The notes under the pieces: model-generated | The model's input: only the letters and a program-made list of their open reading frames with translations | Databases searched by the model: none | Told to the model about the DNA's origin: nothing | Program-made: the position numbers and the translations under genes | Part shown: one piece after another, positions 1 to 64,000 of the stretch | How the letters are laid out: the number at the start of each line of letters is the position of its first letter | How positions within the stretch are numbered: position 1 is the stretch's first letter | DNA from: an uncultured Solirubrobacteraceae bacterium | GTDB taxonomy: Bacteria; Actinomycetota; Thermoleophilia; Solirubrobacterales; Solirubrobacteraceae | Assembly (NCBI GenBank): GCA_963813625.1 | Contig: CAWFAC010000014.1 | Location: forward strand, 5,187-69,186 | DNA: 64,000 nucleotides | Reading direction: 5' to 3'

Positions 1-1361
1 GCCTCATGCTCTTCCGGAGCCACCCTGATCGACGGCGTGAACGGCAACTCATTACAACCATCCATCCCAAGCCCCTGGCCCGCGGCGCTCAACCACGCGT
101 ATTCAGCCGTCAGCACGCTTTCGGGGTCAGCCCACGAATCCGCTTCCATCGAAGAGGTCAACGGTTCGCTACCCGGGTTGGCCGGGCACGACGCGGGCAA
201 CGTCAAGAAAGGCTGCTGCGGCACTTCACTCAAGGCTGGACAGGACTTTTTGATCTGCTTGGAGAATTCGCCGCCGGCGACGCATTCCCAGCCGCGGGAT
301 GCATTGTGGCGGGGGTCTCCGGGTACGCCCCACAGCGTCACCTGGCTGCTCAACAACCCCGCGACCTGCGTGGCATTGCTCACGCTCGCTATGACCCCGT
401 AGTCCTTGCCGCTGCGCACGGAAGTGTCAATGATGATCGGGACCTTGCCGATCACCTCCAAGCCGAAGCGCGCAGGCTCGCCCTGTGCGGGCACGAGATT
501 GAACACGGGTACCGTCCTGGTGATGACGTGCACGAGGGGTTCGTGGACCGTCACTGCGGCGACCCCGACGACCGAGCTTGGGGAGCACCCGTTCGTTTCA
601 TCGACGAATGCGCTGAATTCGACCATCGAGCACTGCGCGGCGGCGGTCGGGTTGCCAACGAGCCCTGGCGGGAGGTTGAAGCGCAGGTCCTTCGGCAGCG
701 CGACAGGGTAGCGTTCCCGCGTCTGGTTGAGGATCACCGTAGTCATCAGCTGGAACGGATGCGAGCCAGCCTGCGTGGCCGGCGCGCCTTCGGCGCCAAG
801 CGGCAGCAGCTCATAGCCCTGCAGCCCGAATGGGATCGCTTCGCCGTCGACGTGCACCTCCTGGATGCTCGAGACCTTCGCCGCGCCGCCGCCTTCGGCG
901 CTCAATTCCTCGGGCAGCGAGACGATCGTGCCTTTCGGCTCTTCGACCTTCACTTCGATCGGAACCTCCATCCGTTCATACGGATACAGGACGCCAGCGT
1001 AGGTGCATCTGACGAACGTCGTGGCCGTGCATTCCACCGGCATGCCGTGTATGCCTGTCGGCGGGAAGCCGGTCACGGTCAGCCCTTCGGGGAGCTTGGC
1101 GGTGATCACGACCGTGTTCTTGCCCGCGCCGTTGATCGTCTCGTCGCTGAGATTGCTCGCCGCGATGTAGAGTTCCCCCCTGCCTTCTGGCGGCAGGTAG
1201 CTCGGCACGACTTCCGATTCGATCCGCCACCATGGTGTTTCCCCAAGCGCGATCGCGGGCGCCACAAGCGCGAGCGTAATCAGCACCACGACTCCCGCGA
1301 GTGCCACCGACAGCGAGGGAGTCCGGCCGGATCGAGCACGCGCCGGCTGCAGCGCACTCAT
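1..1361 (-). CDS. Large secreted protein, 5' part (runs off the left edge; absent from the ORF track)
   Basis: Hand translation from ATG 1361: MSALQPARARSGRTPSLSVALAGVVVLITLALVAPAIALGETPWWRIESEVVPSYLPPEGRGELYIAASN...VVITAKLPEGLTV... Open to base 1. Signal peptide, Ig/DUF11-like start, Cys pairs. ATG overlaps the TGA of the upstream gene (ATGA). Confidence 0.85.
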   Translation of the reverse strand, partial: MSALQPARARSGRTPSLSVALAGVVVLITLALVAPAIALGETPWWRIESEVVPSYLPPEGRGELYIAASNLSDETINGAGKNTVVITAKLPEGLTVTGFPPTGIHGMPVECTATTFVRCTYAGVLYPYERMEVPIEVKVEEPKGTIVSLPEELSAEGGGAAKVSSIQEVHVDGEAIPFGLQGYELLPLGAEGAPATQAGSHPFQLMTTVILNQTRERYPVALPKDLRFNLPPGLVGNPTAAAQCSMVEFSAFVDETNGCSPSSVVGVAAVTVHEPLVHVITRTVPVFNLVPAQGEPARFGLEVIGKVPIIIDTSVRSGKDYGVIASVSNATQVAGLLSSQVTLWGVPGDPRHNASRGWECVAGGEFSKQIKKSCPALSEVPQQPFLTLPASCPANPGSEPLTSSMEADSWADPESVLTAEYAWLSAAGQGLGMDGCNELPFTPSIRVAPEEHE

Positions 1362-4300
1362 CGTGTGCTCCTTGGCTTGGCGTGTGCGGTGGAGGTCTTC
1401 TTGGTGTTGCTGTTTTTGCTGGCTTTGGTTTTGGGTGTGTAGAGCTTGCGGGTGTGCGCTTCGCAGGCTTGGCGCTTTCGCTTGGAGTGGGGGTGCGCTT
1501 GCTTGCACGCTTGCATGGCGGCCGCGAGCTTCTGCGCCTGGGTCAGGGGTTTTGCGGTGGTTTTGGTGTCTTTGACTTCTCCTTTGGCGGGCGGGGCGTT
1601 CCCGGGGCCGGTGAACGTCGCGGTCCCCGACGAGCCCGCCGGGGCCTGCTGCGCGGGGGACGCCGGCCGGCAGCCTTCGGTGCTCGCGCACGGACCGGGT
1701 TCTTGCGCTGGCGGGCTCAGACACGGCGACTGCGGCGTGCAGACGCGTGCGTCATAGATGTCAAACGCGGTATCCGTGTCTTGGGGCAGCAGTTGCGCGG
1801 CGGTCAAGAAAAACACGTCGCTGCCGCTAGGGGTCGTTTCCAGGAACGCCGATTCCCGGCTCGAACTACCCGAAGAGAGCAAGGAGACGCACCCACCCGA
1901 GGTGCTCTGGCAGCTGCCGATGCCGTTGGGCTCGTACTCGTAGACATCCTCCTTGTGGTTGGAGGCCTGCGGCACCAGGTCATCGGGGCTGTTGAAGAAC
2001 AGCCGCCCATCGTCGAGCAGATACCGCGACTGGTAGAGCGCGCTCCCGGATTCCTGGGAGGTCCAGCCGGGTACGTTCCCAGCGATGTAGCGTCCGATCC
2101 ACACCTTGCGCTGGTCGACGAGCAGCCCGAGGCCTTCGCCGGCTTCCTGGGTATCGAGCACCCCCACGGGCCGCGCGCCGGTGGGGTCACACGACGCGCA
2201 CGTCAGGCTCGCGGCCTGTGAGTCATACAGGTAGACCTCCTCATCGCGCTTGCCGCTGTTCTGATCGACGTTGTCATACCCCGTCGGGCTGCCATCGGAC
2301 ATGAACTCCAGATACCGCCCGTTCGGGGATACCCGCGCGGTGACGTACGCCGGGTCGGCGAGCACTTCGCCTTCCCACTCCGGTTTGTCTTCCTTGGAGA
2401 GCTCGGCGATGAACGTCGTTTCCCACACGCCGCCGGCTTCGTGGATGTCATACAGGTTGTATCCGCCGGCTTCGGCGTGTTCACCGTGCCCGCTTTCGTT
2501 GCCCGCGAGTACGCCGCGGGCGACCAGGTACACGCTCGAGCCGTCCCTGCTCACGCCGAAGATTAGGCCCTGAACGGCCGCGTGTTCAGCTTCGTTGGAA
2601 TCGACCGTGAGGTCTTTCAGATGACACGCGAGCTTGCCGGCTTCTTCGACGATTTCACACTCGTACAGGTCAGCCTTACCCAACGTCGCTTCCGCGGTGG
2701 AGTCCGCGGTCAGGCGCTGCTTGTCGGTGAAGAACACCCGCGACCCATCCGCCGTCGCGGCGTGGAACTGCGCTGCGCCCACCCCGGTAGGTGGCGTGAC
2801 GCCTTCCGCTGGCGCGTCCAGCTGCAGCGTTTTCCCGATGGCCGTGTCGCGCATGTACAGGTGCCCCAGCTGCCCCGTTTCTTCCGGGGTGGTCCAGATC
2901 ACTCGCGAGCCATCGGCTGAAATCGACTGGGCGGCCACCCGGTAGTAGCCCGCTTCCACCTTCGCCGCAGGCAACCCGTCCGGCAGCACGCTCACCAGCT
3001 GCAGCATGCCGTCAGACCACTCGTAGAGCCCCGGTGCGGAGGACGGTCCCGTAAGCGCGACCTTGGAGGCCAGCAGCACGTGCGCCAGATCTGGCGAGGC
3101 GTCCACGAAACGAACGGCGTCCTGAAAGATCGTCCCAGCGGCCACGTTTGCTTCGGTGACCAGCGGCAGATACCCCGGTGCGAAGAAGCCGCTGTTGGCC
3201 TCGGCTGCCCTGTAGTCGGCTTCTTCGCCGGCTTCAGGCGACACGGGTTCATCGGGACGCAGGTACATCGTTTTCTGGACGACACCGGGCGCGAGTGGTG
3301 GTTCCGCCCCCACGCCTGGTGGTTCGAGCAGCGCGAGCGCGAGGTCGCGCGAGAAGAACTGGTATTCCGGCGGCTGGCCCCCACCGACGCCCTGGGCCCG
3401 CGACTGGGGACTGACGATGTCCCGCGAGCTCCAGCTGCTGCTGCCGCGCGTGGCGAGCACCTGCTGCACTTCGGGGCTACGGTTGCCCCTTATTTCTCCG
3501 GTGATCGCGCCACCGGCGACGTAGGTAAGTGCGTCGCCGTTTTCGGAGGCGAGGATCCAGCCGCCTTCGCGCGTCAGCGCCTCGACCGGCGCACCGTGCT
3601 TTTCCGGCGGTGAGACCATCTCCCACGCGCGTCCGTCCGCCAGCGCGAACGCCGCCGGCGGCGGCTGCGTCGTGAACGTGTGCTGCACCCCCATCGCGGT
3701 GCCCAGCGAGTTGCTCGCGAGCACGCGGTAGAAATAGGTCGTCGACGGCGTCAGGCCCTGCACAGTCGCGCCACCGGGGACATCGCTTTCGCCCGCGCCG
3801 ATATCCGCACCCGGTGGCGCCGGCACACTCGTGCAGCCCGCCGGGTCTGCTTCGCAGCTGCTCGTGCCGTACTGGAAGTAGTAGTGCGTGTCGTGCCCGA
3901 GCGGGTCGACCTGCGTCTGCAGCGTCGCCGCGGTGGCGTTGACTTCCGTGACGGACTCGCTGTCGATCGACGCCGGCGGGATCGTCGTGAACGTCTGATC
4001 CGCGGTCACGCTCGTGCCCGCGCTGTTGCTCGCGAGCACCCGGAAGTGGTAGGTCACGCCGAGCTTCAGGCCTGTCAGCGCCGCGGAGACCGCGACCGGT
4101 GCTTCCCCAGCGACCAGCTTACCGCCGCCCATTGGCGCTTCGGTCCCATACGCGGTCGTTTCGCCGTATTCGAAGTGGTATTCGCTGGCCAGCTCATCCG
4201 GGTCGACCTTCGCTTTGATCGTCGCCGTTTCGTGCCCGATCCCACCTGTCGGTTCCGTGGTGATCCGCGGCGGGCCGGAGGTCGTGAACTTCGCGCCTTC

Positions 4301-5947
4301 CCCAACCGTGCTGCCGTAATGGTTGACCGCCACCAGCCGATAGAAATAGGTCGTATTCGCCACCAACCCCGACAGCAACGCCTGCGCCTTGACCGCTTCT
4401 CCACCCGAGCCCGCGTTCGTTACCGGTGTCCTATTGCCGTAGCTGCTGCTCGGGCCCCATTCGAAGAAGTATTCGGCTTGCACGCCACCAGGGGTCAGCG
4501 ACCCCGTCAACGTCGCTGCAGTCGGCTGCGCGTTTTCGACCTTGCCCGTCGCGACGCCTTCCACCGCCGCCGCGCTCGCAAACGACAGGCCCGCGCCGAC
4601 ATTCGTGCCATCCACATCTTCACCGACCAGCCGGAAATAGTAGGTCACCCCAGCCTGCAGTTCGTCGAGATCCGCCGCGACCTTTTCTTCTACGCCACCC
4701 GCGCTTTCGGCTACCGGCGTACTCGACCCGTACGCTTCGCTGGTACCCCATTCAAAGTGGTAGCGCACCGCTTTGCCTTCGCCGTCGACCACACCGTTCA
4801 GGATCGCCGTGGTGCGCGTCAACTTCGACGCGCTCTTGCTCGTCACATCCGCCACCACCACACCCGCCCCGAACACATCCACCACACCCGCCGTCGCATC
4901 CGCCACATACACATCCCCCGCCCCGGAGATCGCGACCCCGCGCGGTTCCCCCAGTCGCCCAGCAGGGGTCTGCGTGATCCAGCCAACCCATTCCCCCGCC
5001 GCGGTGAACTCGCTCACGACACCCTGTTCGCCCTCCCCCACCAGCAAATCACCGCTCGTTTCATCGACCGCGACCGCGCTGACATTGCCTTCTTCTTCTT
5101 CCTTACCACGAAACGACCCCTGCGGCGAACCAGACCCCGTCACCCGCACTTTTTCATACACCCCAGACGAGCTGAACTCATACACAGCGCCCAACGCACT
5201 ATCCGCCACAAACTCCCGGCCACTAGCCGCATCCACCGCGACCGCATTCGGTTCCACGAGCTTCACGCCCGACAAAGGCCGCACGAATTCCCCTTCCGCG
5301 GCTTCATCCGCCCCCGCCGCGCGCGGCTTGAACACATCCACCATCCCACCTTCCGCGCCTTCCGCACGACTTTCACGATCAACCACCAACACATCCCCCG
5401 CTGACGGATCGCTCGCACTCACCGAGTTATCTACCGCCACACCCGCGACTTCCCCGAATTCCCCACCCGGAACACCCGCACCCGCCCATTCCGACAGAAG
5501 TTCATAACCCCCCGCACCATTCGGCTTGAACACGAGCACAACGTCCCCCGCCGGCTGTACGACATACAGATCTCCATTCGCTTCATCTACCGCCACAGCC
5601 ACCGGTTCTATCTCTTCTCCGAACTGCGTCAGAAACGTCCCCGTCGAGCTGTACACATCCACCACTCCGGCTCCGGGGTCACCCACGAACACAGCCCCGC
5701 TCGCATGATCGACCGCCACAGCCACGGGTTCGGACAGCACCGTCCCCACCTGCGCTTCACGCAAACTCGACACAAACCCGTGCCCAACTGCCGCAGACGC
5801 CGGCACCACACTCCACGCCAACGACAACAGCGAATAGGCACAGACCACGACAAACCCCGCAAGCCCGCCGAAACCCCGTCGGCCACGCGAACCACCGCCC
5901 CAAGCGCCTGTCGATAAACCACTCATCACACCCTCACTAAAACCCAT
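1358..5947 (-). CDS. 1529-aa secreted multidomain surface protein: NHL-like propeller, four FnIII-like repeats, PD40/TolB-like propeller, basic Cys-containing C-terminal tail
   Basis: Signal peptide ending ASA-A. Repeated P.AVAVD...G.vyVad units. Four T.ATL.g.v.p.G....YyFEyG....YG...GL...tTYyyRlva.N modules at about 3665-4860. TAGGCT -10 lies 6 nt before ATG 5947; alternative ATG at 5926. Confidence 0.88.
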   Translation of the reverse strand: MGFSEGVMSGLSTGAWGGGSRGRRGFGGLAGFVVVCAYSLLSLAWSVVPASAAVGHGFVSSLREAQVGTVLSEPVAVAVDHASGAVFVGDPGAGVVDVYSSTGTFLTQFGEEIEPVAVAVDEANGDLYVVQPAGDVVLVFKPNGAGGYELLSEWAGAGVPGGEFGEVAGVAVDNSVSASDPSAGDVLVVDRESRAEGAEGGMVDVFKPRAAGADEAAEGEFVRPLSGVKLVEPNAVAVDAASGREFVADSALGAVYEFSSSGVYEKVRVTGSGSPQGSFRGKEEEEGNVSAVAVDETSGDLLVGEGEQGVVSEFTAAGEWVGWITQTPAGRLGEPRGVAISGAGDVYVADATAGVVDVFGAGVVVADVTSKSASKLTRTTAILNGVVDGEGKAVRYHFEWGTSEAYGSSTPVAESAGGVEEKVAADLDELQAGVTYYFRLVGEDVDGTNVGAGLSFASAAAVEGVATGKVENAQPTAATLTGSLTPGGVQAEYFFEWGPSSSYGNRTPVTNAGSGGEAVKAQALLSGLVANTTYFYRLVAVNHYGSTVGEGAKFTTSGPPRITTEPTGGIGHETATIKAKVDPDELASEYHFEYGETTAYGTEAPMGGGKLVAGEAPVAVSAALTGLKLGVTYHFRVLASNSAGTSVTADQTFTTIPPASIDSESVTEVNATAATLQTQVDPLGHDTHYYFQYGTSSCEADPAGCTSVPAPPGADIGAGESDVPGGATVQGLTPSTTYFYRVLASNSLGTAMGVQHTFTTQPPPAAFALADGRAWEMVSPPEKHGAPVEALTREGGWILASENGDALTYVAGGAITGEIRGNRSPEVQQVLATRGSSSWSSRDIVSPQSRAQGVGGGQPPEYQFFSRDLALALLEPPGVGAEPPLAPGVVQKTMYLRPDEPVSPEAGEEADYRAAEANSGFFAPGYLPLVTEANVAAGTIFQDAVRFVDASPDLAHVLLASKVALTGPSSAPGLYEWSDGMLQLVSVLPDGLPAAKVEAGYYRVAAQSISADGSRVIWTTPEETGQLGHLYMRDTAIGKTLQLDAPAEGVTPPTGVGAAQFHAATADGSRVFFTDKQRLTADSTAEATLGKADLYECEIVEEAGKLACHLKDLTVDSNEAEHAAVQGLIFGVSRDGSSVYLVARGVLAGNESGHGEHAEAGGYNLYDIHEAGGVWETTFIAELSKEDKPEWEGEVLADPAYVTARVSPNGRYLEFMSDGSPTGYDNVDQNSGKRDEEVYLYDSQAASLTCASCDPTGARPVGVLDTQEAGEGLGLLVDQRKVWIGRYIAGNVPGWTSQESGSALYQSRYLLDDGRLFFNSPDDLVPQASNHKEDVYEYEPNGIGSCQSTSGGCVSLLSSGSSSRESAFLETTPSGSDVFFLTAAQLLPQDTDTAFDIYDARVCTPQSPCLSPPAQEPGPCASTEGCRPASPAQQAPAGSSGTATFTGPGNAPPAKGEVKDTKTTAKPLTQAQKLAAAMQACKQAHPHSKRKRQACEAHTRKLYTPKTKASKNSNTKKTSTAHAKPRSTR

Positions 5948-5973
5948 TTCACAAGCCTAGACCCGCCGCAGCA

Positions 5974-6005
5974 TGTGTGGGGGCGCGAAACGCGCCCCCT
6001 ACACA
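5974..6005. terminator. GC-rich hairpin between the two secreted-protein genes
   Basis: GGGGGCGCG-AAA-CGCGCCCCC perfect 9-bp stem, extended by TGTGT/ACACA. No U-tract. Confidence 0.5.
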
Positions 6006-6051
6006 CACCGCTTTCGCTGTCAGCGCATCTACGCTGCTCTCAACAGCGCGT

Positions 6052-6969
6052 CTACGCTTTGATCTCTACTGGTTCTCCACTGATCTGTTTGTTGACGTTC
6101 GTGATCGACTCACCGGCTTTCGACCACTTCGTCGTCTCATAGGGCCGTTCGCTGCTGAAGACGAATGATTCGAGCAAATCGATGTGCTTACCTTCGAAGC
6201 TGCTCGGCACATTTTCGTGGTTTTCGTTGACCGTGTAGACCTGCGTGAATTCGGTGTTCATTTCGTTGACCGGAGTGATCGGAGAAATGATCCCGTCATA
6301 CCCGCCGGTCTTTTCCGGAGAATATACAGCGCCTTCCTTCGCGTTGCCTACACCAACCACCGTGGTGATCGACCCACCGATGCAGGTGAACTGAGCGAAC
6401 CGTCCATGCTTAGCCGTCGGTTCCAGCAGTACGCCCACGTCCTTCGTGGTTTTGTTGATATAGCCGAGTTCACCCTTCAACGTGTTAGTCTGGATTTCAC
6501 CTTCGACTTCGGTGTTCGAGCAGGGCACGGCTCCAAGTAGCTTGCACCCGCGGAAGATCACCGAGATGTTAGCCACACCCTTCGAACCCGACGCTTCACC
6601 ATGGTTCACCTCGGATTCACATTCGACTGAAATCGGCTCGCCGAGGAAGAGGTTTTCTTGTTCTCCGGCGTTGCAGTGCGGTTGTCTCACTTCGCCGGGT
6701 TCACAGTAGTGGTATTCGGCGGACAGAATGCCAAGGCCGCCTCCGCCTTCGAATTTTTTCTGGCTGGGACTGACCTGGCTGCCTTTCCGCCATTCGAACG
6801 TGCCGGCACCTTTTTTGGCCTTCGAGGTGCAGTTCGAGTTGGCGTATTTACCGCCTTCCTTTGCGTAGCACTGACCCCATTCAGGCAGCGCCGACGCGCT
6901 TGTCGCGGCCACCGCTACGACCGCGCACACCGCGATCAGACAGAGTCCTAGCATCCTTACATGTCTCAT
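6052..6969 (-). CDS. 305-aa secreted Cys-containing beta-rich protein, possible structural subunit
   Basis: MRHVRMLGLCLIAVCAVVAVAATSASA signal peptide then LPEWGQCYAKEGGKYANSNCT. GGAG upstream of ATG 6969; the ORF-track start at 7143 is too long. Confidence 0.85.
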   Translation of the reverse strand: MRHVRMLGLCLIAVCAVVAVAATSASALPEWGQCYAKEGGKYANSNCTSKAKKGAGTFEWRKGSQVSPSQKKFEGGGGLGILSAEYHYCEPGEVRQPHCNAGEQENLFLGEPISVECESEVNHGEASGSKGVANISVIFRGCKLLGAVPCSNTEVEGEIQTNTLKGELGYINKTTKDVGVLLEPTAKHGRFAQFTCIGGSITTVVGVGNAKEGAVYSPEKTGGYDGIISPITPVNEMNTEFTQVYTVNENHENVPSSFEGKHIDLLESFVFSSERPYETTKWSKAGESITNVNKQISGEPVEIKA

Positions 6970-7249
6970 TCTTCCATCACTCCTTTTACCCCTCGAGTTA
7001 TTATCGATCGGCGCCCCGACTTTCCTGATGGAGAACCCGTGACACCGGTCACCTGCGACAGCACGCCCAGTCGAGACCGACGGCCCCTGCACCGATGCGC
7101 ACTCGCCATCGGATGAGCACACGTGGTGCCCACAACGACGCACGTTTTGTAAACGACGGCCTCACCCGCCACATGCAGCGCGCCACCACGGCTCACCTGA
7201 CCGCGGCGCTCCGCCTTCCCGTCAGGCAGATCGCTCTGCGTCCGGCTCA

Positions 7250-8104
7250 TCACGCGACCTGCCGAATACGGGCGGGCGCCGAGGCTTGCGCACGCTCAGC
7301 CCCGTCGAGCCCGAGCAGCTCGATCACACGTCGCCCCGACGGAGTCAAGAGCCACGCGTTTTCGCGCCTGGAGCCGCTGCGCGGCGCGACCTTGGCAATC
7401 AAACCCCGCCGGGCTAGCCGGCGCAGCAAATGCGAAATCTGCCCCTCATCGCCGATCCCTGCAGCCGCGGCGATCTCGCGGTTACTCGAGCGCGGCGCAC
7501 GCGTGATCGCGCCCAACACCAAGGTCGTGCGATGCGTAATCGGAACCGGAGAGGCGGCTGCAGACGGAGTCGGACATTCGGCGGCGCCCGAGGGCGCCCG
7601 GCCCGCGGCCAGGGAGTACCCCGCTAGCTCTGCCTCCGCGGCGGCCCGACCGAGATACGGCCTGACGATGAACGACATCATCGACGGCGCCAGCTCCACC
7701 AGCGCACCGCCGTCGCCCTTGAGCAGTCGCGTGCGGATGACCGAGAAGACACCGCCGATCAGCAACTCGGCCGTCAGCTCCGGCTCGCACATGACCTCCG
7801 CGATCGCCTGAGGGCTCCCGTCGTCCATCAGCACCGTCAGCACACCGAGGACACGCTGCTTGCAGCGAAGCGCAGCAGCATCCTGCAGCGGCGCCTCGAA
7901 GACGAGCAGGCGACCCCACCCAGGCTCATCCTCAAGAAACCCAAGCAACGCCACCATGCCCGCACGAACCCGATCTAGCCAGCGCTCCTCACGACCAGCC
8001 GCCGCCTCGACAGCGACCGACATCCGTGCAAGACCCTCCTCGAACGCCGCCGAGAAGCACTCCTCCGCGCTTCCGAAGACCTCGTAGAACGCGCGCTGTG
8101 ACAC
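7250..8104 (-). CDS. TetR-family regulator with C-terminal winged helix; body only, N-terminal helix displaced by inversion
   Basis: In-frame upstream reads ...RTAAAHAG-VSQRAFYEVFGSAEECF (second half of a TetR HTH). C-terminal SNREIAAAAGIGDEGQISHLLRRL...ENAWLLTPSG wHTH. In-frame TGA at 8176-8174 in the present orientation. Confidence 0.85.
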   Translation of the reverse strand: MSQRAFYEVFGSAEECFSAAFEEGLARMSVAVEAAAGREERWLDRVRAGMVALLGFLEDEPGWGRLLVFEAPLQDAAALRCKQRVLGVLTVLMDDGSPQAIAEVMCEPELTAELLIGGVFSVIRTRLLKGDGGALVELAPSMMSFIVRPYLGRAAAEAELAGYSLAAGRAPSGAAECPTPSAAASPVPITHRTTLVLGAITRAPRSSNREIAAAAGIGDEGQISHLLRRLARRGLIAKVAPRSGSRRENAWLLTPSGRRVIELLGLDGAERAQASAPARIRQVA

Positions 8105-8123
8105 GCCCGCATGAGCGGCCGCT

Positions 8124-8149
8124 GTCCGCGGTAGACGGGGGTTACTGCC
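8124..8149 (-). repeat. Left inverted repeat (26 bp)
   Basis: GTCCGCGGTAGACGGGGGTTACTGCC, exact reverse complement of 8541-8566. Confidence 0.95.
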
Positions 8150-8366
8150 CCCTAGACCACTTGACTCTGACGCTCAAGTAAAGACGGGAAGTACCCCACC
8201 CCGGCTTCGATCCTGGGCGTCTGGAGCCTTGATCGCAACGGTCATGACCCTGTATCTTGGCGATCTGAACGCCGATGGCCGCTTGACAAACTCGTGGCCA
8301 TATGTTTCCATACTTCCCACAGAGCAGCAGTTCGTTTCGTGTGGATGTGGGAGAGGAGAAGGGATT

Positions 8367-8591
8367 ATGAGGGGACGCGAAGAGCTCACCATGGACGGCA
8401 AGACCCGAGTCACGTGGGTCCTCAGGCCCTCCCAGAATACCCAGCGAACACGCCCACAACGCGTAACGACGGGCGTCGGCGAGCGACGCGACGCGCTGCG
8501 CGCCAAGCTCATTGCGGCCACCGTCGAGCTCGCCGCAAACGGCAGTAACCCCCGTCTACCGCGGACGCGGTACGTGCGTATAGTCCCATAA
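8367..8591 (+). CDS. Displaced 5' fragment of the TetR regulator (truncated OFF-state product)
   Basis: AGGAG at 8354-8358 lies 8 nt before ATG 8367. Reads MRGREELTMDGK...GERRDALRAKLIAATVELAANG (TetR helix 1) into the right repeat, then stops at TAA 8591. Confidence 0.7.
   Translation: MRGREELTMDGKTRVTWVLRPSQNTQRTRPQRVTTGVGERRDALRAKLIAATVELAANGSNPRLPRTRYVRIVP
8541..8566 (+). repeat. Right inverted repeat (26 bp)
   Basis: GGCAGTAACCCCCGTCTACCGCGGAC. Confidence 0.95.
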
Positions 8592-9044
8592 ATATCGGGA
8601 TTTTAGCGCTCCTTCCCGCGCGCTTCCCCCGTCCATCTGCAATCCGAAGTGCCGAGTAGCATCGTTGCCCGGCGCACGGCAGTTCCAGCTCAAGAGTCGA
8701 CGCCCCGCCAAGCTGACGGCGCGACCGCGTTGCAGCCGACGGCGAGCGACTCGACGCGTCCCTTGCGCACCGGGATCGCCTAACCCGCGGGCTGCACCAA
8801 CCTTCTCTCACGTATATGGGCACACGCCCGCAGCGAGCTCAGCCGCATCACCTATCTCGAGGATCGCATTCCCACGCGACCACAGCTGAACTGATACGGT
8901 ACCTAATCGAGACGCGGCGACGCCGAGTTGCGAAGCGTCCACTGCGAAAGCGCCATCACGGGCTGAACCGGGAACCCTGCGCGTCCGCTAGCTCCCAGGT
9001 TGGGAGGTCCGCGACGGCCGCAGCGAGATGTTCCCGGCCACGAG

Positions 9045-9072
9045 CGATACCGGTCGTTCGCAACCGGTATCG
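9045..9072. other. Stable hairpin in non-coding DNA
   Basis: CGATACCGGT-CGTTCGCA-ACCGGTATCG, perfect 10-bp arms. Confidence 0.5.
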
Positions 9073-9239
9073 GGCCACCCGGATTCCCGCAGGCTGTATC
9101 CCGCGGTAGGCTAGGGAGGCCACCAACTGTCGAACGGATGGAGGCGCTTACCGCTCCTCAGCCCGCGGCGAGGATGCCAAGCCGCGGGCGTCTCCCGGCC
9201 GATGCGCTGGCTCGCCATCCGGGTCTTGCCCGAGCCATA

Positions 9240-9653
9240 TCAGTCGATCGCGACTAGCACCGAGCGGACCAGCTCGGCGAGCTGCTCAGGCGTCGTGCCG
9301 GCACTCAGACCAAGAATCCAATCGGCGAGTTGGCGATCTGATGCCTGCACGCGGAAGCCGTTGATCTCCAGGAAGGCGAGCATCGCCACCAGCGCCGTGC
9401 GCTTGTTGCCGTCGATGAATGGCTGGCCCTCGGCAATCCCATGCGCGAGGACTGCCCCCTGAAGCGCGAGATCTGCGGCCTCATAGTGCGCGTAGGCGGC
9501 GGGGCGTGCCAGCGCACTCTCCAACCCATCGCGATTGCGCAGCTGGTCCTGCGCCTGCGCTGCCGTGGCAGCGACGATCAGGCCATACAGCTCAAGTACA
9601 TCCTCCAGCGTCAGGTGGACCAGCTCGAGCTCGTGCGGCTGGTCGTCCCCCAT
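9240..9653 (-). CDS. Fic/Doc family toxin (death-on-curing type)
   Basis: LESALARP...LAHGIAEGQPFIDGNKRTA Doc-type motif, directly downstream of the antitoxin. Confidence 0.9.
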   Translation of the reverse strand: MGDDQPHELELVHLTLEDVLELYGLIVAATAAQAQDQLRNRDGLESALARPAAYAHYEAADLALQGAVLAHGIAEGQPFIDGNKRTALVAMLAFLEINGFRVQASDRQLADWILGLSAGTTPEQLAELVRSVLVAID

Positions 9654-9658
9654 CCTCG

Positions 9659-9913
9659 CTACGAAGGCGAAGCGTCGACGTCAGGGTCGTGGTCGGCGAG
9701 GATCTGCAGTGCCTCTCCATGTTCGCCGACTACTCGTTGGCCGATATCCCGTATCCGCTCGCGGACCATCTCTGTTGACATGATCCGAAGCCCGCCCCCG
9801 GGTAGCTCCTCGACGAGCACCGAGGAGCCGGGCGCATAGCCGCGCGCCTCGAACTCCCGCGGAATCGAGATGACGTTGCTGTTCCCCACGCGGCGAACCT
9901 TCACGACCTTCAT
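9659..9913 (-). CDS. AbrB/MazE-type antitoxin
   Basis: MKVVKVRRVGNSNVISIPREF swapped-hairpin motif, 84 aa. TATACT at 9927-9922 lies 8 nt before the ATG. Confidence 0.88.
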   Translation of the reverse strand: MKVVKVRRVGNSNVISIPREFEARGYAPGSSVLVEELPGGGLRIMSTEMVRERIRDIGQRVVGEHGEALQILADHDPDVDASPS

Positions 9914-10094
9914 GGCAAGCCAGTATATACGGGGATAGCCCGGGCACCAGACGCTGGATGTCTGCTTACAGCCGCCGCCAGCAAGCCGCTGCTGGCATCG
10001 ATTGGTACGTCGGAAGAGACCTCAACGCAAACCCAGAGCGGAAAGCGAGCAACAACCTTCGGTTCATGACCCGAGGGCGGGCTCCACGCCCATG

Positions 10095-10121
10095 AAAAAA
10101 GGCCCCGCTTTGCAGGGCCTT
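10095..10121 (-). terminator. Rho-independent terminator of tRNA-fMet
   Basis: Minus strand AGGCCCTGC-AAA-GCGGGGCCT followed by a T-run. Confidence 0.85.
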
Positions 10122-10127
10122 CCTCCA

Positions 10128-10201
<74 letters not shown>

Positions 10202-10309
10202 TCGCTTCTTATGTTCTAGCAAAGAACCGCGCAACCAACCGGCCCCGCGCGGGGCGCAATCGCCTTTCGCACGAGCGGCTCGACGCGCGCAAACGCCGGC
10301 CGCGCACGC

Positions 10310-11029
10310 TCAGAACGCTACCGGCTTGCCGTCCCTGAAGAAGCCGCCCGTTGGTCCGTCGTCGGGGAGCGTCGCCAGCCACACTATGCCCGCCGCGCCG
10401 TCCTCCACCGACTTCGTCGCGCCCATCGGGCCGCCCATGTCCGTGTTCACGAAGCCCGGGCACGCCGAGTTGACCAGGAAGCGAGCGTCCTTCAGCTCGC
10501 TCGACAGGATTCGCGTCATCGCGTTCATCGCCGCCTTCGACACGCGATACCCAGGCGACCAGCCGCCCATCTCCGCCACGCCACCCATGCCGCTCGACAC
10601 GTTCACGATCCGCGGGTGCGCGCTCGCGCGCAGCAGATCGAGAAGCGCCACGCTCAGGCGGTACGCGCCGTAGAAGTTCGTGTCCAGCGCTCGCTGGATC
10701 GCGTCGAAGTCCGGGTCCACGCCCGCCACGCCGAAGTCGCTGCCGATGCCCGCGTTGTTCACCAGCACGTCAAGCCGCCCCGGATCCGCGCGCACGTGCT
10801 CGGCCGCCGCCGCGATGCTGTGCCGGTCGGACACGTCGAGCGTCAGCGGCCTAACGCTCGCGCCCGTCGCCTGCGCCAGGTCGCTCGCCGCCGCTACAGC
10901 CTGCTCGCCGTCGCGCGCGCTCAGCAGCACCTCATAGCCGTCCTGCGCCAGCTGGCGCGCCACCTCCCTGCCGATCCCGCGGTTGGCCCCCGTCACCAGC
11001 GCCACGCCGCCGTCTCCCTGCCCGCTCAT
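10310..11029 (-). CDS. SDR family oxidoreductase (carbonyl reductase-like)
   Basis: TGANRGIG, NNAG, VNVSS, YRVSK motifs. Confidence 0.92.
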   Translation of the reverse strand: MSGQGDGGVALVTGANRGIGREVARQLAQDGYEVLLSARDGEQAVAAASDLAQATGASVRPLTLDVSDRHSIAAAAEHVRADPGRLDVLVNNAGIGSDFGVAGVDPDFDAIQRALDTNFYGAYRLSVALLDLLRASAHPRIVNVSSGMGGVAEMGGWSPGYRVSKAAMNAMTRILSSELKDARFLVNSACPGFVNTDMGGPMGATKSVEDGAAGIVWLATLPDDGPTGGFFRDGKPVAF

Positions 11030-11100
11030 TCGTGCCCCTTTCGCTCGTTCACGCACACGCCTCCAGCTCGTGCGCCCCACACACCTCTAGCATCTCGCCC

Positions 11101-12033
11101 GTGCGCGTCGCCGTCGTCGACATCGGAACCAACTCCACGCGCCTGCTCATCGCCGACGTCGATCCCCAAGACGGGTCCGTTCACGAGCTCGTGCGACGCT
11201 CGCACGTCACCCGCCTCGGCCACGGCGTCGACTCTGAGGGCTCCCTCTCCGAGGAGTCCATCCAGCGCGTGTTTCGCACGCTCGATGAGTACCGCGCCGC
11301 GATCGATCACCAGCGCGCCACCGCCAACCTCGCCGTGCTCACCTCCGCCGTGCGCGACGCCGCCAACGGCGCCGACTTCGCCGCGCGCGTCCGCAACGAC
11401 TACGGCCTCGACGCGCGCGTCCTCAGCGGCGACGAAGAGGCCCAGCTCACGTTTCTCGGCGCCATGGCCGGACGGCCAGCCCCCACCGAGCCCACCGTCG
11501 TCATCGACATCGGCGGCGGCTCCACCGAGTTCGTCGTCGGCGTCGGGCGCACCGCCCGCTTTCACACCTCGCTGCCCGCCGGCGTCGTCCGTATGAGCGA
11601 GCGCCACATCCACTCCGACCCGCCCGCCCCGCACGAGCTCCAAGCGCTCGCTCGCGATGTCCGCACCACGCTGCTCGAGGGGCTTCCGCCCGACGAGCGC
11701 GCCGTCGAGCGGGGGATCGCCGTCGCCGGCACCGCAACCTCCGCCGCCTCCATCGACCAGGAGCTCGACCCCTACGACCCAGCGCGCGTGCACGGCTACG
11801 CCCTGTTCCTCGGCACCGTCGAAATGCTGCTCGCCCGCCTCGCCGACATGACCGAACATCAGCGTCGCGAGGTCGTCGGCCTGGACCCCGATCGCGCTCC
11901 AACGATCGTCGCCGGAATGATCCTGCTCGCCGAGGCCATGCGGGCCTTCGAGCTCGAGCGCGTTGAGGTCTCCGAGCACGACATCCTCTACGGTGGAGCT
12001 CTCCGACTGGCCGGACTCGGCGGCGTCGCGTAA
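11101..12033 (+). CDS. ppx: Ppx/GppA family exopolyphosphatase
   Basis: VAVVDIGTNSTRLLI, LSGDEEA and DIGGGSTE motifs. TAGCAT lies 7 nt before GTG 11101. Confidence 0.9.
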   Translation: MRVAVVDIGTNSTRLLIADVDPQDGSVHELVRRSHVTRLGHGVDSEGSLSEESIQRVFRTLDEYRAAIDHQRATANLAVLTSAVRDAANGADFAARVRNDYGLDARVLSGDEEAQLTFLGAMAGRPAPTEPTVVIDIGGGSTEFVVGVGRTARFHTSLPAGVVRMSERHIHSDPPAPHELQALARDVRTTLLEGLPPDERAVERGIAVAGTATSAASIDQELDPYDPARVHGYALFLGTVEMLLARLADMTEHQRREVVGLDPDRAPTIVAGMILLAEAMRAFELERVEVSEHDILYGGALRLAGLGGVA

Positions 12034-12050
12034 CTGCGAACGCACGCGCA

Positions 12051-12074
12051 CGCACGGCCCCCCTGGGCCGTGCG
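12051..12074. terminator. Hairpin between convergent genes
   Basis: CGCACGGCCC-CCCT-GGGCCGTGCG perfect 10-bp stem. Confidence 0.65.
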
Positions 12075-12085
12075 CCCCTAAACGT

Positions 12086-13744
12086 TCAAGCAAGGTTCGA
12101 CTTGCGCGGATATACCACGCTCGGATCCGTCAGCACGTTGACCAGCGCCGGCATGCCTGCCGCCAGCGCGCGCTCCAGCGCCGGCCGCAACTCCGCCGGG
12201 CGCTCCACCAGCTCCCCATGCCCGCCCAGCGCCGCCACCATCTGGTCGTAGCGGGTCCCCGGACGCAGGTCCGCCGCCACCGAGTAGCCGTACAGGAACT
12301 CCATCGGGTGCTTCTCCAGCGCCCATATGCCGTTGTTGCCCATCACCCCCACCACGTTCACCCCGTGGCGTGCCAGCGTGTCGAACTCAATCCCCGAGAA
12401 CCCAAACGCCCCGTCGCCCAGCAGCAGCACCACCTGTCGCTCCGGCCGCGCCAGCTTCGCCGCCAGCGCATACCCAGGACCCGTCCCCAAACAGCCGAAC
12501 GGGCCGGGGTCCAGCCAGCACCCGGGCTGGTAGCTGTCCACCACCCGTCCCGCGTACGACACGAAGTCGCCGCCGTCGCCTATCACGATCGCGTCGCGCT
12601 CCAGAACCGTCCCAAGCTCCGCGTACAACCTCATCGGATGAAGCGGTTCCCTGGCATCCTCCCGCTCCGCCCGCTCCGCCTCGCGGCGCTCGGTCTCGCT
12701 CGCCCGCAGCTCCGCGATCCAGCTCTCGCTCGCCAGCACCCGCGCGCCCGCCGCCGCGCGTATGTCCGCCAGCGTCTGGCCGATCGCCCCGTAGCACTCG
12801 ACCGCGACCGGCCGCGGGTGCTCGCGCTCGGGCTCCGCCGCGTCCACCACCACGATCTCCGTGTCCTCGCCGAACGCGCCGCCGAAGCCCAGGCGGAAGT
12901 CCATCGGCACGCCAACCACCAGTGCCACGTCCGCGCCCTTCAGCGCCTGCGAGCGCGCTCGCGAGAAGAACAGCTCGTCGTCCGCAGCCACACAACCTCG
13001 CGCCAGTCCGTTGAGGAACACGGGGATCCGCAGCGTCTGCGCAAGCTCCACCAGCGCCTCCTCCCCACGCCCCCAATACAGATCGGTGCCGGCCATGATC
13101 ACCGGGCGCTCAGCTCCTCGCAGCAGCCCCGCCGCCAGGTCGATCGCCTCACCCGGCGCGCCCTTCACGCCCGCGTCCGTCAGCGCGCGCCCGCCCTCGT
13201 CCTCTGGCTCCAGCGCCTCCATGAACACGTAGTCGAGCGGGAAGTCCACAAACGCCGGGCCCCCGTGCGGCGCGCACGCCGCCGCAAACGCGTCGTCCAC
13301 CAGACCCGGGATCTCCGCGGTGCTCGCCGGTGTCGCCGCCAGCTTCGTCACCGGTCGCACGAATGGCACGTGATCGATCTCCTGCAGCGAGCCCTGACCC
13401 CAACGCAGTGCCGGCGCGCGGCCGCCCAGCACCACCATCGGCGAGTGGTTGGCCTGCGCCGAGGCCATCGCGCTCATCCCGTTCGTCACGCCCGGTCCCG
13501 CCGTCAGCGCGCACACACCCGGTTCGCGCGTCACCTTCGCCCAGCCCTCCGCCGCGAACGCCGCCGTGGACTCATGGCGCACGTCCACGATGTCGATCCC
13601 CTCCTCGCGGCAGCCGTCGTAGATCGAGAACAGATGCCCGCCCGACAGCGTAAACAGCTTGCTCACGCCGTGCGCCTTCAGGCGGCGTGCCACCAAGCGC
13701 CCGCCGTGGAACGTCCTGGTCTCCTGCGCGCCCTGCGTGGACAT
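12086..13744 (-). CDS. ThDP-dependent enzyme, acetolactate synthase / 2-hydroxyacyl-CoA lyase family
   Basis: [21 protein letters not shown] and GDGAFGFSG...GNN motifs. TAGAGT lies 7 nt before ATG 13744. Confidence 0.88.
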
Positions 13745-13799
13745 GCGAGCGACTCTATCCATTCCCGACCACAAGGGATGAGCCCGCCCGGAGCGGCGC

Positions 13800-13822
13800 A
13801 CCCCGGGCGGCGCGCCCGGGGT
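13800..13822. terminator. Hairpin downstream of tRNA-Leu
   Basis: ACCCCGGGCG-GCG-CGCCCGGGGT perfect 10-bp stem. Confidence 0.55.
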
Positions 13823-13843
13823 AGGGCGTTCGCAGCCCGACAG

Positions 13844-13927
13844 TGCCCGGGGTGGGATTCGAACCCACATGCCCTCGCGGGCCATCGATTTTAAGTCGAT
13901 TACGTATACCTATTCCGCCACCCGGGC
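13844..13927 (-). tRNA. tRNA-Leu(TAA)
   Basis: GCCCGGG acceptor stem, ATCGA-CTTAAAA-TCGAT anticodon arm, long variable arm, GTGGGTTCGAATCCCAC T arm. Confidence 0.95.
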
Positions 13928-14028
13928 CGGGCCGCGGATCAGTCTATGCAAGAGGATCACGCAACTGTAGGAGCAACTTTCGCCTTGCTACGGTGTCATT
14001 AGCAACGACAGCAGCTATCGGTCTGTCC

Positions 14029-15621
14029 ATGGAGGTTTCCGCTCTCTCACACCCACGCAGCATGCCGGGCCTTCGCGGCCCTTCTGCTCTGCTGCGCCTG
14101 CACTCGGACGAGCGCCTGATCGCGCTCACCCGCAGTGGTCAGCACGCCGCCTTCGAGGTCCTCTGCGCCCGCTACCAGACCCGCCTGCTGTCCTTCTGCC
14201 GGCACATGCTCGCCTCGCGCGAGGATGCCGAGGACGTCCTGCAGGAGGTGTTCGCAGCCGCCTTCAACGCCGTCCTCGCCGACGAGCGCGAGATCAACGT
14301 CCGGCCGTGGCTCTATCGGATCGCGCGCAACCGCTCGCTCAACCACCTGCGCCGCGCGTCCGCCATCGGCGTGGACTCGATGGACGTGCACTTCGCCGAC
14401 AACGGTGTTTCGACCAGCGACAAGGTGCTGCGCCGCGAGAGCTTCCGCGAGCTCATCGCCGACGTTCACGAGCTGCCCGAGACCCAGCGCACGGCCCTGC
14501 TCCTGCGCGAGATCGACGCTCTCTCCTACGACCAGATCGCCCACGCGATGGAGACCACCGTTCCGTCGGTCAAGTCGTTGCTCGTGCGCGCCCGCATCTC
14601 GCTCGCCGAGGCCGCCGAGGCGCGCAAGCTCAGCTGCGAGGAAGTTCGCCTCGAGCTGGGCGAGCTCGCTGAGGGCTTGGCCAAGCTGAGCGCACCCGCC
14701 CGGCGCCACGTCCGCGGCTGCGAACGCTGCTCCTTCTTCAAGAAGCAGCTCAAGCACAACAACCACGCGCTCGCGATGATCATGCCCGTCGGTCCGCTGC
14801 TGCTCGTCAAGAAGCTGCTGCTCGCAAAGCTCGGCACGACCGCCTCCGCCGGAGGCGCGCATGTGGCCGGCGGCGCCGGCGCCACGATGGGCGCAACCGC
14901 CACCGCCGGAGCAGGAGCTGCCGCCACCGGCGGAGGCGGCGTCGCCGGCGGCATCATGACTGCCGGGGCCGGAGCCCTCGCCACCAAGGCCGTCGCCGGG
15001 CTCGCCGCAGCGGCCATCGTCACCGCCGGCGCCGTCGCAGCGGATCACGCCGTGGTAGTTCACCACCAGCGTCCACGCGTCGTCGCCTCCGTCCCCGCGA
15101 GCGTGCCCGTCGTCCACTACGCCAGCGAACCCGTCGTCGTCCACGAGGCGCTCCAGCCGGTCACCGCCGGGACCTCCGCCGCTCGCATGGCCGCAGCAGC
15201 GCTCGCCGCACACTCTGCGCGCCACCGCAAGACGACCAAGGCGATCGTGACCGCTCCCGTGGTGCCCGCCACCGTCCCGCCGCCCACCTCCGCCGCCGCT
15301 CCCGCCGCGGTGCCCACCACGGCGACCGCCAAGCCCGCGGCTCCGCAGCCGACCGTGCAGGTCACCGAGGTCACCAGCCAGACCACCGAACTTCCCGCCG
15401 CCGCCACCACCACCACCACCACCGGGCAGACAACCACCTCGGGCACCGAAACCACGACTGCCCCAACACCACCCCCGCCCGCGTCGCAGCTGCCGACCGT
15501 CGAATCAGTGCCCGTTCCTGAAGCCACGCCCCCGCCCGCCAGCCAGCCCACCACGCCCAGCCCCGCTGAAGGCCAGAGCACGCAGAACGACGGCGGCACC
15601 GAAGCTCCTCCCGCCGGCTAA
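14029..15621 (+). CDS. ECF sigma-70 factor with fused zinc-finger (ZAS-like), hydrophobic segment and Pro/Thr-rich tail
   Basis: SDERLI..AEDVLQEVF..WLYRIARN (sigma2), LPETQRTALLLREIDALSYDQIA (sigma4), C...HVRGCERC. Confidence 0.88.
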   Translation: MEVSALSHPRSMPGLRGPSALLRLHSDERLIALTRSGQHAAFEVLCARYQTRLLSFCRHMLASREDAEDVLQEVFAAAFNAVLADEREINVRPWLYRIARNRSLNHLRRASAIGVDSMDVHFADNGVSTSDKVLRRESFRELIADVHELPETQRTALLLREIDALSYDQIAHAMETTVPSVKSLLVRARISLAEAAEARKLSCEEVRLELGELAEGLAKLSAPARRHVRGCERCSFFKKQLKHNNHALAMIMPVGPLLLVKKLLLAKLGTTASAGGAHVAGGAGATMGATATAGAGAAATGGGGVAGGIMTAGAGALATKAVAGLAAAAIVTAGAVAADHAVVVHHQRPRVVASVPASVPVVHYASEPVVVHEALQPVTAGTSAARMAAAALAAHSARHRKTTKAIVTAPVVPATVPPPTSAAAPAAVPTTATAKPAAPQPTVQVTEVTSQTTELPAAATTTTTTGQTTTSGTETTTAPTPPPPASQLPTVESVPVPEATPPPASQPTTPSPAEGQSTQNDGGTEAPPAG

Positions 15622-16256
15622 CCGAGCGTGAAGCTTTTCAGCGGTCGCAGCAGCACGCCCGTAGACCCCACTTCCACCGGCGAGGAGATCTGGGCACTCG
15701 CTGACGGCGAGGTGAGCATCACGATGTCCACACCTTCGCGTGCACCCGCGCGCGGCGGCACGAGCAGCACGTCTCGAGCGTACATCGCCCGTCCTTCGAC
15801 CTCGGTCGTGTACAGCACCTCGTAGCCCGTCTCTTCCTTGTTGATCTTGGTCTTGCCCTGACCACGCAGCACGAAGCCCACAGACCGCTCGCTCAGCGCG
15901 CGGATCAAGCGCCCCGCATACAGCGGCATCTCGCTGGACAGTTCGCCGGAGTAAGCCGGCAGCCGCAGTGGATCGACCGCGAAGGAGTACTTCAGCGCGC
16001 CGTCCGGCCAGCGGCCCTGCACCTTCACGTACCCGCCCGGGTCGGGAGCCGTGCGGTACAGGTCCCGGTAGCTGAAGCTAAACGGGACCCTGCCACCGTG
16101 CGTGAACGCGGCGTTCTCGAGCGTCAGCGCCCCCGTCACCAGCAGTGCTGCCAGCCCCACGCCCACGATGATCACCGCCGCGCGGGTCAGCCGCGACGCG
16201 TCGTGCCAGCGGGGAGCCAGCAAGCGCCCGAGCGTCGGCCCATACTCGGGCTTCAT
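15618..16256 (-). CDS. Hypothetical single-pass membrane protein
   Basis: MKPEYGPTLG..., one TM helix (AAVIIVGVGLAALLVTGALTL). Start uncertain. Confidence 0.7.
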   Translation of the reverse strand: MKPEYGPTLGRLLAPRWHDASRLTRAAVIIVGVGLAALLVTGALTLENAAFTHGGRVPFSFSYRDLYRTAPDPGGYVKVQGRWPDGALKYSFAVDPLRLPAYSGELSSEMPLYAGRLIRALSERSVGFVLRGQGKTKINKEETGYEVLYTTEVEGRAMYARDVLLVPPRAGAREGVDIVMLTSPSASAQISSPVEVGSTGVLLRPLKSFTLG

Positions 16257-16284
16257 CGTCACTGCCACCACCGCCGTCAGGCGA

Positions 16285-16566
16285 TCATTCCCCAATCGAG
16301 AACAGCGCTTCGAGATCGTGGCGCGAGTACGCGGCGAACGCGACCATCGTCTGCGTGCGCGTCACCCCCGACAGACCGCCGATCTCGCCGGTCACCACGT
16401 CCGCGAGCTGCTCGTGATCGGGCACCCGCACGATCGCCACGAAGTCCCATGCCCCGGTCACCGAGTAGGCCTCCGCAACGCCCTCGATGTCCGCGAGCGC
16501 AGCACCGAGACTCGACAGCGCGTCGCGCTCAGCCTCGATCAGCACCACCGCGTTGGTCATCGTCAT
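16285..16566 (-). CDS. Lrp/AsnC ligand-binding domain protein
   Basis: GVAEAYSVTGAWDFVAIVRV...GVTRTQTMV. TATGAT lies 9 nt before the ATG. Confidence 0.9.
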   Translation of the reverse strand: MTMTNAVVLIEAERDALSSLGAALADIEGVAEAYSVTGAWDFVAIVRVPDHEQLADVVTGEIGGLSGVTRTQTMVAFAAYSRHDLEALFSIGE

Positions 16567-16586
16567 CGCCCGAGAATCATAGGTGC

Positions 16587-17387
16587 CTAGGACTCCCGCT
16601 CACCGAGCTGATGCATGCTGAACCCAACCACCAGGCCCAGCGCCGCCCCTGTGACCCCCGCCAGCCAGCTCGCCTCCGGGCGCGCGAACGGGATCGCCAA
16701 CAGCAACGCAGCGATCGCGCCCGCGCCCAGGAGGTCGCCCTCGTAGTACGTGCCCGCGCGCGCGCACTCCAGGTCCGGCGCAGCCCACGCCGCGAGCAGC
16801 GCCAGAGCCGCTCCGTTGCCACCGCTCACGATCGCCTCCGAATACACCGCGCTCGCCACCAGCGCCCCCGTGGCGCCCGCGCCGAAGAACAGCGCCAGCA
16901 CCGCCGCCGGCCCGTGGCGGCGCTCGAACAGCCAGCCGAAGATCGCCACCGCAAGCAGCGTCACGAACGCATATATGCCGTTGGCGTACGCGAACTGGCT
17001 CGTGAACAGCTTCCACCAGTCCCCGTGGAGTGGACCGATGATCGCCATGTTGATGTACAGATCGGGTTTGGCGTGCCACACCACCCATGCCACGCAGCTG
17101 GCCGCCACCAGGACGATCGTCGCGTACGGGCGTTCGGCCCCCCAGCGCCCCGGCGCCGCACGGCGAGCGGTGCGTGGAAGAGCGCGCACCGGGGCTGACT
17201 TGGAGCGACCGAACAGCGACGCAAGCCGCCAGCGACCGCGGCGAGCGCGGGCGGGGGCGTTCGCCGGCGGCAGCTTGGGTGCGCGTCTGCGCAGGCGATT
17301 GCCGCAGTAGGGGCACTCGGTGATGTATGGGCTCACCTCCGACCCGCACTGCTTGCACACGACGAACAGATCGGCACCGGAGGTCAT
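16587..17387 (-). CDS. Zinc-ribbon plus rhomboid-fold membrane protein, catalytic residues degenerate
   Basis: CKQC...CPYC N-terminus, GDWWKLFTSQF rhomboid L1-like segment, six or more TM segments. TAGAAT lies 7 nt before ATG 17387. Confidence 0.82.
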   Translation of the reverse strand: MTSGADLFVVCKQCGSEVSPYITECPYCGNRLRRRAPKLPPANAPARARRGRWRLASLFGRSKSAPVRALPRTARRAAPGRWGAERPYATIVLVAASCVAWVVWHAKPDLYINMAIIGPLHGDWWKLFTSQFAYANGIYAFVTLLAVAIFGWLFERRHGPAAVLALFFGAGATGALVASAVYSEAIVSGGNGAALALLAAWAAPDLECARAGTYYEGDLLGAGAIAALLLAIPFARPEASWLAGVTGAALGLVVGFSMHQLGERES

Positions 17388-17446
17388 CTCGACCATTCTA
17401 AGGACCTCTCGACCCCGCCCTACGCGCCTCTGGAATACTCACGCCC

Positions 17447-18370
17447 ATGACCCTCGGATATGACCAGAAGCTGTACATACTCGCGTTCGATCACCGTGGC
17501 TCGTTCCAGAAGAAGTTCTTCGGGATCGACGGCGAGCCGGACTCCGAGCAGACAGCGATCATCGCCGACGCCAAGCACCTCATATTCGAGGGCATGCTCC
17601 AGGCAGTCGGCGCCGGCGCGGACCCAGCCGTGACCGGCGTGCTCGTCGACGAGCAGTTCGGCTCCACCGTTCCAGCAGAGGCGCGCGAGCGCGGCCTGAG
17701 GCTCGCGATGCCCGCCGAGCGCTCGGGCCAGAGCATGTTCGACTTCCAATACGGCGAGGACTTCGGCGAGCACATCGAGCGCTTCGATCCCGACTTCACC
17801 AAGGTGCTCGTCCGCTACAACCCCGACGGTGACCGCGCCGCCAACCGTGAACAGCTCGCCAAGCTACGTCGCTTGAGCGACTGGCTGAAGGAGCACGAGC
17901 GCAAGTTCCTGTTCGAGCTGCTCGTGCCCGCCGAGGATGCACAGCTGCAGTCGGTCGACGGCGACACCGACCGCTACGACGCCGAGCTGCGGCCCGAGCT
18001 GATGCGCCGCACGATTGCCGAGAACCAGGAAGCCGGCATCGAGGTGGACGTCTGGAAGATCGAGGGCGTCGAACAGCGCTCCGACTGCGAGATGCTAGTC
18101 GCCCAGGCGCGTTCGGGCGGCCGCGACGGCGTGGCATGCGTCGTGCTCGGGCGCGGCGCAAACGACGCCAAGGTCGACCATTGGCTGGCCCAGGCGGCCC
18201 CCGTGGACGGCTTCATCGGCTTCGCCATCGGCCGCTCGATCTGGTGGGGCCCGTTGAAGGCCTACGTCGACGGCAAGATCGAGCGTGCCACCGGCGCGCG
18301 GAAGATCGCCGAGAACTACCTGCGCTTTGTAGCTATCTACGAGCGCGCCAAGGCGCCCGTAGGCTCCTGA
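17447..18370 (+). CDS. DUF2090 / IolC C-terminal-like class I aldolase-fold protein
   Basis: LAFDHR, KVLVRYNP, LFELLVP, DVWKIEG, VVLGRG and GFAIGRSIW motifs. Confidence 0.82.
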   Translation: MTLGYDQKLYILAFDHRGSFQKKFFGIDGEPDSEQTAIIADAKHLIFEGMLQAVGAGADPAVTGVLVDEQFGSTVPAEARERGLRLAMPAERSGQSMFDFQYGEDFGEHIERFDPDFTKVLVRYNPDGDRAANREQLAKLRRLSDWLKEHERKFLFELLVPAEDAQLQSVDGDTDRYDAELRPELMRRTIAENQEAGIEVDVWKIEGVEQRSDCEMLVAQARSGGRDGVACVVLGRGANDAKVDHWLAQAAPVDGFIGFAIGRSIWWGPLKAYVDGKIERATGARKIAENYLRFVAIYERAKAPVGS

Positions 18371-18398
18371 TTGAGTCCACGGGCGACGAGGCGCGGTC

Positions 18399-18638
18399 AT
18401 GAAAATGCGACAGAGCCTCGCCGACTGGGAGCAGGCGTTCGTCAAGGAGATCTCGCTCGATCGCCGCCGCCGCGACTCTCTGCGCCGTACCACCGAGCAG
18501 CGCGCGCTCAAGCGCGAGGCCGACAGACGTCACAAGCGCGGCTCGGTGCGCTTCGTGCTGCTCGTCCTCACGCTCGTGCTGACCGCAGCAGTCGTCACGG
18601 TCGTGATGTTCCGCACGCTCTACCTGCTGCTTGGCTGA
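18399..18638 (+). CDS. Small hypothetical membrane protein
   Basis: Charged coiled N-terminus and one C-terminal TM helix. Confidence 0.7.
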   Translation: MKMRQSLADWEQAFVKEISLDRRRRDSLRRTTEQRALKREADRRHKRGSVRFVLLVLTLVLTAAVVTVVMFRTLYLLLG

Positions 18639-18703
18639 TATGGGCGCCGCAGCCACCGCGCAGCGCCCGCACGCTCGAACCAGTCGGGCTCGCGGAACAG
18701 CGT

Positions 18704-18958
18704 TTAGGAGCCCTCGCCCAGCTCGCGCAGAGACTTCCCCACGTCGGAGGCCTGCTCGGACGCCGGTCTGTCCTGACCTGGCGACGGCGTGCCCGCTTCG
18801 CGATGAATCTCGAGATAGATCTCCTTCCGGAAGACAGGAACCCTCTGTGGCGCCTGAATACCGATGCGTACCTTCTCGCCCATAACCGACAGCACCGAAA
18901 CCTCGATCTCATCCCCGATCATGATGCTCTGGTTGGACTTGCGCGTCAAAACCAGCAT
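18704..18958 (-). CDS. csrA: Carbon storage regulator CsrA
   Basis: MLVLTRKSNQSIMIGDEIEVSVLSVMGEKVRIGIQAPQRVPVFRKEIY. AGAGGAAGG upstream of ATG 18958. Confidence 0.95.
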   Translation of the reverse strand: MLVLTRKSNQSIMIGDEIEVSVLSVMGEKVRIGIQAPQRVPVFRKEIYLEIHREAGTPSPGQDRPASEQASDVGKSLRELGEGS

Positions 18959-19163
18959 TTCGGTGCACCTTCCTCTTTGTGCCAATTGGCGACCCCGGCG
19001 CGACCCGCCACCGCCGATGCGCCTAGCATAGTCCCAGGACCGGGGGAACGCGATCCCCATATCTCAAAGCCCTGCCGAGGATCGCCACAGCCGCCCTGCA
19101 GGACGGGCACCGCACACGCCCGCCGCGCCTCGCGGGCGCTTACGCTAGTCTCCCGGACCGTCC

Positions 19164-19751
19164 ATGCCCCGGAAATCTCTGCGCCCGCACCTGAACCAGA
19201 TCCGCGCCTGGGTGCGGCAGGGACGCACCGACGCCTGGGTCGCGCACCAGCTCGAGGTCACCGTCCGCGACATCGAGCAGTTCAGGCGCCAGAACGAGCT
19301 CGTCAGCGACGACGACGCGCCCGAGGGCACGAGCGCCGGCGACTATCCGGAGGAGATCGACCTGCGCGCCGAGGACGACGCGCTGATCGCAGCCGAGCTC
19401 GAAGCGGCCGAAGCCGAGGCGGAGCGCGCCCGAGCGCAAGCCGCGCAGGACGCGCAGGACGCACGCGACGCACGGGACGGAGAGGACGACGAGGAGTCCG
19501 AGGACGCCAGCAGCACGCCCACGCGCCGCCGCAGTCGCCGAGGCGGGCGCGGCCGGCGCTCGCCCGGCCGCAACACCGGTCCCCTAGAGGGCACGTTCGA
19601 CCACGGCGAGGAGGGCTACGGTCTGTGGCTGGACCCAGCCATCCAGGAGAACCCGATCTACGCCGAGCACTGGGCCGGGCACCGTCCGGTCGAGGTCGAG
19701 GTCGAGGAAGATCGGATAGTCATCCGCCGCGTCGGCGAAGACGACGACTAG
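19164..19751 (+). CDS. Hypothetical protein with HTH-like N-terminus, acidic/basic linker and beta-rich C-terminus
   Basis: Clean ORF with typical codon usage. 9-nt repeats (AQD/ARD) at 19443-19478. Confidence 0.75.
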   Translation: MPRKSLRPHLNQIRAWVRQGRTDAWVAHQLEVTVRDIEQFRRQNELVSDDDAPEGTSAGDYPEEIDLRAEDDALIAAELEAAEAEAERARAQAAQDAQDARDARDGEDDEESEDASSTPTRRRSRRGGRGRRSPGRNTGPLEGTFDHGEEGYGLWLDPAIQENPIYAEHWAGHRPVEVEVEEDRIVIRRVGEDDD

Positions 19752-19767
19752 GTCGCCGCCGCATGGC

Positions 19768-20094
19768 CTACACCTCCGAAAGCGTCCTGCGCCCACCGGC
19801 ATAGTCTGCGGCCTCGCGCAGGTACCTGGCGAACGCCGCGTCCACGACCACGCCCGCCTCCCACGCCCACGGGTCCTCCGGCGCGAGCTTCATCGCCACC
19901 TGCACGCACCACGCGCTGCCGCCTTCATAGAGATCCACGAGCTCCTGCGCCGAGAACCGCCCTCCCAAGCGCCGGCGCAGTTCCGCAACCAGGGCGTCGG
20001 TCACGCGTTCCAGCAGCGAACTCCGCTCGACCGGTGCAGCCCGCAGCCTGCGTTCACCCTGCTGCCACTGGAAGATCGCCGTCTCGAACGACAC
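19768..20094 (-). CDS. Hypothetical protein
   Basis: 108-aa helical ORF. TAGCCT lies 6 nt before the GTG. Confidence 0.75.
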   Translation of the reverse strand: MSFETAIFQWQQGERRLRAAPVERSSLLERVTDALVAELRRRLGGRFSAQELVDLYEGGSAWCVQVAMKLAPEDPWAWEAGVVVDAAFARYLREAADYAGGRRTLSEV

Positions 20095-20153
20095 CAGCCG
20101 AGGCTAGCAGCGGAAGTCGCTGCGGGCCGACGCGCGCCGCCGTCGCACAGCGC

Positions 20154-20483
20154 TCAGTTTTCGGGCAGCCCGCTGATCACGTACGGCTGCTCGTTGCGGT
20201 TCATCATCCCCAGCTGGCGAGCCTCCGCTTCCAGCGTCCCCGGTGCGCTGAGAGCTTCGTGCTGCTGCACGAGCAGCTTGTGTTCACGCCCCATCGCCGC
20301 CACCGTCGCGCTGTCGTGCCGCGCCTGGCGCCACGTCGAGAACATGTGCACACCGGCGCTCACGTACAGATAAACAAGCGCCGCCAGCACGCACAGCATC
20401 GCCACGCGCGCCAGCCGGTCCCAGCGCACACGCGCGCCGCGAGCGCGACTCGAGCCTGGGCGTGATGCCGAGACGGCGGACAT
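20154..20483 (-). CDS. ftsB: Septum formation initiator (FtsB/DivIC family)
   Basis: TM helix, coiled coil, LEAEARQLGM...EQPY, located downstream of eno. Confidence 0.75.
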   Translation of the reverse strand: MSAVSASRPGSSRARGARVRWDRLARVAMLCVLAALVYLYVSAGVHMFSTWRQARHDSATVAAMGREHKLLVQQHEALSAPGTLEAEARQLGMMNRNEQPYVISGLPEN

Positions 20484-20720
20484 GCTTACCCGGATTCGCG
20501 GCAGCCGGCGAACATCCTGCCGCTGACCGATGACGGCCGGGCGCCGACAGACGGCCAGCGGCACAGCCCGACGCTGACGGACGGCTGGCGGCGCGGGAGT
20601 GTCTCTCGCCACAGGTGCTGTAGAACCATGGTCATACGGCTGTCACCGGGTGAGAGCTACTTCACCGCCGCCGCCGCCACCGCCACCGCCACCGCCGGCG
20701 AGTCTCGGCGGGCGACTGCT

Positions 20721-23145
<2,425 letters not shown>

Positions 23146-23204
23146 GACGCCGGCACTCTAGCGGAAAGCTCCTAGGTTGTCGTTAACGAGCGCCTAACGA
23201 GTTT

Positions 23205-26680
<3,476 letters not shown>

Positions 26681-26681
<1 letters not shown>

Positions 26682-27349
26682 CAGCGCTGCCGCTCCCGAC
26701 CGCTGCTTTCGGCTCCAGCGCCCTCGGCCCGCGGTCGCTCGACGCCTTCGCCCAGCACGACGCGCTCGACCTGCTCGCACGCGCGCTCGACGAGCTCTCG
26801 CACCTGCTCCTCGCCCTCGCGAAAGCGCCCGAGCACGTAGGCGGAGACGATCTCCGGGTCGCTCGAGTCCGGACGGCCGACGCCGACGCGCACGCGCACG
26901 AAGTCCCCGCCACCAAGCTCGCGCTTGAGCGACTTCAGCCCGTTGTGGCCCGCAAGCCCGCCGCCCACGCGCGTGCGCACCTCGCCGAATGGCAGGTCGA
27001 TCTCATCGTGTACGACCACCACGCGCTCGAGCGGCAGCTTGAGCGCACCGCGGGCCGGGCCGACGGAGCGACCGGCGTCGTTCATGTACGTCTGCGGGCA
27101 GAGCACTGCCACGCGCGGGCCCATGCCGGTGGTCGACACGCCAGCGGCGGAAGCGGGCACGCGACCTTCTGCGATGCGGCCGCGGAAGCGGTCCCGTGCC
27201 CGTCCCAACGCCCACCGCGCGAGCAGCGCCTGCGCGACCATGAAGCCGACGTTGTGCCGCGTGTTCGCGTACTCGCGGCCGGGGTTGCCCAGGCCGACGA
27301 TCAGCCAGTCGACGGCTCCGGCGCCGCCACCGCCGAACGGGCGTCGCAG
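26681..27349 (-). CDS. pth: Peptidyl-tRNA hydrolase, probable CTG start
   Basis: In frame upstream of the ORF-track ATG 27241: [38 protein letters not shown]. Also TYMN, HDEID and GHNGLKS motifs. Confidence 0.92.
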
Positions 27350-27351
27350 CG

Positions 27352-28026
27352 CTACTCCTCGCCTGAGGAGCCCTCGGAGCCGGCGCCCTCGGCGTCTGCC
27401 TGTGCGCCGTCCTCGCCCACGACCTCCGTCTCGGCCTCGATCTCCTCGTCGGCCTCCGCCTGAAGCCGCGGCGGAGAGAGCGTTGCAAGGACCGTCTCCT
27501 CGAGGTCGTCGAGCAGCGTCACGCCCTCCGGAGCCTGCAGCGCGGCGAGCACGATCGTCTCGCCGATCTGCATCTCGCCCACCTCGTGGACGATCGACGC
27601 GGGGATCGCCGTCGGCAGCGCCTGCACGTTGAGCTCACGTGTGATCTGCTCGAGCACGCCGCCCTGCTTCACGCCCGGCGCGTCGTCGACGCCCGTCAGC
27701 TCGAGCGGGACAACCGCGTTTATGACCTCGTCGAGCTTCACGCGCAGGAGGTCCACGTGGATGGTCTCGCCGCGCACAGGGTGACGCTGGGCCTCCTTGA
27801 GCACGACCGGCGTCGGTTTCTTGCCGTCGACGCTCAGATCGAGGACGGCGCCGGATCGCGCGAGCGCGTGGCGCAGCTCGCGCGCGTCGGCGTCGAAGCC
27901 CACCGCCTCCGCGCCGCCGCCGTACAGCACTCCGGGCACGCGCCCGCTGCGGCGCACGCGGCGCGCCGCACGCGAGCCGGCGGCCTCGCGGCTGCTCACG
28001 TTCAGCTTGGTCGTGGTGTTGGCCAT
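27352..28026 (-). CDS. rplY: 50S ribosomal protein L25 / general stress protein Ctc
   Basis: GRVPGVLYG, QRHPVRGETIHVDL, GVKQGGVL. Confidence 0.96.
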   Translation of the reverse strand: MANTTTKLNVSSREAAGSRAARRVRRSGRVPGVLYGGGAEAVGFDADARELRHALARSGAVLDLSVDGKKPTPVVLKEAQRHPVRGETIHVDLLRVKLDEVINAVVPLELTGVDDAPGVKQGGVLEQITRELNVQALPTAIPASIVHEVGEMQIGETIVLAALQAPEGVTLLDDLEETVLATLSPPRLQAEADEEIEAETEVVGEDGAQADAEGAGSEGSSGEE

Positions 28027-28056
28027 CGCGGGATTGCAGACTCTAGCAATCGCCGC

Positions 28057-28635
28057 TCATCGTTCTGCTGCTGTCGCTGCTTCTTCTTCCACTTCGCTGC
28101 TCGAGCGCTTCGTGCAGCTGCCTTCGTTGGCAATCGGCGCGCTCAGCCCGACCAGCTGCACGTGGATACCGCTCAGGAGGTTGCCGGTGCGGCGCACGTC
28201 CACGCACTGCACCACCGGCAGCGTCCCGATCACCGTCCACGCCAGGCGCGTCTTGCCGGTTGCCCCGAACAGCGAGTACGCGGTGGGCGATTCCAGCTGG
28301 AGGATCTTCACTTCGCCCGATCGACGCAGGCGCGGGTTGCTGGCGTTGGCCTTGACCGTGGCCACGCACGACGGGCTCTGCCGGCAGCCGTGGAGCTGGT
28401 CGAGCATGCCGCTCACATCCCCCCTCGCCTGAGCCTCGATCAGAGTCTCGTCGTCGTTGCGTTCCACGTTCTCCGCCGTCAGGAACCGCGCCAGCACGGC
28501 GCTGAGGACGAGCACCAGGATGACGCCGACCCCGAGCAGCCTCCGCGCGAGGCGGCGCTGAGCAGGCGCGAGCCCCAGCCACCAAGCGTGCGGTCCACGC
28601 GCAGCCGCGGCAGGGGTGACGGTGGGGGAGGACAT
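28057..28635 (-). CDS. Hypothetical single-pass membrane protein
   Basis: MSSPTVTP..., one TM helix, four Cys in the extracellular part. Confidence 0.72.
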   Translation of the reverse strand: MSSPTVTPAAAARGPHAWWLGLAPAQRRLARRLLGVGVILVLVLSAVLARFLTAENVERNDDETLIEAQARGDVSGMLDQLHGCRQSPSCVATVKANASNPRLRRSGEVKILQLESPTAYSLFGATGKTRLAWTVIGTLPVVQCVDVRRTGNLLSGIHVQLVGLSAPIANEGSCTKRSSSEVEEEAATAAER

Positions 28636-28651
28636 CGTCCGGAGATGATGA

Positions 28652-28745
28652 CGGGTGGGCACATGTGCCCACCCGGGCAGGGTCGCATGCGACCCTGCCA
28701 CCGGCCGCGCATGCGCGGCCGGCCGGCCGGCACATGTGCCGGCCG
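28652..28745. repeat. Four abutting perfect palindromes, each centred on CATG
   Basis: 28652-28675 CGGGTGGGCACATGTGCCCACCCG; 28676-28699 GGCAGGGTCGCATGCGACCCTGCC; 28701-28722 CCGGCCGCGCATGCGCGGCCGG; 28724-28745 CGGCCGGCACATGTGCCGGCCG. Confidence 0.92.
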
Positions 28746-28746
28746 C

Positions 28747-29772
<1,026 letters not shown>

Positions 29773-29809
29773 CTCATCAGCAGTGTAAACGTCCGGCTCG
29801 AATCGGTCG

Positions 29810-31144
29810 TCAAGATTCTCCTCCCCGCCCGGAGTAGCCCTCGACGTTGCGCTGGCGCTCGCGCGCGATGCCGAGCGCGCCGGGCGGCACGTCCTCGGTG
29901 ATCACCGACCCGGCGCCCGTGTACGCGTCGTCGCCGACGCTCACGGGAGCCACGAGCGTCGTGTCCACACCCGTGCGCACCCCCCGACCGACCGTCGTTC
30001 GATGCTTGGCGCGGCCGTCGTAGTTGGCGGTGATCGTCGCCGCGCCCAGGTTCGTCCCCTCGCCGACGTCGGCGTCGCCGATGTAGGACAGGTGGGGGAC
30101 CCTCGCGTCGGGCCCGACGTCGGAGTTCTTGACCTCCACGAACGTCCCAACCTTGGTGCCCGCGCGCAGGACCGTTCCCGGGCGCAGGTATCCGAACGGC
30201 CCGACGCTCACCCCGTCCTCGAGCACGCAGTCCACGAGGTATGAGTGGCGAACGGTGCACTCCCGCCCGATCTTCGTGTTGCCGCGGATGGTGGTGAATG
30301 GCTCGATCAGCGTGTCCTGCCCGATCTCCACGTCCGCATCGATGACCGTCGCGTTGGGGTCGACGATGCCGACGCCCGCACGCATGTGCCGCTCGTGGAT
30401 GGCGCTCTGCGCGAGCGCACGCACGCGCGCGAGCGCCGCCCGATCGTTGACTCCCAGCACCAGCCGCTCGTCCTCTACGAGGTGCGCCGCAACCACCGCG
30501 CCATCGGCCCGGAGCACGTCGAGCACCTGCGGCAGGTACAGCTCTCCTTGCGCGTTGTGCGCGCTCAGTCCTGGCAGAGCCTGGTGCAGCGCGTCGGCGG
30601 CGAACACGAAGATACCCGTGTTGACCTCGCGTATCTCGCGCTCGGACCGCGTCGAGTCGCCGTCTGCCTTGGTCTCGACGACCCGCTCGAGCGCCCCGCT
30701 GGCGTCGCGCACCACCCGCCCATAGCCGGTCGGATCGTCGAGGATCGTGCTCGCCATCGTCGCCGCCGCGCCGCTCCGGGCGTGGGCCTCGAGCAGCCCT
30801 GTGATCGCGTCGGCGCTCACGAGCGGCACGTCGCCGGCGAGCACGACCACGGCAGCAGCGGGGTCCATGTGGGAGTCGAGCTTGGCCATCGCTGCGATCG
30901 TCGCGCCGCCGGTGCCGTCGGCGCGCTCCTGCACCGCCAGCTCGACGTCCGCGGGCAGCACGCGCTCGAGCGCCCGCTCGGGCGAGTCCACCACCACGAC
31001 CCTGCCCGCCCCCGCATCCAGAGCCGCGCGCACCGGCCACAGCACCATCGGGCGGCCGCACAGGTCGTGCAGGACCTTCGGCGTCCTGGAGCGCATGCGC
31101 GTGCCGTGGCCCGCGGCGAGGATCACAACAGTGGGCGCGCTCAC
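29810..31144 (-). CDS. glmU: Bifunctional GlcNAc-1-P uridyltransferase/acetyltransferase
   Basis: ILAAGHGTRMRSRTPKVLH, hexapeptide repeats, HLSYIGDA, NYDG. TAGCAT lies 7 nt before the GTG. Confidence 0.96.
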   Translation of the reverse strand: MSAPTVVILAAGHGTRMRSRTPKVLHDLCGRPMVLWPVRAALDAGAGRVVVVDSPERALERVLPADVELAVQERADGTGGATIAAMAKLDSHMDPAAAVVVLAGDVPLVSADAITGLLEAHARSGAAATMASTILDDPTGYGRVVRDASGALERVVETKADGDSTRSEREIREVNTGIFVFAADALHQALPGLSAHNAQGELYLPQVLDVLRADGAVVAAHLVEDERLVLGVNDRAALARVRALAQSAIHERHMRAGVGIVDPNATVIDADVEIGQDTLIEPFTTIRGNTKIGRECTVRHSYLVDCVLEDGVSVGPFGYLRPGTVLRAGTKVGTFVEVKNSDVGPDARVPHLSYIGDADVGEGTNLGAATITANYDGRAKHRTTVGRGVRTGVDTTLVAPVSVGDDAYTGAGSVITEDVPPGALGIARERQRNVEGYSGRGGES

Positions 31145-31179
31145 GACTCAGATGCTATTCGCTCGCCGCGCATCCGCAG

Positions 31180-31250
31180 CTGGGGGGCAGGGATTCGAAC
31201 CCCGATTCTCAGGACCAAAACCTGATGTCCTGCCATTGGACGACCCCCCA
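31180..31250 (-). tRNA. tRNA-Gln(TTG)
   Basis: TGGGGGGTCGTCCAATGGCAGGACATCAGGTTTTGGTCCTGAGAATCGGGGTTCGAATCCCTGCCCCCCAG, upstream of glmU. Confidence 0.95.
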
Positions 31251-31276
31251 GGGGGCTACAAGGATAGTCGCGCGCG

Positions 31277-31957
31277 GTGCACTGCGTGGACCGTGAAGGG
31301 ATGCCGATAACCACGGTAACGATGAAGCAACGCGCTCACCCGGCCGCCGTGCAAGTATGCGCGCACTTGTCGCGGACGAGCACAAGACGGCAGAGCAAGC
31401 TGGGCGCGGTGCTGGCTGCGACGTTGCTCGCTGGCGCGGTCGCGCTCGCGGATGAGACCGCGCGCGCAGCCACGTCCGCGTCCTCCTGCCGCGGCGCCAA
31501 CCTGCACCCCAGTGCCGCCAACGTCCGCGCCGTGGACACGGCGACGCTGTGCCTGATCAATCGGCTGCGGCGCGCCCGTCGCTTGCGCTCGCTGCGCTCC
31601 AACCGAGAACTGACGCGTGTGGCGGCGAGCCAGGTCACCAACATGGTGCGCTGGAACTACTTCGCCGACATCCGCCCGTCGGGCCAGACGCCCCTGTCGC
31701 TCGTCGCGGTCACCCACTACCTCAAGCACGCCGCCGGCTTTGCGGTCGGACAGAACATCGCCTGGGGCAGCGGCAGCGACAGTACCCCGCTGCACGTCGT
31801 GGCGGAATGGATGGCATCTGCGCCGCACCGCGAAATCATGCTCGACGCCGAGTTCCGAGACGCTGGCGTCGCGGTCACGCCAACCGTGCCGGCGGCCCTG
31901 CGCACGAGCGGCCGGGGCGCCACCTACGCGATCGAGTTCGGCGCGCGGCGCTTCTAG
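31277..31957 (+). CDS. Secreted CAP/SCP domain protein
   Basis: TLCLINRLR, NMVRWNYF, GQNIAWG, WMASAPHR. Start uncertain. Confidence 0.8.
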   Translation: MHCVDREGMPITTVTMKQRAHPAAVQVCAHLSRTSTRRQSKLGAVLAATLLAGAVALADETARAATSASSCRGANLHPSAANVRAVDTATLCLINRLRRARRLRSLRSNRELTRVAASQVTNMVRWNYFADIRPSGQTPLSLVAVTHYLKHAAGFAVGQNIAWGSGSDSTPLHVVAEWMASAPHREIMLDAEFRDAGVAVTPTVPAALRTSGRGATYAIEFGARRF

Positions 31958-33168
31958 GAGCGCCTGCCCGTGCGGCGTGGTACGCGCCCGCCTTCAGCGC
32001 CGGCCTCCGACGCGGGCCCCCCGGCCGAGGCGATCCCCAGAACCCGCATCGCCTTCAGGCCGAGGCTCAGCTTCTCGCGGCCGTCGCTCGAGCTGACGTC
32101 CAGCCCGGACAGCTCGCGCACGCGCTCCAGGCGATAGTAGATCGTGTGGCGATGGGTGAACAGCCGCTGGGCGGTGCCCGCCACGTTGCCATCGGCCTCC
32201 AGAAACGTCTCGAGCGTGCGCACGAGATCGGTCTCGTACTGCTCGTCGTAGGCCACGAGCGGCTCGACCGTCTCGGCGTAGAAGCGTTGCAGCTCACTCG
32301 GGTTCTCGCTCATGGCCGACAACAACAGCCTGTAGGCGCCGGTCTGGTCAAACGCGAGCGCGGCGCCGTCCGCGGAGCCCTGGGCGACGTTCGCCGCGAG
32401 CAGCGCCTCGCTGGCAGCGCGCGGCAGCTGCGCGGGGTCCTCCGTGACGCGGCTGCGCCCGAGCGCGAACGTGTACCCCGCGAGGCTCGCTTCCATCTCG
32501 CTCAGCACCGCCTCCGCCGCGCGCGCCGCAGCGGTCTCGTCGCCGCCCGGCACCAGCACCAGCACCTCGGCGCCGGCGATGCCCTCGCGCTCGGACAGCG
32601 CGGCGATCGAGCGGCTCGCGACCGCTCGCGCACCGCGCTCGGCGACGGCCCGAACGCGTCCGCGCCAGCCCTCGTCCGTGGGCGCCTGCGGATGCGCCCG
32701 CGCGACGAGCATGCTCGCCCCGTCCTCGACCGCCAGCGAGAGCTCCTTGGCGCGCCCCACCAGATCCTCCCGCTCGGTCAGCTCGCGGCGCAGGATCGCG
32801 CGCAGGAAGTCCCCGGAGGCCGTTTCCGAGACGCGCTCGGGCGCCCTCACGCGCTCGACCTCGGAGGCGATCATCGTCAGCAGCAGCCTGCGCATCGAGG
32901 CGCTCGGCTCGGCCTTGACGCGCATGTGCAGCGTCCCAACGACCGTGTCGGCCACGCGCAGCGGCGCGCTGCTCACTCCCTCGCCCTGGGAGAGCAGCGA
33001 CCGCTCCTCGGCGGGAGAGCGGGCCGCGACCGCCAGCGTAGCCCCCCACGCGTCGGTCACCGCGAGGCTCGCGTCGAGCGCCCTCGCAGCCGCCCGCACC
33101 ACCTCGGGCAGGCCCGCCCCGGACTCGACCGCCTCGGTGATCGCGTCCAGCGCCGCCAGATCTGACAC
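31954..33168 (-). CDS. PucR/CdaR family transcriptional regulator
   Basis: GAYRLLL, LVRTLETFLEADGNVAGTAQRLFTHRHTIYYRLERV HTH_30. Start at GTG 33168. Confidence 0.92.
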   Translation of the reverse strand: MSDLAALDAITEAVESGAGLPEVVRAAARALDASLAVTDAWGATLAVAARSPAEERSLLSQGEGVSSAPLRVADTVVGTLHMRVKAEPSASMRRLLLTMIASEVERVRAPERVSETASGDFLRAILRRELTEREDLVGRAKELSLAVEDGASMLVARAHPQAPTDEGWRGRVRAVAERGARAVASRSIAALSEREGIAGAEVLVLVPGGDETAAARAAEAVLSEMEASLAGYTFALGRSRVTEDPAQLPRAASEALLAANVAQGSADGAALAFDQTGAYRLLLSAMSENPSELQRFYAETVEPLVAYDEQYETDLVRTLETFLEADGNVAGTAQRLFTHRHTIYYRLERVRELSGLDVSSSDGREKLSLGLKAMRVLGIASAGGPASEAGAEGGRVPRRTGRRS

Positions 33169-33173
33169 GCGGG

Positions 33174-33386
33174 TCAGCCCCAGAAGTAGACGGCGGCGAG
33201 CGCCCCGACCACCCCGATGCCGACCAGCACCGCGAGCACGTACAGCGACAGCACGGTCGCGGCCAGCCGCTGCCAAACGCGCGAGTACGACGACCACGCC
33301 GGGATCAGGATCAGCCCGGCGAACAGCGCGAGGCTGAATACACCGGCGCACGCCGCCGCCAGCTCGTTGATTGCAGTCCTGCTCAT
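33174..33386 (-). CDS. Small two-TM membrane protein
   Basis: MSRTAINELAAACAGVFSLALFAGLILIP..., 70 aa hydrophobic. Confidence 0.75.
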   Translation of the reverse strand: MSRTAINELAAACAGVFSLALFAGLILIPAWSSYSRVWQRLAATVLSLYVLAVLVGIGVVGALAAVYFWG

Positions 33387-33421
33387 TTGGATCTCGCCCG
33401 GGATTGTTACGTACGAGGAGG

Positions 33422-34369
33422 TCACTCGCTTCCGTAGAGCGTAACCGCGCGCCCGAACACTGCGTCCACCGGCGCGGCGCAAATCGCCGCGGGCACGCGG
33501 CCGGCGAGGCCGGCGGCGGCCGCCTGGGCCCGCGCAGGGCCTCTGTCAGCGAACGGCGCGACGCGTCGGAACAGCCCGACGACCGTCGGGCCGGAGCCGC
33601 TGAGGAGCGCTGTCTGCGCTCCGGCTTTGATGGCCTGCGCGAGCGCGTCGACGATCGGCGGACACAGCGACACGGCGGCGCGCTGGAGGTCGTTGTGCAG
33701 CAGCTCCGGGCGGGCCGGAAGCGAGGCGCCGTGCTCGAGCGCCGCGTGCAGCTCGAGCTGGCGATCGTTCAGCTCCTGCTGCGTGCGCGCCAGGGCCAGC
33801 CGGTCGGCCTCCGCGTAGACGGCAGCGGTCGAGAGCCCAGCGAGCGCCGGAAGCAAGAGCACGCCGAACCGCGATCTCTCTGGCGGCAGCCGCTGCAACT
33901 GCTCGCCGGCGCCGGTCGCCAGCCAGCGGCCGGGGGATATCTGGGCTGGGACGTCTGCCCCGAGCTGTGAGCCGAGCGTGCGCAGGAGCGGCTCGTCGCC
34001 GAGCCCGGACGCGTGCATCGCCAGGCGCAGCGCAGCGGCGGCATCGGCGGAGCCACCTCCCAGACCGGCCGCGACGGGGATCCGCTTGACGATGCTCAAC
34101 CGCAGCGGCGGCGCCCGCCAGCCGGTGCTCGCTCGGAACGCGCGCATGGCCGCCGCCGCCAGGTTCTGCTCGGGGGCACCGGGCACGCCGGGGCACAGGA
34201 CCTCATCCCGCTCGCTGCCCGCAGGGGCTGGTTCGAGCGTCAGCTCATCAGCCAGCGAGATCGATTGCATGACCGTGACCAGCTCGTGCCTGCCGTCGCT
34301 CGCCCGGACGGACCCCAGGAACAGCCCGAGGTTGATCTTCGCGGGCGCGAGCGCGCGGTGGACGCTCAT
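33422..34369 (-). CDS. ispE: 4-diphosphocytidyl-2-C-methyl-D-erythritol kinase
   Basis: APAKINLGL, KRIPVAAGLGGGSADAAA, LSGSGPT. ATG 34369 overlaps the rsmA stop. Confidence 0.93.
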   Translation of the reverse strand: MSVHRALAPAKINLGLFLGSVRASDGRHELVTVMQSISLADELTLEPAPAGSERDEVLCPGVPGAPEQNLAAAAMRAFRASTGWRAPPLRLSIVKRIPVAAGLGGGSADAAAALRLAMHASGLGDEPLLRTLGSQLGADVPAQISPGRWLATGAGEQLQRLPPERSRFGVLLLPALAGLSTAAVYAEADRLALARTQQELNDRQLELHAALEHGASLPARPELLHNDLQRAAVSLCPPIVDALAQAIKAGAQTALLSGSGPTVVGLFRRVAPFADRGPARAQAAAAGLAGRVPAAICAAPVDAVFGRAVTLYGSE

Positions 34370-35226
34370 AGCTCGAGCAGACGCGCAAGCGCCCGGAAGT
34401 CCTCCGGGCCGAGGCGCTCGGCGCGTGCGTCCGGCGGGTGGCCGAGCGCCACCAGCGCCGCTCGTACCTGCTCGCGCGAGCGTCCGGGTGCGACCCCGGC
34501 CAGCCTGAGCGAGCCGGCGAGGGTCTTGCGCCGGTGCGCAAACGCGCCAGCCACAAGCGCGCGCAGCGCAGCGGTCGCAGCAGCAGGCTCGGCGCTCGCA
34601 CGCTGGCAGCGCCGGCGCATCCCCACGAGCACGGAATCGACGCTCGGCACGGGATGGAACACGGTACGCGGGATCGCCCGCAGCACTTCCACCTCGCACG
34701 CCAGCTGCGCGAGCACCGAAGGGGCGCCGTACGTCCCGCTTCCCGGTCCGGCCGCGAGCCGCTCGCCGACCTCTCGCTGCACCATCGCCACCCATCGACG
34801 CACCGTCGGCAGCTCCTCGATCGTCCGAAGCAGCACGCTGGCCGCCACGCCGTAGGGCAGATTGGCGACGACCTTGTCGGGCCGCGGGTCCAGCGCGGCC
34901 AGGTCGATGGCCATCGCGTCCGCCCAATGCACTGTCACGTTCGGGTGCGGGTCTGTCGCGTCCGAGAGCGCCTCTCGCAGACGTTCGTCGATCTCCACGA
35001 CGTGCACGTGCCCAGCGCGCTGCGCGAGGTACTCGGACAGCACTCCGAGGCCACCTCCCACCTCGAGCACAACGTCGCGCGGCGCGAGCTCGGCCGCGCC
35101 ACCGATAACCCCGAGGATGTTGGAGTCGATCAGGAAGTTCTGGCCGAGGTCGCGGTCCGGACGGACGCCGAATCGACGCATCCGCCGCAAGCTGGGCTGA
35201 ACCGGCCCTTCAGCCACGGCGCTCAT
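34366..35226 (-). CDS. rsmA: 16S rRNA m6,2A1518/1519 dimethyltransferase
   Basis: LGQNFLID, LEVGGGLG, VANLPY, FHPVPSVDS. Confidence 0.95.
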   Translation of the reverse strand: MSAVAEGPVQPSLRRMRRFGVRPDRDLGQNFLIDSNILGVIGGAAELAPRDVVLEVGGGLGVLSEYLAQRAGHVHVVEIDERLREALSDATDPHPNVTVHWADAMAIDLAALDPRPDKVVANLPYGVAASVLLRTIEELPTVRRWVAMVQREVGERLAAGPGSGTYGAPSVLAQLACEVEVLRAIPRTVFHPVPSVDSVLVGMRRRCQRASAEPAAATAALRALVAGAFAHRRKTLAGSLRLAGVAPGRSREQVRAALVALGHPPDARAERLGPEDFRALARLLEL

Positions 35227-35971
35227 CCCCACGCGAACACGCGCGCAGCGTTGCGCTGCACGGTTGCGCCCAGCTCCTGGACGCTCACACCGCGCTGCTC
35301 GGCGAGGAAGGCCGCGGTGTGCACGACGAACGCGGGTTGGTTGCGCTGCTTGCGGACCGCCTGTGGACTGAGATAAGGGGCGTCCGTCTCCACCAGCAGA
35401 CGCTCCTCGGGAACCCGCCGCGCCGCAGCGGCCAGGTCGGCTGCGCTCGGGTAGGTGACGTTGCCTGCGAAGGAGATCGCGTAGCCGCGCCGCAGGCACT
35501 CCTCCAACCGCTCGGGCATCGAGAAGCAGTGCATCACCACGCTCACCCCGTCGGCTTCCGCGGCGAGTTGCTCGAGCGTCCGCTCCGCCGCCGCGCGCGT
35601 GTGGATCACGAGCGGCTTACCCGTCTCGCGCGCCAGCTCGATCTGCGCCGCGAACGCACGCTCCTGGTCGGCGCGCGGAGCGCCGTCGCGATAGAAGTCC
35701 AGCCCTGTCTCGCCGATCGCAACACAGCACGCGTGCGCAGCCAGGGTGCGCAGCTCGGCCAGATCGGCGTCGTCGAAGCCCTCGGCCGCGTTCGGATGCC
35801 GGCCGATCGCCGCGTACACCTGGGGGAAGTCCTCGGCCGCCGCCAGCGCCGCGCGGCATGAGTCCCCTTCGATCCCAACCGTCAGCATGCGCGTCACCCC
35901 CGCGGCGTCCGCTGCCGCCACGAGCTCCGAGCTCGGGGGCTCGCACAGGTCCAGATGGGTGTGCGAGTCGA

Positions 35972-35975
<4 letters not shown>
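35223..35975 (-). CDS. tatD: TatD family hydrolase
   Basis: DSHTHLD, IGETGLD, VIHTR, HCFS, ETDAPY. Confidence 0.93.
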
Positions 35976-37492
<1,517 letters not shown>

Positions 37493-37504
37493 GCTCGGCG
37501 CAGG

Positions 37505-38338
37505 CTACTGTTCCCCGCGCGTGATCTCCCGGTAGAGCTCGTTGGCGCCAAGCCCTGTCAGCTTGGCCACCGCCGTGGCCGCCGGCCTCACCCTGGCGCC
37601 GGCGTCGATCAGATCACTCAGCGCCGCGAGCGCGTCCGTCAGTCGCGTATGGCCCGGCGGCGCGGCGCCGCACACGAGCACCACCTCGCCCCGAGCGGGA
37701 GCCTCGCGGTAGTGCGCCGCCAGCTCGGCTGCAGAGCCACGGCGGACCTCTTCGTGCAGCTTGGTCAGCTCCCGGCATACCGCCACCGGGCGCTGCGGAT
37801 CGTGTCCCGCGAGCAGCTCGAGCGTTGCGGCCAGGCGGCGGGGCGACTCGAACGCGACCAGCGTGTCCGTCCCGTCGCTCAGCAGCGCCAGCAGCTCGCG
37901 GCGGGCACGCGGCAGGAAGCCGACGAAGCGCCAGCGCTCGGCCGGCAGGCCGGAGGCGACGAGCGCGGTTAGCACGGCGCTCGGCCCCGGCAGCACCTCG
38001 ACCGCGAGCGCGGCGATCAGGCAGCCGCGCACGAGCGCGAAGCCCGGGTCGGACACCAGCGGCGTGCCGGCGTCCGACACGAGCGCAACCACCGCGCCCG
38101 CGCGGATGCGCTCCACCAGCTCGGCCGCGCGCGCGCGTTCGTTGTGCTCGTGCAAGCTGAGCATGCGGGCGGCGATCCCATGGCGATCCAGCAGCACCCT
38201 CGTGTGACGGGTGTCCTCGCAGGCCACGATGTCGGCGGCCTTCAGCGCCGCGAGCACGCGCAGCGTCACGTCCTCGAGGTTGCCGATCGGGGTCGGGCAC
38301 ACGACGAGCCGCCCGACCGGCGCCTCCGTGGGAGTCAT
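37505..38338 (-). CDS. rsmI: 16S rRNA C1402 2'-O-methyltransferase
   Basis: TPIGNLEDVT, CEDTR, VSDAGTPLVSDPG, FESPRR, RELTKLHEE. Confidence 0.95.
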   Translation of the reverse strand: MTPTEAPVGRLVVCPTPIGNLEDVTLRVLAALKAADIVACEDTRHTRVLLDRHGIAARMLSLHEHNERARAAELVERIRAGAVVALVSDAGTPLVSDPGFALVRGCLIAALAVEVLPGPSAVLTALVASGLPAERWRFVGFLPRARRELLALLSDGTDTLVAFESPRRLAATLELLAGHDPQRPVAVCRELTKLHEEVRRGSAAELAAHYREAPARGEVVLVCGAAPPGHTRLTDALAALSDLIDAGARVRPAATAVAKLTGLGANELYREITRGEQ

Positions 38339-38361
38339 CTCGCAAATATAGGGTCCTGTCG
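38339..38361. promoter_or_regulatory. Overlapping divergent -10 elements for rsmI and the LCP gene
   Basis: TATATT (minus, 38350-38345) is 6 nt from the rsmI ATG. TAGGGT (plus, 38349-38354) is 7 nt from the LCP ATG. Confidence 0.65.
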
Positions 38362-39474
38362 ATGAGCAACAACCGAGATCAGCCGCCGCAGTACACGCGC
38401 TACCGCGCCCGCCCGCGGCTGCCGCGCCGCCAGGACGATGGCCTGGGGCAGGTGCAGAGCTCGCCCGGGCAACTAGCTCACGCACGCCGAGCGGGACGTC
38501 GCGGCGAGGGGCTCCACGGCGGCGGCTGGCGCCGCTGGGCCACTCCCAAGCGCATCCTGCTCGGCCTGCTCGCCCTCGTCCTCGGCTGGATCGCGCTGTC
38601 GCTCGTCGTGTTCCTCCTCAGCTCGCACTTCGAGCGCACGCCGCTGCCCGCGGACGTCGCGAGCGTGCTCGATCCGGCCGGCTATCCGCTCAGCTCGGTC
38701 AACAACATCCTCGTGCTGGGCTCAGACCGCCGCCAGAAAGACAGCAAGGAACCCGGGGCCGAAACCACCGGCTTCGGACGCTCGGACACGATCATGCTGA
38801 TCCGCACCGGCGCCGGACACGCCGCGCGCCTGTCGATCCCGCGTGACACCGTTGTCGAGATCCCCGGACACGGCCTGCAGAAGATCAACGCCGCGCACGA
38901 GTTCGGCGGACCGGCCCTGTCGGTGTCGGTCATCAAGCACTGGCTCAACGTCCCCATCAACCACGTGGTGGAAGTCAGCTTCGAAAACTTCCCGCAGCTG
39001 ATCGAAGCGATGGGCGGCGTCACATACACCGGCCCCTGCATCATCTCCAAGCTCGACGGCGGCTTCAGCAGGGGCGGCTACACGCTACGGCTGAGCGCCG
39101 GCAGCCACCACCTCAACGGCAAGCAGGCGCTGGCGCTGGCGCGCACGCGCGAGAACCTGTGTGCGCCCAGCGAGACCGACATCCAGCGCGAGGAACACCA
39201 GCAGGCGTTGTTCACCGACATGAAGCGGCAGCTGCTGTCGCCGACCAGCTTCTTCCGCCTGCCGTGGATTGCCTGGAACGCCCCACCGGCGATCATCTCA
39301 GACATGAGCGGTGCGTCGCTGCTCGGGATGTTCGCCGCGCTGGCCGTCACGGGAACGCCGCCGACCCGCGTGCTCAAGCCAACGGGACAGACCACCCTGC
39401 CCACCGGTGAAGAAGGGTTGACGATCTCAGAAGAAGCACGCCGGGCGGACGTCGCCCAGTTCATGAGCGGCTGA
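38362..39474 (+). CDS. LCP (LytR-CpsA-Psr) family glycopolymer transferase
   Basis: TM helix, ILVLGSD, RSDTIML, SIPRDT, KINAA, ALALARTR. Confidence 0.93.
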   Translation: MSNNRDQPPQYTRYRARPRLPRRQDDGLGQVQSSPGQLAHARRAGRRGEGLHGGGWRRWATPKRILLGLLALVLGWIALSLVVFLLSSHFERTPLPADVASVLDPAGYPLSSVNNILVLGSDRRQKDSKEPGAETTGFGRSDTIMLIRTGAGHAARLSIPRDTVVEIPGHGLQKINAAHEFGGPALSVSVIKHWLNVPINHVVEVSFENFPQLIEAMGGVTYTGPCIISKLDGGFSRGGYTLRLSAGSHHLNGKQALALARTRENLCAPSETDIQREEHQQALFTDMKRQLLSPTSFFRLPWIAWNAPPAIISDMSGASLLGMFAALAVTGTPPTRVLKPTGQTTLPTGEEGLTISEEARRADVAQFMSG

Positions 39475-39518
39475 GGGTCAGCCCTTCGCAGCGACCGGTG
39501 CGGAGTCGGTTGACGAGG

Positions 39519-39926
39519 TCAGCTCTTGGCTGCGACCGGTGCGGAGCCTGATGACTTTGCCGCGCCCTTTTCGGCCTTGCCGTCAGAGGAGGAGGAGGAG
39601 GAGGAGGAGGAGTCCCCGGATGAGGACTTCTCGGCAGAGGACTTCTCGGCAGAGGACTTCTCGGCAGAGGACTTCTCCGAAGAGGACTTCTCCGCAGAGG
39701 ACTTCTCTGCGGAGGACTTCTCCGCGGCCGCGGTCTCGCGCTGTCGATTGCGCGTGCCGTAGTCGGTGTTGTAGAAACCTTTCCCCTTGAAGTGAACGGC
39801 TGGTGGATGCAGCACGCGCTCGACGGGCACGCCAGTGTCAGGATCGACCGCGAGCGGATCTTCGCTGAAGGACTGCTGGAGCTCGAACGTGGTGCCGTCC
39901 GGGCGTCTGTACTCGTAGATCGGCAT
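39519..39926 (-). CDS. FmdB-like protein lacking Zn-ribbon cysteines, with repetitive Ser/Lys tail
   Basis: MPIYEY...FELQQSFSEDPL...FKGKGFYNTDY. TATAAT lies 8 nt before the ATG. Confidence 0.88.
   Translation of the reverse strand: MPIYEYRRPDGTTFELQQSFSEDPLAVDPDTGVPVERVLHPPAVHFKGKGFYNTDYGTRNRQRETAAAEKSSAEKSSAEKSSSEKSSAEKSSAEKSSAEKSSSGDSSSSSSSSSDGKAEKGAAKSSGSAPVAAKS
39622..39726 (-). repeat. 7 x 15-bp coding tandem repeat (AEKSS)
   Basis: GAGGACTTCTCGGCA-type units on the plus strand. (GAG)9 Ser run at 39586-39612. Confidence 0.9.
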
Positions 39927-39979
39927 GACAGCCGATTATAGGTGCGTCGATCGACCGACCGTTCGGCGCGTGAGAACTC

Positions 39980-40651
39980 CTAGTCAGTCAGCAGCGTGCG
40001 AGCGCAGGCGATACCGGCGTGGATCGTGGAGGTGAAGTTCCGGTCGGGCTCTGTCAGCATGCGCAGCGCAAGACCGTCTCCGAGAGAGAACAGCACCTCG
40101 GCTACGGCCTCGGGCTCGGCGTGAAGCCGCAGCACGCCGTCGCGCTGCGCGGCGGCGAGCATCGCTGCCACCTGTTCGCGCGTCCGGCGAATAAGCCCGG
40201 CGTACTCGATCGCGATGTCGGCGTTACGACGCGACAGCGTGAACAGCTCGAAGGCGAGCGTGACGAAGTCCGGATCTTCGCTGATGGTCTCCTGCAGGTG
40301 CTGCGCCATCAGGTCGATGTAGTCATCGGCGGTCTTGGCCGTTGAGAGCTGGTGCTGGAGTCTCTCCAGGCGCAGCTCGCAGTCGCGCCTGACCGCCTCG
40401 ACGAGCAGTTGCTCCTTGGTGCCGAAGTAGTAGTGCAACAGGCCCCTGGAGACACCGGCCTCGCGCGAGACGTGGTCGAAGGTCGAACCGGCGGTGCCTC
40501 GCTGTGCGACGCTGCGCCGCATCGCGTCGATGATCCGCTGCGCCTTCTCGCCGGACAGCGACCGCGCGCTCCCGTTCGCGGGGTGCCCGCCGGGACCCGG
40601 GTCCTCAACAAGGGCCCGGGCCTCCACGACGGCGGCGTCCACGGCGCTCAT
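39980..40651 (-). CDS. TetR/AcrR family regulator
   Basis: AQRIIDAMRRSVAQRG...REAGVSRGLLHYYFGTKEQLL. Alternative start GTG 40690. Confidence 0.92.
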   Translation of the reverse strand: MSAVDAAVVEARALVEDPGPGGHPANGSARSLSGEKAQRIIDAMRRSVAQRGTAGSTFDHVSREAGVSRGLLHYYFGTKEQLLVEAVRRDCELRLERLQHQLSTAKTADDYIDLMAQHLQETISEDPDFVTLAFELFTLSRRNADIAIEYAGLIRRTREQVAAMLAAAQRDGVLRLHAEPEAVAEVLFSLGDGLALRMLTEPDRNFTSTIHAGIACARTLLTD

Positions 40652-40673
40652 CGTCTCCGACGAGGCGCCGGGC

Positions 40674-41132
40674 TCAGCTGCTGGCGACACCCGCCGGGGC
40701 GGGCGTCTCCGGCGCGGTCGTCAGGTTGTAGTCGAACTCCTCCTCGGCTCCGAACATGAGGTCGAGCACCTTCGAGCGCAGACCCTCGCTGAGGGCGATC
40801 GCGAGCACAGAGCCGACCGTGAGCAACAGCATCGTGCGGCCGAGGCCGCGGCGACGACGTTTGCGCTTGGGGGGCTCCCGCAGCGAGCTCGTCGCCTTGC
40901 GCAGCGCGTTGGCCGCGTCCTTGAGCTCCCGCTGGAGCTTGCGATCCTCGAACAGCGCCTGGGTGGCGGGCTTGCCGTTGCTCATGCGCCCGTACGCGCT
41001 GCGCGCGGCAATGTACGCCGAGAGCAGGTTGGAGCGCAGCTCCTCGTCCTCGACGAGACGCTGGAGGTACGGGTTTCGCTGCGCCGCGCGCGCAGCATCT
41101 CCAGCCTTACCGAATCTGTCCTTCGCTGCCAT
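40674..41132 (-). CDS. Hypothetical protein with one TM helix
   Basis: MAAKDRFGKAG...NPYLQRLVEDEELR, basic KRKRRRR followed by a TM segment. Confidence 0.75.
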   Translation of the reverse strand: MAAKDRFGKAGDAARAAQRNPYLQRLVEDEELRSNLLSAYIAARSAYGRMSNGKPATQALFEDRKLQRELKDAANALRKATSSLREPPKRKRRRRGLGRTMLLLTVGSVLAIALSEGLRSKVLDLMFGAEEEFDYNLTTAPETPAPAGVASS

Positions 41133-41184
41133 CGTTGCCACCGCCTCTGCCGAAAGCTTGCAGGTCTGGCACCAATATACCCCT

Positions 41185-41430
41185 CTAGGCGTGCAGGGCG
41201 GCCTGCTCCTGGGCGGACGGAAACGCCCACGCTGCTCGCGTTCGGCGCTCCTGGCGGAACACGAAGCGCAGCTGCTGCGGCGGTTTGAGCTGGGCGTCGT
41301 TGGGCCGGAAGGTGGCGCACGGCTCGGACAGCTCGAGCGCACACAGGAGGTTGACCCGGAAGAAGCACTCGTCACAGCTCACCTTGTGCGTCGCCCGCTT
41401 GGGCGCTCGACCAGTCTTTACTCCCGGCAC
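41185..41430 (-). CDS. Small Cys-rich hypothetical protein
   Basis: VSCDECFFRVNLLCALELSEPCATFRP...QLRFVF. Start GTG 41430 is uncertain. Confidence 0.65.
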   Translation of the reverse strand: MPGVKTGRAPKRATHKVSCDECFFRVNLLCALELSEPCATFRPNDAQLKPPQQLRFVFRQERRTRAAWAFPSAQEQAALHA

Positions 41431-41661
41431 CAGAACGTACCCCCCGGCTGCGAGTCGGATTGAATGGGACAGCGCGATCAAAGCACCATTCGCCGGGCCG
41501 CTCAAGGGACGGGAACGCGCGTCTCCGCAAATCGCAGAGAAATCCCTTGTACCCGGAAATAGCCTGCAACCAGTCACTTTCCTGTGACGATCGCGCGGAT
41601 CCGCCCGCATTTTCCGAGCGTTGCGCACGAGAACGTGGAGTCGGCGTCATCATGTGCTCAC

Positions 41662-42660
41662 ATGCGCATCCTCGTCACCGGCGCGAGCGGCTTCGTTGGC
41701 TCACTGCTCGTTCCCAGGCTGTGCGCCGACGGGCACACCGTGCGGGCGCTCGGTCGGGACCGGGAGCGCGTGAGGCTGGCGCTCGCACGTACCCGCCCTG
41801 GGCTGCAGGCAGCCGGCGTGGAGCCAGCCGACGCGGAGGTGGTGCGCGGCGACGTGCTCTCGGGGGACGGGCTCGCACGCGCTCTCGACGGGGTAGAGAT
41901 CGCGTATTACCTGATCCATTCGATGGAGCGCCCTCCCGCGGACGGCTCACCGTTCGCGGAGCGCGATCGCATCGCCGCTGAGAACTTCGCCGCGGCGGCG
42001 GCCGGCGCCGGCGTGCGCCGGACCGTGTACCTCGGCGGCCTGGTGCCGCGTTGGAGCGCGCACGCGTCCAACGGGGCAGCGGCACGCTCGCGGTTCTCGC
42101 GCCACCTGGCCAGTCGCGAGCAGGTCGAGCGCGTCCTGCTGGAGGCTGTCGCCGACTCGCTGGCACTGCGAGCGTCGATCGTCATCGGCGCGCGCTCGCG
42201 CTCCTTCCGCGTGCTCGTCCGCCTCGTCGAGCGGATGCCGGTGCTGACGCTGCCGGCGTGGTGTTCGTTCCGCACCCGGCCGATCGACGCCCGGGACGTC
42301 ACCGAGATGCTCGCCGCGTGCGCCACCACGCAGGTGTCTGGCCGCTCGCTTGACATCGGCGGCCCCGACGTGCTCACGTACGGCGCGATGCTGACAGGCA
42401 TCGCTGAGCTGATGCTCGTGAATCGCCCGACGGTCAGGTTGGGGGTGAATCGGACCGGCATCGCGGCACGCTTGACGGCGGCGATCGCTGGCGAGGACCC
42501 AGCGCTGGTCGTGCCGTTGATGGAGGGACTGCAGGGCGATCTGCTGCCCGCAGATGATCACGCGGCGGAGCTGCTGGGCGTTCGGCTGCACTCGTTCGAC
42601 TCGGCCGTGGAACACGCTCTGGCCGAGTGGGAGGAGTCCGAGTCGCTGGCTGCCAGATGA
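41662..42660 (+). CDS. NAD(P)-binding atypical SDR (YbjT-like)
   Basis: MRILVTGASGFVG, YYLIHSM, YLGGL, RASIVIG. Confidence 0.88.
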   Translation: MRILVTGASGFVGSLLVPRLCADGHTVRALGRDRERVRLALARTRPGLQAAGVEPADAEVVRGDVLSGDGLARALDGVEIAYYLIHSMERPPADGSPFAERDRIAAENFAAAAAGAGVRRTVYLGGLVPRWSAHASNGAAARSRFSRHLASREQVERVLLEAVADSLALRASIVIGARSRSFRVLVRLVERMPVLTLPAWCSFRTRPIDARDVTEMLAACATTQVSGRSLDIGGPDVLTYGAMLTGIAELMLVNRPTVRLGVNRTGIAARLTAAIAGEDPALVVPLMEGLQGDLLPADDHAAELLGVRLHSFDSAVEHALAEWEESESLAAR

Positions 42661-43118
42661 GCCTCGTCACAGCCTCGATCCGTATCGCAGCGCCACCGGC
42701 TGATGTGTGGGAGGTGGTCATGGATCCAGGCTGTCTGGGTGAGTGGGTCACGATTCACCGCAAGCTCGTGCGCGCCGACGATGGTCCTCCACGCGTTGGA
42801 TACACGATGGACCAGCAAGTCCACATGCGCGGCGTGAGCTTGGAGGTTCACTGGAAGCTCGTCGACTGCCGCCCGGGCAAGCTGGCCGTATGGGAGGGTC
42901 GCGGCCCGGCGCGCTCGCGGGCGTACAGCGAATACGTCCTCAAAGCTGAGGATGGGGACACTCGGTTTGACTACCGCAACGACTTCCGCCCGCCGCTTGG
43001 ACCGGTGGGAGCGTTGGTCGGCCGCGCGCTCGTCGGCGGCATGCCGGAGCGCGAGGCAAGGCGCACACTCGAGCGTCTGCGCGCTCACCTGGAGGAAGGT
43101 GTCCGCCAAGAGAACTAG
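42657..43118 (+). CDS. SRPBCC/START-fold protein
   Basis: SIRIAAPPADVWEVVMDP...W. ATGA overlap with the upstream gene. Confidence 0.85.
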   Translation: MSLVTASIRIAAPPADVWEVVMDPGCLGEWVTIHRKLVRADDGPPRVGYTMDQQVHMRGVSLEVHWKLVDCRPGKLAVWEGRGPARSRAYSEYVLKAEDGDTRFDYRNDFRPPLGPVGALVGRALVGGMPEREARRTLERLRAHLEEGVRQEN

Positions 43119-43179
43119 TGTAAGGTGAGATCACAATCGATGTGACCAATGCATCAACACTAGTGAATAGGACTCGACC

Positions 43180-43638
43180 GTGACAGATTTCCTTGACGAG
43201 AAGCGCCGTGAGATCACCGACCGACTGAAGGAGCTCAAGCCGCTGGTGGATGAGTTCAGCCGACTCGAGGCTGCAGCATCGGCTCTGGCGGGTGTGATCG
43301 GATCGGCTGCGTCCGAGGCCGGCACAGCCGTCACCCGCCGCCGTGGACCCGGACGTCCGCGCGGCTCGAGCAGCCGCAAAAAAGCAACGGTGGCCGCACC
43401 AAAACCGGCGCGTAAACCCGGTCGCCCGCCGGCCAAAGGTCGCGCCGGGCGACGCAAAGGCAGCGGCACGCGCGCGGCCGAGGCGCGGTCGTTCGTGCAG
43501 GGACAGCCAGGCATCACCATCCCCGAGCTGGCGGCGAAGATGGGGATCAAGCAGAACTATCTCTACCGCGTGCTCCCGGGTCTGGCGCAGGAAGGGAAGG
43601 TAGAGAAGAAAGGCCGCGGCTGGTACCCCAAGGGCTAG
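43180..43638 (+). CDS. Putative DNA-binding protein: coiled coil, AT-hook-like motifs, winged helix
   Basis: EKRREITDRLKEL..., RRRGPGRPRG, KPGRPP, PGITIPELAAKMGIKQNYLYRVL...GKVEKKGRGW. Confidence 0.82.
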   Translation: MTDFLDEKRREITDRLKELKPLVDEFSRLEAAASALAGVIGSAASEAGTAVTRRRGPGRPRGSSSRKKATVAAPKPARKPGRPPAKGRAGRRKGSGTRAAEARSFVQGQPGITIPELAAKMGIKQNYLYRVLPGLAQEGKVEKKGRGWYPKG

Positions 43639-43760
43639 TCTCATCGTCCCTGGCGGCGTCCTCGGTCGCTCGCGTGCAAAGCACGCCACGCTCCCTGCGT
43701 CCTTGCCAGGAACGATGATCCGGCGGACTTCCACCGAATTCCGCCGGTGGTCGTGAGTTG

Positions 43761-43794
43761 AAAAAGGGGGCGCGATCGGGATGGTCGTGCCCCT
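43761..43794. terminator. Candidate bidirectional terminator between convergent genes
   Basis: AAAAA then GGGGCGCGATC / GGTCGTGCCCC stem with two G.U pairs on the plus strand. Confidence 0.5.
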
Positions 43795-43861
43795 AACTTC
43801 TCTGTAAGGGGATGCAACCCAGATTGCAGCGGGCTGGCCTCTTGGATCAGCGCGTTCGCTG

Positions 43862-44845
43862 CTAAATCATGCCCTGGCTGGCCACGGTGTCACGCTCGCT
43901 GACGAGCTCGGCGACGGAGGCGTCGATCTTCCGGCGGGAGAACTCGCCTATGTCGAGACCCTCGACGATCTTCCACTGCCCGTCCGCGCACGTGCACGGG
44001 AAGCCGCTGATGAGACCCTCGGGGACGCCGTATGAGCCGTCGGAGGGAACGCCCATGGATGCCCACGCTCCGCCTGTGCCGGCGATCCAGTCGCGTACGT
44101 GGTCGATCGCGGCGTTGGCAGCGGAGGCGGCGGAGGAGGCGCCCCGCGCCTCGATGATCTCGGCGCCGCGCTTGCCCACGTTGGGCAAGAAGTCATTCTC
44201 AATCCAGGCCTGATCGTCGACGACCCCCGCGGCCAGCTCACCCCGCACCTTGGCGTGGAAGAGGTCGGGGTACATGGTCGGCGAGTGGTTGCCCCACACG
44301 CCCATCTCCGAGATGTCGGTGACCGTAACGGCGAGCTTGGCGGCCAGCTGGGCGATGGCGCGGTTGTGATCGAGGCGCATCATCGACGTGAACCGCTCGC
44401 GCGGGATGTCGGGCGCGTTGTTCATCGCAATCAGGCAGTTCGTGTTAGCGGGGTTGCCCACCACGAGCACCTGCACGTCGGCGGCTGCGACGGCGTTGAG
44501 CGCCTTGCCCTGGACGGTGAATATCTGACCATTGGCCTCGAGCAGCTCTGCGCGCTCCATGCCCTTGGTGCGCGGGCGTGATCCGACCAGCAGCGCGACG
44601 TTGACCCCGTCAAAGGCGTCACCTGGGCGATCGTGCAGATCGAGCCCCGCGAGCAGCGGGAATGCGCAGTCGATGAGCTCCATGGCAACGCCCTCGAGCG
44701 CCCCCATCGCCGGCGGGATCTCGAGCAGGCGCAGGTCGACCGGCTGCCCTGGCCCGAGCAGCTGTCCGCTGGCGATGCGAAAGACGATGCTGTAGCCGAT
44801 TTGGCCGGCGGCGCCGGTGACGGTGACTCGTACGGGGTCGCTCAC
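43862..44845 (-). CDS. mdh: Malate dehydrogenase
   Basis: [42 protein letters not shown]. Confidence 0.97.
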
Positions 44846-44908
44846 AAGTTCATCTCCTGGTGGATGCTATGCGGATAAAGGATTTGGGTCGCTTGCCGAG
44901 CCCAAGCC

Positions 44909-46123
44909 TCAGGCGCTCGCCTGGCGCAGGTTGTGGTCAATCGAGGCGAGGAACTCCTCGGTGGTCTGCCACGCTTGATCGGGGCCGATCAGCAGCGCCA
45001 GGTCCTTGGTCATGTTGCCGCTTTCGACCGTTTGCACGCACACGCGCTCAAGCGTCTCGGCGAAGCGGGTGACCTCGGGCGTGTCGTCCATCCGCCCGCG
45101 CGCGGACAGGCCGCGGGTCCAGGCGAAGATGGACGCGATCGGATTGGTGGACGTTGGCTTGCCCTGCTGATGCAGGCGGTAGTGACGGGTGACGGTGCCG
45201 TGCGCCGCCTCGGCCTCAACAGTCGCCCCGTCGGCGGTCATCAGCACGCTGCTCATCAGCCCGAGCGAGCCGAAGCCCTGCGCGACGGTGTCGGACTGCA
45301 CATCGCCGTCGTAGTTCTTGCACGCCCACACATAACCGCCCTCCCACTTCAGGCACGCAGCGACCATGTCGTCGATCAGGCGGTGTTCATAGGTGATGCC
45401 GGCCCGATCGAAGTCGGTCTTGAACTCGCTCTCGTACACGTCTTCGAAGATGTCTTTGAAGCGCCCGTCGTAGCGCTTGAGGATCGTGTTCTTGGTCGAC
45501 AGGTACACCGGGTAGCAGCGGCCGAGGCCGTAGCGCAGGCAGGCGCGCGCGAAGTCGCGGATCGAGTCATCGAGGTTGTACATGGCCATCGCCACGCCGC
45601 CGCCGGGAAAGTCGTACACGTCCAGCTCGATCGGCTGACCCCCGTCGGTGGGGGTGTACGTGAGCGTCAGCTTGCCCTCTCCCGGAACGACTAGGTCGGT
45701 CGCGCGGTACTGGTCGCCGAACGCGTGACGACCGATCACGATCGGCTTGGTCCAGCCGGGCACCAGGCGGGGAATGTTCGAGATGACGATCGGCTCGCGG
45801 AAGATGACGCCGCCGAGGATGTTGCGGATGGTTCCGTTGGGCGAGCGGTACATCTCCTTCAGGCCAAACTCCTTCACGCGAGCCTCGTCGGGGGTGATGG
45901 TCGCGCACTTGACCCCCACGCCGTAGCGCTTGATCGCTTCGGCCGCTTCCACCGTGATCCGATCGTCCGTGGCGTCGCGGCGCTCGATGCCGAGGTCGTA
46001 GTACTTCAGATCGACGTCCAGGTACGGGACGATCAGCCGCTCCTTGATGAACGACCAGATGACCCTGGTCATCTCATCGCCGTCGAGCTCGACGACGGGG
46101 TTCTTCACCTTGATCTTGGCCAT
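44909..46123 (-). CDS. icd: NADP-dependent isocitrate dehydrogenase (eukaryotic-like subfamily)
   Basis: [53 protein letters not shown]. Confidence 0.97.
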
Positions 46124-46193
46124 GAGCGGCCGGATGCTATCGCCCGCGTGCCCACCGCCTCCCCGAGCCCGATCTCTGCTTGACTGTCTTGTG

Positions 46194-47897
46194 ATGGCGA
46201 GCACCTTGTCGCAACCCGCCCAACACGACGTGCCGTGGCAGACGCATACGGTCGTCAACCAGGCGCCGCCGCTGGAGGGAATCGACGTCTTCACCAGCAA
46301 CGTGCCGCTGGTGGAGGCGGTCGAGCGCGAGGGCGCGGGCTGGGTGAGCGAGCGCGCGTCTGCGCTCGGGCGGTTGGTGGGCGGCGAGCCACAGCAGCTG
46401 TGGGGCAGGCTCGCGAACGAGAACAGGCCGGTGCTGCGCACGTTCGACCGTTACGGACACCGCATCGACGAGGTCGAGTTCCACCCGGCGTGGCACCAGC
46501 TGATGAAGATGGGGGTCGAGCACGAGCTGCATTCGCTGCCGTGGACGAGCGAGGAGGCCTTTGCGCACACGGCGCGCGCGGCGCTGTACATGACCGCGAT
46601 GCAGGCCGAGGCCGGGTTCTGCTGCCCGATCACCATGACCTTCGCGGTCGTGCCCGCTCTGCGCGCCACCCCCGAGCTGGCGAGCGAGTGGGAGCCGCTG
46701 GTGACGGCCACGCATTATGACCCGCGCCTGATCCCCGCGAGCGAGAAGGGCTGCGCGATCTCGGGCATGGCGATGACCGAGAAGCAGGGCGGCTCGGACG
46801 TACGGGCGAACACCACCGTGGCCCGCGCGTTGAACGGCGGCGGCGCCGGAGCGGAGTACGAAATCGTCGGGCACAAGTGGTTCTGCTCGGCGCCGATGTC
46901 CGACTTCTTCCTCGTGCTCGCTCAGACCGACGACGGCCTGTCCTGCTTTCTGCTGCCGCGCATCCTCCCCGACGGCAGCCGCAACGCGTTTCACATCCAG
47001 CGGCTGAAGGACAAGCTCGGTAACCACTCCAACGCCTCATCGGAGATTGAGCTGCACGGCGCGTGGGCGCGCATGCTGGGCGAGCCCGGCCGTGGCGTGC
47101 CGACGATCATCGAGATGGTCGGCCACACCCGCCTGGACTGCGTGATCGGCTCCGCCGCCGGGATGCGGGTCGGCGTGGTAAACGCCACCCACCACGCGGC
47201 CCATCGCAGTGCGTTCGGCAAGAAGCTGATCGACCAGCCGCTGATGCGCAACGTGCTCGCGGACCTGTGCCTGGAGTCCGAGGCGACCACCGCTCTTGCG
47301 ATGCGCCTGGCGCGCGCCTACGACGAGGCGCACGCTGACGCGGACGCCGGCGAGGCCTCCAGCGACGCGCAGCTGTTCAAGCGCCTGGCCACCGCGGTTG
47401 GCAAGTTCTGGACGTGCAAGCGCGCACCCAACCACGCGTACGAGTCGCTCGAGTGCCTGGGCGGCGCTGGATACGTCGAGGAGTCAGGCATGCCGCGCCT
47501 CTATCGCGAGGCGCCGCTGGCGTCGATCTGGGAGGGCTCAGGCAACGTCATGAGCCTCGACGTGCTGCGTGCGCTGACACGCTCGCCCCGCTCGCTGGAG
47601 GTGTTCCTGGAGGAGGTTGAGCAGGCCCGCGGCGCCGACGCGCGGCTGGACGCCCGCGTGGCGCAGCTGAAGGACCAGTTCGCCGACCCCGCCACGCTCG
47701 AGGAACGTGCCCGGCGCGTGGTCGAAGGTATGGCGCTGTGCCTGCAGGGCTCGCTGCTCGTGCGCAACGGCGACCCGGCCGTGGCCGACGCCTTCTGCGC
47801 CTCGCGCCTATCCGACGACGGAGGCCTCGAGTACGGCACGCTGCCGGCGGGCATCGACTTCGAGGCCATCATCGCCCGCTCTCGCCCGCAGGTGTAG
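46194..47897 (+). CDS. AidB-like acyl-CoA dehydrogenase
   Basis: [49 protein letters not shown]. Confidence 0.92.
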
Positions 47898-47961
47898 CGG
47901 ACCCGCCGGCCCCCCCGCGCCAGCTTCCGGCGCTGAGCCACCGTGGGCCTAAGATTGACTC

Positions 47962-49134
47962 ATGCAACCGCGCAGAAACATGCAGCTCGCACGCATCTTC
48001 GGCATCCGCGTCGGCGTGAGCGCCAGCTGGTTCGTGTTCCTGTTCATCCTGATCTACCTACTCTCCCAGGACTACTTCCCCCAGGTGATGCGCGGTTCGC
48101 AGACGACCGCGTATGTCGTGGCGGTGGCGGGCGCGCTCGGCTACTTCGCCTCGCTGGTCCTGCACGAGATGGGGCACGCGCTGGTCGCGCGGCGGCTGGG
48201 CATCCCGATCGCCGGCATCGACCTGTGGTTCTTTGGAGGGCTCTCCCAGATGCGCCGCGAGCCCCAGAGCGCGGGCGAGGAACTCAAGATCGCGGCGGCC
48301 GGGCCGGCTGTGACGCTCGCGCTGTTCGCCCTCTGCCTGGGGGGAGTCGCCCTGCTTGCCACCAGCGGAACCGTGTCCGCTGTGGCGCTTACGCGTGAAA
48401 GCCTCAAGACGACGCCCGTGCTCGCGCTGCTCGGCTGGCTGGGCTTCATCAACGCGGCGCTGTTGCTGTTCAACATCGTTCCCGCGTTCCCGCTCGACGG
48501 CGGGCGCATCGCCCGCGCGGCGATCTGGTGGCGCACGGGGGATCGCAATCGAGCCACGCAGGTCACCGGACGCTCTGGACAGGTGTTCGCGCTGCTGCTA
48601 GGGCTGTTCGGGCTGTGGGTGTTCGCCAGCAGCGGCTCGACGCTTGGACTGATGACGATGCTGCTCGCGTTCTTCCTCTACCAGGCGGCCGGCGCCGCTG
48701 TGCTGCAGGGTGCGCTCGGCAGGCGCATTCGGAATATCACGGTGGCCGACATCATGGACCGCGAGCCGGTGACCATCCCAGCCGAGGTTACGCTCCTGGA
48801 TGCCCAGGAGCAGTTTTTCCTGCGCTACCGCTGGCCGTGGTTCGCGGTCGTCGATCCGGCGCGCCACTTCCTCGGCGTCGTGCGCCAGCAGCGCGTGGAC
48901 AGCGAGATCGCGGCTGGACGACCGGCGCTACCGGTGGTCGATGTGCTCGAGCAGGACATGCCCGTGCGGATCGGCGAAGAGGCGCCGCTGGAATCGCTGC
49001 TCGGCTCCGAGGGCCTCGGCCGGCTGGGCGCGATGGTGGCGGTCGACAGCGACGGCGTCCTGCGCGGCGTGGTCACGCTGGCGCAGGTGCGCAAGGCGCT
49101 GCGGCCGGCGCAGCCGGCCGGCTCGGCGACGTGA
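47962..49134 (+). CDS. Site-2 protease (M50) with CBS domains
   Basis: LHEMGH, AAAGP, FNIVPAFPLDGG, C-terminal CBS pair. TAAGAT lies 6 nt before the ATG. Confidence 0.93.
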   Translation: MQPRRNMQLARIFGIRVGVSASWFVFLFILIYLLSQDYFPQVMRGSQTTAYVVAVAGALGYFASLVLHEMGHALVARRLGIPIAGIDLWFFGGLSQMRREPQSAGEELKIAAAGPAVTLALFALCLGGVALLATSGTVSAVALTRESLKTTPVLALLGWLGFINAALLLFNIVPAFPLDGGRIARAAIWWRTGDRNRATQVTGRSGQVFALLLGLFGLWVFASSGSTLGLMTMLLAFFLYQAAGAAVLQGALGRRIRNITVADIMDREPVTIPAEVTLLDAQEQFFLRYRWPWFAVVDPARHFLGVVRQQRVDSEIAAGRPALPVVDVLEQDMPVRIGEEAPLESLLGSEGLGRLGAMVAVDSDGVLRGVVTLAQVRKALRPAQPAGSAT

Positions 49135-49308
49135 GGCTCGCCGCCCGCGCGCCAGACGTGAGGCTCGCCGCCCGCGCGCCAGACGTGAGGCTCGCCGCCC
49201 GCGCGCCAGACGCGAGGCTTGCCGCCCGCGCGCCAGAGGTGAGGCCCGCCGCCCGCGCGCCAGACGCGAGGCCCGCTGGCCGCATGGCAGACCCGAGGCT
49301 CGCCGGCC
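49131..49308 (+). repeat. About 6.5 x 27-bp intergenic tandem repeat
   Basis: GTGAGGCTCGCCGCCCGCGCGCCAGAC x3 exact (49131-49211), then degenerating copies to about 49308. No spacers. Confidence 0.9.
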
Positions 49309-49372
49309 TCGCGTTATAGAGTCCCGGACCGCAGTCCCCTCTTTCGTTCCCCCCACGCGACCTCACGGAGCC

Positions 49373-51085
49373 ATGCCAGCACACGACGTCTTGATCATCG
49401 GGGCCGGTCTCGCGGGCCAGCGCGCGGCGCTGGCGGCCGCGCGGGAGGGCGCCAGCGTGGCGATCATGAGCAAGGTCCACCCGGTGCGCTCGCACTCGGT
49501 GGCCGCCGCCGGCGGCATCAACGCGGCGATCAGCGTGGATGACGACTGGCACTCTCACGCGTACGACACGGTCAAGGGCTCGGACTTCCTCGGCGACCAG
49601 GACGCGATCGAAGTCATGTGCTCAGAGGCTCCCGCGGAGGTGATGCACCTCGAGCACATCGGCGTGACCTTCCACCGCAACGACAGGGGCGAGATGGACC
49701 TGCGCGCGTTCGGCGGAGCGTCGATGAAGCGCACCGCGTACGTCGCCGACATCACCGGCCAGGCGATGTTGCACGTCCTCTACGAGCAGTTGATGAAGCA
49801 CCACGAGACCGTCGAGCGCTACGAGGAGTGGTTCACGACGTCCCTGCTCCGGGAAGACGCCGGCCGCTGCTGCGGCGTGATCGCGCGCGACGTGCGCAGC
49901 GGGCGGATGGAGGCGTTCACGGCCAAGAACGTGATCCTCGCGTGCGGTGGCGCCGGGCAGGCGTACAAGCCGACGACCAACGGGCTGATCGTCACCGGCG
50001 ACGGGATCGCCATGGCCTATCGCGCGGGGGCGCCGCTGATGGACATGGAGATGGTCCAGTACCACCCGACCTGCCTGGTCGAGACAGGCATCCTCATCAC
50101 CGAGGGCGCCCGCGGCGAGGGCGCCCACCTGCTCAACGCCAACGGCGAACGCTTCATGGAGAAAACAGCGCCCAACAAGATGGAGCTCGCCTCGCGCGAC
50201 GTGGTCTCCCGGGCGGAGCAGATCGAGATCGACGAAGGCCGCGGCGTCGGCCCCAACGGCGCGGGCATCTTCCTGGACGTGACCGTGGTGCCGCGCAAGC
50301 GCACGCTGGAGGCGCTGCGGGAGATCGTGAACCTCGGCCGCGACTTCGCCGGCGTGGACATCACACGCGAACCGATCACGATCCGACCCGGCCAGCACTA
50401 CATCATGGGCGGCGTAAAGACCGACGTCGACGGGCGCACATCGATCGACGGGCTGTACGCGGCCGGGGAGGTGGCGTGCGTGTCCGTCCACGGCGGCAAC
50501 CGGCTCGGCGCCAACTCGCTGCTGGACACTCTGATCTTTGGCCGCCGCTCCGGCGAGCACGCCGCGGCACGCGCCGCGAGCATGGCGATGCCCCCCGTCG
50601 ACGCCAACGCCGCGCTGCGCGAGGACGTCGCGCGGATCGACTCGATCCTGGCGCGCCCGAAGGATGGGGGACCCACCCACCCACGGCGAGTGTCCGAGAT
50701 CAAGAGCGAGCTCGGCGAGCTGATGAACCGCCACGCGGCGGTGTTCCGCGACGAGCAGGGGCTACAGAGCGCGCTCGAGACGATCGGACGGCTAAAAGAG
50801 GAGGCCGACCGCGCCTGGATCGACGACCGCGGCACGGTCTTCAACCAGGACGTGCTCGGCGCGATCGAGCTCGGCTATATGGTCGACTGCGCCGAGGCGA
50901 CCGTGGTCGCGGCGCTCGAGCGCAAGGAGTCCCGCGGCGCGCAGTTCCGCACCGACTACCCCGAGCGCAACGACGCGGACTGGCTCAAGCACATCGACAT
51001 CTCGCTCGGCATTGATGAAACCCCCCAGGTCAGCTATTCGCCGGTCACCATCACCCAGTGGCAGCCCGAGGAGAGGAAGTACTGA
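49373..51085 (+). CDS. sdhA: Succinate dehydrogenase/fumarate reductase flavoprotein
   Basis: IIGAGLAG, RSHSVAAAGG (FAD-His), QYHPT, EGARGEG, ELASRD, HYIMGG, HGGNRLGANSL, RKESRGA. Confidence 0.93.
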   Translation: MPAHDVLIIGAGLAGQRAALAAAREGASVAIMSKVHPVRSHSVAAAGGINAAISVDDDWHSHAYDTVKGSDFLGDQDAIEVMCSEAPAEVMHLEHIGVTFHRNDRGEMDLRAFGGASMKRTAYVADITGQAMLHVLYEQLMKHHETVERYEEWFTTSLLREDAGRCCGVIARDVRSGRMEAFTAKNVILACGGAGQAYKPTTNGLIVTGDGIAMAYRAGAPLMDMEMVQYHPTCLVETGILITEGARGEGAHLLNANGERFMEKTAPNKMELASRDVVSRAEQIEIDEGRGVGPNGAGIFLDVTVVPRKRTLEALREIVNLGRDFAGVDITREPITIRPGQHYIMGGVKTDVDGRTSIDGLYAAGEVACVSVHGGNRLGANSLLDTLIFGRRSGEHAAARAASMAMPPVDANAALREDVARIDSILARPKDGGPTHPRRVSEIKSELGELMNRHAAVFRDEQGLQSALETIGRLKEEADRAWIDDRGTVFNQDVLGAIELGYMVDCAEATVVAALERKESRGAQFRTDYPERNDADWLKHIDISLGIDETPQVSYSPVTITQWQPEERKY

Positions 51086-52179
51086 TGGCCGAAGCGCACG
51101 ACCGCCCGGCGGAGCAGTTCACGCTCAGGCTGCGACGCTACGACCCCGAATCGGGCGAGGCTCCCTACTGGGACGAGCACACGATCGAGCTCGAGCCGCA
51201 CCGCTCGGTGCTCGAGGCGATCCTGCAGGCGCGCGACCGCTTCGACGGTTCGATCGGCATCCGCTGCTCCTGCAGGCAGGCGATCTGCGGCTCGTGCGGG
51301 GTGCGCGTCAACGGCGAACCGTCGCTGGCCTGCCACACCCACCTGGACGCCGCCAAGCGCAGCGCGCGCGAGGGCGTGATCGAGATCGAACCGATGGGCA
51401 ACATGCCCGTGATCAAGGACCTGATCGTGGACATGGACGCCGTCCACTGGACCAAGATTCAGCGGGTCACGCCCTGGCTGCTGGCCAGACAGCCGGTGCC
51501 CGAGCGCGAGTACATCGTCCCGAAAGAGTCGATGGTCGACGTCACCCAGACGATGGCGTGCATCCAGTGCGGCGCGTGCGTGTCTGACTGCCTGGCGATG
51601 GAGGTCGACCCGGGCTTCATCGGCCCGGCGGCGCTCGCCAAGGCCTACCGTTTCGTCGGCGACCCGCGCGACGATCAGCAGTTCGAGCGTCTCAACGACC
51701 TGGCGCAGGACCCGCAGGGCATCTTCGACTGCACCCACTGCTTCAAGTGTGTCGACGCCTGCCCCAAGGGCGTCAACCCGATGGGCCAGATCATGCGCCT
51801 GCGGCGGATCGCGATCGCCGATCACCACATCGTCGATCAGAACAACGGCGAGCGCCACGAGGCGGCGTTCACGGAGCTCATCAGGGACAACGGCCTGCTG
51901 TGGGAGGCCGAGCTGATCCCGCGCTCCTACGGGGGCAACTCGTGGTTCGGCAAATTCCACCCAGCCACGGGCAAGGAGCTGCTGAGCTCGCTGCCCTCGA
52001 TCGCCAAGGCGCTGCTGCGCCGAAAGGTCACCCCGGCGGGGGCGCTCAAACCGCACAAGATCCCGGCGAGCGATCTGAAGAGCGTGCAGGCCGTGTACGA
52101 CAAGATCGAGAGCCGCGACCGGTCCTCGGGCCAGCGCTACGAGCTGAACCTGTACGTGTCTGGGGAGGACGAATCATGA
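51085..52179 (+). CDS. sdhB: Succinate dehydrogenase iron-sulfur subunit
   Basis: CSCRQAICGSC...C, CIQCGACVSDC, CTHCFKCVDACP. Confidence 0.93.
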   Translation: MAEAHDRPAEQFTLRLRRYDPESGEAPYWDEHTIELEPHRSVLEAILQARDRFDGSIGIRCSCRQAICGSCGVRVNGEPSLACHTHLDAAKRSAREGVIEIEPMGNMPVIKDLIVDMDAVHWTKIQRVTPWLLARQPVPEREYIVPKESMVDVTQTMACIQCGACVSDCLAMEVDPGFIGPAALAKAYRFVGDPRDDQQFERLNDLAQDPQGIFDCTHCFKCVDACPKGVNPMGQIMRLRRIAIADHHIVDQNNGERHEAAFTELIRDNGLLWEAELIPRSYGGNSWFGKFHPATGKELLSSLPSIAKALLRRKVTPAGALKPHKIPASDLKSVQAVYDKIESRDRSSGQRYELNLYVSGEDES

Positions 52180-53090
52180 AGGTCGCCTACTGGCCCGGCT
52201 GCGTCAGTCGCGGCTTCACACCAGAGCTGCACGGCTCGATGGCCAAGGTCGCGCCGCTGCTGGACATCGAGCTGGTCGAGCTCGACCGCGCCTGCTGCAC
52301 CGGCGCGGGCGTGATCGCCGAGCACAACCAGGAGCTCGCCGACACGCTCAACGCGCGCACGTTCGCGCTCGCCCAGCAGGTGGACGGGGCAGAGCTGATG
52401 ATGAACATCTGCTCCACCTGCCAGGGGGCCCAGAGCGAGTGCCAGGAGCGCCTGGACGCCAGCGCCGAGTACCGCGCGCACGTCAACTCCACACTGTCGG
52501 CCGAGGGGCTCAGCTATGAAAAGGATCCCGCCCGACCGCTGACCAACAAGAACTTCCTGTGGCTGCTGGTCGAGGAGATCGGCCTCGAGAGCCTGCGCTC
52601 GCGGGTCACGCGCCCGCTGAGCAACCTCAAGGTGGGACCCTTCTATGGCTGCTACATCGTCCGCCCGCGCGAGCGCCTGGGCATCGACGAGGCGCACCCG
52701 CGTGACCACTACCTGCACCAGGTGATCGACGCGCTCGGCGGGACCGTGATCGAGTACGCGGGCATGCGCAAGTGCTGCGGATTCCCGATCGTCACGATGA
52801 ACAAGGAGGCCTCGCTCAAGCAGGCCGGGCGCCACCTCGGCGACGCTGTCGACGCTGAAGCCGACTGCCTGGTCACCCCCTGCCCGCTGTGTCATCTGAA
52901 CCTCGACCTGCAGCAGCCGCTGGCCGAGAGAGTCGTCGGCAGGGAGCTCGACATGCCGGTGCTGCACCTGCCCCAGCTCGTCGGCCTGGCGCTCGGCCTG
53001 CAGCCCGACGAGCTCGGCCTCAGCCGCCACGTGGTGCGCCCGACCTCCGTGATCGACTGGTCGACGTCCGTGGTGGCAGCCGCGGCCTGA
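52176..53090 (+). CDS. HdrB-like CCG-domain protein (SdhE-type anchor)
   Basis: YWPGC, ACCTGAG, CSTC, FYGC, KCCGFP, PCPLCHLNLD...PVLHLPQLVGLALG. Confidence 0.9.
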   Translation: MKVAYWPGCVSRGFTPELHGSMAKVAPLLDIELVELDRACCTGAGVIAEHNQELADTLNARTFALAQQVDGAELMMNICSTCQGAQSECQERLDASAEYRAHVNSTLSAEGLSYEKDPARPLTNKNFLWLLVEEIGLESLRSRVTRPLSNLKVGPFYGCYIVRPRERLGIDEAHPRDHYLHQVIDALGGTVIEYAGMRKCCGFPIVTMNKEASLKQAGRHLGDAVDAEADCLVTPCPLCHLNLDLQQPLAERVVGRELDMPVLHLPQLVGLALGLQPDELGLSRHVVRPTSVIDWSTSVVAAAA

Positions 53091-53118
53091 GGCCGACGGC
53101 GTCGCGCTGGGCCTGACC

Positions 53119-54195
53119 GTGCGAATCCTGACCGTCGTAGGCAACCGGCCGCAGTTCATCAAGGCCGCGGCCGTGTCGGGCCCGCTGCGCGAGCGCCACG
53201 AGGAGATCCTCGTGCACACTGGCCAGCACCACGACGACTCGCTCTCCCGGGTGTTCTTCAGCGAGCTGGGCCTACAGCGCCCCGAGCGCGAGCTGGGGAT
53301 CGGCGGCGGCTCCAACACCTCGCAGACCGCTCGCATGCTCGCGGCATTCGAGCCGCTGCTGGCCGAACTCGAGCCAGACGCTGCGCTCGTCTACGGCGAC
53401 ACCAACTCGACGCTCGCGGGCGCGCTCGCCGCCGCGCAGGCGCAGATCCCGGTCGTGCATGTGGAGGCGGGCATGCGATCGTTCGACCGCACGATGCCCG
53501 AGGAGCTCAACCGCGTGCTCACCGATCATCTCAGCGAGCTGCTGCTGTGCTCATCGCAGACCGCCGGCGAGCACCTCCGGGCCGAGTCCGTCGCCGGCAC
53601 GGCCGAGGTCGTCGGCGACGTGATGGTCGATCTCGCCCTTCGCTGGGGCCCAGCGGCGCGCGCCAACCTCGCGCTGCCCGCCGCCTACGACGTGGCGCCG
53701 GGCGCGTACCTGCTGCTCACCGCGCACCGCGCCGGGAACGTCGATGACCCCGCTCGGCTCGGCATGCTCGTCAAGCTGGTGAGGGCGCTGCCGGTTCCGA
53801 TCATCCTCCCACTGCACCCGCGCACCCGCGCGCGCCTGCAGGAAGGCGATCTGCTCGAGGAGCTCGAGGCAATCGAGGGGGTCAGCGTCACCGAGCCGCT
53901 CGGCTACGTCGAGTTCAGCGCGCTGCTCTATCACGCGCGCGCCGTCGTCACCGACTCGGGCGGCGTCCAGAAGGAGGCGTACCTTGCCGGCGTGCCGTGC
54001 GTGACGCTGAGGGTGAGCACAGAGTGGGTCGAGACCGTCGAGGCCGGCTGGAACACGCTCGTCGACCTGGACCCCCCGCTGGCGCTCGCCGCGCTCCACA
54101 GAACGACCCCGAGCGAGCGTCCGCCCCTGTATGGCGACGGCCACGCGGCCGAGCGCTGCGTCCAGGCGATCGACCGCATGGAGCAACGGTCGTGA
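53119..54195 (+). CDS. wecB: UDP-N-acetylglucosamine 2-epimerase (non-hydrolysing)
   Basis: VGNRPQFIK, HTGQH, YGDTNST, HVEAGMRS, TDSGGVQKEA. Confidence 0.93.
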   Translation: MRILTVVGNRPQFIKAAAVSGPLRERHEEILVHTGQHHDDSLSRVFFSELGLQRPERELGIGGGSNTSQTARMLAAFEPLLAELEPDAALVYGDTNSTLAGALAAAQAQIPVVHVEAGMRSFDRTMPEELNRVLTDHLSELLLCSSQTAGEHLRAESVAGTAEVVGDVMVDLALRWGPAARANLALPAAYDVAPGAYLLLTAHRAGNVDDPARLGMLVKLVRALPVPIILPLHPRTRARLQEGDLLEELEAIEGVSVTEPLGYVEFSALLYHARAVVTDSGGVQKEAYLAGVPCVTLRVSTEWVETVEAGWNTLVDLDPPLALAALHRTTPSERPPLYGDGHAAERCVQAIDRMEQRS

Positions 54196-55193
54196 GCTCA
54201 TCGCCCGAGACGGTCCGCGTCGGTGTCGTCGGGCTCGGCTACTGGGGGCCGAACCTCGCGCGCAACCTCGCCGCGATTCCCGGCTGCGAGCTCGTGTGGC
54301 TGTGTGACCCAGACGAGCAGGCGCGCGCGAAGCTCGCGCGCTCGTTCCCCACCGCGCGCGCCACGGACGCGCTCGCCGATCTGCTCGACGACGGCCAGCT
54401 CGACGCGATCGTGCTCGCCACGCCCGTGCCAACTCACGCCGAGCTGGTGGTCGCGGTGGCAGGTGCGGGTAAGCACTGCTTTGTGGAGAAGCCGCTCGCC
54501 ACGACGGCCGCCGACGCCGCGCGGGCGGTGGCGACCGCGGCGGCCGCCGAGAAGATCCTGATGGTCGGCCATCTGCTCGAGTACCACCCCGCGGTCGCCC
54601 GGCTGAAGGAGCTGATCGACTCCGACGAGCTGGGCGGGCTGTTCTACATCTACGGCAACCGCCTGAACCTGGGCAAGCTGCGGGCAGACGAGAACGCGCT
54701 GTGGAGCCTCGGCGCCCACGACGTGTCCGTGGCGCTGCACCTGATCGGCGAGGAGCCCGAGCAGTGCGTCGCGCACGGCGCCTCCTACGTGCGCAAGGAC
54801 GCGGGCGTGCAGGACGTCGTCTTCTGCTACCTGCGCTTTCCCTCGGGGATCGTCGCCCACCTCCATCTCAGCTGGCTGGACCCGCACAAGGAGCGACGCA
54901 TCACGGTCGTCGGCTCGCGCCGGATGGCCACCTTCGACGACATGCTGATCGAGGGCAAGCTCACGATCTACGACAAGGGCTTCGATCAGGACACGCGCTC
55001 GTGGGGCGAGTACATCGCCCGCTCCGGCGACACCTTCTCGCCGCAGATCCCCAACCTCGAGCCGCTGCGGATCGAGTGCGAGCACTTCATCCACTGCGTC
55101 CGCACCGGCAGCACACCGCGCTCGGACGGCCACAGCGGGCTGCGGGTCGTGCGCGTGCTGGAGGCGCTGCAGCGCTCGCTCGAGCGCCCGTAA
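54192..55193 (+). CDS. Gfo/Idh/MocA family oxidoreductase
   Basis: VGVVGLGYWGPNLARN, CFVEKP, LGAHD, SWLDPHK. Confidence 0.9.
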   Translation: MSSSPETVRVGVVGLGYWGPNLARNLAAIPGCELVWLCDPDEQARAKLARSFPTARATDALADLLDDGQLDAIVLATPVPTHAELVVAVAGAGKHCFVEKPLATTAADAARAVATAAAAEKILMVGHLLEYHPAVARLKELIDSDELGGLFYIYGNRLNLGKLRADENALWSLGAHDVSVALHLIGEEPEQCVAHGASYVRKDAGVQDVVFCYLRFPSGIVAHLHLSWLDPHKERRITVVGSRRMATFDDMLIEGKLTIYDKGFDQDTRSWGEYIARSGDTFSPQIPNLEPLRIECEHFIHCVRTGSTPRSDGHSGLRVVRVLEALQRSLERP

Positions 55194-55196
55194 CGG

Positions 55197-56441
55197 CTAC
55201 TCCACGCCGACGGTGCCCTCGCCGGCGAGCTCGAACGCGCTGTGCAGGGCCTGAACCGCGTGCTCCACACGGCCGCGGTCGATCACGCACGAGATCTTGA
55301 TCGGCGAGGTCGAGATCATGTCGATGTTGACGCCCTCGTGGGCGAGCACGCCGAACACCTTCGCCGCGACGCCCGGGTGCGAGCGCATACCCGCGCCGAT
55401 GATCGACACCTTGCCCATGTCCTCGTGCGCGGTCATCTGCGTGAACGCCTCGCCGGTGAGCGGCTCGAGCGCCGCGCGCGCCACGCGCAGGTCCTCGCGC
55501 GGGACCGTGAACGAGATCTCCGCGCGCCCTCCCGCCGAGACGGGCTCGTTCTGGACGATCATGTCCACGTTCACGTTGGCCTGGGCGAGCGCCTCGAAGA
55601 TTCGCGCGGCAGCGCCCGGCGCATCTGGCACGCCCGTGAGCGTGACCCTCGCTTCCGAGGTCGAGTGCGTGACTGCTGTGATCAGCGGTTGCTCCATCGT
55701 GTCTCCTTCCGCGACCACAAAGGTACCGGGCTGCTCGTCGAAGGACGAGCGGCAGTGGATGCGCACGCCGTGGTTGCGCGCGTACTCGACCGAGCGCAGC
55801 TGCAGCACCCCCGCCCCGGAGGCGGCCATCTCGAGCATCTCCTCGAAGGACACCGCGCTCAGCTTGCGCGCGTCCGGCACGATCCGCGGGTCGGCCGTGT
55901 AGACGCCCGCGACGTCGGTGTAGATTTCGCATACCTCCGCGCCCAGCGCCGCCGCCACCGCCACCGCGCTCGTGTCCGAGCCGCCGCGACCGAGCGTGGT
56001 GACGTTCCTGGCGCTGCTGGAGACACCCTGGAAGCCCGCCACCAGCACGATGTGGTCCTGCTCGAGCGCCGCGCGAATGCGATCCGCGCGCACGTCCACG
56101 ATCAGCGCCTTGGTGTGAGACTCGTCGGTCACGATGCCCGCCTGCGAGCCGGTCAACGAGATCGCCCTATGGCCGAGGTCGTGGATCGCCATCGCGCACA
56201 GCGCGCACGAGATCCGCTCGCCGGAGGACAGCAGCATGTCCATCTCGCGCGGATCCGGCGCCGCCGAGACCTCCTCGGCCATCGCGATCAGCTCGTCGGT
56301 CGTCTTGCCCCGCGCGGACAGCACCGCCACCACGCGGTGGCCGTGCTCGCGCTTGTCCACGATCCGCGAGGCCGCGCGCTTCACGCGCTCGGCGTCAGCG
56401 ACCGACGTGCCGCCGAACTTCATCACGATCACAGAAGACAC
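55197..56441 (-). CDS. lysC: Aspartate kinase
   Basis: VMKFGGTSV, TLGRGGSDTSA, YTDVAGVYTADP, two ACT domains. Confidence 0.95.
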   Translation of the reverse strand: MSSVIVMKFGGTSVADAERVKRAASRIVDKREHGHRVVAVLSARGKTTDELIAMAEEVSAAPDPREMDMLLSSGERISCALCAMAIHDLGHRAISLTGSQAGIVTDESHTKALIVDVRADRIRAALEQDHIVLVAGFQGVSSSARNVTTLGRGGSDTSAVAVAAALGAEVCEIYTDVAGVYTADPRIVPDARKLSAVSFEEMLEMAASGAGVLQLRSVEYARNHGVRIHCRSSFDEQPGTFVVAEGDTMEQPLITAVTHSTSEARVTLTGVPDAPGAAARIFEALAQANVNVDMIVQNEPVSAGGRAEISFTVPREDLRVARAALEPLTGEAFTQMTAHEDMGKVSIIGAGMRSHPGVAAKVFGVLAHEGVNIDMISTSPIKISCVIDRGRVEHAVQALHSAFELAGEGTVGVE

Positions 56442-56451
56442 GCGCCGAGAA

Positions 56452-57120
56452 TTACACAGCGCGGCGCCCGGCGAAGGCCTTGCCGAGCGTCACCTCGTCC
56501 GCGTACTCGAGGTCCGAGCCAACCGGCAGGCCGCTGGCCAGCCGCGTGACCTTGACGTCAGGAGAGCGGGTGTGCAGCTCCTCGGCGACGTGCAGCGCGG
56601 TGGCTTCGCCGGTGGTGGTCGGGTTGGTCGCCAGCACGACCTCCCTGACCGCAACGCCCACGCCCACGCCCACGCCCACGTGCGCGTCTGCGTCGGCGCC
56701 GCTGCCCGAGGCCACGCGCGCGAACAGCTCCGCGATCTTGAGGTCCTCAGCGTCGACGCCGTCGATCGGGGACAGCGCGCCGCCGAGCACGTGGTAAACG
56801 CCCTGGTACTCGTGCGTGCGCTCCATCGGGATCACGTCGCTGGGCTCCTCCACGACGCAGATCAGCTCGTGGTCGCGGCGAGGGTCATCGCAGATTCGAC
56901 AGCGCGCCTCGTCCGTGAGGTTGAAGCACACCTCGCACAGCCCGATCCTCTCCTTCACCTCGACGATCGCCTGCGCCAGCGCGGTGGCGTCCTCACCGGA
57001 CGCGCGCAGGATGTGGAAGGCCAGGCGCTGCGCCGTGCGGCTGCCCACGCCCGGAAGCTTCGACAGCTCCGTCACGAGCCTCTGCACAGGCGGCGCGTAA
57101 GAGGTGCTCAACGGGTTCAC
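56452..57120 (-). CDS. recR: Recombination mediator RecR
   Basis: LPGVGSRTAQRLAF, CEVC...CRIC, YHVLGGALSP, EVVLATNPTTTGEATA. Confidence 0.96.
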   Translation of the reverse strand: MNPLSTSYAPPVQRLVTELSKLPGVGSRTAQRLAFHILRASGEDATALAQAIVEVKERIGLCEVCFNLTDEARCRICDDPRRDHELICVVEEPSDVIPMERTHEYQGVYHVLGGALSPIDGVDAEDLKIAELFARVASGSGADADAHVGVGVGVGVAVREVVLATNPTTTGEATALHVAEELHTRSPDVKVTRLASGLPVGSDLEYADEVTLGKAFAGRRAV

Positions 57121-57467
57121 AGGCCCGGCAGGCCCAGGCCGCCGAGTCCGCCCAGGTCCAGGCCGCCCGTCGCGCCGCCCAGCTTGCGCTCCGCCAGCTC
57201 CTGAGCCATCCGCAGCGCCTCGTTGACCGCCGCCAGCACCATGTCGGCGAGTATCTCCACGTCCTCGGGGTCGACGGCCGACGGGTCGATCCTGATCTCC
57301 CGCAGCACCAGGTCGCCGCTCGCCTTGACCGTGACCATGCCGCCGCCCGCCGACGCCTCCACGATCTCGCGCTTCAGCTCCTCCTGCGCGAGCTCCATGT
57401 CCTTCTGCATCTGCTGGACCTGGGCCATCATCTGCTGCATGTTCGGCATCCGCGGCTGCTTTCCCAT
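57117..57467 (-). CDS. ybaB: YbaB/EbfC nucleoid-associated protein
   Basis: ASAGGGMVTVKASG...DVEILADMVLAAVNEA, located between dnaX and recR. Confidence 0.95.
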   Translation of the reverse strand: MGKQPRMPNMQQMMAQVQQMQKDMELAQEELKREIVEASAGGGMVTVKASGDLVLREIRIDPSAVDPEDVEILADMVLAAVNEALRMAQELAERKLGGATGGLDLGGLGGLGLPGL

Positions 57468-59245
57468 CAGGCGCCTTTCTCGTCGCTGGTCACGGCCCGC
57501 GCGCCGCGCTCATGCTCGTGCTCGTGCCCGTCAGCCGGCGCAGGCTCGCGCTCGCCCGGGAGCTCCTCAGCGTCGAATTCGCTCATGAAGCGCGCCACCC
57601 ACTCCTCATCCGAGCGCGCTGACGGTTCGGGCCGGTCAGCGGACCCAGACTCTTCGCGCAGCTCGTAGGTCAGCCGCCAGCGCTCGCCCGTCAGCGCGCG
57701 CAGCGCCTCTCCGACCGCCGCACGGTGGGCCGGATCCTCAGCTTTTTTTTTCGAGAGCGAGGAGGTGACCGCCAGCGTCAGCTCCTCGCCGTCCACCGCC
57801 ACCGGGCGCGCCTCGCCAATCACCGCACCCAGCAGCCCGTTCTCGCTGCGCACCAGGTCGACCACCGCCGGCCAGAACGCGTAGACCGACTCGATGTCCC
57901 GCGGCACCCGATCGACGGCCTCGGGCGCAGGCTGCGGGCGCTCTTCGCTCTGCGCCGGCGCCTCTGCCGAGGGCTGCGGGCGCTCTTCGCTCCGCACCGG
58001 CGCCTCCTCCGACACCGCGCCATCGATCGCGGCCGCCGCAGGCGGCCCCTTAAAATCGCTGTCGTCACTGGCGGTGGGCGTGCCGCGCTCGAGCCGCTCG
58101 AGCCGCGCGAGCAGCGCCCGCATCGAGCTATCGGCCTCGGGCCTGGCGGCCTTCACCAGCGCGAGCTCCAGACGCGTGCGCGCGTCAGCGCCCGCGCGCA
58201 CGGCCTCCATCGCCTCGCCGAGCAGCTCCAGCAGCCGGATCACCGCCGCGTGGTCCACGCGCTCTGCCTGCTCGCGCAGCGCGGTGTCGGCCTCGGGCGT
58301 GAGCGAGAGCTCGTCGGGCAGCTCGCCGAGCGTCTGCACGACGAGCAGCTCGCGCGCGCGACCCTCCAGGTCGGAGGCGAACGAGCCCGCGTCGCGCCCC
58401 TGCTCGGCACACTCCTCAAGCGCCTTCAGCGCGTGCTTGGCGTCGCCGGTGGCGACCGCGTCGATCGTCTCTTCCAACAGCCGCGCGTCGGCCACGCCGA
58501 GCACCGCCAGCACGTCCTGCAGCTCTATCTCCGAGCCGCTGTAGGTCACCAGCTGCTCCAGCGTGCCCAGCGCGTCGCGGAAGCTGCCCGTCGCCGAGCG
58601 CGCCAGCGCCGCCACCGCCGCCGGCGGGATCTCGATCGACTCCGCCGCCGCCGCCCGCCGCACGACGCTCGCGATCTGCTCGACCGTCGGGCGGTGGAAG
58701 TCAAAGCGATGGCAGCGGTCCACGACCGTCGCCGGGACCTTGCTCGCCTCCGTCGTCGCCAGCACGAACACCGTGTTCGGCGGCGGCTCCTCGAGCGTCT
58801 TCAGGAACGCGTTCCATGCGGCCGTCGACAGCATGTGGGCCTCGTCCAGGATGTACACCTTGCGCCGCCCGCTCACCGGCGCGTATGCCACGCTCTCGCG
58901 CAGCTCGCGGATGTCGTCCACCGAGTTGTTCGACGCCGCGTCCATCTCGATCACGTCCAGCGAGCTCGCCCGCGCGATCGACACGCACGACTCGCACTGC
59001 CCGCAAGGCTCGATCGTAGGCCCGCGCTCGCAGTTCAAGCACGCAGCCAGGATCTTGGCCATCGATGTCTTGCCCGTACCGCGCGAGCCCACGAACAGGT
59101 ACGCGTGGTGCACCCTCCCGCGCTCAACCGCGTTGCGCAGCGTCCTCACCACCGGCTCCTGGCCGACCACCTCGGCGAACGTGCGGGGCCGGTGTCTGCG
59201 GTACAGCGACCGCTGCTGGTCCTGTGGCTGCTCCTCTGGCGACAC
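57467..59245 (-). CDS. dnaX: DNA polymerase III subunit gamma/tau
   Basis: LYRRHRPRTF, GSRGTGKTS, CxxC, EMDAAS, DEAHML, FLKTLEEPP. Confidence 0.96.
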   Translation of the reverse strand: MSPEEQPQDQQRSLYRRHRPRTFAEVVGQEPVVRTLRNAVERGRVHHAYLFVGSRGTGKTSMAKILAACLNCERGPTIEPCGQCESCVSIARASSLDVIEMDAASNNSVDDIRELRESVAYAPVSGRRKVYILDEAHMLSTAAWNAFLKTLEEPPPNTVFVLATTEASKVPATVVDRCHRFDFHRPTVEQIASVVRRAAAAESIEIPPAAVAALARSATGSFRDALGTLEQLVTYSGSEIELQDVLAVLGVADARLLEETIDAVATGDAKHALKALEECAEQGRDAGSFASDLEGRARELLVVQTLGELPDELSLTPEADTALREQAERVDHAAVIRLLELLGEAMEAVRAGADARTRLELALVKAARPEADSSMRALLARLERLERGTPTASDDSDFKGPPAAAAIDGAVSEEAPVRSEERPQPSAEAPAQSEERPQPAPEAVDRVPRDIESVYAFWPAVVDLVRSENGLLGAVIGEARPVAVDGEELTLAVTSSLSKKKAEDPAHRAAVGEALRALTGERWRLTYELREESGSADRPEPSARSDEEWVARFMSEFDAEELPGEREPAPADGHEHEHERGARAVTSDEKGA

Positions 59246-59250
59246 CGTTC

Positions 59251-59268
59251 GCCTGAGTCTACTCAGGC
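59251..59268. promoter_or_regulatory. Palindrome overlapping the candidate dnaX -10
   Basis: GCCTGAGT-CT-ACTCAGGC. TAGACT (minus, 59261-59256) lies 10 nt before GTG 59245. Confidence 0.55.
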
Positions 59269-59315
59269 CGGTGGGCAGGCTCGATCACCCGCGCAAGCGG
59301 GTAGCGTCCGCGCCC

Positions 59316-60737
59316 ATGAGCGACTCGATCAAGCGCGTCGGCGGACGCCTGGCCGGGCGCTGGGCGGACCTGTCGGCGATCATCGCCGGCGCGCTGCTGC
59401 TGCGCGTGATCAGCGGCGTCGCGTTCGCCAACTACGACACCCTGTACGCGCTCGCCTGGGGTGGGCAGCTCGCGCGCGGGCAGACCCCCGCCTACGACGT
59501 CCCGATCGCTCCCACGCCCCACCCACTCGTCGAGGCGCTCGGCCTGGTGCTCTCGCCGCTCGGGCCGCGCGGCGTCGAGGACGTGACCGTCGCGCTCGGC
59601 TTCCTCGCGCTGTCCGCCTGCGGCTGGGTGATCTACCGACTCGGCGCGCAGTGGTTCGGGCGCGCCGCCGGCGCCCTCGCCGCGCTGATCTTCCTCACCC
59701 GCGTCCCCGTGCTCTCCTACGGCGTGCGCGCCTACGTGGACCTCCCCTACCTGCTGCTGGTGCTCGCCGCGCTGCTCGTCGAGTCCCGCCGCAAGCGCGC
59801 CGGCGCGCCCGTGCTCGCGCTGCTGGCGCTCGCCGGGCTGCTGCGCCCGGAGGCGTGGGCGTTCTCGGGGCTTTACTGGCTGTACCTAAAAGACCGGACG
59901 CCCCGCCTGGCGCTGCTCGCGCTCGCCGCGCCGCTCGTGTGGGTGCTCAGCGACCTGCTCATCACCGGCGACCCGCTGTGGTCGCTGACCAACACCCGCC
60001 ACACCGCCTCCACGCTCGGCCGCGCGAGCGGGATCGCCAACGTGCCCGAGTACATCCCCCGGCGGATCGGCGAAATCCTGCGTCCGCCCGTGCTCGCCGG
60101 TGCGGCGCTCGGCGGTGTGCTGTCGCTGCTGTGGCTACGCCGCCGCGCGCTGCCCGCGGCCGTGGCGGGCGTGGTGGCGGTGGTCGTGTTCGCCGCGTTC
60201 GCCTCGATCGGCCTGCCGATCAACAGCCGCTACGCGTTCCTCGCGTCCGCGATCCTGTGCATCTTCTGCGGCGCCTGCGTGTTCGGCTGGACGCGCTTGG
60301 CCCGGGGCGATCCGCGGCGGCGCTGGTGGATGGCGGCCGGGGCGCTCGTGCTGGTGGCGCTGCTCGCCGCAGCGCCGGGTCAGTATCGCTCAGCCCACGC
60401 CGAACTGAGCAAACTGGCGCGGCAGCAGAGCATCGAAGACGACCTGCTCGCGCTCGTCAACAGCCACGCGATCAACCTGCGCTGCGGACCCGTAGGCGTG
60501 CCCAACCACGCCCCCATCCCCCTGCTGGCGCTGTACCTGCGGGCCAGCCCGCGCAGCATCGTGAGCCTGCAGGCGGGGCACATCGCCTCCGGCGTCTACG
60601 TCGATCCGGCCGACAGCGAAGTCGAACAGGACTACGTGCTCGACCCCCACGACCCGCACCAGGCGGTGTCCGTGCCGCCGGGCTTCACCGCGTCCGCCAC
60701 CAACCGTTCGTGGTTGATCTTCCGGCGCTGCGCTTAG
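59316..60737 (+). CDS. Polytopic membrane protein, probable GT-C (GT39/PMT-like) glycosyltransferase
   Basis: NYDTLYALAWG luminal loop, 10+ TM segments, LRPEAW. TAGCGT lies 8 nt before ATG 59316. Confidence 0.72.
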   Translation: MSDSIKRVGGRLAGRWADLSAIIAGALLLRVISGVAFANYDTLYALAWGGQLARGQTPAYDVPIAPTPHPLVEALGLVLSPLGPRGVEDVTVALGFLALSACGWVIYRLGAQWFGRAAGALAALIFLTRVPVLSYGVRAYVDLPYLLLVLAALLVESRRKRAGAPVLALLALAGLLRPEAWAFSGLYWLYLKDRTPRLALLALAAPLVWVLSDLLITGDPLWSLTNTRHTASTLGRASGIANVPEYIPRRIGEILRPPVLAGAALGGVLSLLWLRRRALPAAVAGVVAVVVFAAFASIGLPINSRYAFLASAILCIFCGACVFGWTRLARGDPRRRWWMAAGALVLVALLAAAPGQYRSAHAELSKLARQQSIEDDLLALVNSHAINLRCGPVGVPNHAPIPLLALYLRASPRSIVSLQAGHIASGVYVDPADSEVEQDYVLDPHDPHQAVSVPPGFTASATNRSWLIFRRCA

Positions 60738-60738
60738 T

Positions 60739-61012
60739 GGACCGTGCACCCCTCGTCGAGACCCACAGCACCCGGCGCAGATCGCCGCCCACGACTCCGA
60801 TCCGGGAGCTCCCGCTGCGCCTGCCGGTGGTCGCTTAAGGCTGCTTCCTTCCGGACCTGACCTGATTCGCAAGCCGACACCGCGCGGGACCCGGACCATC
60901 GACGCCCCGAGCGACGGAGCGACCGGGACCGGAAACCCTCGGAGGGGAATTCAGCCCCGCTAGAGCGGATTGCGGATACAGGGCACCGCTACCTCCCCGC
61001 CTAGCACGGTCC
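60739..61012 (-). ncRNA. ffs: Signal recognition particle RNA, large Alu-containing type
   Basis: 5' GGACCGTGCTAGGCGGGGAGGTAGCGGTGCCCTGTATCCGCAATCCGCTCTAGCGGG (Alu), helix 8 TCAGGTCCGGAAGGAAGCAGC, 3' GGTGCACGGTCC pairs with the 5' end. TACGAT -10 upstream. Confidence 0.93.
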
Positions 61013-61064
61013 ACGATGATCGTAACGCACACGGAGCGGGCGAGTTCCGGTAGGCTGCCCGGCC

Positions 61065-61670
61065 GTGACCAACTTCAACACCCTCCCCCCCACCATCCGC
61101 TCCCGCGCCGGCCTAGCTGCTGCGGTGCTCGGCGCGGCCGTCCTGATCGCCGGTTGCGGCTCGAGCGGCTCATCGAGCACGATCACCGTTGGCAACGAGA
61201 ACACCTCGGACAACGCGCTGATCACCAGCGGCGAAAAAGCGAGCACCACGGGCGCCTCCACAACTGCCACAACCGCTACCACGCCGACCAGCGGCGCGCT
61301 GTCCAAAGAGCCGACCGTCACGCCGCCGTCGGGGGCATCGCCCACCACCCTGGTGAGCAAGGACCTGATCGTCGGCACGGGTCCGGAAGCCAAGGCGGGC
61401 GACACTGTGACGGTCAACTACGTCGGCGTCCTGTTCAAAGGCGGCAAAGTGTTCGACGCCTCCTGGAGTCGCCACGAACCGTCGACGTTCTCGCTCAACC
61501 AAGTCATCCCCGGCTGGACCAAAGGCATTCCGGGCATGAAGGTGGGCGGACGTCGAGAGCTAATCATCCCGGGACCGCTGGCCTACGGCGCCGCGGGCCA
61601 CCCGCCCACGATCCCGCCGAACGCGACGCTGGTGTTCGTGATCGATCTGCTCGGCGTCTCTACAGGCTGA
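61065..61670 (+). CDS. FKBP-type peptidyl-prolyl isomerase lipoprotein
   Basis: Lipobox IAGC, VTVNYVG, FDASW, VIPGWTKGIPGMKVGGRRELIIP, AYG, TLVFVIDL. Confidence 0.93.
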   Translation: MTNFNTLPPTIRSRAGLAAAVLGAAVLIAGCGSSGSSSTITVGNENTSDNALITSGEKASTTGASTTATTATTPTSGALSKEPTVTPPSGASPTTLVSKDLIVGTGPEAKAGDTVTVNYVGVLFKGGKVFDASWSRHEPSTFSLNQVIPGWTKGIPGMKVGGRRELIIPGPLAYGAAGHPPTIPPNATLVFVIDLLGVSTG

Positions 61671-61693
61671 GGGCACCCGCGCGCAAGAGCGCA

Positions 61694-62353
61694 TTGCGTG
61701 GCGCGGCGCTGCTGATGTTGAGCGGCGCCGCGATCGCTGCCAGCGGCTGCGGCAGCAGTCACAGCGCCACGCCGCAAGCGCTGCGGCTCGAACGCGCCGA
61801 CCTGGTCGCCGTGTCGCGGGCGCTCAACAGCGCCGCGCGTTCGGTGGGCAGCGAGGTGGCGGCCACCAAGGTCGCGTGGCCGCTCGTCGCCAATGGGCTG
61901 CCGGCCGACACGAGCACGATCTCGCGTCCGGCGATCCACACAGCAGCCGAGCGAGCCGCCGCGCTCCGCCTGCCCGCGCTGTTCGAAGAACGCGAGGCCG
62001 CCTCGCTCACCGGGCCGGGCTCCTCTCTCGCCGGCCTGTTCCGCGCCTACAGCGGCCTGAGCACGCACGGATGGCAGCTGATCGGCGCGGCCATCGAACA
62101 GATCGAACACGGCTCGCCGGTCGCAGCGCGCTTCGCGCGCGCAAACGTCGCCCTTTACATCGACAGCGTCTACGACGCCCACTTCGGTCTCGCGCAGGTC
62201 GGCAAGCACCTGGTGGCGGGCTACGAACAGCTCGGCGGCGCGTCTGCATTCGGGCCGTCGCTCACGCAGGCGGAAGTCGATCGCCTGGCTGGCACCTACT
62301 CGGAAGCGAGCGACCGGTTGCACCCGCACCCCGGGGTAAAGCTGGGGTCCTGA
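61694..62353 (+). CDS. Hypothetical lipoprotein
   Basis: LRGAALLMLSGAAIAASGC lipobox, helical body. Start TTG 61694 or ATG 61715. Confidence 0.65.
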   Translation: MRGAALLMLSGAAIAASGCGSSHSATPQALRLERADLVAVSRALNSAARSVGSEVAATKVAWPLVANGLPADTSTISRPAIHTAAERAAALRLPALFEEREAASLTGPGSSLAGLFRAYSGLSTHGWQLIGAAIEQIEHGSPVAARFARANVALYIDSVYDAHFGLAQVGKHLVAGYEQLGGASAFGPSLTQAEVDRLAGTYSEASDRLHPHPGVKLGS

Positions 62354-62391
62354 GCGACCGCGCGGCGCCGTCAAGCGGGTAGGGTCGGTCC

Positions 62392-62847
62392 GTGAGCGCG
62401 TTCGTGACCGCCGGCGCCGGGTTTCTCGTCGCGGTCCTGTGGTTCGACCTGATGTTCGATGTGCAGGTCCTCGCCCACCCTGGGCGCGAGCAGCTGCCCG
62501 ACGAGGTGCTCGCGTCGATCGCCCGCTACTACGCGCGCGTCACTACCGCTGCGCGGCCGATGAACCGGTTGATCGCCACCGTCATGCTGGCCACGCTCGC
62601 GGCAATCGTGGTGGAGATCGCAGCGGGCGAGCTCGACGCGTGGATCCCGTGGGTGTCGCTCGCGCTCGCGCTCCCGCCGATCGTGCTCGCGGCCACGCAC
62701 ACGGTGCCAAGCGCCGTGCAGCTCGGCACGCGGCGTGACCTCCCGCAACGCCAAAGCGCGGCCGCCAGATCGATATTCCGAGACCACGTATTCTGCGTCA
62801 CGTCGATCACCGCGCTGCTCGTGCTGCAGCTGGCGTTGGCGGGTTGA
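62392..62847 (+). CDS. Hypothetical 3-4 TM membrane protein
   Basis: Hydrophobic segments. TAGGGT lies 6 nt before the GTG. Confidence 0.72.
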   Translation: MSAFVTAGAGFLVAVLWFDLMFDVQVLAHPGREQLPDEVLASIARYYARVTTAARPMNRLIATVMLATLAAIVVEIAAGELDAWIPWVSLALALPPIVLAATHTVPSAVQLGTRRDLPQRQSAAARSIFRDHVFCVTSITALLVLQLALAG

Positions 62848-62881
62848 GCGCGGAGCCGCTCCAGGGCATCGAGCTGACCGA

Positions 62882-62928
62882 TCAACCCAGGGGTTGACGG
62901 CCGGATCAACCTGTGGTTCAACCCCTGG
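62882..62928. promoter_or_regulatory. TCAACC/GGTTGA repeat cluster upstream of the 62968 gene
   Basis: TCAACC-CAGG-GGTTGA dyad. CCAGGGGTTGA (62887-62897) and TCAACCCCTGG (62918-62928) form a perfect 11-bp inverted repeat. Confidence 0.6.
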
Positions 62929-62967
62929 ACCGACGACAAACAGCCGCTGTCGGCCGATGATGGCGGC

Positions 62968-63495
62968 ATGACAACTACCGATTACCTCATCAACGCAGTT
63001 TTCGTCTTCGTCGTTCTCCGCCAGGCGCGTGAGCGCCAGCTCGATGTTCGTAGTTTCGTCGTTCCGATGATCGTCGTGTTCTACGTCGCGCGGCTTTACG
63101 TGCACTCGATTCCGACCGCCGGCAACGACGTGGAGCTGGTTGCGCTGCTGTCCGCTGTGGGGCTGACCCTTGGTGTTCTGGGCGCGTTGGCAACGCACGT
63201 TCGCGCCGACAGCGATGGCGTCGCCTTCGCGCGTGTTGGCTGGCTCGCGGGGGCCCTCCTGATCGCGGGAATCTGCGCGAGGATGGTGTTCGTTTTCGCG
63301 GTGCACCATGGCGCCGAGCCGGAGATCCGCAGCTTCAGCATCGCGCACCACATAGGCGCCGCGGCGTGGCCACTTGCACTGGTTGCGATGGCTCTGTTCG
63401 AGGTCGCCGCTCGCTTGATCATCGTTCAGCTGCGCGGGCGCCGGCTGGCGGCCACGCAAGCGACGGCCCCGGTTGTGGCCGCTGCCGCGGCGTGA
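62968..63495 (+). CDS. Membrane protein, DUF1453/CcdC-like
   Basis: MTTTDYLINAVFVFVVLRQARERQLD...PTAGND, five TM segments. Family call from recollection. Confidence 0.7.
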   Translation: MTTTDYLINAVFVFVVLRQARERQLDVRSFVVPMIVVFYVARLYVHSIPTAGNDVELVALLSAVGLTLGVLGALATHVRADSDGVAFARVGWLAGALLIAGICARMVFVFAVHHGAEPEIRSFSIAHHIGAAAWPLALVAMALFEVAARLIIVQLRGRRLAATQATAPVVAAAAA

Positions 63496-63565
63496 TCCCC
63501 GCGACACCGTCCTGGTCGTCCGGCCCGCCTCGGCGGGCCGGATGCCGCTCTATCGTCTGCGACGG

Positions 63566-64000
63566 ATGACTGGGACCGAACAGCCCGCGAGGGCGGGCCA
63601 CGAGAGTCGGCGTGTGGCCGAGGCCCGCGCGCGAGCCCACCAGCGTCTAACTCGTCAGCGCGGCACGCTGCGGCCGCTCGGCTGGGCCGTGATAGTTGTG
63701 GTTGCGGCCGGCACTGCCGGCGGCGATCCTGCACCGGGGCTGCAGGGCCAGGCCGCCGTCGTGACGCTCGCGCTCGGCGCGTTTGCTGTCATGCTCGCGC
63801 TGGCGATTAGGGATCGGTTCGCGGAGCGCGGCTACGGCGTGCAGGCCGCGGTCATCTCGACGATGGGGGCCACGGGCGTGGCGCTTGCTGTGCTACAGCC
63901 GCGCGGCGCCACGTCGCTTGCCGCGGGAACGGCGGTGTGGATGGCGGTCGCCCGCCTGCCGTTGGCGCTCGGCGTAGGGCTAGGCGCTGCGATAACGGTC
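63566..64000 (+). CDS. Membrane protein, probable sensor histidine kinase N-terminus (truncated by window edge)
   Basis: Open frame from ATG 63566 to the end with several TM segments. The kinase core is not visible. Confidence 0.5.
   Translation, partial: MTGTEQPARAGHESRRVAEARARAHQRLTRQRGTLRPLGWAVIVVVAAGTAGGDPAPGLQGQAAVVTLALGAFAVMLALAIRDRFAERGYGVQAAVISTMGATGVALAVLQPRGATSLAAGTAVWMAVARLPLALGVGLGAAITV

Follow-up and report, generated by a model that had tools for sequence, protein, structure and literature searches.

The locus described here raises the question of why a regulator gene should begin in the middle of its own helix-turn-helix (HTH), behind a stop codon, with the missing first helix encoded on the opposite strand. 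It lies in a 64,000-nucleotide stretch of DNA (the window) from contig CAWFAC010000014.1 of an uncultured Solirubrobacteraceae bacterium. A sequence-only reading of this region had proposed that the window holds the OFF state of an invertible DNA switch, and the proposal was followed up in related loci. As set out below, the locus is very probably one OFF copy of a family of site-specific inversion switches, in which a flip would assemble a complete regulator of 357 amino acids.

Organisation of the locus

The regulator gene body (minus strand, 7250..8149) encodes HTH helices 2 and 3 (AAAHAGVSQRAFYEVF), followed by a TetR-like helical core, a linker and, at the C-terminus, a putative winged helix of the MarR/IclR kind. 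As the segment now lies, the body is devoid of helix alpha-1 and is closed by a TGA at 8176-8174, where the minus-strand frame reads VFT, stop, ASESSGLGGSNPRLPRTAAAHAGVSQRAFYEVF, just as the sequence-only reading had described. No Shine-Dalgarno sequence is found ahead of the GTG of the body.

On the plus strand, a small ORF of 74 codons (8367..8591) represents the 5' cassette of the regulator in its OFF state. It starts at ATG 8367, passes through the distal recombination site and ends in ERRDALRAKLIAATVELAANGSNPRLPRTRYVRIVP at 8591 (stop codon 8589-8591), so that helix 1 and its start codon were correctly placed on the plus strand inside the segment, reaching into the right repeat. Helix alpha-1 (ERRDALRAKLIAATVELAANG) is coded at 8481-8543. 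A second candidate start, ATG 8391, aligns with the conserved start of the family. The helix-1 codons have a dN/dS of 0.60 in the frame of the small ORF, while the two alternative frames give 0.97 and 1.48. These values show a constraint specific to the small-ORF frame.

A purine-rich ribosome-binding region (plus strand, 8350..8363; GGAGAGGAGAAGGG) lies upstream of ATG 8367, and the family consensus at this position is GGAGGGAA...ATG. Further upstream, a conserved non-coding block (8283..8321) runs in the same direction as the small ORF. It consists of TTGACA (8283-8288), TATGTT (8301-8306) and TTCCCACA (8314-8321), which are at least 80% conserved across 78 cassettes, and is a putative promoter or regulatory region. 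TATGTT begins only 12 nt after TTGACA, a scan for the sigma-70 consensus found no promoter, and the block is unlike a canonical sigma-70 promoter. Of the promoter proposed earlier, TTGACA is thus borne out by its conservation among the paralogues, whereas CATACT is not a conserved element (TATGTT is) and the suggested -10 box is unsupported.

Beyond the distal site, a flank (plus strand, 8574..8680) is conserved in most paralogues as GTCGCGGGCCC..CGTAATCCCGCAT..GGGGTTTTCG..CTTCCCAC..TCTTCCCACA, and the window carries the related CTTCCCGCGCGCTTCCCCC at about 8611-8630. Scans against Rfam and for intrinsic terminators gave nothing significant, and no canonical terminator was found in this flank. 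Sites for accessory factors or a transcription stop are guesses at its role.

Downstream of the regulator body and on the same minus strand lies a module (1358..7143) that encodes two secreted proteins, one of 363 amino acids that belongs to no known family (6052-7143) and one of 1529 amino acids with NHL/Fn3 repeats (1358-5947). Both genes keep their place beside the regulator in 78-81 of the 81 loci, and the module is likely to be the regulated cargo.

The invertible segment

The proposed exact 26-bp inverted repeat was found at 8124-8149 and 8541-8566. It is the sole such pair in the window even when up to three mismatches are allowed, with a chance expectation of 0 matches. The two copies bound a discrete segment of 443 bp (8124..8566); the counterpart segments of 79 related loci measure 325-466 bp. 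When 8124-8566 is inverted in silico, a 5' cassette of 58 codons comprising the ribosome-binding site, the ATG and helix alpha-1 is fused in frame to the minus-strand body, which creates a continuous ORF of 357 amino acids, of the length that had been predicted, for a protein with a TetR fold and a putative winged helix. The locus had been called an intragenic inverton; as one arm lies in the gene and the other outside, the term was corrected to partial intergenic. An independent short-read contig matches 8414-8802 exactly and runs across the distal arm, so this junction is not an assembly artefact.

Conservation of the split architecture

Searches identified 224 relatives in about eight Solirubrobacterales metagenome-assembled genomes, and 80 loci were fetched and combined with the window into a set of 81. 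The split in-frame architecture with matched arms is present in 79 of the 81 loci, at a distance of 300-440 bp between the proximal and the distal arm. After the flip, the frame upstream of the body is open for at least 45 codons in 75 of 79 loci (median 107 codons); in the observed orientation this holds for two of 79 (median 5). The flipped N-termini are conserved (MGDGIQINRVAERFSSHT...ALRExLIAAxVEVVAEGGDPRLxxTVATRAGVS). Distant homologues of 300-350 amino acids are contiguous proteins with an identical 13-residue G...GVS spacing, in line with the earlier remark that the G-x13-GVS spacing of the flipped ORF is typical of TetR HTHs. One of them (P0166) shares 41% identity with the flipped window protein from helix alpha-1 through the junction.

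A profile built from the flipped N-termini was searched against 5.8 billion proteins, and the top 120 matches were all stand-alone small ORFs of 57-113 amino acids. Hundreds of metagenomic proteins share the split architecture. The design is repeated at dozens of loci in individual genomes of uncultured soil Solirubrobacterales, which suggests a large family of on/off DNA switches that has not been described before. A shufflon or multi-cassette inversion was also considered, but each locus has two sites, and the small ORF stops a few codons past the distal site with no alternative body there.

Fold of the assembled regulator

The sequence-only reading had suggested that the flip would improve the match to Pfam TetR_N. 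No such gain was seen: flipped and unflipped forms alike score 18.3 bits over profile positions 23-47 only, below the gathering cut-off of 24. The comparison is insensitive here because the local Pfam match covers only helices 2-3 and never helix 1. Other comparisons do span the junction. With phmmer, residues 44-116 of a relative in its ON form (P0004) were aligned to the solved TetR structure 5ovy_B. An AlphaFold model of the same fused protein (pLDDT 77.5) has helices at residues 40-58, 65-70 and 75-81; the small ORFs were left out of the alignment used for structure prediction because MAFFT misplaced them. In a Foldseek search with this model the top matches were all TetR-family proteins, on whose entire structures it could be superposed, the best being FadR (3whb; target TM 0.78 over 188 columns and 187 residues). 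The ON form is accordingly modelled as a TetR fold, with an alpha1-alpha3 HTH on an all-helical C-terminal core.

The C-terminal domain scores 23.1 bits against MarR_2, below the cut-off of 27, and its PDB match to PcaV has E = 0.012. Residues 259-332 of the P0004 model follow a helix-helix-helix-strand-strand-helix topology, and relatives carry precomputed HTH_IclR matches. The domain resembles a winged helix like that of PcaV/MarR.

Anatomy of the recombination sites

Throughout the family, each site consists of a 10-bp inner arm (GACCCCCGTC), a locus-specific spacer of 7 bp and a degenerate, inverted outer arm. In the window, the proximal core site (minus strand, 8117..8143) comprises the inner arm AACCCCCGTC (8143-8134), the spacer TACCGCG (8133-8127) and the outer arm GACAGCGGCC (8126-8117). 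The distal core site (plus strand, 8547..8573) has the same inner arm AACCCCCGTC (8547-8556) and spacer TACCGCG (8557-8563), followed by the outer arm GACGCGGTAC (8564-8573). The proximal site encodes N-P-R-L-P-R-T-A of the regulator, which supports the idea that the crossover site would itself be part of the HTH coding sequence.

At proximal sites across the family, the outer arm agrees with the reverse complement of the inner arm at 6.9 of 10 positions when the spacer is 7 nt, and at about 3 of 10 at other spacings. The distal sites form a 10-7-10 dyad as well (6.7 of 10 at spacer 7), although their outer arm is non-coding. Two inverted 10-bp arms about a 7-bp spacer are thus present at both ends of the segment, within the 6-8 bp overlap expected of such core sites. 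The 10-7-10 layout is typical of the core sites of tyrosine recombinases, which the sites seem to resemble, and these enzymes check homology across the overlap region.

In 63 of 73 loci, the two arms carry the same 7-nt spacer. Among these 73 loci, 68 spacers are distinct, and no spacer is duplicated within one genome. Even paralogues whose bodies are 99.4%, 94% and 90% identical have differing spacers, each of them matched between its own two arms.

Orientation in nature

The assembled genome loci are present in the OFF orientation in 74 cases and in the ON orientation in one (L068); the window is also OFF. Compared with its paralogue L046, to which it is 90% identical over 328 bp, L068 has the segment inverted between colinear flanks, and its inner arms have changed partners precisely at the sites. 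The other orientation of L068 is represented by contigs of three independent runs on other samples, which join its position 7718 to 7998 on opposite strands. L068 also carries a 2-nt insertion that breaks the frame, which could be real or an error of the nanopore assembly. A fused ON form, colinear along 1030 nt with the flipped window, is seen in another locus (L081). Its spacer has 4 nt, so it may be locked. A further candidate for an ON form (P0261) was rejected, as it proved to be an OFF read-through.

Both orientations with breakpoints at the repeats therefore occur among family members, and the window locus was seen as OFF only. No inverted reads or joints were found at the window locus (2-5x) or at L006, at a depth of 2-7x overall in assembled soil-metagenome contigs, which is uninformative on rare flips. 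A search of JGI metagenomes for the DNA pattern of the ON junction gave one match (L082), an unrelated chance hit. Since independent short-read contigs reproduce the OFF junctions, these are not due to misassembly. Taken with the alignments of the flipped protein and the architecture of 79 of 81 loci, the natural copies uphold the reading of the window as an OFF state: this is a real site-specific inversion switch, and it is strongly OFF-biased.

Proposed mechanism

The starting point of the proposed mechanism is the 443-bp segment, which carries a promoter-like block, a ribosome-binding site and a start codon, together with helix alpha-1 and the conserved extension that precedes it at the N-terminus. 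It is bounded by two inverted 27-bp core-type sites, one of which falls within the coding sequence, where helix 1 turns into helix 2. Strand exchange within the 7-bp spacer would be carried out by a recombinase encoded in trans. On account of the site layout and the requirement for spacer identity, this recombinase is most likely of the tyrosine type. The anatomy, its conservation in frame across the family, the covariation of arms and spacers and natural copies in both orientations are observed; we infer the enzyme class, the reversibility and the rate of inversion, the promoter and the targets of the regulator. Inversion would join the cassette in frame to the body, and the complete regulator would be made and the gene probably transcribed (ON). 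In the observed OFF orientation, the 74-amino-acid ORF points away and leaves the body without promoter, Shine-Dalgarno sequence and helix alpha-1.

As each paralogous switch has its own spacer, the arms of a locus should recombine only with each other. Since every regulator stands at the head of a module for large secreted proteins, the probable outcome is that alternative surface or secreted protein sets are expressed sparsely and in a phase-variable manner. A more far-reaching version of this mechanism is put forward only tentatively. Each genome may hold at least 20 mutually insulated invertons served by one trans-acting tyrosine recombinase that recognises GACCCCCGTC, with private 7-bp spacers under diversifying and concerted evolution that prevent rearrangement between loci. 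Each switch might then assemble a TetR-plus-winged-helix regulator that turns on its own giant secreted NHL/Fn3 module, and each cell might express one or a few surface sets. If this array reading is true, split transcription factors would provide bacteria with an equivalent of one-of-many antigenic variation.

The recombinase itself was sought among the 50 ORFs of the window, where none was found, and in the flanks of the 81 loci, where none recurred among 113 non-conserved flank ORFs or in a motif scan. Five diverse, unrelated phage-type integrases near five of the 81 loci correspond to about the background frequency. The search for orphan tyrosine or serine recombinases that had been suggested for this locus thus yielded no candidate in these regions.

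Alternative explanations

The absence of a recombinase from the window ORFs, and of a recurrent one from the flanks, would suit a fixed, non-switching locus in which the 57-74-amino-acid ORF and the truncated regulator are two divergent genes and the palindromic 27-bp sites serve as operators or bind proteins in some other role. Nearly all assembled copies are in one orientation, the small ORF is conserved and usually stops just past the distal site, and each site is a dyad that a dimeric regulator could bind. However, operators leave unexplained why spacers are identical within a locus yet diverge fast between near-identical paralogues, why the small ORF ends in frame exactly at the start of the body HTH in 75 of 79 loci, and why the helices of the fused product are spaced as they are in contiguous homologues. 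Natural inverted copies that break exactly at the sites and a body GTG without a Shine-Dalgarno sequence also speak against two fixed genes, and this explanation is very unlikely. That the locus is a one-off fossil inversion, a pseudogene or an assembly artefact is hardly credible at all. The window copy has no intact regulator ORF and its reads are too shallow to show flipping, but the architecture, including matched arms and an intact cassette ORF, recurs at 79 loci in about eight genomes and in hundreds of metagenomic proteins, and the junctions are reproduced by independent short-read contigs, which effectively refutes it.

A true switch might also be driven by a serine invertase of the Hin/Gin/Mpi type or by another class of enzyme, or be a one-way programmed rearrangement. 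The 26-bp repeat of the window is as long as a hix site, and both sites are dyads; one master serine invertase, Mpi, controls many Bacteroides promoters, and the extreme OFF bias would fit a strong directionality. Serine invertases need identity at the central 2 bp only, however, whereas here the whole 7-bp spacer co-varies between the arms, as the homology check of tyrosine recombinases predicts, and the 10-7-10 layout likewise argues for the latter. This explanation is therefore judged unlikely. Two further readings were rejected: the terminal repeats of a MITE or insertion sequence, as the segment carries the gene's own N-terminus, and a long-range RNA stem, which leaves the in-frame split gene and the natural inverted copies unexplained. 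A site-specific inversion switch remains the preferred reading.

Relation to known invertible systems

The window switch is similar to the partial intergenic or gene-altering invertons (Milman et al. 2023, PMC9881135; Chanin et al., PMC10028968), in which one repeat also lies in coding sequence and the other outside. In both, inversion changes the 5' end and the promoter that are joined to the gene. In these surveys (PMC9881135, PMC10028968), TetR-family regulators are depleted among predicted programmed inversions and Solirubrobacterales are unmentioned. The present family differs in that crossover falls inside the HTH of a regulator and that there are dozens of loci per genome with locus-specific spacers.

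The fimS switch resembles the present family in its invertible segment of about 300-450 bp and its strong OFF bias. In E. coli, fimS is a short promoter-bearing segment with short inverted repeats, inverted by the tyrosine recombinases FimB and FimE and OFF-biased through directional recombination. In contrast to the window family, which is multi-copy with one end intragenic and no adjacent recombinase, it is purely intergenic, a single locus and has its recombinases next to it.

The Bacteroides fragilis capsule promoters (Mpi) and the RecV switches of Clostridioides difficile are dispersed segments with a common repeat core that control surface or secreted products. To our knowledge, locus-specific crossover spacers have not been reported for their repeats. 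Many dispersed segments with a conserved core are also seen here, and one trans-acting recombinase is presumed for them. The RecV system has been described (PMC8890394, PMC9286219). Unlike the window family, Mpi and RecV switches flip promoters upstream of genes and assemble no protein, and their hosts are gut Bacteroidota and Firmicutes rather than soil Actinomycetota.

Assembly of a coding sequence by inversion has a parallel in the vsa locus of Mycoplasma pulmonis and the mba locus of Ureaplasma, where inversion in the 5' coding region joins a promoter and an N-terminal cassette to a body. Inversion of the mba type has been described in Ureaplasma (PMC3047005). In vsa and mba, one expression site is shuffled among several surface-protein bodies, whereas a cassette of the window family has only one body to be joined to, encodes part of a transcription regulator and has OFF as its other state.

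The locus-specific spacers look like natural heterospecific lox/FRT sites. Variants such as lox511 and lox2272 have conserved arms and differing spacers, and only identical spacers recombine. Those variants are engineered, whereas in the window family at least 68 distinct spacers occur naturally and would apparently serve the same insulating purpose.

Significance

Much work has been done on invertible switches in gut bacteria and pathogens, but they are hardly known in soil Actinomycetota. With a recombination site built into the DNA-binding domain of the regulator, inversion makes or unmakes the protein itself, beyond any effect on transcription. If confirmed, the family would explain hundreds of regulators that are annotated as N-terminally truncated beside orphan ORFs of 57-65 amino acids, and would be a warning that consensus assemblies conceal such states. 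It would also provide a natural orthogonal set of recombination sites for one recombinase and would mean that these abundant soil bacteria, as yet uncultured, possess a large set of secreted proteins subject to phase variation.

A regulator gene split by an inverted repeat

An exact 26-bp inverted repeat (8124-8149 and 8541-8566) bounds a 443-bp segment of the window, where it is the only pair within three mismatches and none is expected by chance. The body of a regulator gene on the minus strand (7250-8149) reads T-stop-ASESSGLGGSNPRLPRTAAAHAGVSQRAFYEVF and is preceded by an in-frame TGA at 8176-8174. Within the segment, a plus-strand cassette carries a purine-rich ribosome-binding site and an ATG at 8367, opening an ORF of 74 codons that ends in ERRDALRAKLIAATVELAANGSNPRLPRTRYVRIVP before its stop. 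In-silico inversion of 8124-8566 yields a single ORF of 357 aa. Repeats, interrupted body, plus-strand start and a continuous ORF of about 357 aa had all been claimed in the sequence-only reading and were present. The orientation with the cassette pointing away from the body is called OFF, and the in-frame fusion ON.

Fold of the assembled protein

A gain in the Pfam TetR_N match upon flipping, proposed earlier as a HMMER check, did not appear: both forms scored 18.3 bits, with the match limited to helices 2-3. Tests of higher sensitivity did favour the flipped form. Queried with P0004, a fused ON-form relative, 1.8 billion representatives scanned in full yielded 3756 relatives. Those at 35-40% identity are contiguous proteins of 300-350 aa, and their match begins at helix alpha-1. 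One of them, P0166 (...LQRRRLIAAMVQVVAERGVTNVSVANVVTYAGVSRRTFYEIF), shares 41% identity with the flipped window protein, aligned from residue 45 across the junction. Residues 44-116 of P0004 align with the solved TetR 5ovy_B and its C-terminus with the MarR protein PcaV, and its AlphaFold model (pLDDT 77.5) superposes on entire TetR-family structures, best on FadR 3whb (target TM 0.78 over 188 columns). Accordingly, the OFF-state body is an otherwise complete TetR fold without helix alpha-1, followed by a predicted winged helix.

A family of probable switches in Solirubrobacterales

Protein searches identified a large paralogous family, in which most called proteins start with M[VA][AT]RAGVS, that is, in the middle of the HTH. 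Scanning representative genomes brought up 224 relatives. The best 80, drawn from about eight MAGs assigned to Solirubrobacterales or Solirubrobacteraceae, were compared together with the window as 81 loci; each genome has at least 15-20 copies, frequently spaced by 11-13 kb. In 79 of the 81, window included, the body has one arm at its 5' end, and the inverted counterpart is found 300-440 bp upstream. After inversion in silico, 75 of these 79 have an open frame of at least 45 codons ahead of the body (median 107 codons); as found, the upstream frame is open in two only (median five codons). The joined N-termini are conserved across loci (MGDGIQINRVAERFSSHT...ALRExLIAAxVEVVAEGGDPRLxxTVATRAGVS), and dN/dS of the 17 helix-1 codons is 0.60 in the joined frame versus 0.97 and 1.48 in the two alternative frames. 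Four loci of the genome CAWIWW (L046, L058, L068 and L079) form a divergent subfamily, with MDGGSKIKD...ATVNEPATASDPRL as the cassette product, in which no helix alpha-1 is recognisable, and with inner arms that differ within a locus by one base (GAGCCCC versus GACCCCC).

Architecture of the sites

Family-wide, each site consists, from inside to outside, of GACCCCCGTC, TnGnnnA and an outer arm, which is TACGGTGGCC at the gene side, coding for T-V-A, and the non-coding GTCGCGGGCC at the distal side. In both site classes, the outer arm best fits the inner arm, read as reverse complement, when exactly 7 nt separate the two (6.9 and 6.7 of 10 matches); at all other spacings, about 3 of 10 match. 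Each site is thus a 10-7-10 dyad, as is typical of tyrosine-recombinase core sites. In the window, the distal site (plus strand) comprises inner arm 8547-8556, spacer 8557-8563 (TACCGCG) and outer arm 8564-8573, and the proximal site (minus strand) inner arm 8143-8134, spacer 8133-8127 and outer arm 8126-8117.

In 63 of 73 loci, the two arms have the same 7-nt spacer; among the 73, 68 distinct spacers occur, and none is duplicated within any genome. Paralogues with bodies 99.4% (L027/L034), 94% (L036/L062) and 90% (L009/L016) identical have different spacers, each matched in both of its own arms; spacers thus evolve fast and in concert. This would be expected if strand exchange needs identity within a locus and difference between loci blocks cross-recombination.

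Evidence for inversion in nature

A systematic strand call assigned 74 loci to OFF and one to ON, with four uncalled. The ON copy, L068, shares a contig with its OFF paralogue L046; between them a 328-bp segment of 90% identity is inverted, both flanks are colinear, and flipping L068 in silico regains colinearity over 780 nt. Because the inner arms of this subfamily differ by one base, it is visible that GAGCCCC and GACCCCC swapped outer partners precisely at the sites. Three independent soil runs gave assembled contigs (96-98% identity) in which L068 positions 7718 and 7998 are joined on opposite strands; these contigs represent the L068 locus turned the other way round. For L046, assembled contigs of these runs showed the reference orientation only. 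An extra TC (2 nt) immediately ahead of the core site of L068 (7990-8000) puts cassette and body in different frames; this copy could be a genuine pseudogene, or the nanopore consensus may be in error here.

L081, the contig that encodes P0004, carries the only fused ON-form relative and matches the flipped window colinearly along 1030 nt (76.5% identity). At about 205-235, its spacer is 4 nt, 3 nt shorter than at all other sites, and forms the perfect palindrome CCGTCTCGAGACGG; because of this shortening, L081 may be a locked-ON allele.

Four results count against frequent switching: the top 120 cassette homologues are all stand-alone ORFs of 57-113 aa, a search of JGI metagenomes for the ON-junction DNA pattern found nothing relevant, the extra TC of L068 disrupts the fused frame, and the window locus was seen in OFF only, at 2-5x depth. 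Misassembly, which the sequence-only reading had raised against itself, is excluded, since independent contigs reproduce the OFF junctions. Its orientation check was borne out for the family, with copies in both orientations (L068 as ON and its inverted contigs), and not for the window locus itself at that depth.

Putative expression signals and neighbouring genes

A conserved block, CTTGACAAA-N10-TATGTTCT...TTTTCCCACA, precedes the ribosome-binding site in the cassette, and past the distal site the paralogues share a further two TCCCAC motifs along with a conserved stretch. In most paralogues, TTCCCAC(A) occurs once within the cassette and twice just beyond the distal site (window 8314-8321 and 8611-8630; about -100, -400 and -500 from the gene start across loci), and may act as an operator or bind an accessory factor. 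Neither region fitted a canonical sigma-70 promoter or terminator or had an Rfam match.

Three genes follow the regulator on the same strand in 78-81 of the 81 loci: one for a secreted protein of about 330 aa that belongs to no known family, one for a secreted NHL/Fn3 protein (1300-1500 aa) and one for another large protein. In the window, this region (1358-7143, minus strand) encodes two secreted proteins, one of 1529 aa with NHL and Fn3 repeats and one of 363 aa without family match; its G+C is 0.55-0.62 versus about 0.70.

The suggested search for an orphan recombinase came back empty among the 50 window ORFs, mostly housekeeping genes, and yielded no recurrent candidate in the flanks of the 81 loci. 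Unrelated phage-type integrases lie near five of the 81, about the frequency of chance: a 495-aa tyrosine integrase at L002 (5402-6886), whose end lies some 700 bp away from the distal arm of the switch there, and others at L020, L021, L024 (fragmented) and L050. Just upstream of the window switch (9240-9913, minus strand), a 137-aa Fic/DOC-family protein directly behind an 84-aa MazE/AbrB-like antitoxin is likely a toxin-antitoxin pair; at other loci, a PIN-domain or HipA-like gene takes this position. The window further encodes a CsrA-family global regulator homologue (18707-19063, minus strand; Pfam E = 1e-23), in a high-G+C genome, and a 592-aa ORF (13843-15621, plus strand) whose first 250 residues include sigma-70 regions 2 and 4 and which continues into a long, uncharacterised extension at the C-terminus.

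Comparison with known systems and proposed mechanism

The element corresponds to a partial intergenic, gene-altering inverton as described by Milman et al. (PMC9881135) and Chanin et al. (PMC10028968), and can be likened to fimS and to the multi-locus Mpi and RecV systems. These surveys report the TetR family as depleted among predicted programmed inversions. The element departs from known invertons in four respects: its crossover site falls within the HTH of a TetR-fold regulator, dozens of copies occur per genome (at least 15-20 counted), every copy carries a private spacer, and its hosts are uncultured soil Actinomycetota, for which the literature searched contained no comparable switch.

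A fixed two-gene architecture with operator-like palindromes would leave the spacer covariation, the preserved frame and the natural inverted copies unexplained, and we regard it as improbable. Slightly more room, though still little, is left for a serine invertase or a one-way rearrangement. A fossil or artefact is hardly credible and is refuted by the family-wide conservation. We consider it likely that the cassette is inverted by a trans-acting site-specific recombinase, probably of the tyrosine type, which would exchange strands within the 7-bp spacer. Such inversion would assemble or break the regulator and connect or disconnect its expression signals, in a population that is strongly biased to OFF.

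Follow-up and report, generated by a model that had tools for sequence, protein, structure and literature searches.

Four perfect palindromes with a shared CATG centre lie end to end directly behind the prs gene of an uncultured Solirubrobacteraceae bacterium, and their arrangement raises the question of what kind of sequence they are: an assembly error, a signal that serves this operon, or one copy of something more widespread. A first-pass annotation, made from the letters alone, described the palindromes and offered several possible identities. Below, the window means the whole 64-kb stretch of DNA that was analysed.

Results

Four adjacent palindromes follow prs

Direct reading and an exhaustive palindrome scan both find that positions 28652-28745 of the window are made up of four perfect palindromes of 24, 24, 22, and 22 bp, with gaps of 0, 1 (A28700), and 1 (C28723) nt between them. 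In plus-strand order their centres are ACATGT, GCATGC, GCATGC, and ACATGT, all of the form RCATGY, exactly as the first-pass annotation had described them. The units are numbered here in the orientation of the element (Table 1). No other palindrome of 18 bp or more is present in the window; the longest elsewhere in the 64 kb measures 16 bp, and the array itself contains two further 14-bp palindromes formed by GGCC/CCGG runs. A relaxed scan of the window (8-bp arms, up to two mismatches, CATG loop) found no second array. Because first-order Markov simulations that preserve dinucleotide composition give an expectation of 0.37 palindromes of at least 20 bp per 64 kb, a single long palindrome in the window would be unremarkable. 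Four abutting palindromes with a common centre are not a product of chance, a judgement already made in the annotation that these numbers bear out.

Table 1. Positions in the window of the array units, their junctions, and the neighbouring genes
Feature	Position	Strand	Description
Unit 1	28724..28745	-	22-bp perfect palindrome CGGCCGGCACATGTGCCGGCCG, 9-bp stem with CATG loop
Unit 2	28701..28722	-	22-bp perfect palindrome CCGGCCGCGCATGCGCGGCCGG
Unit 3	28676..28699	-	24-bp perfect palindrome GGCAGGGTCGCATGCGACCCTGCC
Unit 4	28652..28675	-	24-bp perfect palindrome CGGGTGGGCACATGTGCCCACCCG
3' tail of the element	28644..28651	-	minus-strand sequence TCATCATC
5' junction	28746..28758	-	final prs codons cag-ctg-TTC-TGA plus 1 nt (G)
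tRNA	31180-31250	-	
glmU (putative)	29810-31144	-	identified from sequence motifs
prs	28747..29772	-	ribose-phosphate pyrophosphokinase, 341 aa, upstream gene
192-aa ORF	28057..28635	-	downstream gene, N-terminal hydrophobic segment, without Pfam family
rplY/L25	27352-28026	-	

The array is predicted to fold into four hairpins with 9-10-bp stems and CAUG or CATG loops, at -90 kcal/mol as RNA (z = -6.9) and -58 kcal/mol as DNA (z = -8.6). On the minus strand the gene order is tRNA, glmU, prs, array, a 192-aa ORF, rplY/L25, and, further on, an mfd-sized ORF. The prs stop codon lies 1 nt from the array and the ATG of the next ORF 16 nt after it, within a prs-ORF spacer of 111 nt. The placement of the array right after the prs stop was therefore correct, but rplY, which the annotation took to be the next gene, is separated from it by the 192-aa ORF. 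The start of this ORF has no obvious Shine-Dalgarno sequence, no T run lies behind the array, and simple scans for terminators and promoters came back empty. Across the whole window no Rfam family matched at its gathering score. Weak matches in the array region (E up to 10), the best of which is RsmW (26.6 bits; gathering score 52), were rejected as chance resemblance among multi-hairpin structures.

A cluster of palindromes could also have been created by a fold-back chimera or another assembly artefact. Palindromes break unitigs, and Logan contigs identical to the window stop at 28616 and restart at 29230, with the break on both sides of the array; the best-matching sequencing run holds 25% of the sampled window words. 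A fold-back would, however, yield one long inverted duplication and not four different short palindromes, and peat contigs of run X2 align over 28637-28770. The same architecture is found in two relatives, L006 (Nanopore) and L007 (Illumina), and recurs in independent assemblies from various projects and assemblers, both Illumina and Nanopore and more than 60 in all, so that the arrays as a class are not artefacts. For the window, we consider the probability of an artefact to be negligible.

Arrays and empty sites near glmU and prs in relatives

A Prs protein search among GTDB species representatives returned 80 loci from Solirubrobacteraceae or other Solirubrobacterales MAGs with 82-95% Prs identity, the window's own genome not being among them, and 1.65 Mb of this sequence was examined. 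Nine of the 80 loci carry arrays of three to six CATG-centred perfect palindromes of 20-26 bp. In the two MAGs L006 and L007 the array follows prs, as it does in the window, and has orthologous units, of which window unit 4 is missing. The other seven (L017, L019, L027, L034, L039, L041, and L044) have it between tRNA-Gln and glmU. Both sites are empty in the majority of the Prs-anchored relatives, some of which have the prs stop running directly into the next gene, and array-less alleles on metagenome contigs have the prs stop joined directly to the downstream sequence.

Orthologous arrays have gained, lost, or replaced whole units, and the arrays of L039, L041, and L044 show differences at the 5' end. 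At L029, a hybrid remnant, CGGCGCATGTGCCG, is followed by the same GTCATCATC tail and looks as if two units had been fused by a deletion from one CATG core to the other. All clusters of three or more adjacent perfect hairpins in the 1.65 Mb are CATG arrays. No array was found in the approximately 1.6 Mb of Prs-anchored flanks outside the two glmU-prs sites, which suggests that the copy number per genome may be low, or the density modest.

Homologous arrays at unrelated loci

Metagenome contigs were scanned with the pattern CATGYGN{15,18}CRCATGYGN{15,18}CRCATG, which was built from the core C-R-CATG-Y-G and the 23-26-nt period of the known arrays. At least 120 stretches matched, of which at least 54 are true arrays of three to eight perfect palindromes, all of them on contigs of 65-75% GC; what else matched was either simple repeats rich in CATG or chance hits on contigs of lower GC. 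A search of relatives for clustered CATG palindromes, which the first-pass annotation had proposed, has thus yielded nine of 80 loci and at least 54 metagenome arrays, and the copy in the window is not a singleton.

Among the matches listed (at least 54 arrays), none is near glmU, prs, or tRNA-Gln. Arrays at non-homologous loci resemble each other as much as the orthologous pair L006 and L007 do. Synteny with other parts of the window was found for two of the loci, L105 and L098; the array of L098 separates a stop codon from the start of the following gene (whose product begins ...VMKFGGTSVADAERIKRAA), and its site corresponds to a 39-nt spacer at 56429-56467 of the window. A minority of contigs have a taxon, and the names given by NCBI to LeuRS and LysA proteins of array-bearing contigs are those of Solirubrobacteraceae or Solirubrobacterales MAG proteins.

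The same pattern gave 14 matches in viral contigs, none of them palindromic, and when the array was compared by BLAST with 72,556 plasmids, nothing but two chance matches in mycobacterial eccCa came up. When the ORFs around the arrays (at least 54) were clustered all against all, no transposase or transposase-like recurrent neighbour appeared, and the annotation's suggestion of a nearby RAYT/TnpA-like gene found no counterpart among them. Among the listed arrays a neighbour recurs at one orthologous site only, where it is an acyl-CoA dehydrogenase.

The array is a defined, oriented module

Sixty-four arrays with 268 units underlie the following description. The element consists of three to eight abutting units, each a perfect palindrome of 20-26 bp with GC-rich 9-11-bp arms, which follow one another with a period of 23-26 and gaps of 0-3 nt. 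The unit core is C-R-CATG-Y-G, in which an R:Y pair closes the loop and a C:G pair comes next. The loop is CATG in 263 of the 268 units (exceptions are CACG, CATA, and CGTG), and the only CTAG centre seen belongs to a perfect unit in L044. The arms differ both among units of one array and among arrays, and the constant part is this core only.

Units also differ in type according to their position. The typical first unit is CCGGnCGGCRCATGYGCCGnCCGG, with the core GGCRCATGYGCC, and unit 1 of the window agrees with this core. The typical last unit has the core GCCGCATGCGGC and takes the form GGCAGGGyC..., GACnnnGCC..., or GACnnnGCCGCATGCGGCnnnGTC. The type of window unit 3 occurs at the unrelated loci L086, L187, and L177 as well, and its GGCAGGGCC variant in L101, L116, L131, L136, and L174. 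Behind last units of the GGCAGGG type, the tail TCATCAT, TACATCAT, or CTCATCAG is found at unrelated loci, and the window shares such a tail: its TCATCATC also stands behind the arrays of L006, L007, and L029 and of the unrelated locus L136, with the related tails TACATCAT in L131 and CTCATCAG in L177.

For 46 arrays the orientation was set from the unit cores alone and the flanks were then read. The 5' flank ends in G-Y-T-G-T-T (G at -3 in 31/46, T at -2 in 29/46, T at -1 in 30/46), and the 3' flank begins with T-W-C-C (C at +3 in 32/46, G at +2 in 1/46). In the window, the GTT(C) typical of the 5' flank falls within the end of prs, 5 nt from the array. Because the unit types are position-specific and the flanks are conserved and asymmetric, the array is a defined, oriented module and not a loose heap of hairpins.

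No consistent target-site duplication or terminal inverted repeat was found among the arrays; the first and last units differ, the flanks are asymmetric, and a TT/TT match between flanks is present in only 3 of the 26 arrays with a 5'-flank TT (manual count). The insertion in LysA, a single event, is flanked by the 9-nt near-repeat TCTTTCCAG / TCTTCCCAA. A MITE was rejected on account of the missing terminal inverted repeats and target-site duplication, and a CRISPR array because there are no spacers, the units being 0-3 nt apart and unlike one another in sequence. The idea that the 3' tail is a -10 promoter element was likewise discarded: TACCAT stands 7 nt before a GTG in L039 and L041, and elsewhere the sequence is TTCCAT or TCATCAT.

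Orientation relative to genes and the case for termination

Flanking genes were classified by a local codon-position test. Ten arrays lie between convergent genes, nine lie between co-directional genes in the same orientation as these, eight between co-directional genes in the opposite orientation, and one between divergent genes; for 36 arrays the flanks were classified only in part. Since co-directional arrays are divided nine to eight between the two orientations and ten others lie between convergent genes, the orientation of the array is not tied to transcription. Coding frames that end before an array have their stop codon within approximately 60 nt of the array end, mostly within 0-42 nt. 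A long ORF called across the array of L101 proved to be an antisense mis-call by a GC3-based gene caller.

The closeness of the flanking stops to the array ends (0-42 nt) and the ten convergent positions are what one would expect if hosts selected the arrays as hairpin-cluster terminators or mRNA 3'-end stabilisers, for glmU-prs here and for tRNA-Gln in relatives, with palindromy serving both of two convergent genes. The predicted fold is very stable, and a perfect palindrome gives the same RNA hairpin in either direction. Hairpin clusters have been proposed as intrinsic terminators that do not need U tracts (PMC8355165), and the arrays are like these clusters and the I-shaped terminators without U tracts in placing stable hairpins no more than 80 nt from a stop, with the U tract dispensable (PMC8355165): the window array follows its stop by 1 nt, and many others by 0-42 nt, within the approximately 80 nt expected. 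The U-rich tract of canonical terminators is absent from CATG arrays, however, and no T/U run follows the last hairpin, where the 3' flank is T-W-C-C. At L039 and L041, the array abuts the TACCAT box 7 nt before the GTG of glmU, which would fit an insulator before a leaderless-type promoter. Terminator hairpins show no homology from one locus to another, and neither their loops nor their flanks are conserved. The ordinary single hairpins of the window have loops that vary. Termination leaves the fixed CATG loop, the position-specific units, the asymmetric flanks, and the homology between unrelated loci unexplained. Further points against termination are that G·U pairs, which RNA stems tolerate, are not enriched, and that arrays occur inside the reading frames of LeuRS, LysA (in sense orientation), and ABC-F proteins in many lineages. 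These in-gene copies only weaken the explanation, because ribosomes could suppress termination within ORFs. On balance, we consider termination or stabilisation a rather unlikely reason for the arrays. A signal dedicated to processing or stabilising the glmU-prs transcript, as the annotation had suggested, fails to account for arrays at unrelated loci, in both orientations, and within LeuRS and LysA. The operator array that it also listed is unlikely, given that 8 bp per unit are conserved and that copies lie inside coding sequences.

Palindromes within reading frames

Four of the 64 arrays are in frame inside genes, with Pfam domains on both sides. Two are in LeuRS (L139 and L177), between the catalytic and anticodon-binding domains; one is in LysA, the DAP decarboxylase (L145), within the PLP-binding domain; and one is in an ABC-F ATPase (L121), behind the second ABC domain. 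Homologue DNA contains three to four perfect CATG palindromes in frame in both proteins examined, L215 and L216 for LeuRS and L217 and L218 for LysA. The LeuRS linker has 37 aa in proteins that lack the insert, compared with 66-82 aa in those that contain it. Among 120 clusters of LysA homologues, 77 have an array-encoded linker of at least 29 aa with xAHAPxG, xAHVRxG, or PHAA motifs, and 38 have a short linker of 13-23 aa. The LysA array is in sense orientation, and P0121 is annotated at NCBI as one continuous LysA protein of 464 aa.

The coding copies keep the flanks of the family, with TTT before and TTCC behind the array in LysA and GAACAG (complement of CTGTTC) adjoining it in LeuRS. From the homologue searches, the insertions in LeuRS and LysA are old and widespread. 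In these copies CAT is read as His, and the arms differ between lineages. As all three independent coding insertions (3/3) use the His frame, the constraint is on the nucleic acid and not on the peptide.

Arms change in mirrored pairs

Mismatches affect 12 of 2144 arm pairs (four G·T, three A·C, and five other), and these pairs show no excess of the G·U type on either strand. Between L086 and L106, approximately ten changes are mirrored and none is unmirrored, as read by eye from the printed sequences. L185 has a half-converted pair (T·G) at a position where L096 is fully mirrored to T:A. A gap-free alignment of 15 three-unit arrays was used for covariation, since MAFFT had shifted L081 by one unit. 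In this alignment, 25 of 30 pairs have changes on both sides, and the covariation score is 0.85, compared with 0.21 for shuffled and at most 0.13 for slid partners. Because the 15 arrays were selected for perfect palindromy, their 100% pairing is given by construction, and the covariation alone is informative. With that limit on how the subset is to be read, the covariation analysis for which the first-pass annotation called gave a positive result.

Conservation of the loop and its two closing pairs with free arms would also suit a multivalent binding platform of the host, on which a CsrB-like sponge partner, a nucleoid protein, or gyrase acts at the CATG loop or the CRCATGYG duplex, or cruciforms that buffer supercoiling between transcription units, where the arrays sit. 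Watson-Crick symmetry on both strands without a G·U excess is what cruciform or duplex-symmetric recognition requires; the likeness to RsmW mentioned above is weak and architectural only. In a genome of 69% GC, palindromes that lack a spacer and have an A·T centre should favour extrusion, but GC stems of 9-10 bp are short for cruciform extrusion in vivo. We know of no candidate protein for CATG-hairpin binding, and no association with a neighbouring gene is seen among the listed arrays. A platform would not need the polarity of the arrays and their flanks, and neither the coding copies nor the patchiness among close relatives is what one would expect of a function that the host requires. Such a platform is, in our assessment, distinctly improbable.

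Discussion

A dispersed family of hairpin arrays

Overall, the CATG arrays form a dispersed, polar, homologous family with presence/absence polymorphism, occurrence in either orientation, copies within genes, mirrored arms, and a fixed loop. We read the palindromes of the window as one copy of this family, which belongs to the Solirubrobacterales (Thermoleophilia, Actinomycetota), and the family itself as selfish, non-autonomous palindromic DNA comparable to REP/BIME sequences and to the Rickettsia palindromic elements (RPEs), and we give this reading a probability of roughly 60%.

REP/BIME sequences (REPINs) of Proteobacteria are mobilised by RAYT transposases of the Y1 HUH type, whose single-copy gene usually has REPs on its flanks. 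REP/BIME sequences, for which roles in termination, mRNA stability, and supercoiling have been proposed, share with the CATG arrays short GC-rich palindromes in clustered mosaics, a position mostly after genes in convergent or co-directional spacers, and a patchy distribution among relatives (PMC3733652, PMC3116915). With units of 20-26 bp in groups of three to eight, the arrays fall within the REP/BIME definition of short (20-40 bp), clustered, mainly extragenic units. REP units, however, have an arm sequence common to the family, form imperfect palindromes, and are tagged at one end with GTAG or CGTC (PMC3733652), whereas CATG arrays have variable arms, perfect palindromes, and a conserved 8-bp centre only, and run head to tail with gaps of 0-3 nt. 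Such a tag is absent from the units; CGTC turns up in 3 of 46 last units, and GTAG is confined to a small number of 5' flanks. Among the identities that the first-pass annotation had offered, a REP-like unit comes closest, in that the family is dispersed and varies in presence, but the unshared arms, the lack of a tag, the perfect palindromy, and the absence of a RAYT among the neighbours seen do not agree with it. A report of a REP family in Solirubrobacterales was not found in the literature searched.

Integron attC sites are recognised by their folded structure and vary in sequence between sites; they are imperfect palindromes, in which extrahelical bases define the recombined strand, and they form cassette arrays next to an integrase. 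The likeness of the CATG arrays to attC is confined to the structure-based recognition that we propose and to the varying sequence of the sites; extrahelical bases, an integrase, and cassettes are not seen.

RPEs are single elements of 100-150 bp with a conserved sequence. To our knowledge, there is no report of in-gene RPE copies that stay perfectly palindromic while their sequence changes. CATG arrays and RPEs are alike in that they are palindromic, lie in frame in essential genes as well as between genes, encode a tolerated peptide, and are inherited with the gene; the insertions in LeuRS, LysA, and ABC-F are of this kind, being in frame with the ORF and the flanking domains retained. Descriptions of RPEs set them apart from the CATG arrays, which are strings of hairpins and differ in phylum, GC content, and architecture. 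Rickettsia palindromic elements are mentioned in PMC1779305. The coding palindromes of Nematomorpha mitochondria are likewise perfect inverted repeats in translated genes and strike a compromise between structure and protein, but they are single repeats of up to 284 bp in conserved protein regions of an animal organelle (PMC6649704), whereas CATG arrays are short modular units in variable linkers, and the family is mainly intergenic.

A model for spread and maintenance

Similarity between non-homologous loci points to transposition of the arrays. In our model, the element would spread as DNA with the help of a trans-acting, structure-specific enzyme that reads the folded hairpin, its CATG loop, and the R:Y and C:G closing pairs; a candidate is an HUH/Y1-type enzyme, by analogy with REP/RAYT and IS200/IS605. 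Because the unit and its loop are palindromic, both strands would present the same hairpin. The arms are probably kept Watson-Crick perfect by hairpin-templated correction, that is, by template switching in quasi-palindromes, which makes imperfect repeats perfect and produces mirrored changes in one step (PMC7202029, PMC8794818). Under such correction, a change in an arm would be either reverted or mirrored, which would explain why ancient copies are still perfect and why changes are mirrored with no G·U intermediate. Template switching is a general mutational process and not an element, and it leaves the CATG centre, the polarity, and the dispersal unexplained. CATG in particular needs an explanation of its own, because correction alone would allow drift to other 4-nt palindromes; the centre may be held by selection or by a recognition step.

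In the window, the element would have been inserted or retained as a passenger in the prs-ORF spacer. Its four stable hairpins on the operon transcript could act as a barrier to 3'-exonucleases, a partial terminator, or an insulator before the next start codon. From the predicted fold, such an effect on the prs operon is plausible as a side effect and not as the reason for the element.

The near-universal perfection of old copies, including those in genes, is unlike the usual decay of selfish DNA and requires either correction or a host function for each copy. A more far-reaching version, which we think unlikely, is that a dedicated enzyme system of the Solirubrobacterales maintains and perhaps writes the arrays, reading CATG-looped hairpins alike on both strands (for example by HUH-type loop nicking or another structure-specific nuclease or recombinase combined with templated repair). 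The array would then be a self-symmetrising element whose copies remain perfectly palindromic over long spans of evolution, essential genes included, and which the host may have recruited as an orientation-independent intergenic module; the system would represent a new mechanism of concerted evolution and of bacterial coding palindromes.

Implications

No description of CATG-hairpin arrays was found in the full-text literature searched, and with the negative Rfam search this agrees with the remark in the first-pass annotation that no named element has this form. The combination of perfect palindromes, loop identity, polar arrays, and coding copies that are palindromic too is not one that we have found described. 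If the reading given here is correct, the arrays would serve as a marker in MAG curation and gene calling, since ORFs are called across them and unitigs break there, and would be a candidate for a compact, orientation-independent RNA or DNA structural module in the synthetic biology of high-GC hosts. They would also provide a large natural data set on how palindromes are maintained, whether by template-switch correction, selection, or an enzyme, and would show that two essential enzymes, LeuRS and LysA, can accommodate structured palindromic DNA in the form of linker peptides and pass it on. The Solirubrobacterales, which are very common and little-studied soil Actinomycetota, would then carry palindromic repeats with a logic unlike that of REP/BIME, in which the identity of a unit resides in the hairpin loop and its closing pairs and the arms evolve freely but always in mirrored fashion.

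Surroundings of glmU and tRNA-Gln

A TAGCAT hexamer (or TAGAGT or TAAAGT) is conserved 6 to 8 nt 5' of the GTG or ATG start of glmU, and on sequence grounds its spacing from the start is that of a predicted leaderless-mRNA promoter layout. In two of the Prs-anchored loci of Solirubrobacterales relatives, L039 and L041, the box reads TACCAT and directly adjoins the array of CATG-centered palindromes.

Eight of these loci (L003, L010, L014, L028, L029, L034, L042, and L069) carry an insert of ≈840 to 1070 nt that separates tRNA-Gln from glmU and encodes a small gene. The insert starts with GAACATATGTTC or GAACATGTGTTC, located within the first ≈40 nt 3' of the tRNA, and both sequences are similar to the LexA/SOS box (GAAC-N4-GTTC). 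The insert looks like a putative SOS-regulated cassette at a hot spot beside the tRNA. The 3' end of tRNA-Gln (...cctgctccccag) is present as a second copy past the tRNA in L017 and in L050 (≈100 nt beyond tRNA-Gln), and this repeat resembles an att-type scar left by an integrated element.

Other palindromes and inverted repeats

In L007, the prs stop is separated from the CATG array by an AT-rich inverted repeat, AGATCGTTACA-N19-TGTAACGATCT, that contrasts with its GC-rich neighborhood and may be another small insertion. Another perfect palindrome, ATGCCCCCCGCGCGCGCGGGGGGCAT, recurs in several genomes, reaching 34 bp as CGCGATGCCCCCCGCGCGCGCGGGGGGCATCGCG, and may represent a further family of palindromic repeats. 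The Prs-anchored loci also share two conserved perfect palindromes of 18 bp, GTGATGGCGCGCCATCAC and CTCGTCGTGCACGACGAG, whose offsets are broadly alike from locus to locus; these could be either operator-like sites or part of conserved coding sequence.

Coordinates of features in the window and in Prs-anchored loci
Feature	Location	Positions	Remark
glmU upstream hexamer	window	31145-31179	minus strand; equivalent position in most of L001-L080
Large SRP RNA (bacterial)	window	60742-61009	Rfam annotation; ordinary
Two further tRNA genes	window	10128-10201; 13844-13927	Rfam annotation; ordinary
Insert start (example)	L034	7452-7560	
Second tRNA-Gln 3' end	L017	8280-8300	
AT-rich inverted repeat	L007	11027-11068	
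ATGCCCCCCGCGCGCGCGGGGGGCAT/CGCGATGCCCCCCGCGCGCGCGGGGGGCATCGCG	L051	2460-2485	
ATGCCCCCCGCGCGCGCGGGGGGCAT/CGCGATGCCCCCCGCGCGCGCGGGGGGCATCGCG	L059	3038-3063	
ATGCCCCCCGCGCGCGCGGGGGGCAT/CGCGATGCCCCCCGCGCGCGCGGGGGGCATCGCG	L056	1075-1094	
ATGCCCCCCGCGCGCGCGGGGGGCAT/CGCGATGCCCCCCGCGCGCGCGGGGGGCATCGCG	L066	2902-2927; 12733-12766	twice
GTGATGGCGCGCCATCAC/CTCGTCGTGCACGACGAG, first position set	L004; L015; L040; L044; L047	1201; 1895; 2214; 2261; 2150	
GTGATGGCGCGCCATCAC/CTCGTCGTGCACGACGAG, second position set	L017; L027; L040; L075	12103; 16770; 12896; 11160	

In-frame arrays in LeuRS and LysA

Gene calling split LeuRS into two or three genes in L215 and L216, both contigs of Nanopore metagenome-assembled genomes, probably owing to assembly frameshift errors; the array-bearing part is in frame despite the split calls.

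Compared with the array-encoded LysA linker of the metagenome locus L145, the homolog P0122 has no array units, yet the extension SSSKGEG downstream of them is still there. The homologs P0186 and P0221 retain one hybrid PAHAA unit. Judged from these sequences, the array seems to have been secondarily lost or to have collapsed in some LysA homologs, and the linker forms of the three proteins suggest deletion via recombination between CATG cores.
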